Shown: piece by piece, positions 1 to 64,000 of the stretch
How the letters are laid out: each line of letters opens with the position of its first letter
How positions within the stretch are numbered: the stretch's first letter is position 1
Assembly: GCF_006345805.1 (NCBI RefSeq)
Contig: NC_043002.1
Span: forward strand, 16,740,001 to 16,804,000
DNA length: 64,000 bases
Source of the DNA: Octopus sinensis
Lineage: Eukaryota
Reading direction: 5' to 3'
Program-made: the position numbers and the translations under genes
Notes under the pieces: model-generated
Databases searched by the model: none
Told to the model about the DNA's origin: nothing
What the model saw: the letters and a program-made list of their open reading frames with translations, nothing else

Positions 1-1133
1 CTTTAAAAAAAATACCTGTCAAAATTTCCCATTATAAAATTCTGTTCACAATCAAGATGAAAATAATGGATGGAAACAAGTAAAGCGTATAAACCAGTGA
101 AATACACACAGGCTATATCATATATCTTTTAAAAGGATAAATGAAATCAAAGACATTATAGAAACCCAATTTGAACACAGTGCAAAATATCGCGTATGAG
201 CTGTACGATGCATTTACTTCAATCGTTCAATATACCAGCAGTTAAGTGCTACAGTTCATATACACACATGCACACAAAGACACACATTTGTATGTGCATT
301 GATGTATGGATATATGTACGTATGTATGTACATACGTCTGTCTGCATGTAATTTATGTATGTATATACGCCTGTCTGTATGCAACGTGTGTATATGTATA
401 TTTGACGTTACGAATGAATATTTATGTTATTTTTAGTTATGTTATATTTCTTTTTTATATCATGAGACGTGATTGTCAAATATTCAAACTTGTCAACAAT
501 TACGAAAAATTAATTGCTCTTCATATTGAAAAAAACACTAAATGTGAACTTGTCATCTTATAAATAAATTGTGTAGTTGCTGAGACATGACATTGCTGCA
601 CAACAAAACACAAACAAAAATGGATTCTAGACAGCGAAGAAACAAATGAATAAAAATGAATAAATAAAAGAGACAAAGAGAAGAAAGTTAAACATGTTTA
701 TGCATTATAGTTTTTGCAGTTAATAGAATTTTAATTTTCTGCATGTTTTCCGATAGAAATCAAATTATAGATCAGACTCGCAACAGGAAATTGCTGATAA
801 TGATACTCTTCTCGTAGTTACACAACAATAACTGAGAAAATTAAAGCAAATACAATGATATCACACGTCATTTACATCATTAGTGTTATCTTTTTCATTC
901 ATATTTTTTACAACAATAACAAAAATAACAGCAATTATTTCAGTATTTGATACAACTGCGTCGATTGTGATGCGATTATATCGACCGCTCTCTAAATGTT
1001 TTAGATTTCTACATAATCGCTCATGCTAAAAGAAAAAGAAACACTTGCTTGTATAAGAACTGGGAATATCCTCCGATTAAGAATATTCTCGTTGAAAGTA
1101 GTTTTTTTCTCGTCCCTGGCCATCTACTAGTAG

Positions 1134-1358
1134 ACCTATTTCTTTACTACCCACAAGGGGTTAAACACAGAGTGGACAAACAAGGACAGACAAACGGATT
1201 AAGTCGATTATATCGGCCCCAGTGCGTAATTGGTACTTAATTTATCGACCCCGAAAGGATGAAAGGCAAAGTCGACCTCGGCGAAATTTGAACTCAAAGC
1301 GTAACGGCAGACGAAATAACGCTAAGCATTTCGTGCGGCGTGTTTATGATTCTGCCAA
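1134..1358 (-). mobile_element. SINE family A (tRNA-derived, with central GGTCGACTTTGCCTTTCATCCTTTCGGGGTCG domain)
   Basis: Reverse complement of the family consensus seen at 27049 and 27577. The B box is GAGTTCAAATT. Confidence 0.85.
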
Positions 1359-1699
1359 AGTTCCGCATCACAACTAGAATAGGCCTAATTAACGCGCTGG
1401 TTCAAACTTTCTAACATATATACGCCATTGGTATGTTCAAGCAAGGTTTATGAGAGTCTATCGTGTCATATTCCGGTCACCAACCACTACTAAAAGCGGG
1501 AAGTCTACAAAAATAAATCCAAATACCCGTAGGAATTTAGCCGTCCTTTTCTTGTCAAGCCATATCCATTGGCATTGAAGCAAATTTTGTATTCAATTCT
1601 AGCAAAATCATCGATATTCCGACACTCAGATTTTTTTAAATGGTCAACTACTCGATGCAAATATTTCTCAAGATATATGCTTTTCTGTTTGGTGCATGT

Positions 1700-2430
1700 C
1701 TGTGCGTGTGTCAGCAGACCTACTCTCGTTGGATAAGATCTTTAGCTAATGGCGTGAAGTAAGTAGTTAATTGACCTTGTATTATTTTACAGCTTCCTCT
1801 GAAATTTGCCCTGTCGCTAACAAAACAACTGAAAGAGTGCACATGACTTAGATTCGTGGAAAAGAACTCGATTTCACAATATCCCACGTCATTTATAAAT
1901 ATTCCTGTTATATATACTCATTCATTATTATGGAAATCGAGACTAAACATGTCAGACAGTTTGAAATGCGTGAGAAGGATTGTAATGGTTTTAAACCCTG
2001 CTCTGCTCTCAGCTTCTCCCCTGTAATCAATGTGTGTAACATTCCACTGGCAGTGACAACTAATGTACTTGTTCTAGGGAAGGTCCTCATAAATTAGACA
2101 TCTACTCGTTCGATTCCTATCAGAATGTAGACAGCCACTAGTCTGAAGACTCAGCCGTCACCTTCAATGCTGTTCACACCACAGACCACCCATTTCCCGC
2201 TCCAATGTACGTAGTTCGTACTCGTCTGTACATCTAAGCATACTACAAACAGAACGGCCGACTGAATAAGGCATAAATATCGTAGTCTTCCAGGAGAGAA
2301 GGCGATTTCATTTCAGAAATTCTGTTTTCTCTAATGGCTACTGCATCCAGAGAGAGCGACTTGAGATCGTTGAGCAGGTGCTTCTGCTTCTACCCTCTCT
2401 CCATACCATGACCATTTTTACAACCTGTTA
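1700..2430 (-). mobile_element. Decayed L1/Tx1-type LINE ORF2 APE endonuclease fragment
   Basis: Frameshifted minus-strand peptides KQKHLLNDLKSLSLDAVAIRENRI (about 2320-2390) and FRLVAVY (2127-2147) resemble the N-terminal APE motifs of Tx1/L1 ORF2. Boundaries are approximate. Confidence 0.6.
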
Positions 2431-2554
2431 TTAGCATTGCATTTGTAGGAAGAGGAACAAAAATGAGGGGTCACTCTCACTAATCTTGGGTTAATACTTC
2501 TCAGGAACATTTTCTACGAACTTTCTAAAATCCTACCATAACTCTACTCTCTCT

Positions 2555-2971
2555 CTCTTTTACCCTTCAACTTTTTTCAGTCATTTGACTGCGGCTATGC
2601 TGAAAAACCGCCTTTAGTCGAGCAAATCGACCCCAGGACTTATTCTTTGGAAACCTAGTTCTTAATCTATCGGTCTCTTTTGCCCAACCGCTAAGTTACG
2701 GGGACGTACACAGACCACCATCGGTTGTCAAGTGATGTGGGGGGGGGGGGCAAACACAGATACACAAACATATACACACACATACACATATATATATATA
2801 CATATATACGACGGACTTCTTTCAGTTTCCGTCTACCAAACCTACTCACAAGTCTTTGGCCTGCTCGTGGCTATAGTAGAAGACACTTGCCCAAGGTGTC
2901 GCGCAATGGGACTGAACCCGGAACCATGTGGTTGTTAAGCAAGTTTCGTACCACACAGCCATTCCTGCACC
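2555..2971 (-). mobile_element. SINE family B (tRNA head, internal (TA)/(TG) microsatellite, AGTAAAAG tail)
   Basis: Reverse complement of the 30241-30730 copy. Confidence 0.88.
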
Positions 2972-3429
2972 TAATAAGTTGAAGATATTCCCACAAAATG
3001 TGGTAATTGCTTTGTCAAAATACCATACAATTCTATACATCATCAGAAGATTCTCTTGCGTCGTTTTGAAACTAATGAGTGCATCAAGACTCTCACTCAT
3101 TCTTAAATGCTTGTCTTTGCTCGAGTTTTCAAACGCGATCAAACCCCTTTTTCTCCTGTGTAGCTGAAAGGTAATTTCGTGAGTTGTTGCGGTAATTTTT
3201 ACGTCTTTCGTGACTAATAATTTAAAGTAATTTGGGCACAAAAATGAAGAAAAGAGTTTTGAGTTTAGTGCATTAGTCAATATCAAGAAAAAGTATTTAA
3301 GCTCCATGGAAGCTGAAGTGAAGAAAGGCAATTCTATTCTGGACGGTCACTGAAACCGGACCGTAGAGTTGGGATAAGTATTGCAACATTCTTTACCCAG
3401 CAAGCCTTCGATGTTTCGAATGCAAGATA

Positions 3430-3468
<39 letters not shown>

Positions 3469-3506
3469 CAATATCAATATCAATAATAATAATAATAATA
3501 ATAATA

Positions 3507-3650
3507 ATGAGATCACCATGTTGCGCACATATGGTTGTGATGCATGTGCCTGGTGTACCTTTATCAGACGGGTAGTCATGATGGGTATATTGGGCTTCGT
3601 ATATTTTACCCCAGTGTCACTTTGATGGCATGCACTGCTCTCTCACTCAA
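3507..3650. repeat. Interspersed repeat terminus embedded in (AAT)n, with a second copy at about 4103-4248
   Basis: ATGAGATCACCATGTTGCGCACATATGGTTGTG...GCATGCACTGCTCTCTCACTCAATAA recurs with few mismatches at 4103-4248. Confidence 0.75.
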
Positions 3651-3667
3651 TAATAATAATAATAATG

Positions 3668-3741
<74 letters not shown>

Positions 3742-3796
3742 AAGAAGAAGAAGAAGAAGAGTGATGATGATGATGAGGATGATAAACAGTATCTAT

Positions 3797-4248
3797 ACCC
3801 TGATGCAGTACCAGGTAGTTGCTCTCATGGTTTATGCCCTGATGCAGTACCAGGCAGTGGCACTCATGGATTCCTATCTTAACTGAGTGGAGGTGTTATC
3901 ATGTACATTGTTTTCTCTTGGTATAACGATACGTGCATCTCTGATCACGAGCAGAAATAGTGGGGGAGCATCACAGACATGTGTTGAGAGGAATTCTTTG
4001 GGGTTTAGGATAATTCACCTTCAGAAATATGGGTGGGCTACACGACCTGAAGAAAATTATACTTGTGATCCAACTGCAAGGTCATGCGCCGTTAATATTG
4101 ATATGAGATCACCCTGTCACGCACATATGGTTGTGGTGCATGTGCCTGGTGTACCCTTATCACAATGGGTAGTCACAATGGGTATACTGGGCTTTGTATA
4201 TTTTAACCCAGTGTCAGTTTCATGGCATGCACTGCTCTCCTACTCAAT
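3797..4248. repeat. Longer copy of the same AAT-associated repeat, with a tandemly duplicated start
   Basis: CCCTGATGCAGTACCAGG occurs at both about 3798 and 3837. The copy ends in the same terminus as 3507-3650. Confidence 0.65.
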
Positions 4249-4907
4249 AAACAGAAATGGATGCGGATACAACTGTTACGGCAGCACAATCCTCCACCCC
4301 TTATATATGGATGACCTAAAACTGTACACTACAAATGATAAACAGCTGGAAACATTACTACAGACAGCACATGAATTTATGAAAGAAGTAAACATGAAAT
4401 TTGGTTTAGAAAAATATGCCGAAGTTAACCTTGAAAGAAAGAAAATTAGTTAAGAGTAGCAACATCACACTAGATAAAGCAAATGAAATAAGAGAATTCA
4501 ACCAAAGCCAGTCATATAAATACTTACGAATCAATGAACTATATACACGCAAATTAAAGAGAAAATATATATAAAAGAAAAAGAATACTCTACGCGAGTT
4601 AGATTAATACGGAAAACATAACTCAATGCGAAAAAAAAGATACTAGGGTTCAAAAAGATACTAGGATTAAGGATGCACCACTCAAAATCTGACATAGAAA
4701 GGTTATATATACAACGTATGTAAGTTGGTAGAGGCCTTATACAACTAGAAATCTATTACAAAGTAACCACCATAGGACTGCAAAAATACCTACTTCAGAA
4801 GGATTTAAAACTAATAGAAACAGCCACAAAACCCGAAAAAAAAAAAAAGCCATCGATGCTTCGAATACACGATATGATAATTAATAACAATAATAATAAT
4901 AATAATA

Positions 4908-4939
<32 letters not shown>

Positions 4940-5020
4940 GTCGGGAAGACACTCGGCAAGAAATGGAAGCAAATTTGAAAGAAGGAAAAAAAACAGTAAT
5001 AATAATAATAATAATAATAA

Positions 5021-5051
<31 letters not shown>

Positions 5052-5061
5052 AAGAAGAAGA

Positions 5062-5103
<42 letters not shown>

Positions 5104-6103
5104 TGATGATGATGATGACGACGACGACGACGACGACGATGACGATGATGACGATGATGATGAAAAGAAGAAAAGAAACAGTCTTTAAGGAAGTTGACAA
5201 ATACAAAGGGCAATCATACTCTCTAACAACCATGAAAAAAAAAGAAACAACAAACTGTAAGACAACTGATATCCAAACTAAAAATGGAATAGCAACGCTC
5301 CAGGATAAAACGATGGCAAGAAAAGCTCCTTTCATGGTAAGTACTGGGTTAAAATAAACACAAAAGAAATAGACAAAGCAAAATGCCAAGAATGGTTGAG
5401 AACGTTAAGCCTCAAAACAGAAACAGAAGTAGTTTTAATTGCAGTACAAATCCAAAGTCACCCCACCAGAAATTACCAATAACATAAGGAAAAGACACAT
5501 ATCTAGCAACTGTAGAATATGTGGAGATAAAAAACAATAAACCATATTGTCTCTGGCTGCCCAGTCTTGGCTAAGAAGGAATTTATTCACAGACACGACA
5601 ATGTTGGGACCTATATACACTGGAAGTTATGCCTACAGTATGGAATAACAACAGAAAAGGACACAGGAATTGATAGAGTAACCATACTATGGGATATGCA
5701 CATAGGTAGAGTGACTAAGGCCAATAGACTGGATGTAGTTGTCAGATATCATCAAGAAAAAATGACTTTCTAATCGATGTATCAATACAAAACAGATGAC
5801 ATTGGTTCTCTAAAAGAAATTGAAAAACTTTCAAAATACGAAGAACTGGAAATACAGGTAACTCGACTGTGGAATCTAAAACAGAAAGAATTCCTATCAC
5901 AATAAGCGCATTAGGTATGATAAAAATATTCAGACAAATACATACTAAAAACGCCAAGACTAAGAAATATATATAACGTAGAGAAAATAGGACTATTAGG
6001 CACCGCACACATTCGATACAGTATCAATAAGAGCACCAGAACAAACGGCGGCACATACCTAGGTCAGACTGCAGTGAAAGTACGTGATAAAAATAAGACT
6101 GCT
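4249..6103 (+). mobile_element. 5'-truncated, decayed R4/Dong-clade non-LTR retrotransposon (RT, CCHC knuckle, REL endonuclease), interrupted by a microsatellite at 4882-5163
   Basis: LYMDDLKLY (YMDD at 4304-4315), KFGLEK, H.KSDIERLY...GRGLIQLE, CRICG...HIVSGCPVLAKKEFIHRHDNV, ILWD..ANRLDVVV..LIDVSI and KLSKYEELEI are all present, with many stops and frameshifts. The 3' end runs into (GAT)n/(AAT)n. Confidence 0.88.
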
Positions 6104-6445
6104 TGATGATGATGATGATGATGATGATAGTGAAGATGGTGATGATGATGATGAAGATGGTGATGACGACGACGACGATAATAATATTGATAATAATAAC
6201 AATAATTATAACGAGAAGTATGAGGAGGAGGAGAAGGAGGAGGTGGAGGAGGGGAAGAAGGAAACGAAGAAGAAGAACGAGGAGGAGGAGCAAGATGAGA
6301 AGAAGAAGAAGAAGAAGAAGAAGGAGGAGCAGGAGCAGGAGCAGGAGGAGAAAAAGAAGAGGGAGGAGAAGAAGAAGAAGAAGAAGAAGAAGAAGAAGAA
6401 GAAGAAGAAGAAGAAGAAGAAGAAGAAGAAGAAGAAGAAGAAGAA
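6104..6445. repeat. Compound trinucleotide microsatellite (GAT/GAC/AAT/GAG/AAG)
   Basis: Directly visible in the sequence. Confidence 0.95.
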
Positions 6446-8207
6446 ATATCACAACAACAAGCATAACATTTTCTACATAATCCACAGGATTTCATGAGGT
6501 AACGTGAACGAAGACAGTCTTCAAAGTCATATGGGACCGATGCAGAAAGGATGATAAATGATTGCTGATATTCAGAATGTTAGTGTACACACAAATATTT
6601 CTAGAACTCAAAAGAGTTACCCGAATTTTTTTTTTAATAAATCATATATGTATCTCCATTTCCCTGTGAAAACATGTGTTCTGCTTCGTTATAGCTGTTA
6701 CAGTGGAGCAAGGGTGGTGCTCTACCTTATGGGTCAATGAAATATAATATAATAGTAAAACTGCAATGTTAATATCAGTTCGAATATGCATGCTAAAGTA
6801 CGTTAGTACTTTTGAATAATCCGTCCACAGTCTTTTCTCATAGAAAAAAATTTCTATCTCTAGATATAGTATAATTGTGTAATAGGAAGATAATATAATA
6901 ATAATTCGATATATTAAGTATCATGCCGTCGTTTTGATACACTTCAGAATGCGGCCGAAATTCAGTCTCGATCCGTACCTTTAGATATTACTCGTGAATT
7001 TTATTACAGCTTTACTTTTCTTATGATTGATTGAATTCTATTTTATTCGCAGGTCAGTAATACTCCCTTATAAAATATGAATTATTCTTCAATGGAATTG
7101 TATTCTCCTAGCAAGTTTTAAATCTTCTGTTGCTTCGTTCTGTCGTTAAGTTTGCTTTGCTCGGCAGCCTATATTTTCCTCTCACCTTGAAGTAGAATGA
7201 TATTGTTGTAAGAGACTATTCCTGGTTGTTTTTATTTAGCTGTTGTCATTGCAGTGGTTGTATCTCTTTGCCTTCTTAATTTTCAACTAAGGGGTGTGCT
7301 TTGAGACTCATAACTCGTTGTTAGGTAGAAGGACACGCGAGATTTGTCTGAACCGACAAAAACGCCATGTTTTGTTCTTCTTCCCTTCCTTTTGGACTTT
7401 TTCTATAGAAAGATTCAGTGTTCTTTAATTGCCACATAAGTAAAAGATGTGTTGTATAAGAACGAATTAAATCAATATCAGTGAAGAAAATATAAAGTAA
7501 CAAAATTCACACAGTTAGTGTTCTACGAGGAAATCCTATTATTTAGTTCATCTTTCTTTAAACTCCTTCTTTATTTTTTCTTTATTACCTTTCTTTTGTC
7601 GTTCTTAATTAGTTTTCTTTTTCATTTTTACATTTCTTATCTGTTTTCGATGGAGTTATTTCTATCTATTATCATACAAATTCTTAATTATTTCTTTCAT
7701 TCCATTATTTCTTTGAATTCAAATTATCCTATGTTCTATTGTCTTTACTTTTCCCCGCTTGTTTTTGAGTATCTGATTTTAAAATAAATGAATTTTAATT
7801 AAAATGTTTAACATGAAATAATGGCAAATTTTTCTAAGAATGGCGAACAAAATTGCATTCGAAACGTTCACAATGTAGGACAAAGGTTGCGATAATTTAG
7901 TCTGTGTCAGTTTCAAAAATCAAATCGATTTACTGTTTTTTGAATCCACGTTATGTCGTGTACGCAAATTTGCGTGCAAAATTTTCATTGCCGTTTGGAA
8001 TGGCTCACATTTAATGACATATATATAAAAGACAAGTAGCAAATGACCAGGTAGTTCTTATGCAGAAACAACTATCTCCGTATTTTGTTTAGTGATAACA
8101 ACCCCATTAATTTGTACTTGATAATACGACATCATTTTTGAGGTTTGTAATCAATGCTTTGTATTACAAAAGTATATTCTAGTGAATAACTCATATATAT
8201 ATATATA

Positions 8208-8260
<53 letters not shown>

Positions 8261-8457
8261 TGTGTGATGTATGTGTGTGTGTGTATGTGCATCCTTCTAT
8301 CTATCTATATATGGAATTAATAAATATCAGGATAGGAAAATATTTTAGAACTTTTATTTTACTACCAGTGGTCTAGCATGTAGAAAACTACTCAATAGAT
8401 ATACATATTCATGTAAGTACAGTGTACATTCAAAACCTCTATGTGTCTAAATGAACA

Positions 8458-8519
<62 letters not shown>

Positions 8520-8620
8520 TATAATATATATAATGCATTATATATTATTCAAAGAACTCTGTTTTTTAAATGGTTTATTTATATTCTTATAATATTAATG
8601 TAGAATATAGAACATATAGC

Positions 8621-8661
<41 letters not shown>

Positions 8662-8664
8662 ATC

Positions 8665-9447
8665 AAAATGAAATGAAGTATTGATTGTCTTATTGAATAG
8701 GTGAAATGTTGAATATAAAATATTTGGGGACTCGTATATTTTCATGCGTTATAGTAGTCTTCAAGGTCCCAGGTTCTGACAGGAGTGTTGCAACTGTGGA
8801 ACACTCCTGTCATAGTTGCAGACACTGCTGTTGCAACACTCCAGTCACAACCTGGCACCTTGAAGACTACTATAACGCATGGAAGTATACTAGTCCCATG
8901 TGTGAAGGTGAGTGGCCAAGTGGTTAGGGTGTTGTACTCGCGATCTTATGATTGCGGTTTCAATTCCTGGTCCTAGTCGTACATTGTTTTGTGGAGGAGC
9001 AATGGCCCAGTGGTTAGGGCAGCGGACTCGCGGTCATAGGATCGCGATTTCGATTCCCAGACCGGGTGTTGTGAGTGTTTATTGAGCGAAAACACCTAAA
9101 GCTCCACGAGTCTCCGGCAGGGGATGGTGGTGAACCCTGCTGTACTCTTTCACCACAACTTTCTCTCACTCTTACTTCCTGTTTCTGTTGTACCTGTATT
9201 TCAAAGGGCCGGCCTTGTCACTCTGTGTCACGCTGAATATCCCTGAGAACTACGTTAAGGGTACACGTGTCTGTGGAGTGCTCAGCCACTTACACGTTAA
9301 TTTCACGAGCAGACTGTTCCGTTGATTCGGATCAACCTGAACCCACGTCGTCGTAACCGACGGAGTGCTTCCGTATACTAGTCCCATAATATTTCATATT
9401 AAACATTTCATCTATTCAATAAGACAATCAATACTTCATTTCATTTT
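8665..9447. mobile_element. Fold-back element in (TA)n whose right arm is split by a SINE insertion
   Basis: The left arm (about 8665-8795) pairs with 8830-8899 plus 9388-9447. The SINE block 8900-9372 is flanked by the 15-bp duplication GTATACTAGTCCCAT. Confidence 0.8.
8900..9372 (+). mobile_element. SINE family C (tRNA-Arg-like head) preceded by an extra diverged tRNA head
   Basis: Head 1 lies at 8900-8990 and the full copy at 8991-9372 (TGGCCCAGTGG, GGACTCGCGGTC, TTCGATTCC). A 15-bp TSD encloses both. Confidence 0.88.
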
Positions 9448-9607
9448 ACTATATATATATTATTTATACTATATATTCTATATCTTACATTAATATTATA
9501 AAGAATATAAATAAAACATAAAAAACAGAGTTGGAATTTCTTTGAATAATATATACCCCTCTATACACAAGCATACAAACCCCCTTTATACATATTATAT
9601 AATATAG

Positions 9608-9651
<44 letters not shown>

Positions 9652-9926
9652 AATGCACACACACGCGCAATACACACACTATATATATAGATATATATAA
9701 ATATAGAGAGAGGTTATGAGAGGTAATGGTGTCATTGAGACCCAGATGTGTCAGGTAATGCAGAATAAGTGCTATAGATAGACCATAGTTAAGTTCCAAG
9801 TTCGCTGATTTTGCGAATAAGGGGTTCAACGTTGGTCATATGTCAGCGTGTGTATATAAAATTTGTTTTCGTAATGAGATAAAAAAAAAACAAGGATGAG
9901 TAGGTTTTATAACATTTATACATAGA

Positions 9927-9977
9927 AGGTCTTATAGCTGTTTCCAGGATATTTATCATATCCCTTCATCGGAGACG
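9927..9977 (-). ncRNA. Degenerate minimal hammerhead motif at the 3' end of a probable Penelope-like UTR (about 9875-10620)
   Basis: The minus strand reads GTCT-CCGATGA-AGGGATAT(GATAA)ATATCCTG-GAAA-CAGCT-ATA/AGAC. The core has a U4C change, and ACAGCTAT is one change from the palindrome ACAGCTGT. Confidence 0.6.
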
Positions 9978-11197
9978 TTGTGAGAGAATAGTTAAGTAAT
10001 AGTTAATTTAGATATGATACAAAATAGAGTGAGGTGGAGGAAAAAAATAGATGTGTGATAGGTAGGGATATTGAATTTGTAGATCTTAGGCAAAATGGTA
10101 TACATATAAGATTCCAACAGTATTTAAAATTAGTCATTCCAAGTGTTTTTGAATCAAATTGACCTAAAAATAGGGAGTGTATTAGTATGGTCAAATCGAA
10201 AACAGAGAGGTATAAAGAAAGAGAACAAGAAGAGAAAAAGAAAAAGAGTGAGAAGAAGGAAAAGAGAGTAAGAAGAAAAGTAATAAAATAATAAATTAAT
10301 AAGGAAATAAAAAAAACAGGATGTGGGGAATAAAAGAAACAAAAAGAAAAATAAAGAAAAATAAGGTTAAAGTACCAGTTAATTGTCAGTGGAGATAATT
10401 TGAAAGTAGGAGTCGGGAGATAAAGGGTGACTGAGAGAGAAAGGTATTAAAGATAGAAGGAATAGGGGTGGGTGATAAAAGGTAAAGGAGTGGCAAATGT
10501 GTAGTGGTAGAATCTAAGTAGTGGGGTTGAGGGAGGGGGTTAGTAGTAATGAGAAAGGAATTTAGGATTCTGTATTATTTGGTGGGTCAGTTCTTAGTAA
10601 TATAAGAAAATATATTTGTGAAGATGTATACATATGTATACATTAGACATGTACAAATGTATTTATACAGATATTTATACATATCAATATCTATACATGC
10701 AACCATATTCGCACATGTGTACCCACATATACGTGCATCTGCATGTATTATCGCCCCTGCATACGCAGGTATATATACCTTGCATTAAGACCACCGCTTC
10801 ACAAACTATTCGACTGATTTTCTGTATTCTGTATTTGTGTCAACTTCTTAACTCTTGATTCACGATCACAAAGCACTGAACAGTAAATTACAACAATATT
10901 AAAGTGTGATTAATAGCTAAGCTAATTCAATTGCTAATACCTGTTAGCGCGGCTGACAGTCTGAGGCATATAAACATTTGGATATAAGATGTATGGTTTT
11001 AACTGAACAAATATATTATCAGAAATTTGAATAAATTTCGATAGTTCTTAATCTCTTAGTCCTGTTCTTCATACTGTGGTTCTTATATATTTGCTTAAAC
11101 TGTTTGGCCCAGTTTAAGGATGTTATCAAAAAATTGTCGTAAGTTACTAAATGTATGCGAATAATATAGTGAACTACAGAATAATATAATGAAATAG

Positions 11198-11612
11198 GGC
11201 GGCGAGCTGGCAAATTCGCTGGCGCGCTGGACGATGTGCTTGGCGGTATTTCGTCTGCCGCTACGTTCTGAGTTCAAATTCCGCCGAGGTCGACCTTGCC
11301 TTTCATTCTTTCGGGGTCGATTAAATAAGTACCAGTTACGCACTGAGGTCAATATAATCCACTTAATCCGTTTGTCTGTCCTTGTTTGTCCCTTCTGTGT
11401 TTAGCCCCTTGTGGGTAGTAAAGAAATAGCTATTTCGTCTGCCTTTACGTTCTCTGTTCAAATTCCGCCGAAGGCGACTTTGCCTTTCATCATTTCGGGG
11501 TCGATTAAATAAGTACCAGTTACGCACTGGAGTCGATGTAATCTACTTTATCTTGAGGTCTGTCCTTGTTTGTCCCCTGTAAGTTTAGCCCCCTTGGGGT
11601 AAATAAAGATAT
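11198..11612 (+). mobile_element. SINE family A, dimer with headless second unit
   Basis: GGCGGCGAGCTGGC...GTAGTAAAGAAATAG is followed by a restart at TATTTCGTCTGCC (11431). Confidence 0.88.
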
Positions 11613-12670
11613 ACATTTAGTGAACTACATGCTAAACACTAAGATTAACACTATAAAAGTATACTGGCCGATGCTATGATTTGTCAAATATATTTGATTG
11701 AAAGAAACTAAGCATCTCAAGTCCGTAGCATGTCAACAGTGGAATATATAACTTGCAACACTTGGACCCTTACACAGAAATTGAATTCAGAATTCATCAA
11801 TTTCTAACGTCACATTAAGATATCACTCAATATGTGAGATTATCGTGGATAAAGTAGATTAAAGTTGTGTTTTTTTTTCCTTTCCTTTCAATAGCATTTA
11901 CGTCGTAAACAAATGGGTATAGTATAATCAGAACATAATTATTCAAAGATAAATCAGAAACATTAATGAAGTGAAAGAAACGATAATAGAAGTATTATAA
12001 AATGATTATGGTTTCCAAAGCTTCAGAAATGCATAATTAATTTACGAATATAAATGGTAGAATTAAGTTATCTTCCCTTCTACTTTGAATTAATTCATAG
12101 CTTAATCATGGAAGTCATTATTTGATCTCATGTTGATATTTCGATGTTTCAGATTGGCTGTTATTGTTACTGAAGATAGCGAAATACTGAATTCTAAGCA
12201 AAATTTAGTTACACTCCTTTTCACCTAAATTCAGAGAGCAAAAGTGCATGTTTTCAAATCCCAGTTCGCCTTTATATCAACGATCTAGAATTCATGAATT
12301 TTGAATCAATTTACATAATAGGAAAAAACAAAAGATCTCTAAACAAATACTTTTTAGATGTACTGACAGTTACACGTTCAGAAATGAATGATGTATGTTT
12401 ACAAAAACATAAATTCATGTTAAATTTCACTTTGTTCGTGTGTACAAAGACGATGTAAAAATACTTGTAATTCACTGTAGTCTTTGGCATCGGATGTACA
12501 CCATGTACTTTCTAAAGAAACTGGCAGGTTTACAGAATCGTGTATAATCTAATTTATGTATTGCCAAAAATATATATTTCAACGCTAAATGTGTGCGTAT
12601 GAAAAAGTGCAGGTTTAAATATGTAAACTCAGATTTAATTTGTGTACTTACATTATCTATATCAGTCTAA

Positions 12671-13115
12671 GGCGGCGATCAGGCAGAAATGTTAGCACGC
12701 TAGGCGAAATCCTTAGCGGTATTTCGTCTGTCTTTGTGTTCTGAGTTCAAATTCCATCGAGGTTGACTTTTCAATTCATCCTTTCCTGGTCGATAAATTA
12801 AATACCAGTTGTGTACTGGGGGCGATCTAATCGACTGGTTCCCCACCCCCACCGAAAAAATTGCGGGCCTTGTGCCTAGAGTAGAAAAGAATATCAGTCT
12901 AAGGCTGTTAGCTGTCAGGAACGTTAGCACGCCGGGCGAAATGCTTAGCAGTATTTCGTCTGTCTTTACGATCTGATTTCAAATTCCGCTGAGGTAGACT
13001 ATGCTTGTCATCTTTTGGTGTCGATAAATTAATATCAGTTGCGTACTGGGGACGATCTAATCGACTGGCCCCTTCCCGAAAAAGATTACGGGCCTTGTGC
13101 CTAGATTAGAAAAGA
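12671..13115 (+). mobile_element. Two tandem SINE family A copies (alternative tail GGCCTTGTGCCTAGA)
   Basis: Units lie at about 12671-12890 and 12901-13115. ATATCAGT recurs before, between and after them. Confidence 0.85.
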
Positions 13116-13707
13116 TTGTCTATATCAGTTTGTTCATAAACAAAATCCACTCATTCATGTAGTAACGAATGCCATTTTTAGAATTATTGTTTTCATCCTC
13201 GAACGATGGGTACACATATATTCATTTAATATTGACATGTATATGGTGGTCATTAGGAATGCAGCGTAAATTTTTCTCAATGAAGGTGGCTTGCTTCCGC
13301 AACTCTCTAGCAGTGTTATGTAAATAATGGAGTATTTTAGTAATTCATTCATTTAAAGTAATCCTTCGGCCGATATAACATTGTCTCTTTGTAGAATTAC
13401 TTAGAAGTGAATTGGAAATACTTTTAAAAAACTTGGGTTCTGTAGTAGCGGACATGCACTTACAGGTAGGTACATTATATAAATTCAATTCAATCTTATT
13501 ATTTTTATACAAACAAAAGATTTCTCCAAAAAATTAAAAAAACTACCGTTTTAAATCTAGTGAGGTTTCATCAGACGGACATATCTAGTTAATTACTTGG
13601 CGAAAGTAACAGGTAAATATTTTGATAATTCTACCCTCCCCCCACTCTTTTTTGATAAACCCATTTTTAAGAGCGAGCTGATATGTCGTAAATTCTCAAA
13701 TCGGAAC

Positions 13708-13747
<40 letters not shown>

Positions 13748-13752
<5 letters not shown>

Positions 13753-13893
13753 TAATTTAGGCTATCTAAGAGATACTACCACGCTGGAAATAGCAGTGAA
13801 AACAACTCTAAAAGCACATTTGCTGCTTTTAGAGTCAAGATTTTACTGCTATTTCCAGCGTGGTGGTATCTCTTAGATACCCTAAATTATAAT
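13748..13893. repeat. Fold-back hairpin (about 69-bp arms, 7-nt loop) next to (TA)n
   Basis: AATTATAATTTAGGCTATCTAAGAGATACTACCACGCTGGAAATAGCAGT...CTCTAAAAGCA is mirrored by TGCTTTTAGAG...ACTGCTATTTCCAGCGTGGTGGTATCTCTTAGATACCCTAAATTATAATT. Confidence 0.8.
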
Positions 13894-14222
13894 TTTAAAT
13901 AATTATTACTTTTGAAAATTTTTTTTTCCCATGCTGGCCACCTGATAACATCGGTATTTAAATACCGATCATCTCATTTTTTATATAAATAAATAAACAA
14001 ATAAATATATATATATGCGCACACGTTGTACTACAAAACTAGGTATACAGTTATGAAAACTGAAAACACGTACAATACTTATTTTTATCGAAAAAATTAA
14101 GTTACAATAAAAATATTATTATAGGTATGATAAATGTATTGGTGTGATTAACGACACTGAAAATATCAAACATGAAGCTGAACAATTTAATGTGCTAATA
14201 TTTTAATGAATTAAGTATTCTA

Positions 14223-14285
<63 letters not shown>

Positions 14286-14437
14286 AGTAATTGAATGAAT
14301 TATCTTATTAAGGATAATTCGAAAGATAACCGATACCTGGGTAGCAAATTCACATCAGAAAGAACACGGTTGAAGTTACGTCCCTAGGGCATAGACTACG
14401 TGTCTTCGTGCTGAAATTTGTATGTTTATTTTAAAAT

Positions 14438-14759
14438 TATAAGTATATGAAAGAATGGAGTTGAACGACTAGTTAACAAATATCCTTTATTCTCGACATA
14501 TGTTTCGAAGGCTGCATATTCCTAATTCCGAAGAAATAAGGAGTACATTATGCGATTATCGCCATAGGTTCCTTGAGAGCGGTCAGCTAAAATTTTTTTG
14601 TGCGTTTTGATGTCGACATAAGTTCCTTGATTTTCCTGATGAGAAATCTGCATAATGTACTCCTTATTCCTTCGGAATTAGGAATATGCAGCCTTCGAAA
14701 CATATGTCGAGAATAAAGGATAATTGTTAACTAGTCGTTCAACTCCATTCTTTCATATA

Positions 14760-14764
<5 letters not shown>
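14438..14764. mobile_element. Fold-back Penelope-like remnant adjacent to (TA)n
   Basis: Arms 14438-14553 and 14650-14764 are reverse complements with about 2 mismatches around a 96-bp spacer. The right part carries a complete hammerhead. Confidence 0.8.
14624..14720 (+). ncRNA. Type-I hammerhead ribozyme motif with intact core
   Basis: TCCTTGATTTTC-CTGATGA(14636-14642)-GAA..CTGCATA...TATGCAG..TTC-GAAA(14697-14700)-CATAT-GTC/GAGAATAAAGGA. Stem I has 11 of 12 pairs, stem III is the palindrome ACATATGT, and the triplet is GUC. Confidence 0.82.
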
Positions 14765-14799
<35 letters not shown>

Positions 14800-15908
14800 G
14801 TCACATTCTGCTCATTTTGCAATAGCACAGCCGAATTTAAATAAGCAAATATCCTCCTGTATCAATTACTCCCTCGTAAGACAGAGCAGGACATAAGCAA
14901 CTTCCCCTGGTCTGTCACTGAAACTGCTTCAGTGATCATTACATACCTGAACGGGATATGTTTTGGCCTAATGAAATAAAGCTGTATATATTTGCGGAGA
15001 TACATGTCTGTCAGTGAACGCATTACTTTTACTCATCTTCTCTCTCTCCCATGAAAAATCGCGGCTATGAATTCGTTTCACACAATCAATAATTTCGGCT
15101 TCTAAAACTTTTCCTCGCACAGTGATACAAACAGAGATAGAAAATGCATCTATAAACACCACATAGATGCGAAAACATACATAACATACGGTTAAGCACA
15201 GAGTTCTATAATCTGTTATAATAGAGAAAATTTTCTTGAACTTACACTAAATCGCCTTAAAATCATACTGGATAAGGAATTATTAGGTACATATGTCTAG
15301 AAGCATAAATAAACACTTTATATTGTATATGCATAGCATTCATGTTATACTGCTAATTATGACTTATTTTATTTATATTTTAGACTGTAACGGCTCTAAG
15401 TGTTTGAGGGATCACAGAAGTTTTCCATTTTGTCCTTAGTTAACCTTACATTAAGTAAGAGTTGTTCAAGCTGTAGTGCTGAATGTTTGAGAATTTTGTT
15501 TAAAAAAATTATTTCTAGTGCACTTATCTCACCTATGGTACCTAGAATCACATACACATACTGACACATAGAGAGACGGCCAGACACACACATATGTATA
15601 TGTATATATGCAAAAATATATATCTATATATATTTATGTGAACATATATATGATGAGTGTTCGTGTGTGTGTATAAATTGTTGTGTCGTATTTTATGTAT
15701 GTATAAAATGCACTCAATTTGATTATGGATAAAATGTTTATTCACCCAATTAGGGAGTATATACCATTCCATTTACTAAATAGGTTTCAAAAAATGAAAT
15801 TTACGAAAACAAATTTCTTCCGTTTTTGCTCAATATCACGCTATCAATAAAAATTGTAGGTTGGTTCAGTATTCATACATATACACATATCTTAGTTTAT
15901 TTGCAGAA

Positions 15909-15985
<77 letters not shown>

Positions 15986-16023
15986 TGTGTATACATATAT
16001 TTATATATATACATACATATATA

Positions 16024-16059
<36 letters not shown>

Positions 16060-17032
16060 CTCTCACATATAGACTTCTGATCAAAAACTAATATATCAGC
16101 ATTAATATCAGCATTATGTTATAAACTATAAATGTATAAACATAATCTCACACGTAATCACGCATATACAAGTATACTCGTATAACGAAGCAGAGGCTTA
16201 TAACTATATGTGCATATGTATTTATACATATGGTCGTAGAATCACAAGCGTATACCCCACATCCACTTACATATATGGCGCATTGTACAAGTATACATAC
16301 GGTAACTTTTTAGACATAGGTGAGTTTGCTTCATATATATATGTATATTGAATAAAAGTTGTTGAAATGTTTTGTAAAAAACATAAAATAAATCAATAAA
16401 CTCAGGCGAATTGTTTTTAGCTTTTGAAATGGTGGCTTTTTAGAGAAGTTTTCTTTGTTATGAATTATACGTCTATGAAATACAAACTGGTTGTGTTGAA
16501 AGCGTTTCAAAGAATATTAAATAATATGAGAAATTACATCAAAAGTGATTTTTTATATGAAATATGGCACGATCCTTCTTTGAACAAATATAAAAAATAA
16601 AAACAAAGAAATATCTCCTTTGAATTTCGGAAAGAGGTAATAATCTAAATAGCATGAAGAGAAATGGACACCGCAACGTCTGTAGTGAGCTCTATAAGTT
16701 CTATAATGGGTGATTTTTTTTTTTGTAATCGCAGCTCATACTCAGAAATCTAAGTTTAATAATATTTCTGCATATCATGTCTATCGCATGCTCTCTCAAA
16801 TACACATATGCATACAGACAATCAAACATATATGGAAGGACTCTTTCATACATACGTACCAATGCACACAGCTGTAGGATTATTCAATAAGCAAGTGAGT
16901 TCCCACGAGACGTTTAACATATGAAAGGGATTATCGTATCCTATATTACTTGACTTCTGTTTCAAACTCCTAGTTTTCTTTTGAAACTATGGCCGATCGA
17001 AAATTCAGTTACTCGAGCAGGTGAAACATATA

Positions 17033-17270
17033 TTAGTCAATGTTACCCCAACGTTTCTTAGCCATGTGTTCACAGGCCTGTTTCTCCTCTTCTCCCCTCC
17101 TGAAGCCTTCAACTCGACAGTTTCTCGAATGGTAAACGCAAAACTTGGCCAAGCAACTTCCTTTGTATACGCGTGAGCCGTGCAGTTTACCTACGCGCCT
17201 CTGTGATGCGTCATGCCAATTGATATCCAGGATACTCCGAGGAAAGCTCTTGTGCGATACATTCAGAATT
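17033..17270 (-). mobile_element. Decayed RTE-like LINE C-terminal fragment
   Basis: ILNVSHKSFPRSILDINWHD and RVEGFRRG...KRWGNI resemble RTE CLRRILGISW.D and VEG.RRRGR..KRW.DNI. Confidence 0.45.
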
Positions 17271-17274
17271 TTGC

Positions 17275-17600
17275 AAATCCTGTCGGTCCGCCACAATAAT
17301 TCACTTGCATGCAAAGCCGTGCGAATTGAAATAGAGGCGTGCAGATGAATTTGAATCCTTTGGTGAATGGAAGAGCATGACGATATTTCCCGTCGTGGAA
17401 AAACCGCTTTGCTACGTCTATTCTTGACGCCAACATTTGTTTTTCCACTTCTGTGACTGAGTAGTTATATAAAAGAATCAACAAGTAACTCGGCCATACA
17501 TGCATATTCATACACACATGTATAGATACAGGTATGAATACTCACACATACACACACATATTGGAGCCGTTCAAACGAACAGACGGCGTTGTGCATAAAT
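17275..17600. mobile_element. Decayed mariner C-terminal pieces in both orientations
   Basis: The plus strand has VRHNNSLACKA (HDNA..H.A-like) and the minus strand has KRFFHDG..HALP (FF.DGI.AL-like). Confidence 0.35.
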
Positions 17601-17921
17601 TTTGAAACAATAGTTATATGCAGTAAGATAGTTTGATGATCCCAAGCGCTTGGCACTAAAGATGAATGTATTTGATATTGAGATGACTCTACTTTGTGCT
17701 TTTGCAAAGATGAGGGCTATGTTACATTATATTTGCTACATTAACTGTGCGTTCTGTGTTTATAGTAAAAAATATGTGGCTTTGGAGAGTTGACTCATCT
17801 TTCTAGCATAGCTGGTATATAACTCTTATAGCAAAAACGTTTATGTATATTTACATATGATGGTTAAGCTTGTCGCCACTTTATTATTTTTTTTTAACAA
17901 AACTGATTTCTTATGTTATAA

Positions 17922-17984
<63 letters not shown>

Positions 17985-17985
<1 letters not shown>

Positions 17986-18320
17986 CTCTTTTCTTTTTAC
18001 TCTTTTACTTGTTTCAATCATGTGACTGTGGCCATGCTGGAGCACAGCCTTAAGTAGTGCAAAACGACGCCAGGACTTATTGTTTATAAGCCTAGTACTT
18101 ATTCTATCGGTCTCCTTTGCCGAACCGCTAAGTTACGGTGAGGTAAACACGCCAGCATCGGTTGCCAGCGATGTTGGGGAGACAAACACAGGCACACAAG
18201 CATATACGCAAACATACACACACATATAATATATATATATATATATACATATATACGACGGGCTTCTTTCAGTTTCCTTATACCAAATCAACTCACAAGG
18301 CTTTGGACACTTGCCCAAGG
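17985..18320 (-). mobile_element. SINE family B, 5'-truncated
   Basis: The tail and body are present, and the copy ends at ACTTGCCCAAGG. Confidence 0.82.
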
Positions 18321-18379
18321 AAAATATAAATAATAAATAAGAATATGACTCTCCCCAGACAGAAGATTATATGTATATA

Positions 18380-18452
<73 letters not shown>

Positions 18453-18744
18453 GATATATAGCTTTTGGTATTCGTAAGGCCCAGAATGGCAGCTAAGTCT
18501 ATGTAAGTATTGGGGATGGACTGTAGTTAGATTTCCTGTTCAACAATAATATGAGTCTAATACGGGTCGTGTATGACCCTGTATATGTTTAATGAAATGT
18601 GACATTTTATTTAACATTTTTGCACAGCATTTGTTAGACAGTGTACAACCACCGTTACTTAATGAATAGGAAGCAATCTTGCTACAAACAAGTGCACACA
18701 TAGATGCACACACATACGCATTCAACACATATATCCGCATACAC

Positions 18745-18980
18745 TGGAACGGTTAGAACGAACTGTGTTCCAATTGATCCGATCAAGGGAACAGCCTACT
18801 CGTGAAATTAACGTGCAAGTGGCTCAGTAATCCACAGACCCGCGTATCCTCAATTTAGTTCTTAGTAATATATAGTGTGACACCAAATGTGACAAGGATG
18901 GTCGTTTGAATTACAGTTATTGCTCAGTTTTGGCAGCAGATTTGATTGGAGTAATGTGAAATAAAGTTGTTCAGGGACAC
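18745..18980 (-). mobile_element. Degenerate SINE family C 3' part
   Basis: GGAACAGCCTACTCGTGAAATTAACGTGCAAGTGGCT is the reverse complement of the family C tail. Confidence 0.7.
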
Positions 18981-20461
18981 AACTCAGGACATTATGTGTT
19001 AAATACGTTACATATAATTGCGTAAATGTGTATCATATAATAAATAAATGAATTCTATTGACGGAGGCGTTAAGTAGTATTGAGTTGATTCCTCTAATAT
19101 TCAACTCAAAATAATTATTATTCACACTGTGATGGTTACACCATACCCTTTGGAAAGAAACACTTTGGATTATAAATAATGATAAATTAATGCAAGTATA
19201 ACTAATATCCTTTCGGTCATTGAAACACTACGATTACCAAGTACCTACATGAAATACTGATGAGTTGAAACCCTGAAATATACTTAGCCCTTAATGTATT
19301 AAATGTGTTTGTATGTGTGTGTGTATGTATGTATGTATGTATGTATGTATGTCGTATGTATGTATGTATGTATGTATGTATGTATGCATGCATGTATGTA
19401 TGCATGTATGTGTGTGTATGTATGTATGTATGTATGTTTGCTTGCATGTATCTATGTAAGAAAGTGATTGGTTCAGCTGTCATTATTTTAACATTACCTA
19501 GAAGGTATCATGTCGCTGCCCGGAAATATAACACTCAGCAGATGAAAAATATTTGTATACGACTCATCGAAATCCTGCATTAACTTTTCTTTTTTTGTGA
19601 CAGAATTTTTATTTACTGAATTGCTTCCAACAGAGACAGGGAACTTCTGATTTTGTTGCTTGCTTTTTAAAAAGGAAAAGAAAATGTCTAGATCTATTAC
19701 GTCCACACCACGTATCGAATAGCGAAGGCTATAACGCACAAACATTAATAAATGATTACGTACAGTTGTGTGGGTATATAGGTGTGCAAATACATAAATG
19801 CAGGAAATATATGTATACTATGCATCAGAAAAATGATGATGGATAAGCAGACGTGACTACACAGGCAGGTATGTTTATATGTGTTTGTATGCGTGTGTGT
19901 ATCTATGGAGGGATTCAATTTTGTGTATGTATTCGTACATGTTTGCCGCTAAGAAAATATGTCGTAGCTTATTTCGTGGACAATAATAGAGCTTCAACAT
20001 TTCATTTCATTTTTGTTCTGTAGGGTTGCTTATGGAGTTGTAATTGCCTCTAAAATAATTTGATATGAGATCGCGTGTTGAAATTAAAACATGTACAGTA
20101 TAGAAGACTCGTATTAGCAATTCAAAACCAAACGTTTAACTTCACCAAGTCATGGACTTCCCGGTTTTCAAATGTTCACCGCACTGTCCGTGTCCTGGTC
20201 ACTGGACCACTCCAACTGCAAATGGAAACCTACTCGCTGGTCAGTTTATATACGCCACAGGTGTTCTTATTTTCTTCCATTCCATCTTCTGTGTAGGTTT
20301 TTCATTGATGTTGTAATCACACGACACCTATTCTAGGTTGTCTGTTTTGGCATTCGGTTTGAATATATGATCAAGAATTGTAGTTGCCTTCTTTTGCTCA
20401 TTTACTTTCATCTCTGTACTAGTGGGAGGTTACGACACAGTATAGTCGCGCAGAATCAGCT

Positions 20462-20872
20462 TCTTTACTCTTTTACTTGATTCAGTCATTTGACTGAGGG
20501 CATGCTGGAGCACCGCTTTAGTCGAGCAAATCGATCCCAGGACTTATTCTTTGCAAGCCTAGAACTTATTCTATCAGACCCCTTTTGCCGAACCGCTAAC
20601 TTACGGGGACGTAAACACACCAGTCTCGGTTGTCAAGCGATGTTAGGGGGACAAACACAAACACACAAACACACACACACACACAGACATATATATATAT
20701 ACATATATACGACGGGCTTCTTTCAGTTTCCGTCTACCAAATCCACTCACAAGGCTTTGGTCGGCCGGAGATTATAGTAGAAGACACTTGCCCAAGGTGC
20801 CACGCAGTGGGAATGAACCCGGAAACATGTGGTTTGTTAGCAAGCTACTTACCACACAGCCACTCCTGTGCC
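20462..20872 (-). mobile_element. SINE family B
   Basis: Full-length match to the family. Confidence 0.9.
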
Positions 20873-21253
20873 TATTATGAATAATAAAATGTGAAGTTCC
20901 CAGATCATAACTACAACGTCGAAACAGCAGGGAGAAGGGGCTGTGACAGGAATAGTAGAAGTATTCGTAGTAGTTGCAGTAGCCTTAGTAATAGTTTTCT
21001 TAATAGAAGTATTTCCTGTGGTAATATCTGTAGTAACCACCGTAATTAAAACTGCAAAACCTACATTGTCACTCTATCACAAAAGGCAATTGAATCATTC
21101 CTCAGTGAAACGAGTATTTATCGGTATATAGCATTACTTGTGGTAGCCTCAGAGATTTGAATTATTTCCCTTTAATATTCGAATTTATATCCTTATTACG
21201 TTTATATATTTGTTTTGCAAGATTTTTGGTGTGAAATCGTGTGTTGAAACAGA

Positions 21254-21519
21254 TATTGCTGTATTTAGGGATGGTCATTTTGCCAGTTTAGCCAATAAAA
21301 ACACACGCACTATATATTTGGTGTTACTTTGCTTCAGCGTTATTCACTTTTTACATTAATCTTAATCGTATTAAGATTAATGTAAAAAGATTATAATGTA
21401 ATAAGTTTAAGATTAATGTAAAAAATGAATAACGCTGAAGCAAAGTAACACCAAATATATAGTGCGTGTATTTTTATTTGCTAATCTGGCAAAATGACCA
21501 TTCTTAACTACAACAATAT
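21254..21519. repeat. Fold-back inverted repeat (about 110-bp arms) with a nested short hairpin at the centre
   Basis: 21254-21365 pairs with about 21408-21519. TTTTTACATTAATCTTAAT-CGT-ATTAAGATTAATGTAAAAA forms an additional internal palindrome. Confidence 0.8.
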
Positions 21520-22310
21520 GACTTTATATCCAGTATAAATAAATGCTATCAGTGTAAGAGATGCTACAATGACTGCAGCGGATACATGAATTGTTACAAT
21601 ATGATATCAAACACAGACAAACTTCAAACGTGGCCATAATATCTAGCAAAAAAAAAAAATGAAACACCAAGATATCAACAAGCGCATAAAATAGGTGAGA
21701 GCAAATAAATTATTAATTTCACCAAAGCAGTTGTTTGCAGTCAGGTATTTTTTAACATCGCACGTCTTATCATTTTATTTGTTTCGTATTTTCATGTTTT
21801 GTCTGTGCTTCATAAAATTAATATTTTAAAGCAATAAATTTTAGAATTTTGTTTATTATCTTTATATTTATCTATAACACTTAACCTGTAATTTTCGTAC
21901 AAATGATTTGTTTTATTTATTCATTTATTTTGTTTTCACTGAGATATAGAAAAGGAATGGAGGATGTCAATAAAGAATTGTTTATGAAAGTAATGATCAT
22001 ACTTCTAAAATTTCCACTGTTTTATCTTTCCAATGCTTCAAAAAAAATTACGAAATTTCTTTTTTATATGAGCATTAAGAGTAAGTTTGTCTTATGCGCC
22101 ATCAGATCGCACCATTCTTTGAGCAACATGTTAAAACAAGAGCGCGGCATTTTGAATAGTTACAAAGAATTAACTTCCCATTTTCTGTGTATGTAGAAAT
22201 TGTATTCAAACACCCTGGTAGTACTATTAGAGGATTATATAGTAAAGATCTTGAAAACAGCGAAATGACATAATCGAATGAATGAAAGAATATAATAACT
22301 AAAGATGCAG

Positions 22311-22423
22311 TACAGTTCTATATTTACGAGATGAGGAATTACGTACATTATTTACATTCGACAGATATTTGTCCTCATCTTGTTTGTTGTTAACACAATG
22401 TTTCGGGTGATATAACCTCCAGC
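22311..22423 (-). mobile_element. 5'-truncated copy of the family D tail
   Basis: The reverse complement matches 56971-57090 (GCTGGAGG.TATATCA.CCGAAAC.TTGTGTT...ATATAGAACTG). Confidence 0.8.
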
Positions 22424-22429
22424 TAGGCA

Positions 22430-22590
22430 AAGTGATAATTAGTACTATAGTCTGCGTTCAAATGCCACCATTATTGACTTTGTCTTTCATTCATTCAGGG
22501 CGCGATAAAATATGCATAATTTCACTACTGGGGTCGATGTAATTGACGCCATTCCCCACAACCAAACTGCGAAACTTGTACTAAAATTAG
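22430..22590 (+). mobile_element. Degenerate SINE family A
   Basis: GCGTTCAAATGCCACC..GACTTTGTCTTTCATTCATTCAGGG..ACTGGGGTCGATGTAAT. Confidence 0.55.
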
Positions 22591-22919
22591 AGGGATATAT
22601 CAGAAGTCTGAAGTACTTTTAATATAAATGGTTACTTTCAGAAGCGTTATTGAACAAAGAGAACCTAATTTTATGATGTTATCACAAGAAAAATATCATG
22701 AAAGTACGTGGTATAGATAAAAATGTTTAGCATGCTAATGTATATAATATATTTTACATATACAGAAATTAATGAATGAGCATCCAATTGAAAGACGCAT
22801 TACCAATCTAGACTTCTGGAAGTCCGGAACAGTTTGTAGAGAACAAAATAGTGTCTAAGTTTCTAAAGAAACAAAATGATAATTAAGTATCCTTCGTGGT
22901 GTAATAAGCGACTTGAATG

Positions 22920-22950
<31 letters not shown>

Positions 22951-22965
22951 TTGTTATACATATGA

Positions 22966-22996
<31 letters not shown>

Positions 22997-23043
22997 GAAA
23001 AAACAAGTCAAAATAGAAAATGCTAAAATAATTTTATAAAGAA

Positions 23044-23091
23044 CATTTCAGTACCGGTTTCGGACATTTTGAGACCTCTTTAACTGTAACG
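23044..23091 (-). ncRNA. Mirror copy of the hammerhead motif in the left arm
   Basis: The reverse complement reads CGTTACAG-TTAAAGA-GGTCTCAAAATGTCC-GAAA-CCGGTA-CTGAAATG. Confidence 0.6.
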
Positions 23092-23491
23092 ATTAAATAT
23101 TTAAATTTAGAAAAATTAAAAGAAAAGTTTTTTTAAAGGAATATTTGTATAGTGTTTAAATATAAGTGGCATTCTGCCTTTCTCTGTCTCCCTTGTTTGC
23201 ACTTGTGTGCTCGAGGCCGTTGTAAATTCTTGGTAGGGTAGAAGAAGAAGAAGGTTGATGAGGAGAGGGGGTGGAAAAATTTGGGAGTGCCTTGATGGTC
23301 GTATTTTGAATGGTCAGTGGCGGCTAGCAGTTGCAGTTCAATTCAGGAGAATATTTCTATTGAAAGGTTTGTTTATGGAATTTGCGTAGGTGTTATACTA
23401 AAAAGCATTAGTGATAAAGTTAAGAGGTAGAAGGTGGAGAAGAAGAAGAAGAAGAAGAAGAAGAAGAAGAAGAAGAAGAAGATGACGATGT

Positions 23492-23525
<34 letters not shown>

Positions 23526-24562
23526 GGAGAACGAAAGAAGAAGATGATGATGATGGTGATGATGACGACGATGATGATGATAATGATGATGATGAAGAAG
23601 AAGAGGAAGAAGAAGAAAAAAGAGAAGGGAGAATATGAATGGGTGAAAGTTGTGAGATGTTGTATGACTTGAAGTTGGCAAGTTATGGATTATAGCTGTG
23701 ATTGGGGCTGATTTGTAATGGATTCTTTGGAATCTTTCAGCCAACACATAGATACTTGCGCCAACAACAAAACACCAGGCTTCAGGATTTTCTCCCTCTA
23801 CCAATTTAGGGACGATACAACCTCGAGACAACGAATAAGTAAAGAAACCCTCTTTATTACAAAATCCAGGCCACTTCTTAACGGGTCTACGACAAACGAT
23901 TAATATACCTCAACTTTAGAATAAAATAAATACACACACAAATATTACATTCCAAAGAATCCATTACAAATCAGCCCCAATCACAGCTATAATCCATAAC
24001 GTGCCAACTTCATGTCATACAACACCTCACTACTTTCACCCATTCATATTCTCCCTTCTCTTTTTTCTTCTTCTTCCTCTTCTTCTACTTCATCATCATC
24101 ATTATCATCATCATCGTCGTCATCATCATCACCATCATCATCATCTTCTTCTTCTCGTTCTCCTTCTTCATCATCATCATCATCATCGCCATCTTCTTCT
24201 TCTTCTTCTTCTTCTCCACCTTCTACCTCTTAACTTTATCACTAATGCTTTTTAGTATAACACCTACGCAAATTCCATAAACAAACCTTTCAATAGAAAT
24301 ATTCTCCTTAATTGAACTGCAACTGCTAGCCGCCACTGACCATTCAAAAATACGACCATCAAGGCACTCCCAAATTTTTCCACCCCCTCTCCTCGTCAAC
24401 CTTCTTCTTCGTCTACCCTACCACGAATTCACAACGGCCTCGAGCACACAAGTGCAAACAAGGGAGACAGAGAAAGGCAGAATGCCACTTATATTTGAAC
24501 ACTATACAAATATTCCTTTAAAAAAACTTTTCTTTTAATTTTTCTAAATTTAATTATTTAAT

Positions 24563-24610
24563 CGTTACAGTTGAAAAGGTCTCAAAATGACCGAAACCGG
24601 TACTGAAATG
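24563..24610 (+). ncRNA. Minimal type-I hammerhead ribozyme motif (variant core)
   Basis: CGTTACAG-TTGAAAA-GGTC(TCAAAAT)GACC-GAAA-CCG-GTA/CTGAAATG. Stem I has 7 of 8 pairs, stem II has 4 bp, and stem III is the palindrome ACCGGT. Confidence 0.7.
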
Positions 24611-24868
24611 TTCTTTATAAAATTATTTTAGCATTTTCTATTTTGACTTGTTTTTTCATATATATCAACTCGTGTGTTCCTTTTCGCCCTTATACATACA
24701 TATATAATATATCATATATATATATAATATATAATAGATATATATATATTCTATAATATATATATAATATATAATATATATATATATATATATATAATAT
24801 ATGTATATAAGTAATATATACATATATATATAAATATATATATATACACATATATATATACTATATAT

Positions 24869-24910
<42 letters not shown>

Positions 24911-25732
24911 TACACACACACACATATATATATATATTAGTAACTATCAGGAGAACAGAGATTACTTCCCTACCGACGCTATGCAGTCATTATGAGGAGA
25001 TCTAGATTTAGCGATGTCATGATAAACTGAGTGTAGTAAATTTTACTAACTGGAGTTTATCTGCATTCAAGGAGTTTAGCCAGGCTTGTTAAACAACCAC
25101 AACAAGTACGGTACCCGCTAGGGCTTTGTATCCGACTTAACCATTATATATATTCATATACAGAGCGAGAGCGAGAGAAAGCAGAGAGAGAGAGAGAGTG
25201 AAAGGAATGAAGCAAGTTTTAGCTGTGTAGTCTTAAAATTAAATTTGCAGTTTATGAGATTACTTATTGGACAACAATTAAGATGAAAATGCGATGCTAT
25301 AAATATCATATTTAATGGGAATGTTTTAATACGCCTTGAAAGGTTGTATGTATACCTGTTTAAATTTTAGAGTGGAATAATATCATGTGCACATTAAGCA
25401 TTTAAGTGGTAATATTTTACAAGAATAAAGGAAATTTTATTTTCTATATTTGTTCATAGATTACAACAGGAAACTAATTGCGTCATATTTAACGATACAT
25501 AGGACCGAACGGTTATTTCTAAAATAGGAGTGATTCAATTGCTTTGACATTCGACCTTATGTGGTGGAAAATATGATTTGTTAAACGGACATGGCGATAC
25601 TTATCTGGAGTAAGTGAATGTTGTACTGCCCGTCATTGTCTATTTTGCGTAAGATGAAAGCCATACAATAGGAACGAGTAGTGATATATTTCACATATAA
25701 ATATGTGTGTGCATGTATACATACATACATAC

Positions 25733-25779
<47 letters not shown>

Positions 25780-26049
25780 GCTTTGTAAGAACGTATTTGC
25801 GTTCATGAATGTATTGATGTATGTATGTATGTATGTATGTATGAATGTATGTATCTATGAATAAACGAAAGCATGTATGAATGAATTAATCTAAACATAC
25901 ACATGCACACATATAAATATTCAAAAACATTCAAACACACTGAGATATACACATTGTGACACATATACTTAAGGAGAAACACCATTGCTACATACATGCT
26001 AGACGGAGAGACTTGTGCATGGAAACTCCCATATACATGTATAGACATA

Positions 26050-26435
26050 CTAGCAGTATCGCCCGGCGTTGCTCAGGTTTGTAAGGGAAATAACTATAAA
26101 GCATTTTTAGAGAGTTATAGCCAAAAAATAGCAAAAAAATGGAAAAAAATGATGGTAAATTTTTTTTTGATAGTTAAAAAAGGTGGAGTTGCGTCCCCTA
26201 CACAGTTTGTGGTTTGTGTTCCTGATTCTCGACCCCATGTCGAATTTATCGATTTTTTTTCAGAACTGGGGGAACTTTTCAAAATTTTCGCTGCGTTAGT
26301 TTTGAATTATGACATTGGGCTATGTGTGTGTCAAGTTTCATCAGAATCGGTTGAAAGCCGTGGTCAGAGTGAGGGTACAAGCAAACAGACACACAGAAAC
26401 ACGCACAGACAAACTGCCGTTTATATAGAGAGAGA
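26050..26435 (-). mobile_element. Non-autonomous Helitron-like element
   Basis: The minus strand starts A|TC(TCTC..TATATAAACGGCAG) and ends with a GC-rich hairpin CCTGAGCAACGCCGGG followed by CTAG|T. This fits insertion in an AT dinucleotide with no TSD. Confidence 0.75.
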
Positions 26436-27048
26436 TATATAGGCTGGAGTAGCAATTACCATTCTTTCTAACATTCAGACAATGTTAGCAAGGATGAGGG
26501 AACGGATTGTATATCATTTTATCATCTCCGAAAGAGAGTAGAGTAAATAAATTATTTTGACTATGGATCAATATCATTTATTTGTTTACTTCAAAGGCAT
26601 CCACAAGCCTGTCGCATTTGTTAACCTTAACACATACGTATACACACTTAACCACTACATATATATAAGAATAATTTTAAATGCTTCGGGCACAAAGAAA
26701 AAAAAATATTGTGTTACTTTACGCGCGTTGTTCACAACTCCAAATGTTATTTCTGACATTCAACATTATTAAAATACATTTTGGGATTGGTTTCCCCAAG
26801 TTATCAATTAAAAAATTATAACTCACAGAGGTGTTAGAAGGTGCTGCTTTTATAAAAACACAAAAGAAAAACAAGATGTCATTTAGGAATATAAAATATG
26901 CGTCTTCCCAGGATAAAGGAGTAACATTTCATACTGTGATGGCAAATGAAAAGCACGTATAATTTATGATTCAATCCATTAGATATTATTTACACCGCTG
27001 TAAGTGTTCTAGAATATAATATTTAATGTCATATATATCAAAAATAAA

Positions 27049-27275
27049 GGCGGCGAGTTGGCAGAACCGTTAGCACGCCGGGTGGAATGCGTAGCCGTAT
27101 TTTGTCAGCCGTTAAGTCCTGGGTTCTAATTCCGCCGAGGTCGACTTTGCCTTTCATCCTTTCGGGGTCGATAAATTAAGTACCAGTTACTCACTGTGGT
27201 CGATGTAATCGACTTAATACCTATGTCTGTCTTTGTTTGTCCCCTCTATGATTAGCCCCTTTTGGGTAGTAAAAA
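27049..27275 (+). mobile_element. SINE family A monomer
   Basis: Full consensus, flanked by the TSD-like ATATATATCAAAA. Confidence 0.88.
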
Positions 27276-27576
27276 AGTATATATATCAAAAATATAAAAG
27301 AATGGCCAAGATAGATATTAATTTAATATATTAGTAAACTAAACGCATGGAAGATCAAATAGTTAAGAATTTCGTGATGGATTCGATTCAACTACGGAAC
27401 AGTTAGCACAAACACATTTATTATCAACTCTTGACGAAACATTTATTATGAACTAAACTGGTTAGATGGAAATTGTGTAGAAACCTTCGGAGGACTGGGT
27501 ATATAATTTGAAGGCCCAGTCTGGATATGCTTACGCCGCCCTGATTCAGCACTTGAGACTAAAGATAGGAGCATAT

Positions 27577-27994
27577 GGCGGCGAGCTGGCAGAAACGTTA
27601 GCATGCTGGGCGAAATGTTTAGCGGTAATTCGTCTGCCGCTACGTTCTGAGTTCAAATTCCGCCGCAGTCGACTTTGCCTTTCATCATTTCGGGGTCGAT
27701 TAAATAAGTATCAGTTACGCACGGGGGTCGATATAATCGACTTAATCCGTTTGTCTATCCTTGTTTGTCCCTCTCTGTGTTTAGCCCCTTGTGGGTAGTA
27801 AAGAAACAGGTATTTCGTCTGCCGTTACGTTCTGAGTTCAAATTCCGCCGTGGTCGACTTTGCCTTTCATCCTTTCGGGGGTCGGTTAAATAAGTACCAG
27901 TTACGCAGTGGGTTCGATATAATCGACTTAATCCGTTTGTCTGTCCTTGATTGTCGTCTCTGTGTTTAGCCCCTTATGGGTAGTAAAGAAATAT
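27577..27994 (+). mobile_element. SINE family A dimer with 12-bp TSD
   Basis: ATAGGAGCATAT at 27565-27576 and 27995-28006. Confidence 0.9.
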
Positions 27995-28998
27995 ATAGGA
28001 GCATATTTGTCTGTGAAATTCTCACTCGCCTTATGAGTATCTTGCTCTCGCGAAGGAAACATAATCCTGCATAGGTCACAGCGTTGAAATGTATGTGAGA
28101 CTTCAATATATGTGCAATAATAAAATGAAAATAGTGAGGAAATATTTATCTCCTTTTCAAATGTGGAAGTGTATCAGTTTTCAGTTAGAGAAATACTGAG
28201 AATCTAGTATGTTTCAAAGAAATGTACTAAAATAAGAATTTAATTTTGTAGCATTTTTAAATGATAAAACATTCTGGAAAGTAAATTGTTTGCTACCGTT
28301 TGAAATGTTGTACGATTCTTTCCAAACCAAGCACTCAATATCAATTATGTGAGACATTCTTGGAAGATCTAAGGAAAATTTATTACAGAAGAATACCATA
28401 AAGTAAAGTTTTATCATTGATATGGAGAATGTAATAAACACAAGAATTTGTATCAAATATATATATATATATATATAACAAAGGCATTTAGCTATAATCT
28501 GTTAGTTTGAAGGTGTGTATGAATGATGTTTAAAGTTAGCTACTGTTGGTGTTTCTGGTTTTCTCTTCTACCATTGTAACCTGTCATATTTACTTTGACT
28601 ACATTTTTGTAAATATAAATAGAGAGAGAGAGAGCAGGGTGTGTATGTATATATGCTGAATTGCTAAAAATATAAATATATCAAGAGACTATTCCTTTCT
28701 AATAAATTAAACAGTTTATGAAAACTCTTTAAATGATTTTGCTAATAAACAAACAAAATTAAGAAGAAAACAAAGAAAAGTTTTTGGAAACCATCACCAC
28801 TTAATAGTTAATAGCAATAACCTTGATATAACCGGAAGAAGTACACTAACATCAGACCCTTCGAAGAAGGCAGTCCTTAAAACATGTCAAAATTTAGTTA
28901 CAGAATCACATTTAATGTCCAAAATGCATAACGAATATCATTTCCAGTAACAGATCACTCCTTATAGTACGTCTTAAAATTTCTTGATAATTACAGTC

Positions 28999-29328
<330 letters not shown>

Positions 29329-29974
29329 TTACCGTTCAGGAGATGAAAAAGATAATAATTATCGTAGTAAAATGCTGGTGATAATAATAATACCAAACGC
29401 TGATGGGATTTGCGAAGAGGGAGCTTATCAAACAGATTGTAATCAGTGGCGAAACAACACTACCCTCTGACTCTCGCTTTCCCTCTCTCCATTTGTATTT
29501 AACATTCATGTTTCAAAACTTGTTTCTACACATTCTCTCCATCTGGTCACTCGCTGTTCTGCATGAATGACATTTCAACTGTGACTTCAGTCTGGCCACT
29601 ACCACTACCAGTGGCTTCATTAGTTGCCACAGCTGTCTGGTCTCTGTCACCACCACCTTCTGCTTGATACATAGTGTTAACACTACCTTTGTATCGCATT
29701 CAGTGTTACTATTTTGCTTCTAACAGGATACTTAGTTAAATTCATGCCATTGCTATCTAAAATCCAGAGTAAATTAAAAGGAAAGATTTTTCTACTTGTT
29801 CCTGTCTGCCATACAACTGTAAAATGCAGGTGGCATTCAACTATTCCATGCAGTGTCTTTGTCAGTTTTTCCTTGTTTCAAAATATCTCATTTTACAGTT
29901 CTCACAGCATATCTGTAACTGGATATTTGATGTTTTACTGATTTAAGTATATTTCTCCATTCTCTAATTTTGTA

Positions 29975-30028
<54 letters not shown>

Positions 30029-30240
30029 GTTAGAATAAAAATTCACAATTGTGTTGGGAAAAATTAGTTGAGAGGAATATTCAGTGAAATAATATGTATC
30101 TATTTGGTGAATAAAAATTACACTCATCACCTAGAATGAATCCACATCCTTCTATACACCCCTTCACTCATTTGGAGGGTAAAATTTTGTGAGTTACTTA
30201 TATATATATGTGCATCTAACTATCTATCTATCTATCAAAA

Positions 30241-30411
30241 GGCGTAGGAATGGCTGTGTGGTAAGTAGCTTGCTTACGAAACATGTGTCTCTGGGTTCAG
30301 TCCAGCTGCGTGGCACCTTGGGCAAGTGTCTTCTACTATAGCCTCGGGTCGACTAAAGACTTGTGAGTGGATTTGGTAGACGAAAACTGAAAGAAGCCCT
30401 TCGTATATATG

Positions 30412-30491
<80 letters not shown>

Positions 30492-30728
30492 GTGTGTGTG
30501 TGTGTGTGTGTGTGTAATTGTGTATTTGTGTTTGACCTCCCAACATCGCTTGACAACAGATGCTGTGTGTTTACGTCCCCGTAAGTTAGCGGTTCGGCAA
30601 AACAGACCGATAGAATAAGTACTAGGCTTACAAAGAATAAGTCCTGGGGTCGATTTACTCGATCGACTAAAGGCGGGTGCTCCTGCATGGCCACAGTCAA
30701 ATGATTGAAACAAGTAAAATAGTAAAGA

Positions 30729-30730
<2 letters not shown>
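30241..30730 (+). mobile_element. SINE family B
   Basis: A box TGGCTGTGTGG, B box GGGTTCAGTCC, CACCTTGGGCAAGTGTCTT core, internal (TA)n(TG)n and tail AAGTAAAATAGTAAAGAG. Confidence 0.9.
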
Positions 30731-30760
<30 letters not shown>

Positions 30761-30763
<3 letters not shown>

Positions 30764-30931
30764 GGTCCCGGGTTGAGTCGGGGTTAACCACAGTAAATAA
30801 GGTACTCAATACATAGCAGAGTAAATTAATTTATTTTATAGGAGCTTCTACAGGACTAGAACTGTTTCATTCAAAAGAAATCATCAGGAAGCTCAGGAGC
30901 TTCCTGTAGAAGCTCCTTCTATAAAATAAAT
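30761..30931. mobile_element. Short fold-back Penelope-like remnant between two (TA)n tracts
   Basis: 30829-30854 (ATTTATTTTATAGGAGCTTCTACAGG) is mirrored at 30903-30931 with a 3-nt insertion. It contains a hammerhead on the minus strand. Confidence 0.7.
30842..30894 (-). ncRNA. Type-I hammerhead ribozyme motif with intact core
   Basis: The minus strand reads GAGCTTC-CTGATGA-TTTC(TTTT)GAAT-GAAA-CAG(TTCTAGTC)CTG-TA/GAAGCTC. Stem I is a perfect 7 bp, stem III is 4 bp, the triplet is GUA, and there is a U.U mismatch at the base of stem II. Confidence 0.78.
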
Positions 30932-31190
30932 ATATATATATATATAAATGAATGATGCAATTTTATGTAAACACATTCACATTATCCTGAATTTTCGAAA
31001 CGCTGATGCAGTTAAATTAATATGGCATCAACATCGTAAATTTACAGCTACTTTTGCCTTCTTGCACCTGTTAACTATTATATAATAATAATACTTCTTA
31101 TGTGTGCACGCCCACAATTTATCATATCTATGGAGGTGTGAAGTTGCGCATGTATATATGTGTGTGGGAATGAGTGAGTGAAAGACAGAG

Positions 31191-31290
31191 AGAGGAGGAG
31201 AGAGGGAGAGAGAGGAGGAGAGAGGGAGAGAGAGGAGGAGAGAGGGAGAGAGAGGAGGAGAGAGGGAGAGAGAGGAGGAGAGAGGGAGAG
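31191..31290. repeat. Polypurine minisatellite, 5 x AGAGGAGGAGAGAGGGAGAG
   Basis: Five exact 20-bp units. Confidence 0.95.
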
Positions 31291-31796
31291 AGGGCGTTTG
31301 AGCATATTACAAGACGGTGGCAAAATATATACGACGAGTTGGCTGAATCCTAAGGTAATACAAAAACAAGAAGAAAATGAAACTAATTTGCTCCTGTGGA
31401 AATGAATTCGCTTTCTGCCGTTTGGACTGCTGCTCTTTATTAAGAGCCATCAAACAATATCAAACTAAGAGCACAACTGAAGGCAGTTATGCAAAGAATC
31501 CGAGGCAGTTATGTAAAGAAGATAACCTCAATGCAACAGATTAGAAAGACTAAAAATAAATGAAGTCCTTCTGCGGGAGGTGAAGATAAGTACGATATAG
31601 CATCATATATATGTGATTGTGTATGTGTCTGCGTTAGATTTTTCTGATTATGCGTGTGTGTTTGTGAATCTGCATTTGTGTGTACAATGTTCGGACACAT
31701 AATTCTTATGCCGTGCCACATATTCAAGGCTCACATTCCTCATCACATACCCATTTACACAGAAACATATATGAATATGTGTGTGAGCATATGTGA

Positions 31797-31827
<31 letters not shown>

Positions 31828-31875
31828 TGTATGTATGATGTATGTATGTATGATGTATGTATGTATGGATGTATG

Positions 31876-31922
<47 letters not shown>

Positions 31923-32063
31923 TATATATATAATATGAATTAGAGATGAAACCACTAATTCATATTCTATATATATATACTGTGAAATTTGATTTAATAC
32001 TTTAATACTAAATCTAATTTTTTCCTGTAAGTTTGGAGCTATATTCCCTAATATTATATATAT

Positions 32064-32094
<31 letters not shown>

Positions 32095-32210
32095 CCTTGT
32101 TGGCACCCTTTTGTCGCGGGAGACAATGGAGATGCGCATAAAATAATCAAGTGTGGTTTTTATATATTTCATGTCCTTTACATCCCCTACTGTGGCTATG
32201 TAGTCCTAAA

Positions 32211-32617
32211 GATTTGGGTACGAGATGCGTGTCTGACAAGTTTGTGCTATATTTTTTTTCGGCTGACCAAAAATGCACTAGGGTTTCGGTTGCAGAAAAT
32301 CTCCTTGAATGTGGCGCGAACGATGAAGACCTCATGAAAACGTTGCGTACGCTCTTGAACAGGTGTTGCCAAGATTTTGACAGAACTTGAAGCACAATCT
32401 TTGCTCAAGTTTCTCAGTCATTATCAATGCGACGAATACACGCTACACATGTTACTTCTAAGCACTGCTGTAAACAGCGGAATTGAGGTAGAATGTTAAA
32501 ACATAGTGCGCATGCACAGTAGAGTACATGGTCAATCTGTTACAAGCGGCTTTAATCTGCGTGCTATCGGTTCGTTACTAAGGCAACATTCCGGATACTT
32601 AGTGATCTGATCACATA
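32211..32617. mobile_element. Rearranged mariner remnant
   Basis: The minus strand from 32421 reads MTEKLEQRLCFKFCQNLGNTCSRAYA (mariner N-terminus), preceded by a TIR-like end near 32585-32617. The plus strand at 32211-32345 reads DLGTRCVSDKFV...SADQKCTRVSVAENLLEC..NDEDLMKT (the WVPR-linker region). Confidence 0.75.
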
Positions 32618-33974
32618 CGTGCCTTGCTAGTCCATCGGTAGGTTGCAAATTGACACAGTGGATTTGACTCTCTCAAATCACTGGACGTTAAAACACACGG
32701 GAGTCATAGACAGGCAACGCACTCCAAATACAATTCAAGATCGAAGGATATAAATGTTCCGCCAATTTTGTGGCTTATCAACATCACATACCAACCAAGT
32801 AAACTGTCTATGACTATATGCAAGCGTAAAAAACCATCTGCTGGTACGCCCCGATGATGCATACGTAAAAATGAATTTAAATTTTTGCATCTGTCGTTTT
32901 TGAATCGAACTAGAATTCAGCGTAGGGCATAGTGCTACTGAATCATATTGCCATTGTTAAGTCTGAAGCATAAGTACTGCTTTTACTCATAGCTCGAGGA
33001 AATTCATCGTTCAAAGCCATTTTTAATACCTATAGGAGATGATACACTGATATGCTCTATCAACTTTTTCATTTGTTTTTCAGCATCTTCACTCAACTTC
33101 AACTGTTATAAACATAAAGGAAAGACGTGGTGTGTTTAAGTTTTACAAATGAGTATATATGAATATACGTGTGTCTGCGTGTCGCTGTGTTTATACGTGC
33201 GTTGCCATAAAACACAACACTACATATTTATGTTTTCATTCGTAGATTTATTCAAAGCAATAACACATTTCCTTTTATGTATCGTTAAAATACCCAAATA
33301 TAACTGAGATTATTTATTGCTTTTAGCAAAATCATTTATATTTCGCCGTTTTAATAACTGAACCTTGACTATGGTTAATTAATTTTTGCGGAAATAATAA
33401 CATCACGGTATTTTTAATTTAATTTAATTTTATCTTATTCTATTTTCCCCATCTTCCATAAATTAAACATAATTTACATTGTAATTAAGAAAAAAACATT
33501 CAGGTTATTTGTTTTATCTTCCAAGAAAAAAAAATTAATTAATTCTAAAATGGTTTTACAATATTCAGTTCATCATTTCTCAGACTAACATCAAATATAA
33601 AGATTCAATTGTGCTTTGTATTGAGAAAAACAGTGCTTCTAAATCTTCTTAGTGTAACACTATGTGTGGCTACTTGTGAACAATGTTTCGCAATGTAAGA
33701 GGTGTATGTCAGGGAATACTGAGCAAACACGATCAATTAAGAAAGAGAGTGACAAATTTAAGAACGAACAGAAGTTTTTTCTATCGAACAAAAAGCACTA
33801 CCTCATAATATATGTGTTGAGTTTTAGCTCTAAATCAACATTAATAGAATGGACCTGAGATGAAAGTCATTCCAGTCATAACCATCGCGTTTTGTGTGTG
33901 GTAGGAAAAACACTACACCCACTCAAGTGTACAATATAGTTGAGAGTGATTTGAGAGATATTTGTTTGCTAATT

Positions 33975-34392
33975 CTTATTTCTTTACTGCCCACAAGGGG
34001 CTAAACACAGAGGGGAAAAACAAGGACAGACAAAAGGATTAAGTCGATTATATCGACCCTAGTGCGTAACTGCTACTTAATTTTTCAACCCCGAAAGGAC
34101 GAAAGGCAATGTCGGCCTCGGCGGAATTTGAACTCAGAACGTAACGGCAGACGAAATACCTATTTCTTTACTATTCACAAGGGGATAAACACAGAGGAGA
34201 CAAACAAGGACAGACAAACGGATTAAGTCGATTATATCGACCCTAGTGCGTAACTGCTACTAAGTTTTTCGACCCCGAAAGGATGAAAGGCAAAGTCGAC
34301 CTCGGTGGAATCTGAACTCAGAACGTAGCAGCAGACGAAATACCGCTAAGCATTTCGCCCAGCGTGCTAACTTTTCTGCCAGCTCACCGCGT
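33975..34392 (-). mobile_element. SINE family A dimer with 16-bp TSD
   Basis: TATTTGTTTGCTAATT at 33959-33974 and 34393-34408. Confidence 0.9.
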
Positions 34393-35519
34393 TATTTGTT
34401 TGCTAATTTTGCCAGGCGAAGTGATAAGGAGTGGCAGTTCTAGGCTAGTGTCTACAATTAATATGTTTTCCTCGATCGATGGAATTCTAAGATCTAGATG
34501 TGTAAACCTTTAAAATTAAACGAAATTAAAACTAGTGCAGAATGTTTTGTTTCGTTGATCATATAGTTGCATCACTTTATTAATATTCCCTCCGATGACA
34601 AGGAAGTGTAAACAAACCGACAGTCACATGAGATAAGCAGAACATATTGCAGCTATCAATAATACTTATGTTGCAGGGAACAAAGAGAATGAGCAATTCT
34701 GTCTTTATGAATAATGGAGTTTTATGGGGTACACCGTTAATAATTTAATAACGTAATGGCGAAAGAGGGTGATATTAATTAACCAACGCTATTCGGTCAG
34801 TGGGGATTGGAAATAATCTCAAACAAGATTTAATAGAATAAAACAAAAAGCAAAGTCAAAATAATGTATTTTGTCCGCACTTTGACTATTTCGACTACCT
34901 ATAATCACAGAACTTATTGGTTTATGTTGAAACAGATAATTAGACGGAAATCATAAGATTGCAAATGGCAGGGCGTCACGTACACAAATGCACAGCTATC
35001 TTTAGTGCGCTGTAAAATCCAATTCATTTTCGTCACATAATAAAATTAGGCTCTTTTAATTTATTGATTGTTTAGAAAGCAGAGCTAATAATGTCAATCC
35101 TCATAACTACAATACAGTCGTACGTAGAAATAGTTATTGTTATGGACATGGTTTAGGATTTCTTAGAACACAATGTTTAAAAGAAATATTTCTAAGTTCA
35201 CACGGCCAATGATTACATTTTCACAGTTTAGACCAAGCATCCTAAATTAAATAATTTATTATGCAAGAAACCTGATTTCGGGTAGCAATGAAACCGGGAA
35301 TATTTCTTAATTTAGTTAATCGTTTCCTTTAACACAATCTTGAGTTTGTTGCAATCTTATGTACACACTTAGCTACAGAAATGACTAGAACAGTAATATA
35401 AACTCAACCTTGAGGCCTTGTATTGCTCTGCAAACTACGGTTAATGACATTTACTTTCTCTTTCCTAATCAGTTTCATTAAACATGTACAAAATAATAAC
35501 AGTGTAAAGAACAATGTTG

Positions 35520-35780
35520 AGGAGGCGCGTGGCATAGTGGTTAGGGTGTCAGCCTCATGATCGTAAGATTGTGGTTTCGCTTCCTGGACCGGGCGAGGCG
35601 TTGTGTTCTTGAGCAAAACACATCATTTCACGTTGTTCCAATCCACTCAACTGGCAAAAATGAGTAACGCTGCGATGGACTGGCGTCCCGTCCAGCTCGG
35701 GAAGACATAGGCCATAGAAACCGGGAAACCGGGTCCATGAGCCTGGCTAGGCTTTAAAAGGGCGCATTTATTTATTTTTA
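35520..35780 (+). mobile_element. SINE sharing the 38613-type head and core but with a different tail
   Basis: Matches 38613 up to CTGGCAAAAATGAGT, then reads AACGCTGCGATGGACTGGCGTCCCGTCCAG...(TTTA)n. ACAATGTT flanks both sides. Confidence 0.8.
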
Positions 35781-36062
35781 TAGACAATGTTATTAATCAT
35801 ACGGGCTTGAAATTATTCTCCCTATTTTGTCGTATATATATGTATATCTATCTATCTGTCTATATATATATATATACATATATATACTTTATTTTATATA
35901 TATATACATATATACGTTATTTTGGTAGGATTACCATTTAGTGATACATTCCAATGACTCCACTGTAGGTTCTGAGAATTCAGTTACGATATTTATTTTC
36001 CCATAATGCTATGTCTGAATGTGGATTTTCGTAAATTTATAACATGCAGGAAAATGGTTTCA

Positions 36063-36376
36063 GTATGTATGTATGTATGTATGTATGTATGTATGTATGT
36101 ATGTATGTATGTATGTATGTATGTATGTATGTATGTATGTATGTATGTATGTATGTATGTATGTATGTATGTTGTATGTATGTATGTATGTATGTTGTAT
36201 GTATGTATGTATGTATGTATGTATGTATGTATGTATGTATGTATGTATGTATGTATGTATGTATGTATGTATGTATGTATGTATGTATGTATGTATGTAT
36301 GTATGTATGTATGTATGTATGTATGTATGTATGTATGTATGCATGTATGTATGTGTGTATGTATGTATGTATGTAT
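36063..36376. repeat. (TATG)n tetranucleotide microsatellite, about 310 bp
   Basis: Directly visible. Shorter tracts lie at 19305-19435, 31795-31880 and 40787-40851. Confidence 0.97.
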
Positions 36377-37692
36377 GCATTGGAATTTTAAAATAGCGTT
36401 AAGCTTAATTGAATGGTGCCATAGCAAGAGAAAGAGCAGTATATGTTTTCTCAAAAAATGGCCGGAATTGAACCACTCCACTGCTCAGTATTGAAGATAT
36501 TGAGACTTCTTTTTGTTACTATAAATTATCTAGGAAACTGGTTTTGTAAAGTCGTAAGATTAGATTCTGTCCTACAATGGCAAAGCGGTACATTGTATGT
36601 TAAGTTGTTTTGTGCTTAATATAGATTCAGTGGTTACTTTCCCTTGTGACTTTTCAGCGATAGAGATGTGGAGTTTAAAACCTGATAATATTATCAGATA
36701 ACTCAATAATGTTATTATCATAAGCAAAAGTGTTTTAGGCGCGACATTTAGAATTCGTACTCTTTATTTCACTCGTTAATGTATTCGGCATTATATAGGG
36801 TAAAGAATATACTTTATCGGAAAAAATATATTTGTTGCGGGATGTGGGTATAGAAACCTTTCATCGAAGAGAAAGAATTGTAAACTGAATGCCATAAAAT
36901 TAGTTAAGTCTTTGATTTATTTCGAACTCGGGTATTTCAAACCAAACCACACATACTATGATGAATTGGTGTCAATAACACAACAGTATACTTGAATGAA
37001 TCCCTAACGTCTGTACACCAGAATAGAGTAAGAAAGATAATCGTATTTAATGTACTACGACTTCAGAATTTCTGCAAATATTTATACTTATTCAAAAAAC
37101 ACTTCCACGCAAACACACATAAAAATAAGCTTTTAACCATCATCAACTGAATGTCGTCCATTTATACCTGAAATTATGATGTTTAAATGATAAATAGTTT
37201 TGATGCCGTAATTACTTCCGAGAAAACATGGCAAAGCAGCTCTTCATAATGCACAAGAAAGACAGTATAATAAATACAAAGAATGATACTTTTTAAAATT
37301 TTATTTCTTCACTGAGTTATGTTCAGCAGGAGAACAAGTCAAATTCAAGAAACAACATCTGTTACAAGAAAAACTAACAAGCACTGACGCTTAGAACGAA
37401 ATTGAATCACTAGAAATCGTTCCAAGAGAAGAAATACACGTGTCTGTGATATTCAGAATTGTAAAATATTATCTTTAATTACCTAACACCAGATAAATCT
37501 TCGCCACTACTAAAAATTCTTGTCTAAGTTTAGCAAATTCTTAACACTACCAGATGAAAGAAAGAAACATTCAGAAAAAATTACATTAAATTGACTTGTT
37601 GGTGGAGCCAATATATTAATAAGCTGAATCGTTACGCCACAGAACTCTTAAGAAACTTAAACATTTTAAAATGTAAGTAATGCGAATTACGC

Positions 37693-38237
37693 CTCGAAAA
37701 AGAAAAAAAAAATTGAAAAAGAAACGTTCTCCGGAATTCTAAAATATTTGTCTTCTCTGTCATAGACATAATAGGAAAAAAGAACCTTATCCAACAAATT
37801 TGACGAAGCTAATGTTATTTATCTCCCCCTTGATCTCTGACGTCATCTGACAAATAGCAACCAAAATGGTGTGACTCTGCCAAGCTTTATCTCCTAGAAA
37901 TAGCAACCCGAATGCTTTTAAATTAGACCCTAATGCTGGATATTCAAGACCCAAATGATGGGCAGATTTTGAAACACACATGAACAAAATAAAGGGCGGA
38001 TACTCCCGAGATGATCCTGACACTAAAAAAGTATAACATGCCTATGTAGAGCAGATGTAGTCTGCGGTACAGGGCGCTCCCAAAGAGACAGAGAGAATTT
38101 CGCTTTTATTATTATATTTATTTATTATATATTACTGCTCGAAGAAACAAAATGGAAAAAGAAACTTTCTCGGGAATCACAAAATATTTGTTTTCTCTTT
38201 CCTACAGATAATACGAAACAACAACCTTATCCAACAA
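37693..38237. repeat. Diverged direct repeat of about 100 bp (37693-37797 and 38138-38237)
   Basis: CTCGAA...GAAAAAGAAAC.TTCTC.GGAAT...AAAATATTTGT.TTCTCT...AACCTTATCCAACAA occurs at both positions. Confidence 0.7.
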
Positions 38238-38612
38238 CTCAATTAACTTCACAGAAACGCCAGTCTGAAAATGGTGGGAAAACTACTAAATAGTTATATG
38301 AATATACTTCCGTCAATGACATCTAAATTGAGCGAGGTACATTCATCTAGAATATTTAGTTCAAGTCCATTGGCAGTTTTGAAACATTGGAACTAGCAAA
38401 TGTCTGCTGACTTGAGCGTATTTAATTCAGAATATTTAAGTAAAATAATCGATATTTTCAACTGTTTCTTTTTTCAAGAACAGAATACTTCCTGTTATAT
38501 TTATCAATATTTGGAGTGAGGTAGATTAACAGAAACGCTGAACGATGAACATAAAAATTTGGTAAATATTTGCAAACCTTTACATTGTTAGTAATTGTTC
38601 TATCGATTGGGA

Positions 38613-38936
38613 GTGAAGGCGCGTGGCTTAGTTGTTAGGGGCACTCGGCTCATGATCGTAAGATTATGAGTTCAATTCCCGGCGGCGCGTTATGTCCTTG
38701 AGCAAGACACTTTATTTCACGTTGCTCCAGTCCACTCAGCTGGCAAAAATGAGTTGTACCTGTATTTCAAAGGGCCAGCCTTGTCACACAGTATCACGCT
38801 GAATCTCCCCGAGAACTACGTTAAAGGTACACATGTTTGTGGAGTGCTCAGCCACTTACACATTAATTTCTCGAGCAAGCTGTTCCGTTGATCGTATTAG
38901 CTGGGACCCTCGTCGTCAAAACCGCAGGAGTGCTCC
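38613..38936 (+). mobile_element. SINE family C subfamily
   Basis: Head GGCGCGTGGCTTAGTTGTTAGG..GAGTTCAATTCC. The 3' half (TGTACCTGTATTTCAAAGGGCC...GGAGTGCT) is shared with 8991 and 48394. Confidence 0.85.
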
Positions 38937-40111
38937 TTATCGATGGGAATTTGCTTTCCATTCCTGTTTTGTTAATTACAATACAGATTATGTAATGATG
39001 TAGATTTACATAAATATTGAATTGTGAGATGAAATCATGGAAGGTCTTTGATGGTGTACATTTTGAAATTCATATTTCTATAGCTAGAAAGTATCGGAAC
39101 ATGGAGACAAAAATACTTTCAACAGACGTTACAGACGTGTAATATGTTTTAAAATGGTGGATGAAGCCCCTCATCGCATCACCATCATTATCATCATCAT
39201 GATGCGTTGGTACCACCACCACATTATGATGACTGTTATAAGCATTAACATCAAGATCACGATTATCCTCATAAATTTGAATAAATATTATGACGATGTG
39301 GAGTTTATGAATTAAATGGAATTTTGCTAGAATATTCCCTATTGCATCACTCGATGTATCTTCAGATAAAGCCTTTGGTTGTAGTATATATATGTACATG
39401 TTTGTGTAGGAAGGTTTTGTGTATGTATTTGTGCGTGAGTGTCTGTGCATGTATCTGTGTGAAATCTCTCAAAGCCACACGGGTTATATATGGTAATATT
39501 GAGACAACCGACAAGCGGATTTATGATGTAACATTGAAGAGATAAACACGATAAAGTAACAAAAGAAGATAATCTAGATTAATATAGAATTTAACATGTA
39601 TTAGTATAATTGATACAGACCCCAATATTACTGAGCCAATATGGCGATTTTATAAAAAAACGAAGACTAAAACTCGGGACTACCTTAGCCGCCATTTTCT
39701 TCATAAAATTGGACGTTTTCTTTTAGTTGTTATCTCACAATTTGTAGCATAACCGCATTGATTTTACATGAAAACTAATTTACAGCGTATATCCCATGAA
39801 ACATATTATCTAATAGTTTACATTAGAAAATAGATTCATTTCTGTCTCTCTTTCTCTTTTCTCCCCCTCTCCCACTGTATGTAATAGATAGATACATACA
39901 TACAGACAGACAGACAGACGGACAGATAGACAGTGAGAGAAAGCGAGTGAGACAGACAATAGATACATATAGAAAGGTAGAGTGATACACGTAATAATAT
40001 TTAGTGATCACACAAATATTTAATGAATTTTCATTGAACATATAAATATTTATTCAATTATGTGCATATATAATTATATCCATTACGTATACAGATTTTC
40101 TACATTGCATA

Positions 40112-40442
40112 TATCGGTGTCCAATAAAAAATAAATCCTAGAAACCTCTAATCAAAGGCCCTCTGTTTAGGGCCAAAATGAAAGGTATTCACCAAAATGA
40201 AAGGTATATTGTTCTTCTTTCATAACGAGATATAATCTACTACAAAATAGATTTTTTAATGTATCGCCACATAACTAAAAAGCTACGAAAGTCTGGCTAT
40301 GCCCTTCACCTAGCAAAGTAGTTGGCGGGAAGAATGAGCAACGATTTTTGATATTGGCTTTTATGGCTAAGACGATTGGTACCGCTAAATATTTTTGACA
40401 TTGCACGTGCATGGTTTCCATTGTTTTTATTGGACAACATTC
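40112..40442. mobile_element. Possible Tc1/mariner-type MITE
   Basis: A perfect 13-bp inverted repeat, TGTCCAATAAAAA (40118-40130) and TTTTTATTGGACA (40424-40436), with decayed outer ends. Confidence 0.45.
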
Positions 40443-40865
40443 TGGCTTTACGCTCAAAGTTACAATACATACGTACACGCAAGAATTAGCTACTTCATTT
40501 CACATCAACTCCCAAACCTAACACAACAGACCTGAAATATACTGACGATTTTTCTTAGAAGCATCATCTAGGGGTATTTTCCCAAAAGGAAGACGAAGAT
40601 GAATCATTGCGCATGTAAAACAAAATAATATTTAAACCTCAAATGAAGAGGAATAAACGTTTAGAGAAATGCAAAGCAAAAATTGAAACGACTACCGAGT
40701 GATTCCTCTATGATCGGTAAAATAGCTGACAATGGAGGACCCATTGCAATAATGGATAAACTCCTGACAGGAAAATGATGTTAGATTATGTATGTATGTA
40801 TGTATGTATGTATGTATGTATGTATGTATGTATGTATGTATGTATGTATGTATCTATCTATCTAT

Positions 40866-41267
40866 CTCTTTTACTCTTTTACTCTTTTACTTATTTCAGT
40901 CATTTGACTGCGGCCATGCTGGAGCACCACCTTTAGTCGAGCAACTCGACCTCGGGACTTATTCTTTCTGTAAGCCCAGTACTTATTCTATCGGTCTCTT
41001 TTTGCCGAACCGCTAAGTGACGGAGACGTAAACACACCAGCATCGGTTGTCAAGCAATGCTAGGGGGACAAACACACACACATACATATATATATACATA
41101 TATACGGCAGGCTTCTTTCAGTTTCCGTCTACCAAATCCACTCACAAGGCATTGGTCGGCCCGGGGCTATAGCAGAAGACACTTGCCCAAGATGCCATGC
41201 AGTGGGACTGAACCCGGAACCATGTGGTTGGTTAGCAAGCTACGTACCACACAGCCACTCCTGCGCC
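40866..41267 (-). mobile_element. SINE family B inside a (CTAT)n tract
   Basis: Full-length match with CTAT repeats on both sides. Confidence 0.9.
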
Positions 41268-41272
41268 TCTAT

Positions 41273-41318
<46 letters not shown>

Positions 41319-41779
41319 CTGACCAATATATCCACACAAAATTACAAACTAAAGCAGATATACGTACAAAAAATAAAATTGATAAATTTATTGTTAAATT
41401 CGAAATCATTCGTTACATCAAAAATTTTGAGGTACATCTAATAGATTTTCTGGGCTACGAAAAATCCACAAATCTAAAGAAATCAAAAGTAACTTTAAAA
41501 AAAAAAAATTCATAAAATATATCTGTTCTAAACTTAGGGGTCGAGTCTAGCAAAGAGCAGTTAAGAAATTGTTTGATATAATTTTGAAACCGTGGTATAA
41601 ATTGATCTATATTGGATAAAAATACTATCCAAGTTAATTTTTAGATAAATCAGCTTTTACATAAATATCTTACTTGGAATAAGATTAGAAACGTTATGAT
41701 TCTGGATTCTAAAAAATATCCACACAGTATTTAACAGTGATTAACCAAACTAATTTCGATTTGCAGGATTAGAATTAGA

Positions 41780-42420
41780 ATTACAATATAACTACTACCC
41801 ACAAATACAAAACTCACCAATGCGAAGGTAAGTCTCACCAGCGTTTACAATACTAGTATTGTCGTTCATAGGAGGAACAAAATATTTATGCTGTCTGGGA
41901 TACATTTTATCAAAATTTCACATCCCCACTTCGAAAGAAACTGGGACAATTTTCCAAATAACTGTATCATATAAGATCCCACAAATTAATCAGTAACAGT
42001 CATGAATCAATCAAGTTCACAATGGAAATATATGAAAGGGAACTTACCTTTTTGAACATGGCGACACTGAAAGAAAAATGATCATAATAACCGATCTCTG
42101 CTGTATTGATAAAACTACACTAATATTCAGACTTCAGGTCTTGCCGCCTATCTTGCATAAAAAAAGGGATACTTCATTCAATATCGCGTATATGCTCAAT
42201 AGTTACAGACACAAATACATTAGAGAAACGACCGTAGTATTAAACATGTTCCTTCAGAAACGAAAATATCACAAACAAGCTATGCTATGACAAAAGCAAA
42301 AACTAATACAAATGTCTGGCCAAAGGAGAAACACTCACAATGAGAGTAACATCCAAAACACAAATATAAATATCGCATTTGTAGTCACCCGTAAACCTTG
42401 AAATCACATCTTGCATTCGG
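41780..42420 (+). mobile_element. Decayed Penelope-like element reverse transcriptase fragment
   Basis: Frameshifted peptides YYPQIQNSPM..VSPAFTILVL, FERNWDNFPNNCII (degenerate W.RYLDD), SHESIKFTME..ELTFLNM, IITDL, YSDFRSC..IKKGI and MFLQKRKY follow the Penelope RT core-to-thumb order. Confidence 0.72.
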
Positions 42421-43059
42421 TTAAACAACACCTCGAATTCTACATCAGTCGTCGAATCACTAATAAATTATTAATCAAAACTTGTCAATATTTCAAATAT
42501 TATGAATATAAATTTTAAGATATTTAGATGTATTTTGAATGAAAAAGATAGGAAGATGCAGTTGGGGATTTATTTATCTCTATTTAACGTGGTCCAAACT
42601 TACATACTTTTTATGATAGAACTGAGGGTTTAGGAGGCACAGAATTATGTCATATTTGTCATTCTTCTTACTCGAATCCGGAAATTTGCGTAGATCTACG
42701 AAGATATTAAGTGTTTCACAAATTGATATCAGTTGTGTTATTTGATATTTCAAACATTTGTTCTTTTATTGATTTTACATGTGCCATAATGTTATCCATA
42801 AGAAATACTCAAGTATTAATGCGGCTTTCATTTTTCGATGCAATAACTGCTATTTGTGCAGTTATTGCATCGTAGTAATATATGCTAGAGGTTGTAATTG
42901 TTACTGTTGTCAGCGTTATGTCGTGTTGATAAAAGTTTCGGAGGCAGGCTTCCTCACTTTGAGTGAGTGTGGAATAAACCCTTGATATAACCTGTGTTAG
43001 CACTATTATAGTATCTCATTCTATTTTCCACTGCCATCGTTTGATTTAATCTCCATTGG

Positions 43060-43930
43060 TTAGCCTTCTGAATGTCGTACATAAATCCATAATATATTTA
43101 ATAGATCCAAAATTTTGTGTATTATTAATCGATCTTTATTGCTTGAGAAGTCACTGATCACAGTTCTTTCACAATTCACGGTTGTACATTCTTGCGAACA
43201 ATTGTCCATTTCTTTCACTAAACCATATTCATTTCTCGCATGACCAGCATGACTCAACATCCTTCTTTGAATAGCATCTATCTCCAATTCTGTTAACCTT
43301 CTCTTTCGTATTGCTCCAGCTTGTTTATATAATCTCTTTTCAGTAATTTAAAACAGATCCATTGCATTCCATTCAACGAGCATTCATTTTTTTCTACCCT
43401 CTGACAGGCACGCCATTCGCATCTCCTGGAGTGCTTCGGTAGTAACATCCTATAACGTCATGTTTTCTAGTTTACTCCACTTACGCCTTGTAACATGGCT
43501 AGCTGGATTACAACTGGGCCCACCCTACTGCACAGTGGGATACCAGCTGGGTGCAGTAACTTCACCATTGGTTCCAGTCCCGTTAACACCGTTATCGTCA
43601 TCTATTTACCTTGGCATTTTCACTCACAAATGAGATGTGATTTTAGGTTACTAGCAACCGGTTTTTTATTGAGACATCACCCCTATCAAGATAGTCCACC
43701 ATGGCCCCCTTGGTTCTGAACCTAGAGTGGCCCTTCTCCTGGGCTGTTTGTCATTCAATGCTGACGTGTACAGCCTACCTGGAGCACTGGTTATTTGAGG
43801 GCACGAGATACTCGGATTTACCCACTCTTCTTCGTTTGCCGAAGGAATCGACTAACTGTCTGGGATAGGTCTTGCGCAGGCCATTGAGAAATTTTTTAAA
43901 TGATGGGTGCTCAAATCCCCTCACCATCCC
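43060..43930 (-). mobile_element. 5' part (5'UTR plus N-terminal domain) of a decayed R4/Dong-like retrotransposon
   Basis: The minus strand reads RRKWSKLEN..GCYYRSTP...RG*KK*MLVEWN...ITEKRLYKQAGAIRKRRLTELEIDAIQRR, the typical R4/Dong ORF N-terminus. The upstream UTR has the GGAGAAGG..ACTCT..TTCAGAACC-type motif. Confidence 0.72.
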
Positions 43931-44689
43931 GGCACTGAGAGACTAAAAGCTGAAAGTAGAAGATAAAAAAGAAAGAGAGAAAGAAATATCAATAAAAGAT
44001 AAAGCAAATGAATATCAACTAGGGAGGGGAGGAAGACATTTAACACATTTCAATATAACTCATTCAGATCAAGATGGGGAGTAGGAGGAATGCTTAGCAA
44101 TGGTTGTAAACACTGATATGGAATAGAAATTGGACATCAGAGAATATTATAGAGGGGGTGGCATCACCGCCGAGAGATAAGATGCCTACTGCAGCGCTCC
44201 TTCCTGCCGGAGTGTGACATAAATAGAGTATGACATAAATAGAGTGGTGATAAAAAGACAGTGGGACAGAGAAAGTGAGGATATATATGTGCCTTTAACA
44301 ATAGGTTCAGCAAGGTAGCGGTCTGTTTTTCAGAGCGCTGATTTCCATATGACTGTATGAATGAATAATGTGTGCGTTTTAGAAATATAAGATTTAAGCA
44401 AAGAAGGAATGAGAAGCCTTTTAACTTAATTTGAATATGACGAAAAACTAGCTTACTGTTTGAAATGGTCTGTGGCTGTGTCATTTCGGCTGAAGAATTT
44501 TACGATGTCATCAAGTAATCTACAGAAGAATTGAAAAAAATGATACAGGGAGAGAAAGAGAGAAAGAGGGTGAAAGAGAGTGGTGAATATTATTATCATT
44601 ATGAAAAAGAAGAATGAGAGGGAGGAGGACAGTAAGAAAGAGATATCAGAGAAGGCTTCTCAAAATAATCACCCAAGATGAAAAGATAC

Positions 44690-45010
44690 CAAAGATGTAA
44701 ATGAGATTAAATTTACTGGAATATCGTAAAACATTGGAATATCGCTGTCTTGAATTCAAGACAGCGAAAGAATTACCTGCGCTCACCTTCATTCGACTAA
44801 GGACTAAGTACAATCGTAAGTAAAGATGTAAGGGCCATCAACGTGGCTGGCGGAAGAAAAAGGGTGAGTGAGAGTGGTGGACTTGGCTTCAAGTATCATG
44901 ACGTCTGCAAACTCCGAGAATTTCACTGGAGATACGTTCAAAATTGTCAGAAGTGAAGAGTGTTTAGTTTCCCCAATTCTCCTAACTAAATAAAGAAATT
45001 TCATGTCCAC
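44690..45010 (-). mobile_element. Decayed Penelope-like GIY-YIG endonuclease fragment followed by a pyrimidine-rich 3' region
   Basis: YLVRRIGETKHS (YIGET-like), THPFSSASH (HFNS.SH-like) and ERR*FFR (EQRLIFR-like) appear on the minus strand, highly degenerate. Confidence 0.45.
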
Positions 45011-45164
45011 AGAGTGTCTCTGAGTATGGGGAACTGAGATACTCAGTGTAGGCAGCGGGCGGTTTTTATATAACTGCGGGAATGCTGACATAAGTTTTTT
45101 TTTTTAATGGGCACACATCTACGAGACTTAGCAAACGTTTCCTGCATTTCCACTGCAATGTTGG

Positions 45165-45197
<33 letters not shown>

Positions 45198-45660
45198 TGG
45201 TATTACATCTTCATACATATGAAAGCAGATATACAGGAAAAATGTCATTATCTACAGTAATCTATATTATTATATATTACTGGACAAATTATACAGAATT
45301 AATTGTTTAAGTGAAAAGCGTTAGATGAATATAGATTAATGTTATTATATAAAGCTTTTGTAAAATTTAAATTATAGAACGTCAGAAACACAAATTAAAG
45401 TATCAGGGGGAAACAGTCGGAGTACTATTTTATTGAATGCAATTATTTTTTTTAATTATGATAAATTACATTATAGAGTTGGTATATGTTGGTGAGGTAA
45501 CGATTCTGTTCTTCAAATGTTAATAGCAAGATAAGACTTAGTCAACACATGTATAAATGGATCTGCTTCTACACCTGTATATTTCCATCAATATGAAATC
45601 AAAGATACTGCCTCAGCCACTCGTTCTTCCTTTCGTTATGTTTGCTGTATAGTCCGTTAT

Positions 45661-45894
45661 ACCTATTTCTTTATTACCCACAAAGGGCTAAACACAGTGG
45701 GGACAAACAAGGACAGACATAGGTATTAAGTCGATTACATCGACCCCAGTGCGTAACTGGTACTTAATTTATCGACCCCGAAAGGATGAAAGGCAAAGTC
45801 GACCTCGGCGGAATTTGAACTCACAACGTAACGCAGACGAAATACCGCTAAGCACTTCGCCCAGCGTGCTAACGTTTCTGCCAGCTCGCCGCCG
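45661..45894 (-). mobile_element. SINE family A monomer
   Basis: Full consensus, flanked by TATAGTCCRTTATAC. Confidence 0.88.
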
Positions 45895-46239
45895 TTATAG
45901 TCCATTATACCAACACCAATATTACCACATTTATTATATATGAGTGTTTGTGTGTGTCAGTGAGTGTGTGTGTATTTGTATGCGTGTGTTTGTATGCGTG
46001 TGTTTGTGTGTGTATGTATATTATATATATGGTGGGTTTCCACGGAATTTCCATCACCTAAGCGCCAATGACAAATTATCGGTGTTCTCTAAGCTAATTT
46101 ATGAGACATTTGCCCAAAATAGTGCGCATGGGCCTTGCTTGATATGCCCTGCAAGGAGGAAAAACTCATTCTGTCTTACTATGATGAATCATAAGAATTA
46201 ACGACCTGCCGATCTGTATCAATATTGAAATGCCATAAG

Positions 46240-46445
46240 TGTGAGCTGGCAGAAACGCTAGCACGCCGGGCGAAATGCTTAGCAGTATTTCGTCTGTCTT
46301 TATGTTCTGAGTTCAAATTCTGCGAAGGTCGCCTTTGCCTTTCATCCTCACGGAGTCGATAAATTAAGTACCAGTTGCGAACCGGGATCGATCTAATCGA
46401 GTGGCCTCCACTCCAAAGATTTCGAGCGTTTTGCCTAGATTGTAA
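46240..46445 (+). mobile_element. SINE family A (alternative tail)
   Basis: GAGCTGGCAGAAACGCTAGCACGCCGGGCGAAATG...TGCCTAGATTGTAAAAG. Confidence 0.82.
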
Positions 46446-46928
46446 AAGAAAGTAAAAAGGCCGTGATATGATTCTTATTTACAGTTATTCAGATTCGACA
46501 TAATAAAACAAATACTAAAACATTTTCAGAATGTTTTATACCTCAAGCGAAGCTTAACACTTGCAGTTATACATCATTTTTGTTTTAAACTTCATCGTCT
46601 CTTCTAGAACCAATGGTTAGAAAGATGTCAATATTCTAGATACTGTTTAAACCCAGTTCCGCATTTCTGAAACAGTACTATAGGTTATAGTACCCTAGTC
46701 GTATGTCTAATATAACTGTTAATACATCTTCTGATATTTCTTGCTAATAATTTGACAGCATGGATAAATAAGAGGCAGATTGGCCACTTGTAGCTAGAAT
46801 TTGAAGGTTGTGTAAGATCTTCATTGTTTACTCTTCTACGACAAGTGAAAGCACAAGTGGAAATTGTAGGACTCGATCGTAAACCGCACGGTACTAAATC
46901 CCCCTAAGGATAGCAATAATTTGAGAGA

Positions 46929-47192
46929 ATACCTATTTCTTTACTACCCACACGGGGCTAAACACAGAGAGGACAAACAAGGACGGACAAACGGATTAAG
47001 TCGATTACATCAAGCCCAGTGCGTAACTGGTACTTAATTTATCGACCCCAAAAGGTTGAAAGGCAAAGTCGACCTCGGTGAAATTTGAACTCAGAACGTA
47101 ATGACAGACGAAATAAGGCTAGCACGCCGGGCAAAATGCCTAGCCGCTAGGCATTTTGCCCGGCGTGCTAACGTTTCTGCCAGCTCGCCGTC
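46929..47192 (-). mobile_element. SINE family A with an internal perfect 25-bp fold-back
   Basis: The consensus is interrupted by an inverted duplication at 47120-47170. Confidence 0.88.
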
Positions 47193-48393
47193 TTATGATT
47201 TGGGAGTATAGCTACAGCAATCAATTAATTATGATGTATGAATTAAAATTAAATAATCTTGATCTATAAAATTAATACTTTTCGTGTGAAAAACATAACT
47301 TTAATCTGCTTACTGGCATAAATGATATTTTTCTGATGCTGATATTATTGATTTTACAAATTGTTGGAATATACCAAATTCGATATTTGTTTCATTAATT
47401 CAACCACACTATATAAATTGTGTAGCCAGTGTGATGTGAAAATCAAAGTCAGTCTGTGGCGGAAGGTGAACCTAAAACTTAGGAGGAAACTAAATTCAAT
47501 ACATACTTGTTATTTTTAACCCCCCGCTTCCACAGACAGAAATGCCTCCAGTATTAAATTATATTCAAGGTTCTTGTGTATTGAAATGAAAATGCTGATT
47601 CCTAAAAGTATTAAACTAGCTTTGAAATTAATATTGATAAATGTTTCCGCAGCTTAGATCAAGAAAACTAAGTATAAACTGATATTTTATCTAAGGAAGT
47701 TATTAAGCAACGAGACTTGTTTCTCTCCCTTGAGTGGCTTCGTATTACTATTTTCTGCAAACAAATGAAGACATGTCTAAGATTTATCGCAGCGAACCAG
47801 TAATTTTCAAACGATGAATACGGTTTTAGGTATCGATATCGCAAAGATATATTCTCTGAGGGAAAACGATCAAAGAGAAGTATCTTCTAAAGCAGACAAT
47901 TTCAAATTAGCACCGATGAAATGTCCCTTGTTGTATGTTATGATTTTGTCGAAGTAGATAGTATGTTCGCTTACTAGACGAATGCTTGAGAGTTGGTGAC
48001 CTGAAACAAACAGTATAATAACGTATAGACAAAAGTGGGCGAGAGCGTCGAATATGTATTTCCTACACGAGATCGTATTATATAATGTTTATTATTAATT
48101 GCAGGAGAAATATTTAGGCAATTAAATTTAGATATTAGTATACAGGTTACTATGTTTTACTCCTTCGTGAAAGTAAAACACCAACACATGCATGCAGTTA
48201 TATAAGCATACATACATGCAGACATATAAGCGTTTGCGGCTCTTAGTTCGCAAGTTTATTCATTTGTGTGTGCGTGTATTTGTTTGTGTGTGAGTGAAAA
48301 TGATTACACTATTGGAAATTTGTAACTGATTTAGACTTTAATTTGCGGAGTGTCGTAACGCTTTAACGTATCTATACCTTGAAATCATTGCGT

Positions 48394-48776
48394 GTGGAGG
48401 CGCAATGGACCAGTGGTTAGGCTAGCGGACTCGCGGTCATAGGATCGCGGTTTCGATTCCCAGACCAGGCGTTGTGAGTGTTTATTGAGCGAAAACACCT
48501 AAAGCACCACGAGGCTCCGGCAGGGGATGGTGGTGATCCCTGCTGTACTCTTTCACCACAACTTTCTCTCACTCTTACTTCCTGTTTCTGTTGTACCTGT
48601 ATTTCAAAGGGCCGGACTTGTCACTCTCTGTTTTCACGCTGAATACCCCCGAGAACTACCTTAAGGGTACACGTGTCTGTGGAGTGCTCAGCCACTTACA
48701 CGTTAATTTCACGAGCAGGCTGTTCCGTTGATTCGGATCAACCGGAACCCTCGTCGTCGTAACCGACGGAGTGCTT
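48394..48776 (+). mobile_element. SINE family C
   Basis: Near-identical to 8991-9372. Confidence 0.9.
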
Positions 48777-50186
48777 ACATCCATTACACACGTATATTTT
48801 GGGCAGTATTTGTATTTTGCCCTTTCATTTAGTATCGCATTTGTTTGTTCACATATCTGAGTAGAACATACTATAAAACTAATTACTTATTCAAAAACAA
48901 TTATATAATGTTATAAGATAAAAGCATACATATGCAAGTAATTTTAGTTTATATTGGTGTAATAAAGATTCCTAATATAAATCTGAATTTATGTAATGAT
49001 TAAAAATATTTGTTGCACACTGATTGGTGACTGCTTGATATTAACCAGCATAATTTCTCACATGTCAACTTCTAAGTCCTTACATACATTTACGATCGTA
49101 GAAACATTAAATAATATATAAATCACTAATAAGTGGTTCTTTAGAAATAATTTGTTAATCACAAATTAAAGAATAAATTTTTAAAAATGAAATAAACTAT
49201 CGAAACTAAAGTTTCATTTTCAACTAATGATTGTTTGCCTGTTTTTAATCGTCACCAACTGTGATACAATCAAAATACATTTATTTAACTGCGATAGATT
49301 CAAAATGAATTTATTAGACGTGAAAATTGTGCATACTTACCGAAAGCTTCAAAAGTAATATAATATAGTTTTCTTTAAAGAAGAAGAAGTTTACACAGGA
49401 ATTAATTCAACACGTGAATTTAATAGTGTTGCTAGAAATTAATAATTGAAAATAGTTTTCTTTTTTTTAAATGTGTAGAGCGATGTCTGGCAATAGCTTT
49501 TCGACACCGAATAAATAATCTGTGGATTCTAATAATTTCTATGCATTTTAAATCTTTTTATTTTAAAGTTCGACTTGTTTTCTATGTATGCTTCTATGAA
49601 CATACTTGATTATATAGACATTCAAGGAAAAATAAAGAACAAGTTATAAAATTCAATTACATTGATAGAATTGAAGGAAATACCAACGAGTGCAAATATA
49701 ATCTTTAAAAAAATTGTAAGTAATGATATAAAAATAATGCGCAAATATCAAGCTACGACGCAATATATTTACCTGTATAATTTAAAATTAATTGCATTTA
49801 TTTTTTTTCTTCCATATTATGAAATATATGAAATCGGAATCAAACTTGCCTCACAAAAAGCAAAAAAGAAAATTTAACAATTCTATGAGCAATGAACTCT
49901 CAGCTATAGAATTCCAATGAAAAAAATAGCAGGTAATTGTGTTCCATTCACAGCGTAAATCCTCGATAAACACAATTTACATTTAATCTAATCTAAGAAA
50001 AACACCATTTTGCCATTACAAAATGAAGTATAGCGTTACTGAATGGGCGGAAAATTGTCTACGGAAATTAATTTCAGTACACAGTATCACGCATGGTTTA
50101 TATGTATTGCGTAGTTTATATGGGTTCTCACTTAATTTTATTTATATCTATATTAGAAATTGCTTTTATTATTTATCTATCTATTA

Positions 50187-50224
<38 letters not shown>

Positions 50225-50242
50225 CATCATCATTCTTCTTCC

Positions 50243-50275
<33 letters not shown>

Positions 50276-51051
50276 CATTATTATTATCGGAGAAATTGCT
50301 TTTTCTTATTTTAATATTATTTATTCTTTGTTTTGTTTTACTTTTTCTTTTATTTTGTTTTTTGCAACTGTTCGGTCTATGTAACACTCCTTATATTCAG
50401 TTCTCCCCCCCCCCGCACAAAAAAAAGAAAGAAAAGGAAAAAAAAGAGAAGAAACATTGAATTGAAGCTGAAAGGGAAAACTTATAAACAAAATGAATCG
50501 TATGAATAATCAAGCTCTTATTTCTTCCGAAATGCACAGAGAAATAAAGCATGCAAATAAATATCAATTTTATACTGCTTTAAAAGAGTCAATTTATTAA
50601 ATAATATAGTATATAAGTAGGGAATTGTAAGGCAGAATGTTCACAGTGCATTTCGTGCATTTCATCGTTCTAAATAGACTTAATTATGAGCAACGAAGTT
50701 GACATAACTATGGAGTATGTTGTCGTATAACCCGAAGTCAAAAGGAATAGAAAACTGTAATGACGGAAATGCTTTGAAATTTTATCAATTTCCTTTCGAA
50801 AAAGTACTGAGAAATACATTACATATGCTTCTCTATGCATTTTACGTGTAATGAAGATTTGAGGAAAACCCATCGTTGTTTCTGTCAGGTGTAACGAATT
50901 GGTCTCTGCGTTGATTATAACTCTAAAAGCAAATGCTTAGAAATTATACTGCATCATTCAGTCCTCCCAATAACCCAAAATCCAACATAGACGCATCAGT
51001 GACATAACCCTGCTTGTTTCGCTTCTTTTATCTGTAATTAGAGTAATTATC

Positions 51052-51461
51052 TATCTCTTTACTGTCGACAGAGAGGACAAACAAGGACAGGCAAACTGTT
51101 TAAGTCGATTATATCGACCCCAGTGTGTAACTGGTACTTATTTAATCGACCCCGAAAGGATGAAAGGAAAAGTCGACCAGTCGACCTCGGCGGAATTTGA
51201 ACTTAGAACGTTACGACAGACGAAATACCTATTTCTTTACTACCCACAAGGGTATAAACACAGAGGGGACAAACAAGGACAGACAAACGGATTAAGTCGA
51301 TTACATCGACCCCAGTGCGTAGTTAGTACTTATTTAATCGACCCCCGAAAGGATGAAGGTAAAGTCGGCCTCGGCGGAATTTGAACTCAGAGCGTAACGG
51401 CAGACGAAATACTGCTAGACATTTCACCCGGCGTGCTAACGTTTCTGCCAGCTCTCCGCCT
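51052..51461 (-). mobile_element. SINE family A dimer
   Basis: Two units joined at GACGAAATACCTATTTC (about 51220-51236). TTATCTGTAAT flanks at about 51028 and 51461. Confidence 0.85.
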
Positions 51462-52050
51462 TATCTGTAATATACTCTATTTATCCAGAAACAGAAAATT
51501 GAAAGCTGCACGAAGTTATAGTAATGCCAAACAAAATAAATCAATCAATAATGCTCCAATATTTCCAGACTCCTTTAAGTTTCAAAACATCTATTTCATA
51601 GTGAAGTCTCCTATTATCCACCTCAAACATTCTAAATTTCAAATACAAAAGTAAAAAGAACATTCGGATTTTATATATATTGTTAAACTATTCTACTTTA
51701 GCTTCAAGAGGACCTGACAGCCGATATCGACATAAGCAACCGTAAGAAGCAAACTGTTCAGTAGTCTCGATTTTCCTACAAACTCATTATGAAACATGCG
51801 TACGCACACGCACGCAAACGAGTGTGCATATGAGGATACACATCATAGAAGAACAGAATTGAATATCGGAACAGGATAACGCACGAGGACGGAAAGTGTC
51901 GCTGGAGAGATCACAGGTGTGTTACGAAAGATTTCCGGACAATGCACATGAGTTAAAATAGGAAGTGATAAACTCCTGAAGAGCGAATATATAATGCGTG
52001 TGATTATTTGCCCGCACCTCCCCAAAAATGAGCATGCCAAAAGACAACTA

Positions 52051-52081
<31 letters not shown>

Positions 52082-52111
52082 TTATATATACATATATATA
52101 CACATATATAT

Positions 52112-52163
<52 letters not shown>

Positions 52164-52190
52164 ATATACACACACACACATATATATATA

Positions 52191-52913
52191 GTCAATAATA
52201 AAGGGTAAAATTAATTAATTATTAATTAATAATTTTACCAAGTAGTGTTCAGTATGTAAAAATACCATTTATACTATATTTAGAACATTACGTAATATAA
52301 TTAGGGTTCAGTAAAAAAAAATTTACTTTACCACACACCGAACTTTTAGAAATAGCAGCCAAAAAATTTAGCTATTTCCTCTACTATAAGAAAAGTCTCC
52401 CAGACAATGTATACTCAAAACTAATTCACGTAGGTATAGAGGGGAAAAATAACGAAAGATCACACGTACATCGATTACTTGAGAACTCCGTTTCTGGATT
52501 AGTTAGATATAGAGATACTAGAAATACATACTCCTATCAACATTTCCGTCATCAGCCCAAGATTTCGTTAAGTTTAAATTTGAGAGCACAAAAAATCGAA
52601 CATACACGTCTGATATGAGTAATCCCAGACAAAACATCTTCGACCGCCAGTACTAACGAATTCAAAAAGTATTCCCCAGCATCTCTATATCTAACTAATC
52701 CAGAAACGGCGTTCTCCAGTAATCGATGTACGTGTGATCTTTCGTTATTTTTCCCTCTATACCTGCGTGAATTATTTTTGTGTATACATTGTCTGGGAGA
52801 CTTTTCTTATAGTAGAGGTAATAGCTAAATTTTTTGGCTGCTATTTCTAAAAGTTCGGTGTGTGGTAAAGTAAATTTTTTTACTGAACCCTAATTATATA
52901 ACGTAATGTTCTA
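52191..52913. mobile_element. Fold-back Penelope-like remnant next to (TA)n
   Basis: Arms 52281-52516 and 52681-52913 are near-identical reverse complements around a 164-bp spacer. An unpaired tail lies at 52191-52280. Confidence 0.8.
52478..52561 (-). ncRNA. Hammerhead-like motif with long stem II
   Basis: The minus strand reads CTTGGG-CTGATGA-CGGA...TCCA-GAAA-CGGA-GTT/CTCAAG. Stem I is 6 bp, the triplet is GUU, and the base of stem II is imperfect. Confidence 0.6.
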
Positions 52914-53566
52914 TATATATTTATATTATAATCAGAGATACTGTCTCACCTTCTTTCTATTTGTTTCTCCGTCTTTCTCGGTCAAATATTTACCGTTTTT
53001 TTACTTATCCACACACCGTCTCTCCCGGTCATTCTCTCTCTTTCTTTGTCTCTCTTCCTTCTTTCTTTTCTGCTTCTCCCTACATTTCTCCACTCCTCTT
53101 ATTTTCTCCTTTCTAGCACCTCCCTCTCTTTGCATTGCCACATCCTCGCCACCACTCTCAGCCTACCTTTATACCTTTCAATACCCGTTTTCTTTCTCCA
53201 CACCCTTTTCGGTACCACTTAGCCATTCAGTTTCTCTTTTCACATAGCGTTCCGCTACTTGACTGCTGACCATTTCATTCATGCACTCTAGGGCTCTCAC
53301 CTAAGCACGCACTTTCAAATCCTGGTGCGTCTCATTTTCTATCCATTTTTACCAATTAATCACTCTAGATAATTCTCAAGGCACATTTTCATTTGCCTTA
53401 CTTCTGAAAGTTTTAACGTACGCTGTCTATAAGCTAAAAGGCCTGCAACGATTGTCATTGGATTACATTTTGTCCATTCCATCATTGATAAAATGAATCT
53501 ATTTTTGATCCACAACGCATCGCAACGAGTGAAGAAATGAAAAATTTCTTATTGAACTTGTTAAAA

Positions 53567-53834
53567 TTTGGAGTAAAGATTATTTGCCAACATATCATGG
53601 CAGGCATGGTTCAGGGCGAATGTTAGTGTTTATTTCCCTTCGTCTCGGAAATCGTGATACACAGATATTGTTTTGAGCTGAGTGGGGCTGCTAGATTTCC
53701 TTGTTCGAAAATATAATGACGTAGATCGTGTCGTATAGCCAACTGGAGACGATGTCTCCTGGGGCTAAATTACAGCAACATTCATCCTAAGCCAGGACTG
53801 CCATGTTATATTGGCAAATAATCTTTGCTCCAAA
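53567..53834. repeat. Older imperfect inverted repeat (about 60-bp arms)
   Basis: TTTGGAGTAAAGATTATTTGCCAACATATCATGGCAG... is mirrored by ...CTGCCATGTTATATTGGCAAATAATCTTTGCTCCAAA. Confidence 0.7.
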
Positions 53835-54597
53835 GTACTGATGCTGAATATCTCTCGATGTGAATTTTACAAATAGCAATTTATTAAAATTTGCTGTGAA
53901 TATTGCTTTGGCGTCAAGATCCAGTATGCTGGCTAATATGTGAATGTGACATGCAAAATATATTACATAAGGACCTACTATCCAGCATCGTTTTGTTCTT
54001 TTAGCAGATATTACATTTTATATAAACTGGGTAGCCAAAAGCTATAACATCAAAAGTTGATGATTCATCGATATCAATAACAGAATTAATCTAAAAATAG
54101 TTTCTAACACATTTTCTACTTCATTATTTGTACCTTTTAATTTATTTATTTTTACAAAACCTCGCGATACTTCGCGTAATTTTTATACATTTTACATGTA
54201 GTCCATATGGTTCTGAATATACGCGTATATCATTAATAGCGTGAATAAAAGTGTATATAGTCCCTTCCTTACTAAGTATATTGGATGGCATTAAAGCAAT
54301 TTACGACTGACTTAACATAAATTTTGATGGTATACCTGTTGAAATTGAAATTAAATTTGGTTCCTTTTGATCTTAGTATATTTCCTGGTAGGACTGTTCT
54401 AGATTTATTGCATATACTTAATGCATTCTTTTATATGAAACATCAAATGATATCAAATAAAATGAAACAAAAAAACTTATGAAGCTCTTAGTGTAATGTC
54501 AATAGATATATTTCAAACATTTTGGATTAATTTAAAATCCCTGTTTTTTGTACTTCAAATGCTTATACGTCTAGTTATACACACATGCATGCAACCA

Positions 54598-54709
<112 letters not shown>

Positions 54710-55296
54710 TATATATATATATAATATGTATGTATGTATGTATATATATGTATGTATGTATGTATGTATATATATATATATAAGTTTACACATATAAATC
54801 GGTCTATCTAAATATCTGCATCTATTTCTGCACACATAAAAACACACACACACAAGCACACACACAGACACATAGAAGAATGTGTGTGCGCGTGCGTATA
54901 AACTATACAGAAATAAAGATGAAACAATATATATTTTATTGGCAGGTATGACGTCACATATTTTAGAGGAAATGATAAAAAAATCTTTGTAACTCACTTT
55001 TATGATCGATAGTATGTATCGAGATAAAGTTTACACATCAATGAGTTATAAAGCTTCGGAACGCGGGAATTGAATATTATTTTGCCTTTACTTACTCTAG
55101 ATTACAATTTGAAGTATTATAACGCAGGATAGATCATAACGTTAAAGGTAAAAGCGTTGTCCTACAGTATAACCAATTGAATCATGAATAGAAAATATTA
55201 TGTCCTAAGCAAAAATATTTAGTAATAATAATTCTAAACCTCTTTACACATTTCAAGCTATATATTTCTAGAAATCATGAGTACTTTTGCCATATA

Positions 55297-55445
55297 GGCG
55301 TAGATGTGACTGTGTGGTTAGAAGCTTGGTTCCCAACTACGTGATTCTGGGTTTAATCCTACTACGTGGCACTTTGGGTGACTGCCTTCTATTATAGTGT
55401 CGAGTTTGGATTTGGTGCACAGAAAGAAGCCCGTCGTATATACGT
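55297..55445 (+). mobile_element. SINE family B 5' half running into about 420 bp of (TA)n(TG)n
   Basis: GGCGTAGATGTGACTGTGTGG...GAAAGAAGCCCGTCGTATA. Confidence 0.75.
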
Positions 55446-55458
55446 ATGTATGTGCATT

Positions 55459-55462
<4 letters not shown>

Positions 55463-55546
<84 letters not shown>

Positions 55547-55554
55547 CATATATG

Positions 55555-55621
<67 letters not shown>

Positions 55622-55629
55622 CATATATG

Positions 55630-55666
<37 letters not shown>

Positions 55667-55784
55667 TACATATATGTATATATAATATATATATATATGT
55701 ATGTATATATATATATATGTATGTACATATATATATATACATATATGTATGTATATGTATATATATATATCAATATATATTATG

Positions 55785-55850
<66 letters not shown>

Positions 55851-55870
55851 CGTGTGTGTGTGTGTGTTTG
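55463..55870. repeat. Long imperfect (TA)n followed by (TG)n
   Basis: Directly visible. Similar tracts lie at 8459-8535, 14226-14281, 24700-24935, 52048-52190, 54597-54782 and 60477-60632. Confidence 0.95.
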
Positions 55871-55912
55871 TGAGCTGTGTGTATATTTGTTAATGTGTAC
55901 ATGCATTTGTAC

Positions 55913-56086
55913 ATTCTCTTATTCTATTACATGTTTCAGTCATTTGACTACCTCCATCCAGAAGGAACTTAGATGAAGAAATTGAGCTCAGGGCTAATGT
56001 TTTAAGCCTAGGTCTTATATTACGAGACGCTTTTGCCGAACCTCTAAGTTACAGGTACGTGAACAGACCAAAAGCGGTTTTCAACA
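55913..56086 (-). mobile_element. SINE family B 3' half, in opposite orientation to the 5' half at 55297
   Basis: TTCTATTACATGTTTCAGTCATTTGAC...TTTTGCCGAACCTCTAAGTTAC. Confidence 0.65.
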
Positions 56087-56093
56087 GATATAT

Positions 56094-56330
56094 CCTTTCG
56101 GGGTCGATGAAATAATCTTTTCAACTCTAGGCACAAAGACCTAAATTTTGGGAGAGAGGAGCAGTCGATTTGATCAACCCCTGTACGCAACCGGTACTTA
56201 AATTCTCGATCCTGAAAGGATGAAAGGCAAAGGCAGCCTCAGCGGAATTTCAACTCAGAACATAAAGACAGACGAAATACCGCTACGCATTTCGTCCGGC
56301 GTCCCAATGTTTCTTCCAGCTCGCCACCTT
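56094..56330 (-). mobile_element. SINE family A (alternative tail)
   Basis: ACTCTAGGCACAA...CCAGCTCGCCACC, preceded by a short plus-strand fragment CCTTTCGGGGTCGAT. Confidence 0.75.
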
Positions 56331-56788
56331 GGGTAGATGAGCAACGGCGTTGGCATAATCGACTTACTCCATTAACATAACATGTGCTCAAATTTGAAAC
56401 CAGTATTTTTGGTTTTCCTAATATTTTCATATTGTGTTATTAAGGTTTGCTTGACAACAGCAAATCTGACTCACGGCGAGCAACAACAATAGTAACAGCA
56501 ATAACGATCACAGCTTCCTCTCCAGCATCAACAAAGGAGATAAAAATCAAACAATAACTTTCTTTAGTGACGATAACAACAACGTAAATATAGGACAGTG
56601 AACCGTGTTATGGATAAGAGAGAAGGATATAATAGAAAAAAGAAACAAAGAAATACTTCGATTTATTTTGTTTTTGTTGTTAATATATCCTAGCTAAATT
56701 AGAACATCAAATACAACAGCGATGATGTTACTATGAACAGCAAAAAGCTTGAACACACAAGAAAAAGAAAGAATAAGGACTACGCCAT

Positions 56789-57090
56789 GGGCATATGGTG
56801 TAGTGGTTAAGAGCGCGGGCTACTAACCTCAAGATTCCGAGTTCGATTCCAAGCAGTTACCTGAACAATAATAATACCAATACCAATAATAATAATAATA
56901 ATAATAACATCGAAAAATACCTTAGGAATGAGAACCCATGTTCAAAATTTCCCCAAGACACCTGAAGAAGGCTGGAGGGTATATCAGCCGAAACGTTGTG
57001 TTGACAACGAACAAGATGAGGACAAATATCCGTCGAATGTGGATAACGTAAATATTGTACATAATTTATCATCTCTTAAATATAGAACTG
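56789..57090 (+). mobile_element. tRNA-headed SINE (family D) with (AAT)n linker and hammerhead-containing tail
   Basis: A box TGGTGTAGTGG (56796-56806), anticodon-like arm GGGCTACTAACC, B box GAGTTCGATTCC (56839-56850), (AAT)n, then a hammerhead motif at 56957-57002. Confidence 0.8.
56957..57002 (+). ncRNA. Minimal hammerhead motif inside the SINE
   Basis: GACAC-CTGAAGA-A-GGCTG(GAGGGTATAT)CAGCC-GAAA-C-GTT/GTGTT. Stems I and II are 5 bp each, and AACGTT is palindromic. Confidence 0.7.
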
Positions 57091-57106
57091 AAGGAAAAAA
57101 TCTGCT

Positions 57107-57897
57107 TTTCTTTTCTACTCTAGGAAATTTTTGGAGATGGGGTCAGTCGATTAGATCGACACCAGTACGCAACTAGTATTAATTTATCAACACCAAAATG
57201 ACGAGCAAAGTCAACCTCAGTGGAATTCGAAATCAGATCTTAAACACAGACAAAATACCTATTTCTTTACTACCCACGAGGGGCTAAACACAGAGGGGAC
57301 AAACAAAGACAGACAAATGGATTAAATCGATTACATCGACCCCAGTGCGTAACTGTTACTTATTTAATCGACCCCGAAATGTTGAAAGGCAAACTCGACT
57401 TTGGCGAAATTTGAACTCAGTACGTAACCGCAGACGAAATACCTATTTCTTTACTGCGCACAAGGGGCTAAACATAGAGAAGACAAACAGGGACAGACAA
57501 GCGGATTAAGTCGTTTATATCGAACCAAGTGCGTAGCTAGTACTTATTTAATCGACCTTGAAAGGATGAAAGGCAAAGTCGACCTCGGCGGAATTTGAAC
57601 TCACAACGTAGTGGCAGGCGAAATATCACTAAGCATTTCGACTGGTGTGCTAACATTTCTGCCATCTCATCGCCTTTAAAAAGATTTGTTCTATTATAGA
57701 CACAAAACTTGAAATTTGGGGTGAAGGAGCCAGTCGATTATATCGATTCCAGTATGTTACTGGTACTTAATTTTACAATCCCGAAATTATGAAATGTAAA
57801 ATCGATCTCGGTAGAGTTTGAACTTAGAACGCAGCAGCTGACGAAATACGGCGAAGCATTCCGCCTGGCGTTCTAACGCTTCTGCCAGCTCGCCGCC
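57107..57897 (-). mobile_element. Array of about 4 SINE family A units
   Basis: Units lie at about 57107-57255, 57256-57440, 57441-57675 and 57686-57897. Confidence 0.85.
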
Positions 57898-58245
57898 CGA
57901 AGAAATCTGCTATTCATCGCCACAAAAACAGTAAGCATTGCAGAAGAAGAAGAAGAACAACAAAACGTACAACAAAAATATAACGAACAATAATTGTAGC
58001 AACATTAACGATAGCAGAAGCAACGTCCAAATTATACAGAAATTTGACCTGTACTTTCCTGAATTGATTCACTACTCCTTTCTCCCTCTAACTCACCCAC
58101 TCCTATCACAGATTTTGAAATGACCACATTGCTCCAACTACTGCATCAACTAATCTTCTCACAACGCCCCTGCTGCTACCAATTTACTTTTGCTGCTTCG
58201 GCTACTCGTAGAACCGTCGCAATCGACTACTATTCTCTCTATAAT

Positions 58246-58268
58246 ATACTACTACTACTACTACTACT

Positions 58269-58318
<50 letters not shown>

Positions 58319-58337
58319 AGCTACCCCTACTACTACT
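58246..58337. repeat. (CTA)n microsatellite
   Basis: Directly visible in the sequence. Confidence 0.95.
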
Positions 58338-60049
58338 GGATACTGTTTTAGTCAACACTACTACTTGCATGTACTACCATTGTTACAAAATCACTTTATT
58401 TTTATTTATATTTTTTGTTGGCTGGTGCAATATGCCACCTGGTTTCTCACCACTGTCTGCACCTAGCAGTAGACTGGACTCAAGCAATTAATTGAGTCCA
58501 ATCTACTGCAAGCATTTGAAACATGACTCCTGATTGGAGTTCTTCGTGATATTTCAACGCACTATTAAATATACACTTTCATATACGGCGAGAACATAAA
58601 CCCAAAATCCCCTCTCGTTCGCCATTATCCAGGACAAAGTCTTTACCATTTGGAACCATGCGGCGAACTGACAGCCCTTTATAGATATTTCTTTGCTGGG
58701 CGGAAGAGAAAAGATATATTTATTGCAGTATACTCTCAATAAGTTCTCCTGTTCCCAGCTTTATGTTCTGTTCTTCACAGGCTTTTTTCTATACATCAAC
58801 GCTCTACTTGAGACCACATCGAACAACGTTCACTCTCGTGAAGCTGGTGCAACCTTTCCTTTCTTCCTAGTCTTCTATATTTCTGCATCATCCGCACACA
58901 ATCCAGGCTCCTCATACCAAACTCGAATTTATTACCTAATTCACACATTTAACGAAAAATAAAAACGATCAGCCAATCATATCAAGGAAACACCACCATT
59001 CCGCCCCACGTAGTATATGAGTGTCACCATAGGTACTTCGAATCTTGAGTTACAGTATGAAAAAGAGGGTTTCCTGGTGCAAGCACAATCTCAAGGAGGC
59101 TGATATCAGATGGCAAAGACAAACCCTTCTCTTTTGTGTCAAAATATACTCAAGGCCCCAACAAGTGCCGATTATCTACAGGCCACATTTCTGGTCTGCA
59201 ATGGTGTACTGCTCCTGTATTTGAGACAGTGTTGTCGTTGTGTACACTGATACCTTGCACCATTATCAGAGCTGGGCCACTCGGCTAATTGGCAATTCAT
59301 CAGTAACGGAAACATTGTAATCGCTACCCTTCAGGCGAGCTATCTTACACTTTTATACATCTGCTCTAAAATAATCTGTTCTACAGAATTAGCTGGTCTG
59401 GTACTTATAGCACTTAATTACCCACTAACCACTTGAGTCTTCATATCTCCGCAACTGCAGTGATGCGACTAACATTGCTTGCACTAATATCTATGCAAAA
59501 CCCTCATCTTCAAAGCATCAGCCCTCTTGAATATCCTCTTGCATGTATTTTTATAGGCGGGTTAATCCACAAATAGTTTCAATGGAGCGTTAAGAACATC
59601 AATCTCAGTAATCCCGGAGGATCTGCAAGGTTTGTATTTCTCGGAAAATATTCTCGACCATAAAAGAAAAAAAATCATTATGTTTAAATGATTAACTCTT
59701 TCTTACTCATAGTGCCTCTGTCACTCATCTTACATACATGCAGGCGCACACAGACACACATACACATACCCAACCATACTCGTAAGTATGAATGCACACA
59801 CGCAGATATAAATATATGGAGGTATGTATACGTATATTTTTCTACATACGCATACGTTTATGCTAGTCATATATACAAATAAGATGGATAGATACATCAA
59901 TAGGTAAATAAACAAACAGCCACCTCTCTCCACGTACACGCATATACGTAGAACTCACAAACTAACTAGGAGATGAACAGAGCGGTAAATAAATTGAAAG
60001 ATATAGATGAATATGTGATTGTAAAAACCGATGTATATTATGATACGTG

Positions 60050-60094
<45 letters not shown>

Positions 60095-60544
60095 TATAAT
60101 ACTATCGTTTAAATGTTTAATAGGCATAAATCCCTGGTGAACTTTCAGTTGATTGATATCAATTTAATATATAAACAATCTGTCAATTTGAAATCATTGT
60201 GATTATATAAACGTAGCAAAACCGCTACGTATGTATATAAAGAATATATATGCATATTCAACACACAAATATATACACACACATACAAACGCACACACAA
60301 AGCAAACACAGGCATACATACACATACGTATGCCTGTGTATGTGTGTGTGTGTGTGTATATATATATAACTGTATAATAATATATCATAATAATATATAT
60401 TCTCCGATTTGGAGCGACAATTTTTAGATACAAACAAATAAACCGTAACTTACAAAGCGTTTCTGGTTTGTATGCAAATATATAAATATATATATATGTA
60501 TGTATATATATATATATATACACACATGCATATATATATACATG

Positions 60545-60634
<90 letters not shown>

Positions 60635-61162
60635 CACGCAAAAACATGCATACACATATACACACTACATATGTGCTTTCACACAAACATGCACAAATAC
60701 AAGCGCAAGTTTTTTTCCTAATACACGTTTGAGTCTCAAGCTTTCAAATGTATTACTGCACTTTCTTTCTTTCCCTTCGCACGATAAAATGGAGAGTTGG
60801 GGTTTTTAATACAAATATTTTGAAACACTCCAAGCTATTCATATCTTTCGAATGGTCGAAAATTATACCAGTTCATAGTTATTTAATATACGTACGCTTT
60901 ATTTGAATATAAAATTTGGTTTATATAAAAATGCATACACATTTATGTGAAGAAGTATAATAAAGATATATTATAAAAGATGTATTATAAAAGAAATCAG
61001 AGAAATACACCACCAATGACGCACGCACATATCACATGCATATGCACATACACACCTGTGATGACTGGAGATTAATCCGAAACTTGAAAATCGTCGTCAA
61101 GAATTTCCCTGTAATTTCAATATGTTCTACTAGAATGTATTGAGTAACCCTCCAGTTTGCCC

Positions 61163-61392
61163 TTTTATTTTTCTTTTACTTGTTTCAGTAATTTGAGAGC
61201 GGCCATGCTGGATCACTGCCTTTAGTCGAAGGAATCGACCCCAGGACTTATTCTTTGTAAGCCTCGTACTTATTTTATCCGTCCTTTTTGCCGATCCGCT
61301 AAGTTACGGAGACGTAACCACACCAGCATCGGTTGTCAAACGATGTTGGGTGACAAACACACACACACAAACATACACACATACGCACACAC

Positions 61393-61429
<37 letters not shown>

Positions 61430-61606
61430 CATATATATATATACGACGGGCTTTTTTCAGTTTCCGTCAACCAAATACACTCCCAAGGCTTTGGTCAGCC
61501 CAAGGATATAGTAGAAGTCACTTGCCCAAGATGCCACGCAGCCGGACTGAACGTGGAACCATGTGGCTGGTAAGCAAGCTACTTACCACACAGCCACTCT
61601 TGCGCC
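61163..61606 (-). mobile_element. SINE family B
   Basis: Full-length match. Confidence 0.88.
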
Positions 61607-61723
61607 TGAAAGATGGAAATGCAAAATCGACCTCGGAGGAATTTGAACTCAGGGCGTAGCGACGGGTAAAATACTGTTAAGCATTTCGTCAAGCGTCCTA
61701 ACGAGTCTGCCAGCCCATCGCCG
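61607..61723 (-). mobile_element. SINE family A 5' half abutting a family B copy
   Basis: GCAAAATCGACCTCGGAGGAATTTGAACTCAG...CTGCCAGCCCATCGCC. Confidence 0.7.
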
Positions 61724-61767
61724 TTGAACATTTTTATAGACTAAATTTTCGCGCGTGTGTGTGTGAG

Positions 61768-61816
<49 letters not shown>

Positions 61817-62546
61817 ATGCGTTTGCGTACGTGAGTGTAGTGTGTAGGATCAACAAAATGTATTCCCTTCTTGTAATCTCTATTAAACTCAGAGCCACTA
61901 ATTTTTTTGCCACTGAGACACGTGATTAGGTAGATTTGTTAGAACGTGCATCGAGTATCCAAGTAATCTTCAGGATGGAGCACGTGGGTTATTTGTGATT
62001 CTGTCTTTAGCTTTGCTCTACTCATTACGTGAACAATCTCCCTAAGAACTTGTATCAATTAAGTGGGTAATCCCATCTTTGAAGATGGGCCTTGTTAGTA
62101 AGTCTAAAATACAGATTGGTTAATCCTTGTAAATTTATTTTACTGTTCAGCTCTCCAATTTCCCGACAATCAAATATATTGCTTAAAGCATGAGCAAAAT
62201 TTACGATTTCAGCTACAAATCTTAAAATTCTATAATTATCACTTGAATTCGTTTTATTTTATTACGATTTCATATAATTTAATTATCTCCCTGTAGTATC
62301 AAAAATATAGCCTGAAACAATTTAAAGCCTTCATATGTGTCTCTGATAGTGTTTTATTTTACTATCGTATTCTCATTTACAAGGCATTGGAGACGCATTC
62401 CAATTCACTGGTAGTTGACATTTATTCCACACACTACGACCTCAAATGACCTCGAAAATTTTTCTCGGTATCTGACCCCCACACATCCCGTCAATTACCA
62501 CAGCACGTATACTTCCTACTGCCCTTCCCTTAGAATAAACATAGTC

Positions 62547-62764
62547 TCTTTTACTCTTTTACTCTTTTACTTGTTTCAGTCATTTGACTGCGGCCATGCT
62601 GGGGCACCGCCTATAGTCGAGCAACTCGACCCCGGGACTTATTCTATGTAAGCCCAGTAGTTATTCTATCGGTCTCTTTTGCCGAACCGCTAAGTGACGG
62701 CGATATAAACACACCACCATCGGTTGTCAAGCAATACTAGGGGGACAAACACAGACACACAAAC

Positions 62765-62797
<33 letters not shown>

Positions 62798-62968
62798 CAT
62801 ATATACGACAGGCTTCTTTCAGTTTCCGTCTACCAAATCCACTCACAAGGCTTTGGTCGGCCCGAGGCTATAGTAGAAGACACTTGCCCAAGGTGCCACG
62901 CAGTGGGACTGAACCCGGAACCATGTGGTTGGTAAACAAGCTACTTACCACACTGCCACTCCTGCGCC
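62547..62968 (-). mobile_element. SINE family B
   Basis: Full-length match. Confidence 0.9.
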
Positions 62969-63036
62969 TGTGTCTGTTTATATCGTTTTTACACAGAATT
63001 CCCATCTAGATGATAAGCCTAATATTTTGTATATAT

Positions 63037-63088
<52 letters not shown>

Positions 63089-63094
63089 TGGGTA

Positions 63095-63155
<61 letters not shown>

Positions 63156-64000
63156 CAGACAGATATTTTTGTCCTTATCATTCCAGGGAACTCATAAACA
63201 GAGATCTGCTAGGGATAGCAATTAGACATTTACAATGTCTGCTATTAGTAAACAAAACCTCTGCTAAATTTCTCTGTCTGAATGTCAAATAGGTGAAAAT
63301 ATATACCAAAGCGATTGCTTTTCAGTTTAACAATGATCCAACTCGTTGCCTGATCAACTGCAAAAGTTGCGGAAAATTTACTCGGAAACACCAAGTGTAA
63401 ACCTTTAGATTGTTAGAAAATTACTTCACTGAGGAATGGTCGCTTCAACTCTGGTATAGTACTGCTTCCGTGGAACTCGTGAGTAAAAAATATACAACAT
63501 GAGCATCGATACACTTGAATTGCTTGAATATGAAAGTATCAAATATACGAGACGATATATTAAAATTGGAGAGAAAAGAAAGAGGGTGACGAATGGCTTT
63601 TCCGTTTACTTTGCTACAAATAATTTATAATAAATCCAACTTCGATAGATTATGTATTACCATTGGCAGATCTCTGCTTATGAGTTTTCTCGCCAGTCAT
63701 TGATGTTAAAGACTAAATGGGAAAAAACTGCGTGGTAAGAAGGAAAGAAAACAAGAAGTATAAAAGTCATCGATATGGATAATGTATGGAAGTCCACGAG
63801 TATAAAATGCTTTGTTTTACAGAAGAGAGGGAGCATACATACAGAAGTGTTAGGAAAATGAATGAGGAGACATGAAGACTGAAATGATTTCATAAAACCA
63901 CAATTGCATAACTGTTGAAGTTACGTAATCAATCCAGCAGAAAAGGGCTCCAGTCTTTGAGGAGTCGTTCAAATTGCTGAAATTCAGAGATACTTAAAAA

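What the first reader, a model, noticed from the sequence alone, without database searches (positions are those of the whole stretch)
22997..24695. 1.7-kb palindrome enclosing a Penelope GIY-YIG C-terminus, with two differently mutated ribozyme copies
Seen in sequence: arms of about 740 and 710 bp around a 215-bp spacer that encodes the endonuclease end. The two hammerhead cores read UUGAAAA and UUAAAGA. Inference: the ancestral core was UUGAAGA, a C3U variant. This locus ties the fold-back architecture directly to a Penelope ORF. If transcribed it would form about 700 bp of dsRNA, a potential ADAR or siRNA substrate. The arm differences, including microsatellite length changes, provide an internal clock.
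Basis: partly seen in the sequence, partly recalled or inferred. Interest (0 to 1): 0.7.

Follow-up and report, generated by a model that had tools for sequence, protein, structure and literature searches.

The report
Fold-back Penelope insertion with variant hammerheads
This 1.7-kb palindrome is an ordinary truncated Penelope-like retrotransposon end joined to an inverted copy of itself; one arm keeps a known variant hammerhead-ribozyme motif, the other arm's copy is likely decayed, and nothing here shows that it is transcribed.

Summary
The palindrome is real: arms 22989-23733 and 23949-24665, a 215-bp spacer, 2.5% divergence outside the microsatellite. The spacer encodes the last 55 codons of a C-terminal GIY-YIG endonuclease, closest to Neptune/Nematis-type Penelope-like elements (best E 1.9e-9). 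The layout is the published one for these elements: a 5'-truncated copy, an inverted truncated copy at its 5' end, a 27-bp tail at one end only, and a (TA)n target.

In contigs of a high-copy family from 4 public runs, the majority core is UUGAAAA, the known U3-A8 covariant, not UUGAAGA. The right ribozyme matches its family; the left one carries three likely private changes (G5A, A8G, a stem II mismatch). Both arms share a base found in at most 0.2% of family depth, so they come from one source. The two ribozymes face opposite ways, and a transcript through both arms would bury either one in duplex.

Not tested: reads across the inversion junction, transcription, editing, small RNAs. siRNA from Penelope inverted repeats is already published. 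Verdict: a new member of a known kind, low interest.

The parts
22917..22988 (.). Left flank, degenerate (TA)n microsatellite: likely insertion target
   Evidence: sequence
22989..23733 (-). Left arm: inverted, 5'-truncated copy of the element's 3' end (pLTR), without tail; its outer end lies inside the element's own short AT run and continues into the (TA)n flank
23049..23086 (-). Left hammerhead motif, likely decayed: G5A (23081), A8G (23078), stem II U-U mismatch (23064)
   Evidence: arm alignment; family tables
23734..23903 (+). Last 55 codons and stop of a C-terminal GIY-YIG endonuclease; keeps the last His of CCHH and the conserved R, E and N
23904..23948 (+). Start of the 3' untranslated region, present once (rest of the spacer)
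23949..24665 (+). Right arm: sense pLTR/3' region, with a compound (TCA/TCT)n microsatellite at about 24060-24215
   Evidence: high-copy family (24220-24695 laid)
24568..24605 (+). Right hammerhead, minimal type I: 3-bp stem I, core UUGAAAA (U3-A8), 4-bp stem II, palindromic ACCGGU at positions 15.1-16.1; predicted cut after 24602
   Evidence: numbering and U3-A8 variant from PMC4209133
24666..24692 (+). 27-bp extension (tail) on this arm only; family contigs also cover it
   Evidence: depth bins 24668-24695, pieces 16, 24, 32
24693..24937 (.). Right flank, degenerate (TA)n/(CA)n microsatellite; no target-site duplication can be read
   Evidence: sequence

Best explanation
This is a 5'-truncated end of a Penelope-like retrotransposon (endonuclease end, pseudo-LTR with hammerhead motif, 27-bp tail) joined head to head with an inverted, shorter copy of the same end inside a (TA)n microsatellite; both arms were likely copied from one source during a single insertion and have likely decayed neutrally since. 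Shown: the layout, the protein match, the high-copy family, the family-majority U3-A8 core, the one-sided tail, family ends running into (TA)n, and a rare base shared by both arms. Inferred from published work on these elements: the element-encoded GIY-YIG nicked AT-rich DNA; reverse transcription began at two sites about 27 nt apart (one with tail, one without); both products stopped early, after about 0.96 kb and 0.75 kb; their truncated 5' ends were joined. The locus encodes no functional protein. The right ribozyme would need a second copy on the same strand to form helix III, and this locus offers none.
For: Protein: 13 hits at E<=0.001 among 1.84 billion, best 1.9e-9; 5 of the 13 carry PF01541 GIY-YIG, P0010 also carries RVT_1, and one (P0013) is an unrelated repeat protein. 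The peptide aligns to the last ~50 residues of 745-772-aa RT-EN proteins at 45-56%. Family: 4122, 5853, 2440 and 4414 contigs laid on 24220-24695 from 4 runs, 3 studies. None of the 40 rows shown lies at 24571-24577, and loose-end consensuses from 54, 51 and 37 contigs also read TTGAAAA. Loose ends run into (TA)n behind 24654 (32 contigs) and 24665 (75 contigs) in run X3. Both arms have G at 24444, where 99.8-100% of family depth has A. Arm differences fall on both sides: 4 right-derived, 6 inferred left-derived. The same layout is described in PMC8557442 and PMC3846280; two RT start sites that define the tail in PMC11167929; U3-A8 and opposite-strand pairs of hammerheads in PMC4209133.
Against: 13 variant rows were hidden; by its per-kind counts they could include changes of the same type as the left-arm ones (A>G, G>A, A>T, T>A), so 5 of the 6 'left-derived' calls rest on absence from the better-supported rows. 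Summed contig depth is not a copy number. No target-site duplication can be read. Pfam finds nothing on the spacer peptide itself and a word-based protein search found nothing. A shared rare base also fits later DNA-level duplication or gene conversion. 3 of the 10 differences fall in the 38-nt ribozyme (P about 0.047, post hoc).
Confidence: 0.8

Rival explanations
1. A single truncated copy inserted first; the left arm arose later by DNA-level fold-back duplication, or the arms were homogenised by gene conversion. Same parts, different timing; arm divergence would then date that event, not the insertion.
For: The shared rare base at 24444 fits any single-source origin. A 5-bp local inverted repeat with a 4-nt loop (23721-23734) sits at the junction (sequence).
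Against: The left arm stops at 24665-equivalent, where family contigs also end in (TA)n (75 contigs in X3), and it copies neither the tail nor flank. A DNA-level duplication has no reason to respect that end. Inverted 5' copies are typical of these elements.
Confidence: 0.1
2. Two independent insertions of different family members landed head to head.
For: The arms differ at 16 sites and at one indel (24346) that also varies within the family. Three differences cluster in the ribozyme.
Against: The arms agree at all 12 family-variable sites checked where they do not differ, including 24444, where at most 0.2% of family depth has their base.
Confidence: 0.04
3. The palindrome is an assembly or fold-back read artefact.
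For: Such structures trouble assemblies (PMC8557442). The junction was not tested on reads.
Against: The arms differ by 16 substitutions, with the left arm holding the family base at 4 sites where the right arm does not. Only one arm has the tail, the symmetry stops at the element's ends, and both flanks lead into different unique sequence.
Confidence: 0.03
4. The locus is a co-opted hairpin-RNA source, read through from the DUF2615 gene 4.3 kb away on the minus strand and used for editing or siRNA.
For: Predicted duplex of about 700 pairs, longest unbroken helix 115-123 bp. An open DUF2615 reading frame points towards it. Penelope inverted repeats give siRNA in Drosophila (PMC3681739).
Against: The arms show roughly symmetric, uncompensated divergence and a 36-nt length difference. 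Several interspersed repeats lie between the gene and the locus.
Confidence: 0.03

Closest known systems
Canonical EN+ Penelope-like elements of the Neptune/Nematis type (Craig et al. 2021, PMC8557442)
   Same: C-terminal GIY-YIG; 5' truncation; inverted truncated copy at the 5' end; tail at one end; hammerhead in the pLTR; microsatellite target. Closest proteins carry the CX2-5CxxC linker and CCHH.
   Different: The tail is 27 bp against the 30-40 quoted. The pLTR region is long (at least 717 bp) and holds a compound trinucleotide microsatellite. Linker and RT are absent from this truncated copy, so Neptune against Nematis is unresolved.
Adineta vaga Pen2a/Pen2 inserts with inverted pLTRs (Arkhipova et al. 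2013, PMC3846280)
   Same: Inverted pLTR completes the insert; an optional tail (31 bp) sits on one of the inverted pLTRs; 5'-truncated members flanked by inverted pLTRs without TSD are described.
   Different: Those pLTRs are about 200 bp and some inserts have 9-10-bp TSDs; none is readable here.
Schistosoma mansoni Cercyon minimal hammerheads with U3-A8 core (Cervera and De la Pena 2014, PMC4209133)
   Same: U3-A8 covariant core in a PLE (about 1,300 hits there); palindromic 15.2-16.2/loop 3; pairs of motifs on opposite strands.
   Different: Here helix II is 4 bp, there is no extra base between positions 9 and 10.1, and a small helix III is present. The motifs are about 1.5 kb apart against 100-700 bp. 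U3-A8 is the family majority in the contigs examined.
PAc Poseidon of Anolis (Frangieh et al. 2024, PMC11167929)
   Same: Two ends a tail-length apart; AT-rich target; C3-G8-type core pair needed for cleavage.
   Different: PAc starts reverse transcription at a site not homologous to the cut DNA, and its ORF starts inside the ribozyme. Here the tail-less end lies in a short AT run like the target, and no open frame follows the ribozyme within the insert.
Rearranged Penelope copies with long inverted repeats in Drosophila (Evgen'ev 2013, PMC3681739)
   Same: Inverted-repeat copies able to form dsRNA.
   Different: There siRNAs map to the inverted regions; here no RNA evidence was obtained.

Membership tests
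EN+ Penelope-like element | [quoted passage not shown] | tested here: met
   Peptide aligns to the last ~50 aa of RT-EN proteins and ends in a stop at 23901-23903; R, E and N conserved. The GIY-YIG core motif itself is truncated away.
EN+ Penelope-like element | Penelope-type reverse transcriptase in the same ORF | not testable with these tools
   Absent from this truncated copy (tblastn of 8 relatives on the window); present in close relatives P0010, P0018, P0019.
EN+ Penelope-like element | pLTR in direct or inverted arrangement, 5'-truncated | tested here: met
   Inverted, head-to-head, both copies truncated.
EN+ Penelope-like element | Optional tail of about 30-40 bp at one end | tested here: met
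   27-bp extension on the right arm only, covered by family contigs; slightly shorter than the quoted range.
EN+ Penelope-like element | Hammerhead motif in the pLTR | tested here: met
   24568-24605.
EN+ Penelope-like element | Target-site duplication (variable, often unreadable in microsatellites) | tested here: inconclusive
   Both flanks are degenerate (TA)n.
Neptune or Nematis clade | CX2-5CxxC linker between RT and EN | tested here: inconclusive
   Not in the window; present in P0002, P0007, P0010, P0018, P0019, P0021.
Neptune or Nematis clade | Placement in an RT phylogeny with named references | not tested
   No RT at the locus and no named reference sequences in hand.
Naiad | N-terminal endonuclease and no canonical hammerhead | tested here: not met
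   The endonuclease ends in a stop followed by a pLTR with a hammerhead. Naiad and Neptune endonucleases are not separable by sequence alone.
Hydra clade | CCHH motif absent | tested here: not met
   The last His is present in the window peptide and the full motif in its relatives.
Minimal type I hammerhead, U3-A8 variant | Core with a 3-8 Watson-Crick pair, G5, GAAA, U16.1-H17 (right copy) | tested here: met
   24571-24577 and 24593-24602; family majority.
Minimal type I hammerhead, U3-A8 variant | Same core (left copy) | tested here: not met
   G5A, U3-G8 and a stem II mismatch.
Minimal type I hammerhead, U3-A8 variant | Palindromic helix III/loop 3 allowing dimer folding | tested here: met
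   ACCGGU self-duplex -8.3 kcal/mol; the monomer needs a 2-nt loop that the energy model forbids.
Minimal type I hammerhead, U3-A8 variant | Self-cleavage | not testable with these tools
   Needs an in vitro assay.
Non-LTR retrozyme | Head-to-tail tandem units, each with a hammerhead, no protein | tested here: not met
   Units are inverted and an ORF end is present; definition from bioRxiv 10.64898/2026.07.22.740005.
TIR/Foldback DNA transposon or MITE (features recalled) | Element-defining terminal inverted repeats with a transposase-type TSD | tested here: not met
   The ends are asymmetric (tail on one side), the inner breakpoints cut through an ORF and a 3' region, and the content is retroelement-derived.

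The most novel reading that the evidence does not exclude
A very high-copy Neptune-like family in a likely cephalopod genome has fixed a U3-A8 hammerhead and kept it under selection (a subfamily appears to swap the G-C pair at the base of stem II for A-U). It primes reverse transcription by pairing its own AT-rich ends with nicked (TA)n targets, unlike the non-homologous priming shown for Poseidon. Its fold-back insertions would seed the genome with long hairpins that feed A-to-I editing or siRNA.
Probability: 0.12. Interest if true: 0.5.

Novelty: new member of a known kind. Interest (0 to 1): 0.17.

Why it matters
As a single locus it matters little: it is a clean example of a published Penelope insertion pattern. 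Its use is as a specimen. It gives both termini (with and without tail) of one insertion, an arm-to-arm clock (2.5%), and a pointer to a large family with a U3-A8 hammerhead. Searches of the held library for cephalopod plus hammerhead ribozyme plus retrotransposon listed only Craig 2021, so this family's ribozyme may be undescribed; supplements that I did not open could list it. If the family's fold-back copies proved to be transcribed and edited at scale, they would bear on the source of dsRNA in animals with heavy A-to-I editing.

Tried and rejected
No whole genome is held for this window, so no genome-wide copy alignment or tree was possible. No other copy of this family lies in the window. 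Rfam: no match at gathering score; only a sub-threshold HH9 match. Pfam on the spacer peptide: nothing. Word-based protein search for longer relatives: 4 candidates, none significant. ESM Atlas: leads only (unnamed clusters at 0.92-0.95, one GIY-YIG 21% cluster at 0.89). Metagenome pattern scan for the ribozyme: 2 loci (L001, L002), both in prokaryote-like coding context and rejected as unrelated. Minimum-energy folds of the short motifs are not better than shuffles (z -1.26 to 0.83), so folding energy does not support the ribozyme; motif topology and family conservation do. Earlier-findings look-ups: nothing. PMC9977147 and PMC12602865 passages held nothing on end homology. Rejected: UUGAAGA as ancestor; microsatellite lengths as a clock; an A-to-G editing signature in the arm differences (7 transitions against 9 transversions); MITE/Foldback, retrozyme, Naiad and Hydra membership.

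Full report
OBSERVATION. The left arm is 22989-23733 (745 bp), the right arm 23949-24665 (717 bp), and the spacer 23734-23948 (215 bp). Aligned in sense orientation, the arms give 693 matches, 16 substitutions and 44 gap columns. All but one gap column lies in a compound trinucleotide block, the largest difference being 36 nt. Outside that block 14 of 560 columns differ, 2.5%. The right arm continues for 27 bp (24666-24692) that the left arm lacks. Both flanks are degenerate (TA)n and lead on into different sequence. No other copy of this repeat lies in the window, and no genome is held.

THE SPACER. The + frame from the junction runs 55 codons to a stop at 23901-23903. Pfam and a word-based search missed it. 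phmmer against 1.84 billion representatives returned 13 proteins at E<=0.001, best 1.9e-9. Five of the 13 carry PF01541 GIY-YIG, P0010 (745 aa) also has RVT_1, seven are short proteins without a Pfam call, and P0013 is an unrelated repeat protein. A search with P0002 added 23 longer relatives, one labelled as from Argonauta hians. The peptide aligns to the last ~50 residues of these proteins at 39-56%. [quoted passage not shown] The relatives have a C-x4-C-x2-C linker before the endonuclease, which Craig et al. 2021 (PMC8557442; passages seen) give as the mark of Neptune and Nematis. Naiad endonucleases are indistinguishable by sequence, but they are N-terminal and lack hammerheads; here a stop and a hammerhead-bearing region follow. 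A cephalopod is my inference from that homolog, a mollusc-leaning Atlas cluster and recalled resemblance of the window's interspersed repeats to octopus repeats.

THE RIBOZYME. The right copy (24568-24605, +) has a 3-bp stem I, core UUGAAAA, a 4-bp stem II, GAAA, and the palindrome ACCGGU spanning positions 15.1-16.1; the predicted cut is after 24602. A descriptor for this topology hit twice in the window (here and at 56962) against 0.025 per simulated window (40 simulations; descriptor written after seeing the motif). Folding energy alone is not significant and Rfam gives only a sub-threshold HH9 match. Cervera and De la Pena 2014 (PMC4209133; parts 1-2 of 4 read) describe this class in Penelope pLTRs. 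They report a U3-A8 core in Schistosoma Cercyon elements (about 1,300 hits), pairs of motifs on opposite strands, and low activity that needs dimers. Perreault et al. 2011 (PMC3088659; passages) report natural U3-A8 covariation and cite in vitro activity.

FAMILY TEST OF THE CORE. Twenty of 24 listed runs hold the region or part of it. I laid 4 of them (3 organism labels, 3 studies; X1 may be the source sample) on 24220-24695 only. 4122, 5853, 2440 and 4414 contigs were laid, so this is a high-copy family, though summed depth is not a copy number. None of the 40 variant rows shown falls in the core (24571-24577). Loose-end consensuses before 24586, from 54, 51 and 37 contigs in three runs, also read TTGAAAA, followed by AGTC in place of GGTC. 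24592 C>T occurs at 8-34%, which would restore the stem II base pair as A-U; the linkage is inferred, not shown. Caveat: 13 less-supported rows were hidden, and by type they could include core changes, as minor variants. The majority core is therefore UUGAAAA. That G5A inactivates hammerheads is recalled, not tested.

ONE SOURCE, SYMMETRIC DECAY. Of the 10 arm differences in 24220-24665, four (24309, 24395, 24411, 24424) have the left arm agreeing with 80-100% of family depth, so they arose in the right arm. Six (24430, 24497, 24554, 24573, 24576, 24590) are not among the listed family variants and are inferred to have arisen in the left arm. Both arms carry G at 24444, where 99.8-100% of depth has A, and they agree at all 12 family-variable sites checked where they do not differ. 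This argues against two independent insertions and, with the asymmetric ends and distinct flanks, against a fold-back read artefact. Divergence is JC 0.025. Using the calibration quoted for Octopus in PMC13282606 (JC 0.09 = 25 My; passages), my own arithmetic gives about 3.5 My (1.7-5.6 from the Poisson range 7-22). That holds only if the host and rate apply and no gene conversion occurred.

ENDS. In run X3 family contigs run into (TA)n behind 24654 (32 contigs) and 24665 (75 contigs), while others continue through 24666-24692. The extension is thus a family tail and the left arm ends at a family-typical tail-less site. Frangieh et al. 2024 (PMC11167929; parts 1-2 of 4) showed for Poseidon that the tail is the stretch between two RT start sites and that AT-rich DNA is cut. 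Craig 2021 and Arkhipova et al. 2013 (PMC3846280; passages) describe the inverted truncated copy at the 5' end with a tail at one end as typical; the latter proposes self-priming on an antisense template for junctions that carry palindromes. How the inverted copy forms is not settled in the passages I saw. One detail differs from Poseidon: the tail-less end lies inside the element's own 8-nt AT run (24657-24664), which resembles the target. That hints at homology-assisted priming but could equally reflect a captured old target. A search for Neptune, microsatellite and microhomology found no treatment of it in the two papers opened.

IF TRANSCRIBED. Either strand would fold into about 700 inter-arm pairs (696 and 705), with 36 of 38 ribozyme nucleotides paired to the other arm. 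The two motifs are on opposite strands, so they cannot form the same-strand dimer that helix III requires. The locus is therefore unlikely to self-cleave. A DUF2615 reading frame without introns (28999-29328, minus strand; Pfam E 6e-34) points towards the locus from 4.3 kb; read-through would carry the decayed left motif in sense. Nothing here tests transcription. siRNA from Penelope inverted repeats is published for Drosophila (PMC3681739; passages).

NOVELTY. Each element of the finding has a published precedent. What may be unrecorded is this particular family and its U3-A8 majority core: one search listed only Craig 2021, and searches showed no cephalopod hammerhead paper in their listings. 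I opened no supplements; those of PMC4209133 and PMC8557442 list hammerhead motifs and could include it. Of bioRxiv 10.64898/2026.07.22.740005 I read part 1 of 5. Verdict: new member of a known kind, interest 0.17.

Noticed in passing
window 28999-29328 (-): Intronless open frame matching DUF2615 (PF11027, E 6e-34; the name SMIM14 is recalled). A single-exon gene or a retrocopy, pointing towards the palindrome from 4.3 kb.
   Followed up: partly
window 56955-57000 (+) and 22323-22423 (-): A second hammerhead-bearing repeat: canonical CUGAAGA core, extra base, 6-bp stem II at 56962. An 82%-identical remnant lacking the core lies about 570 bp left of the palindrome. Likely another Penelope family.
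   Followed up: partly
window 52275-52919: Inverted repeat, 245-bp arms at 95%, about 158-bp spacer, beside (TA)n; no hammerhead found by my scan.
   Followed up: no
window 14438-14765: Inverted repeat, 121-bp arms at 97.5%, right end running into (TA)n.
   Followed up: no
window 21253-21519, 13741-13901, 8727-8897: Three short-loop hairpins (arms about 70-120 bp); 13741-13901 abuts (TA)n. They score as sub-threshold miRNA-like hairpins in Rfam; no similarity was found between 21253-21519 and other window sequence.
   Followed up: no
family contigs laid on window 24571-24592: A subfamily with AGTC after the core and C>T at 24592 (8-34%), suggesting a G-C to A-U swap at the usually conserved 10.1-11.1 pair; linkage not shown.
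   Followed up: partly
window 27040-27997, 11192-11599, 33990-34397, 45731-46400 and others: Many 80-90% identical copies of interspersed SINE-like repeats in both orientations; these too would form dsRNA if co-transcribed.
   Followed up: no
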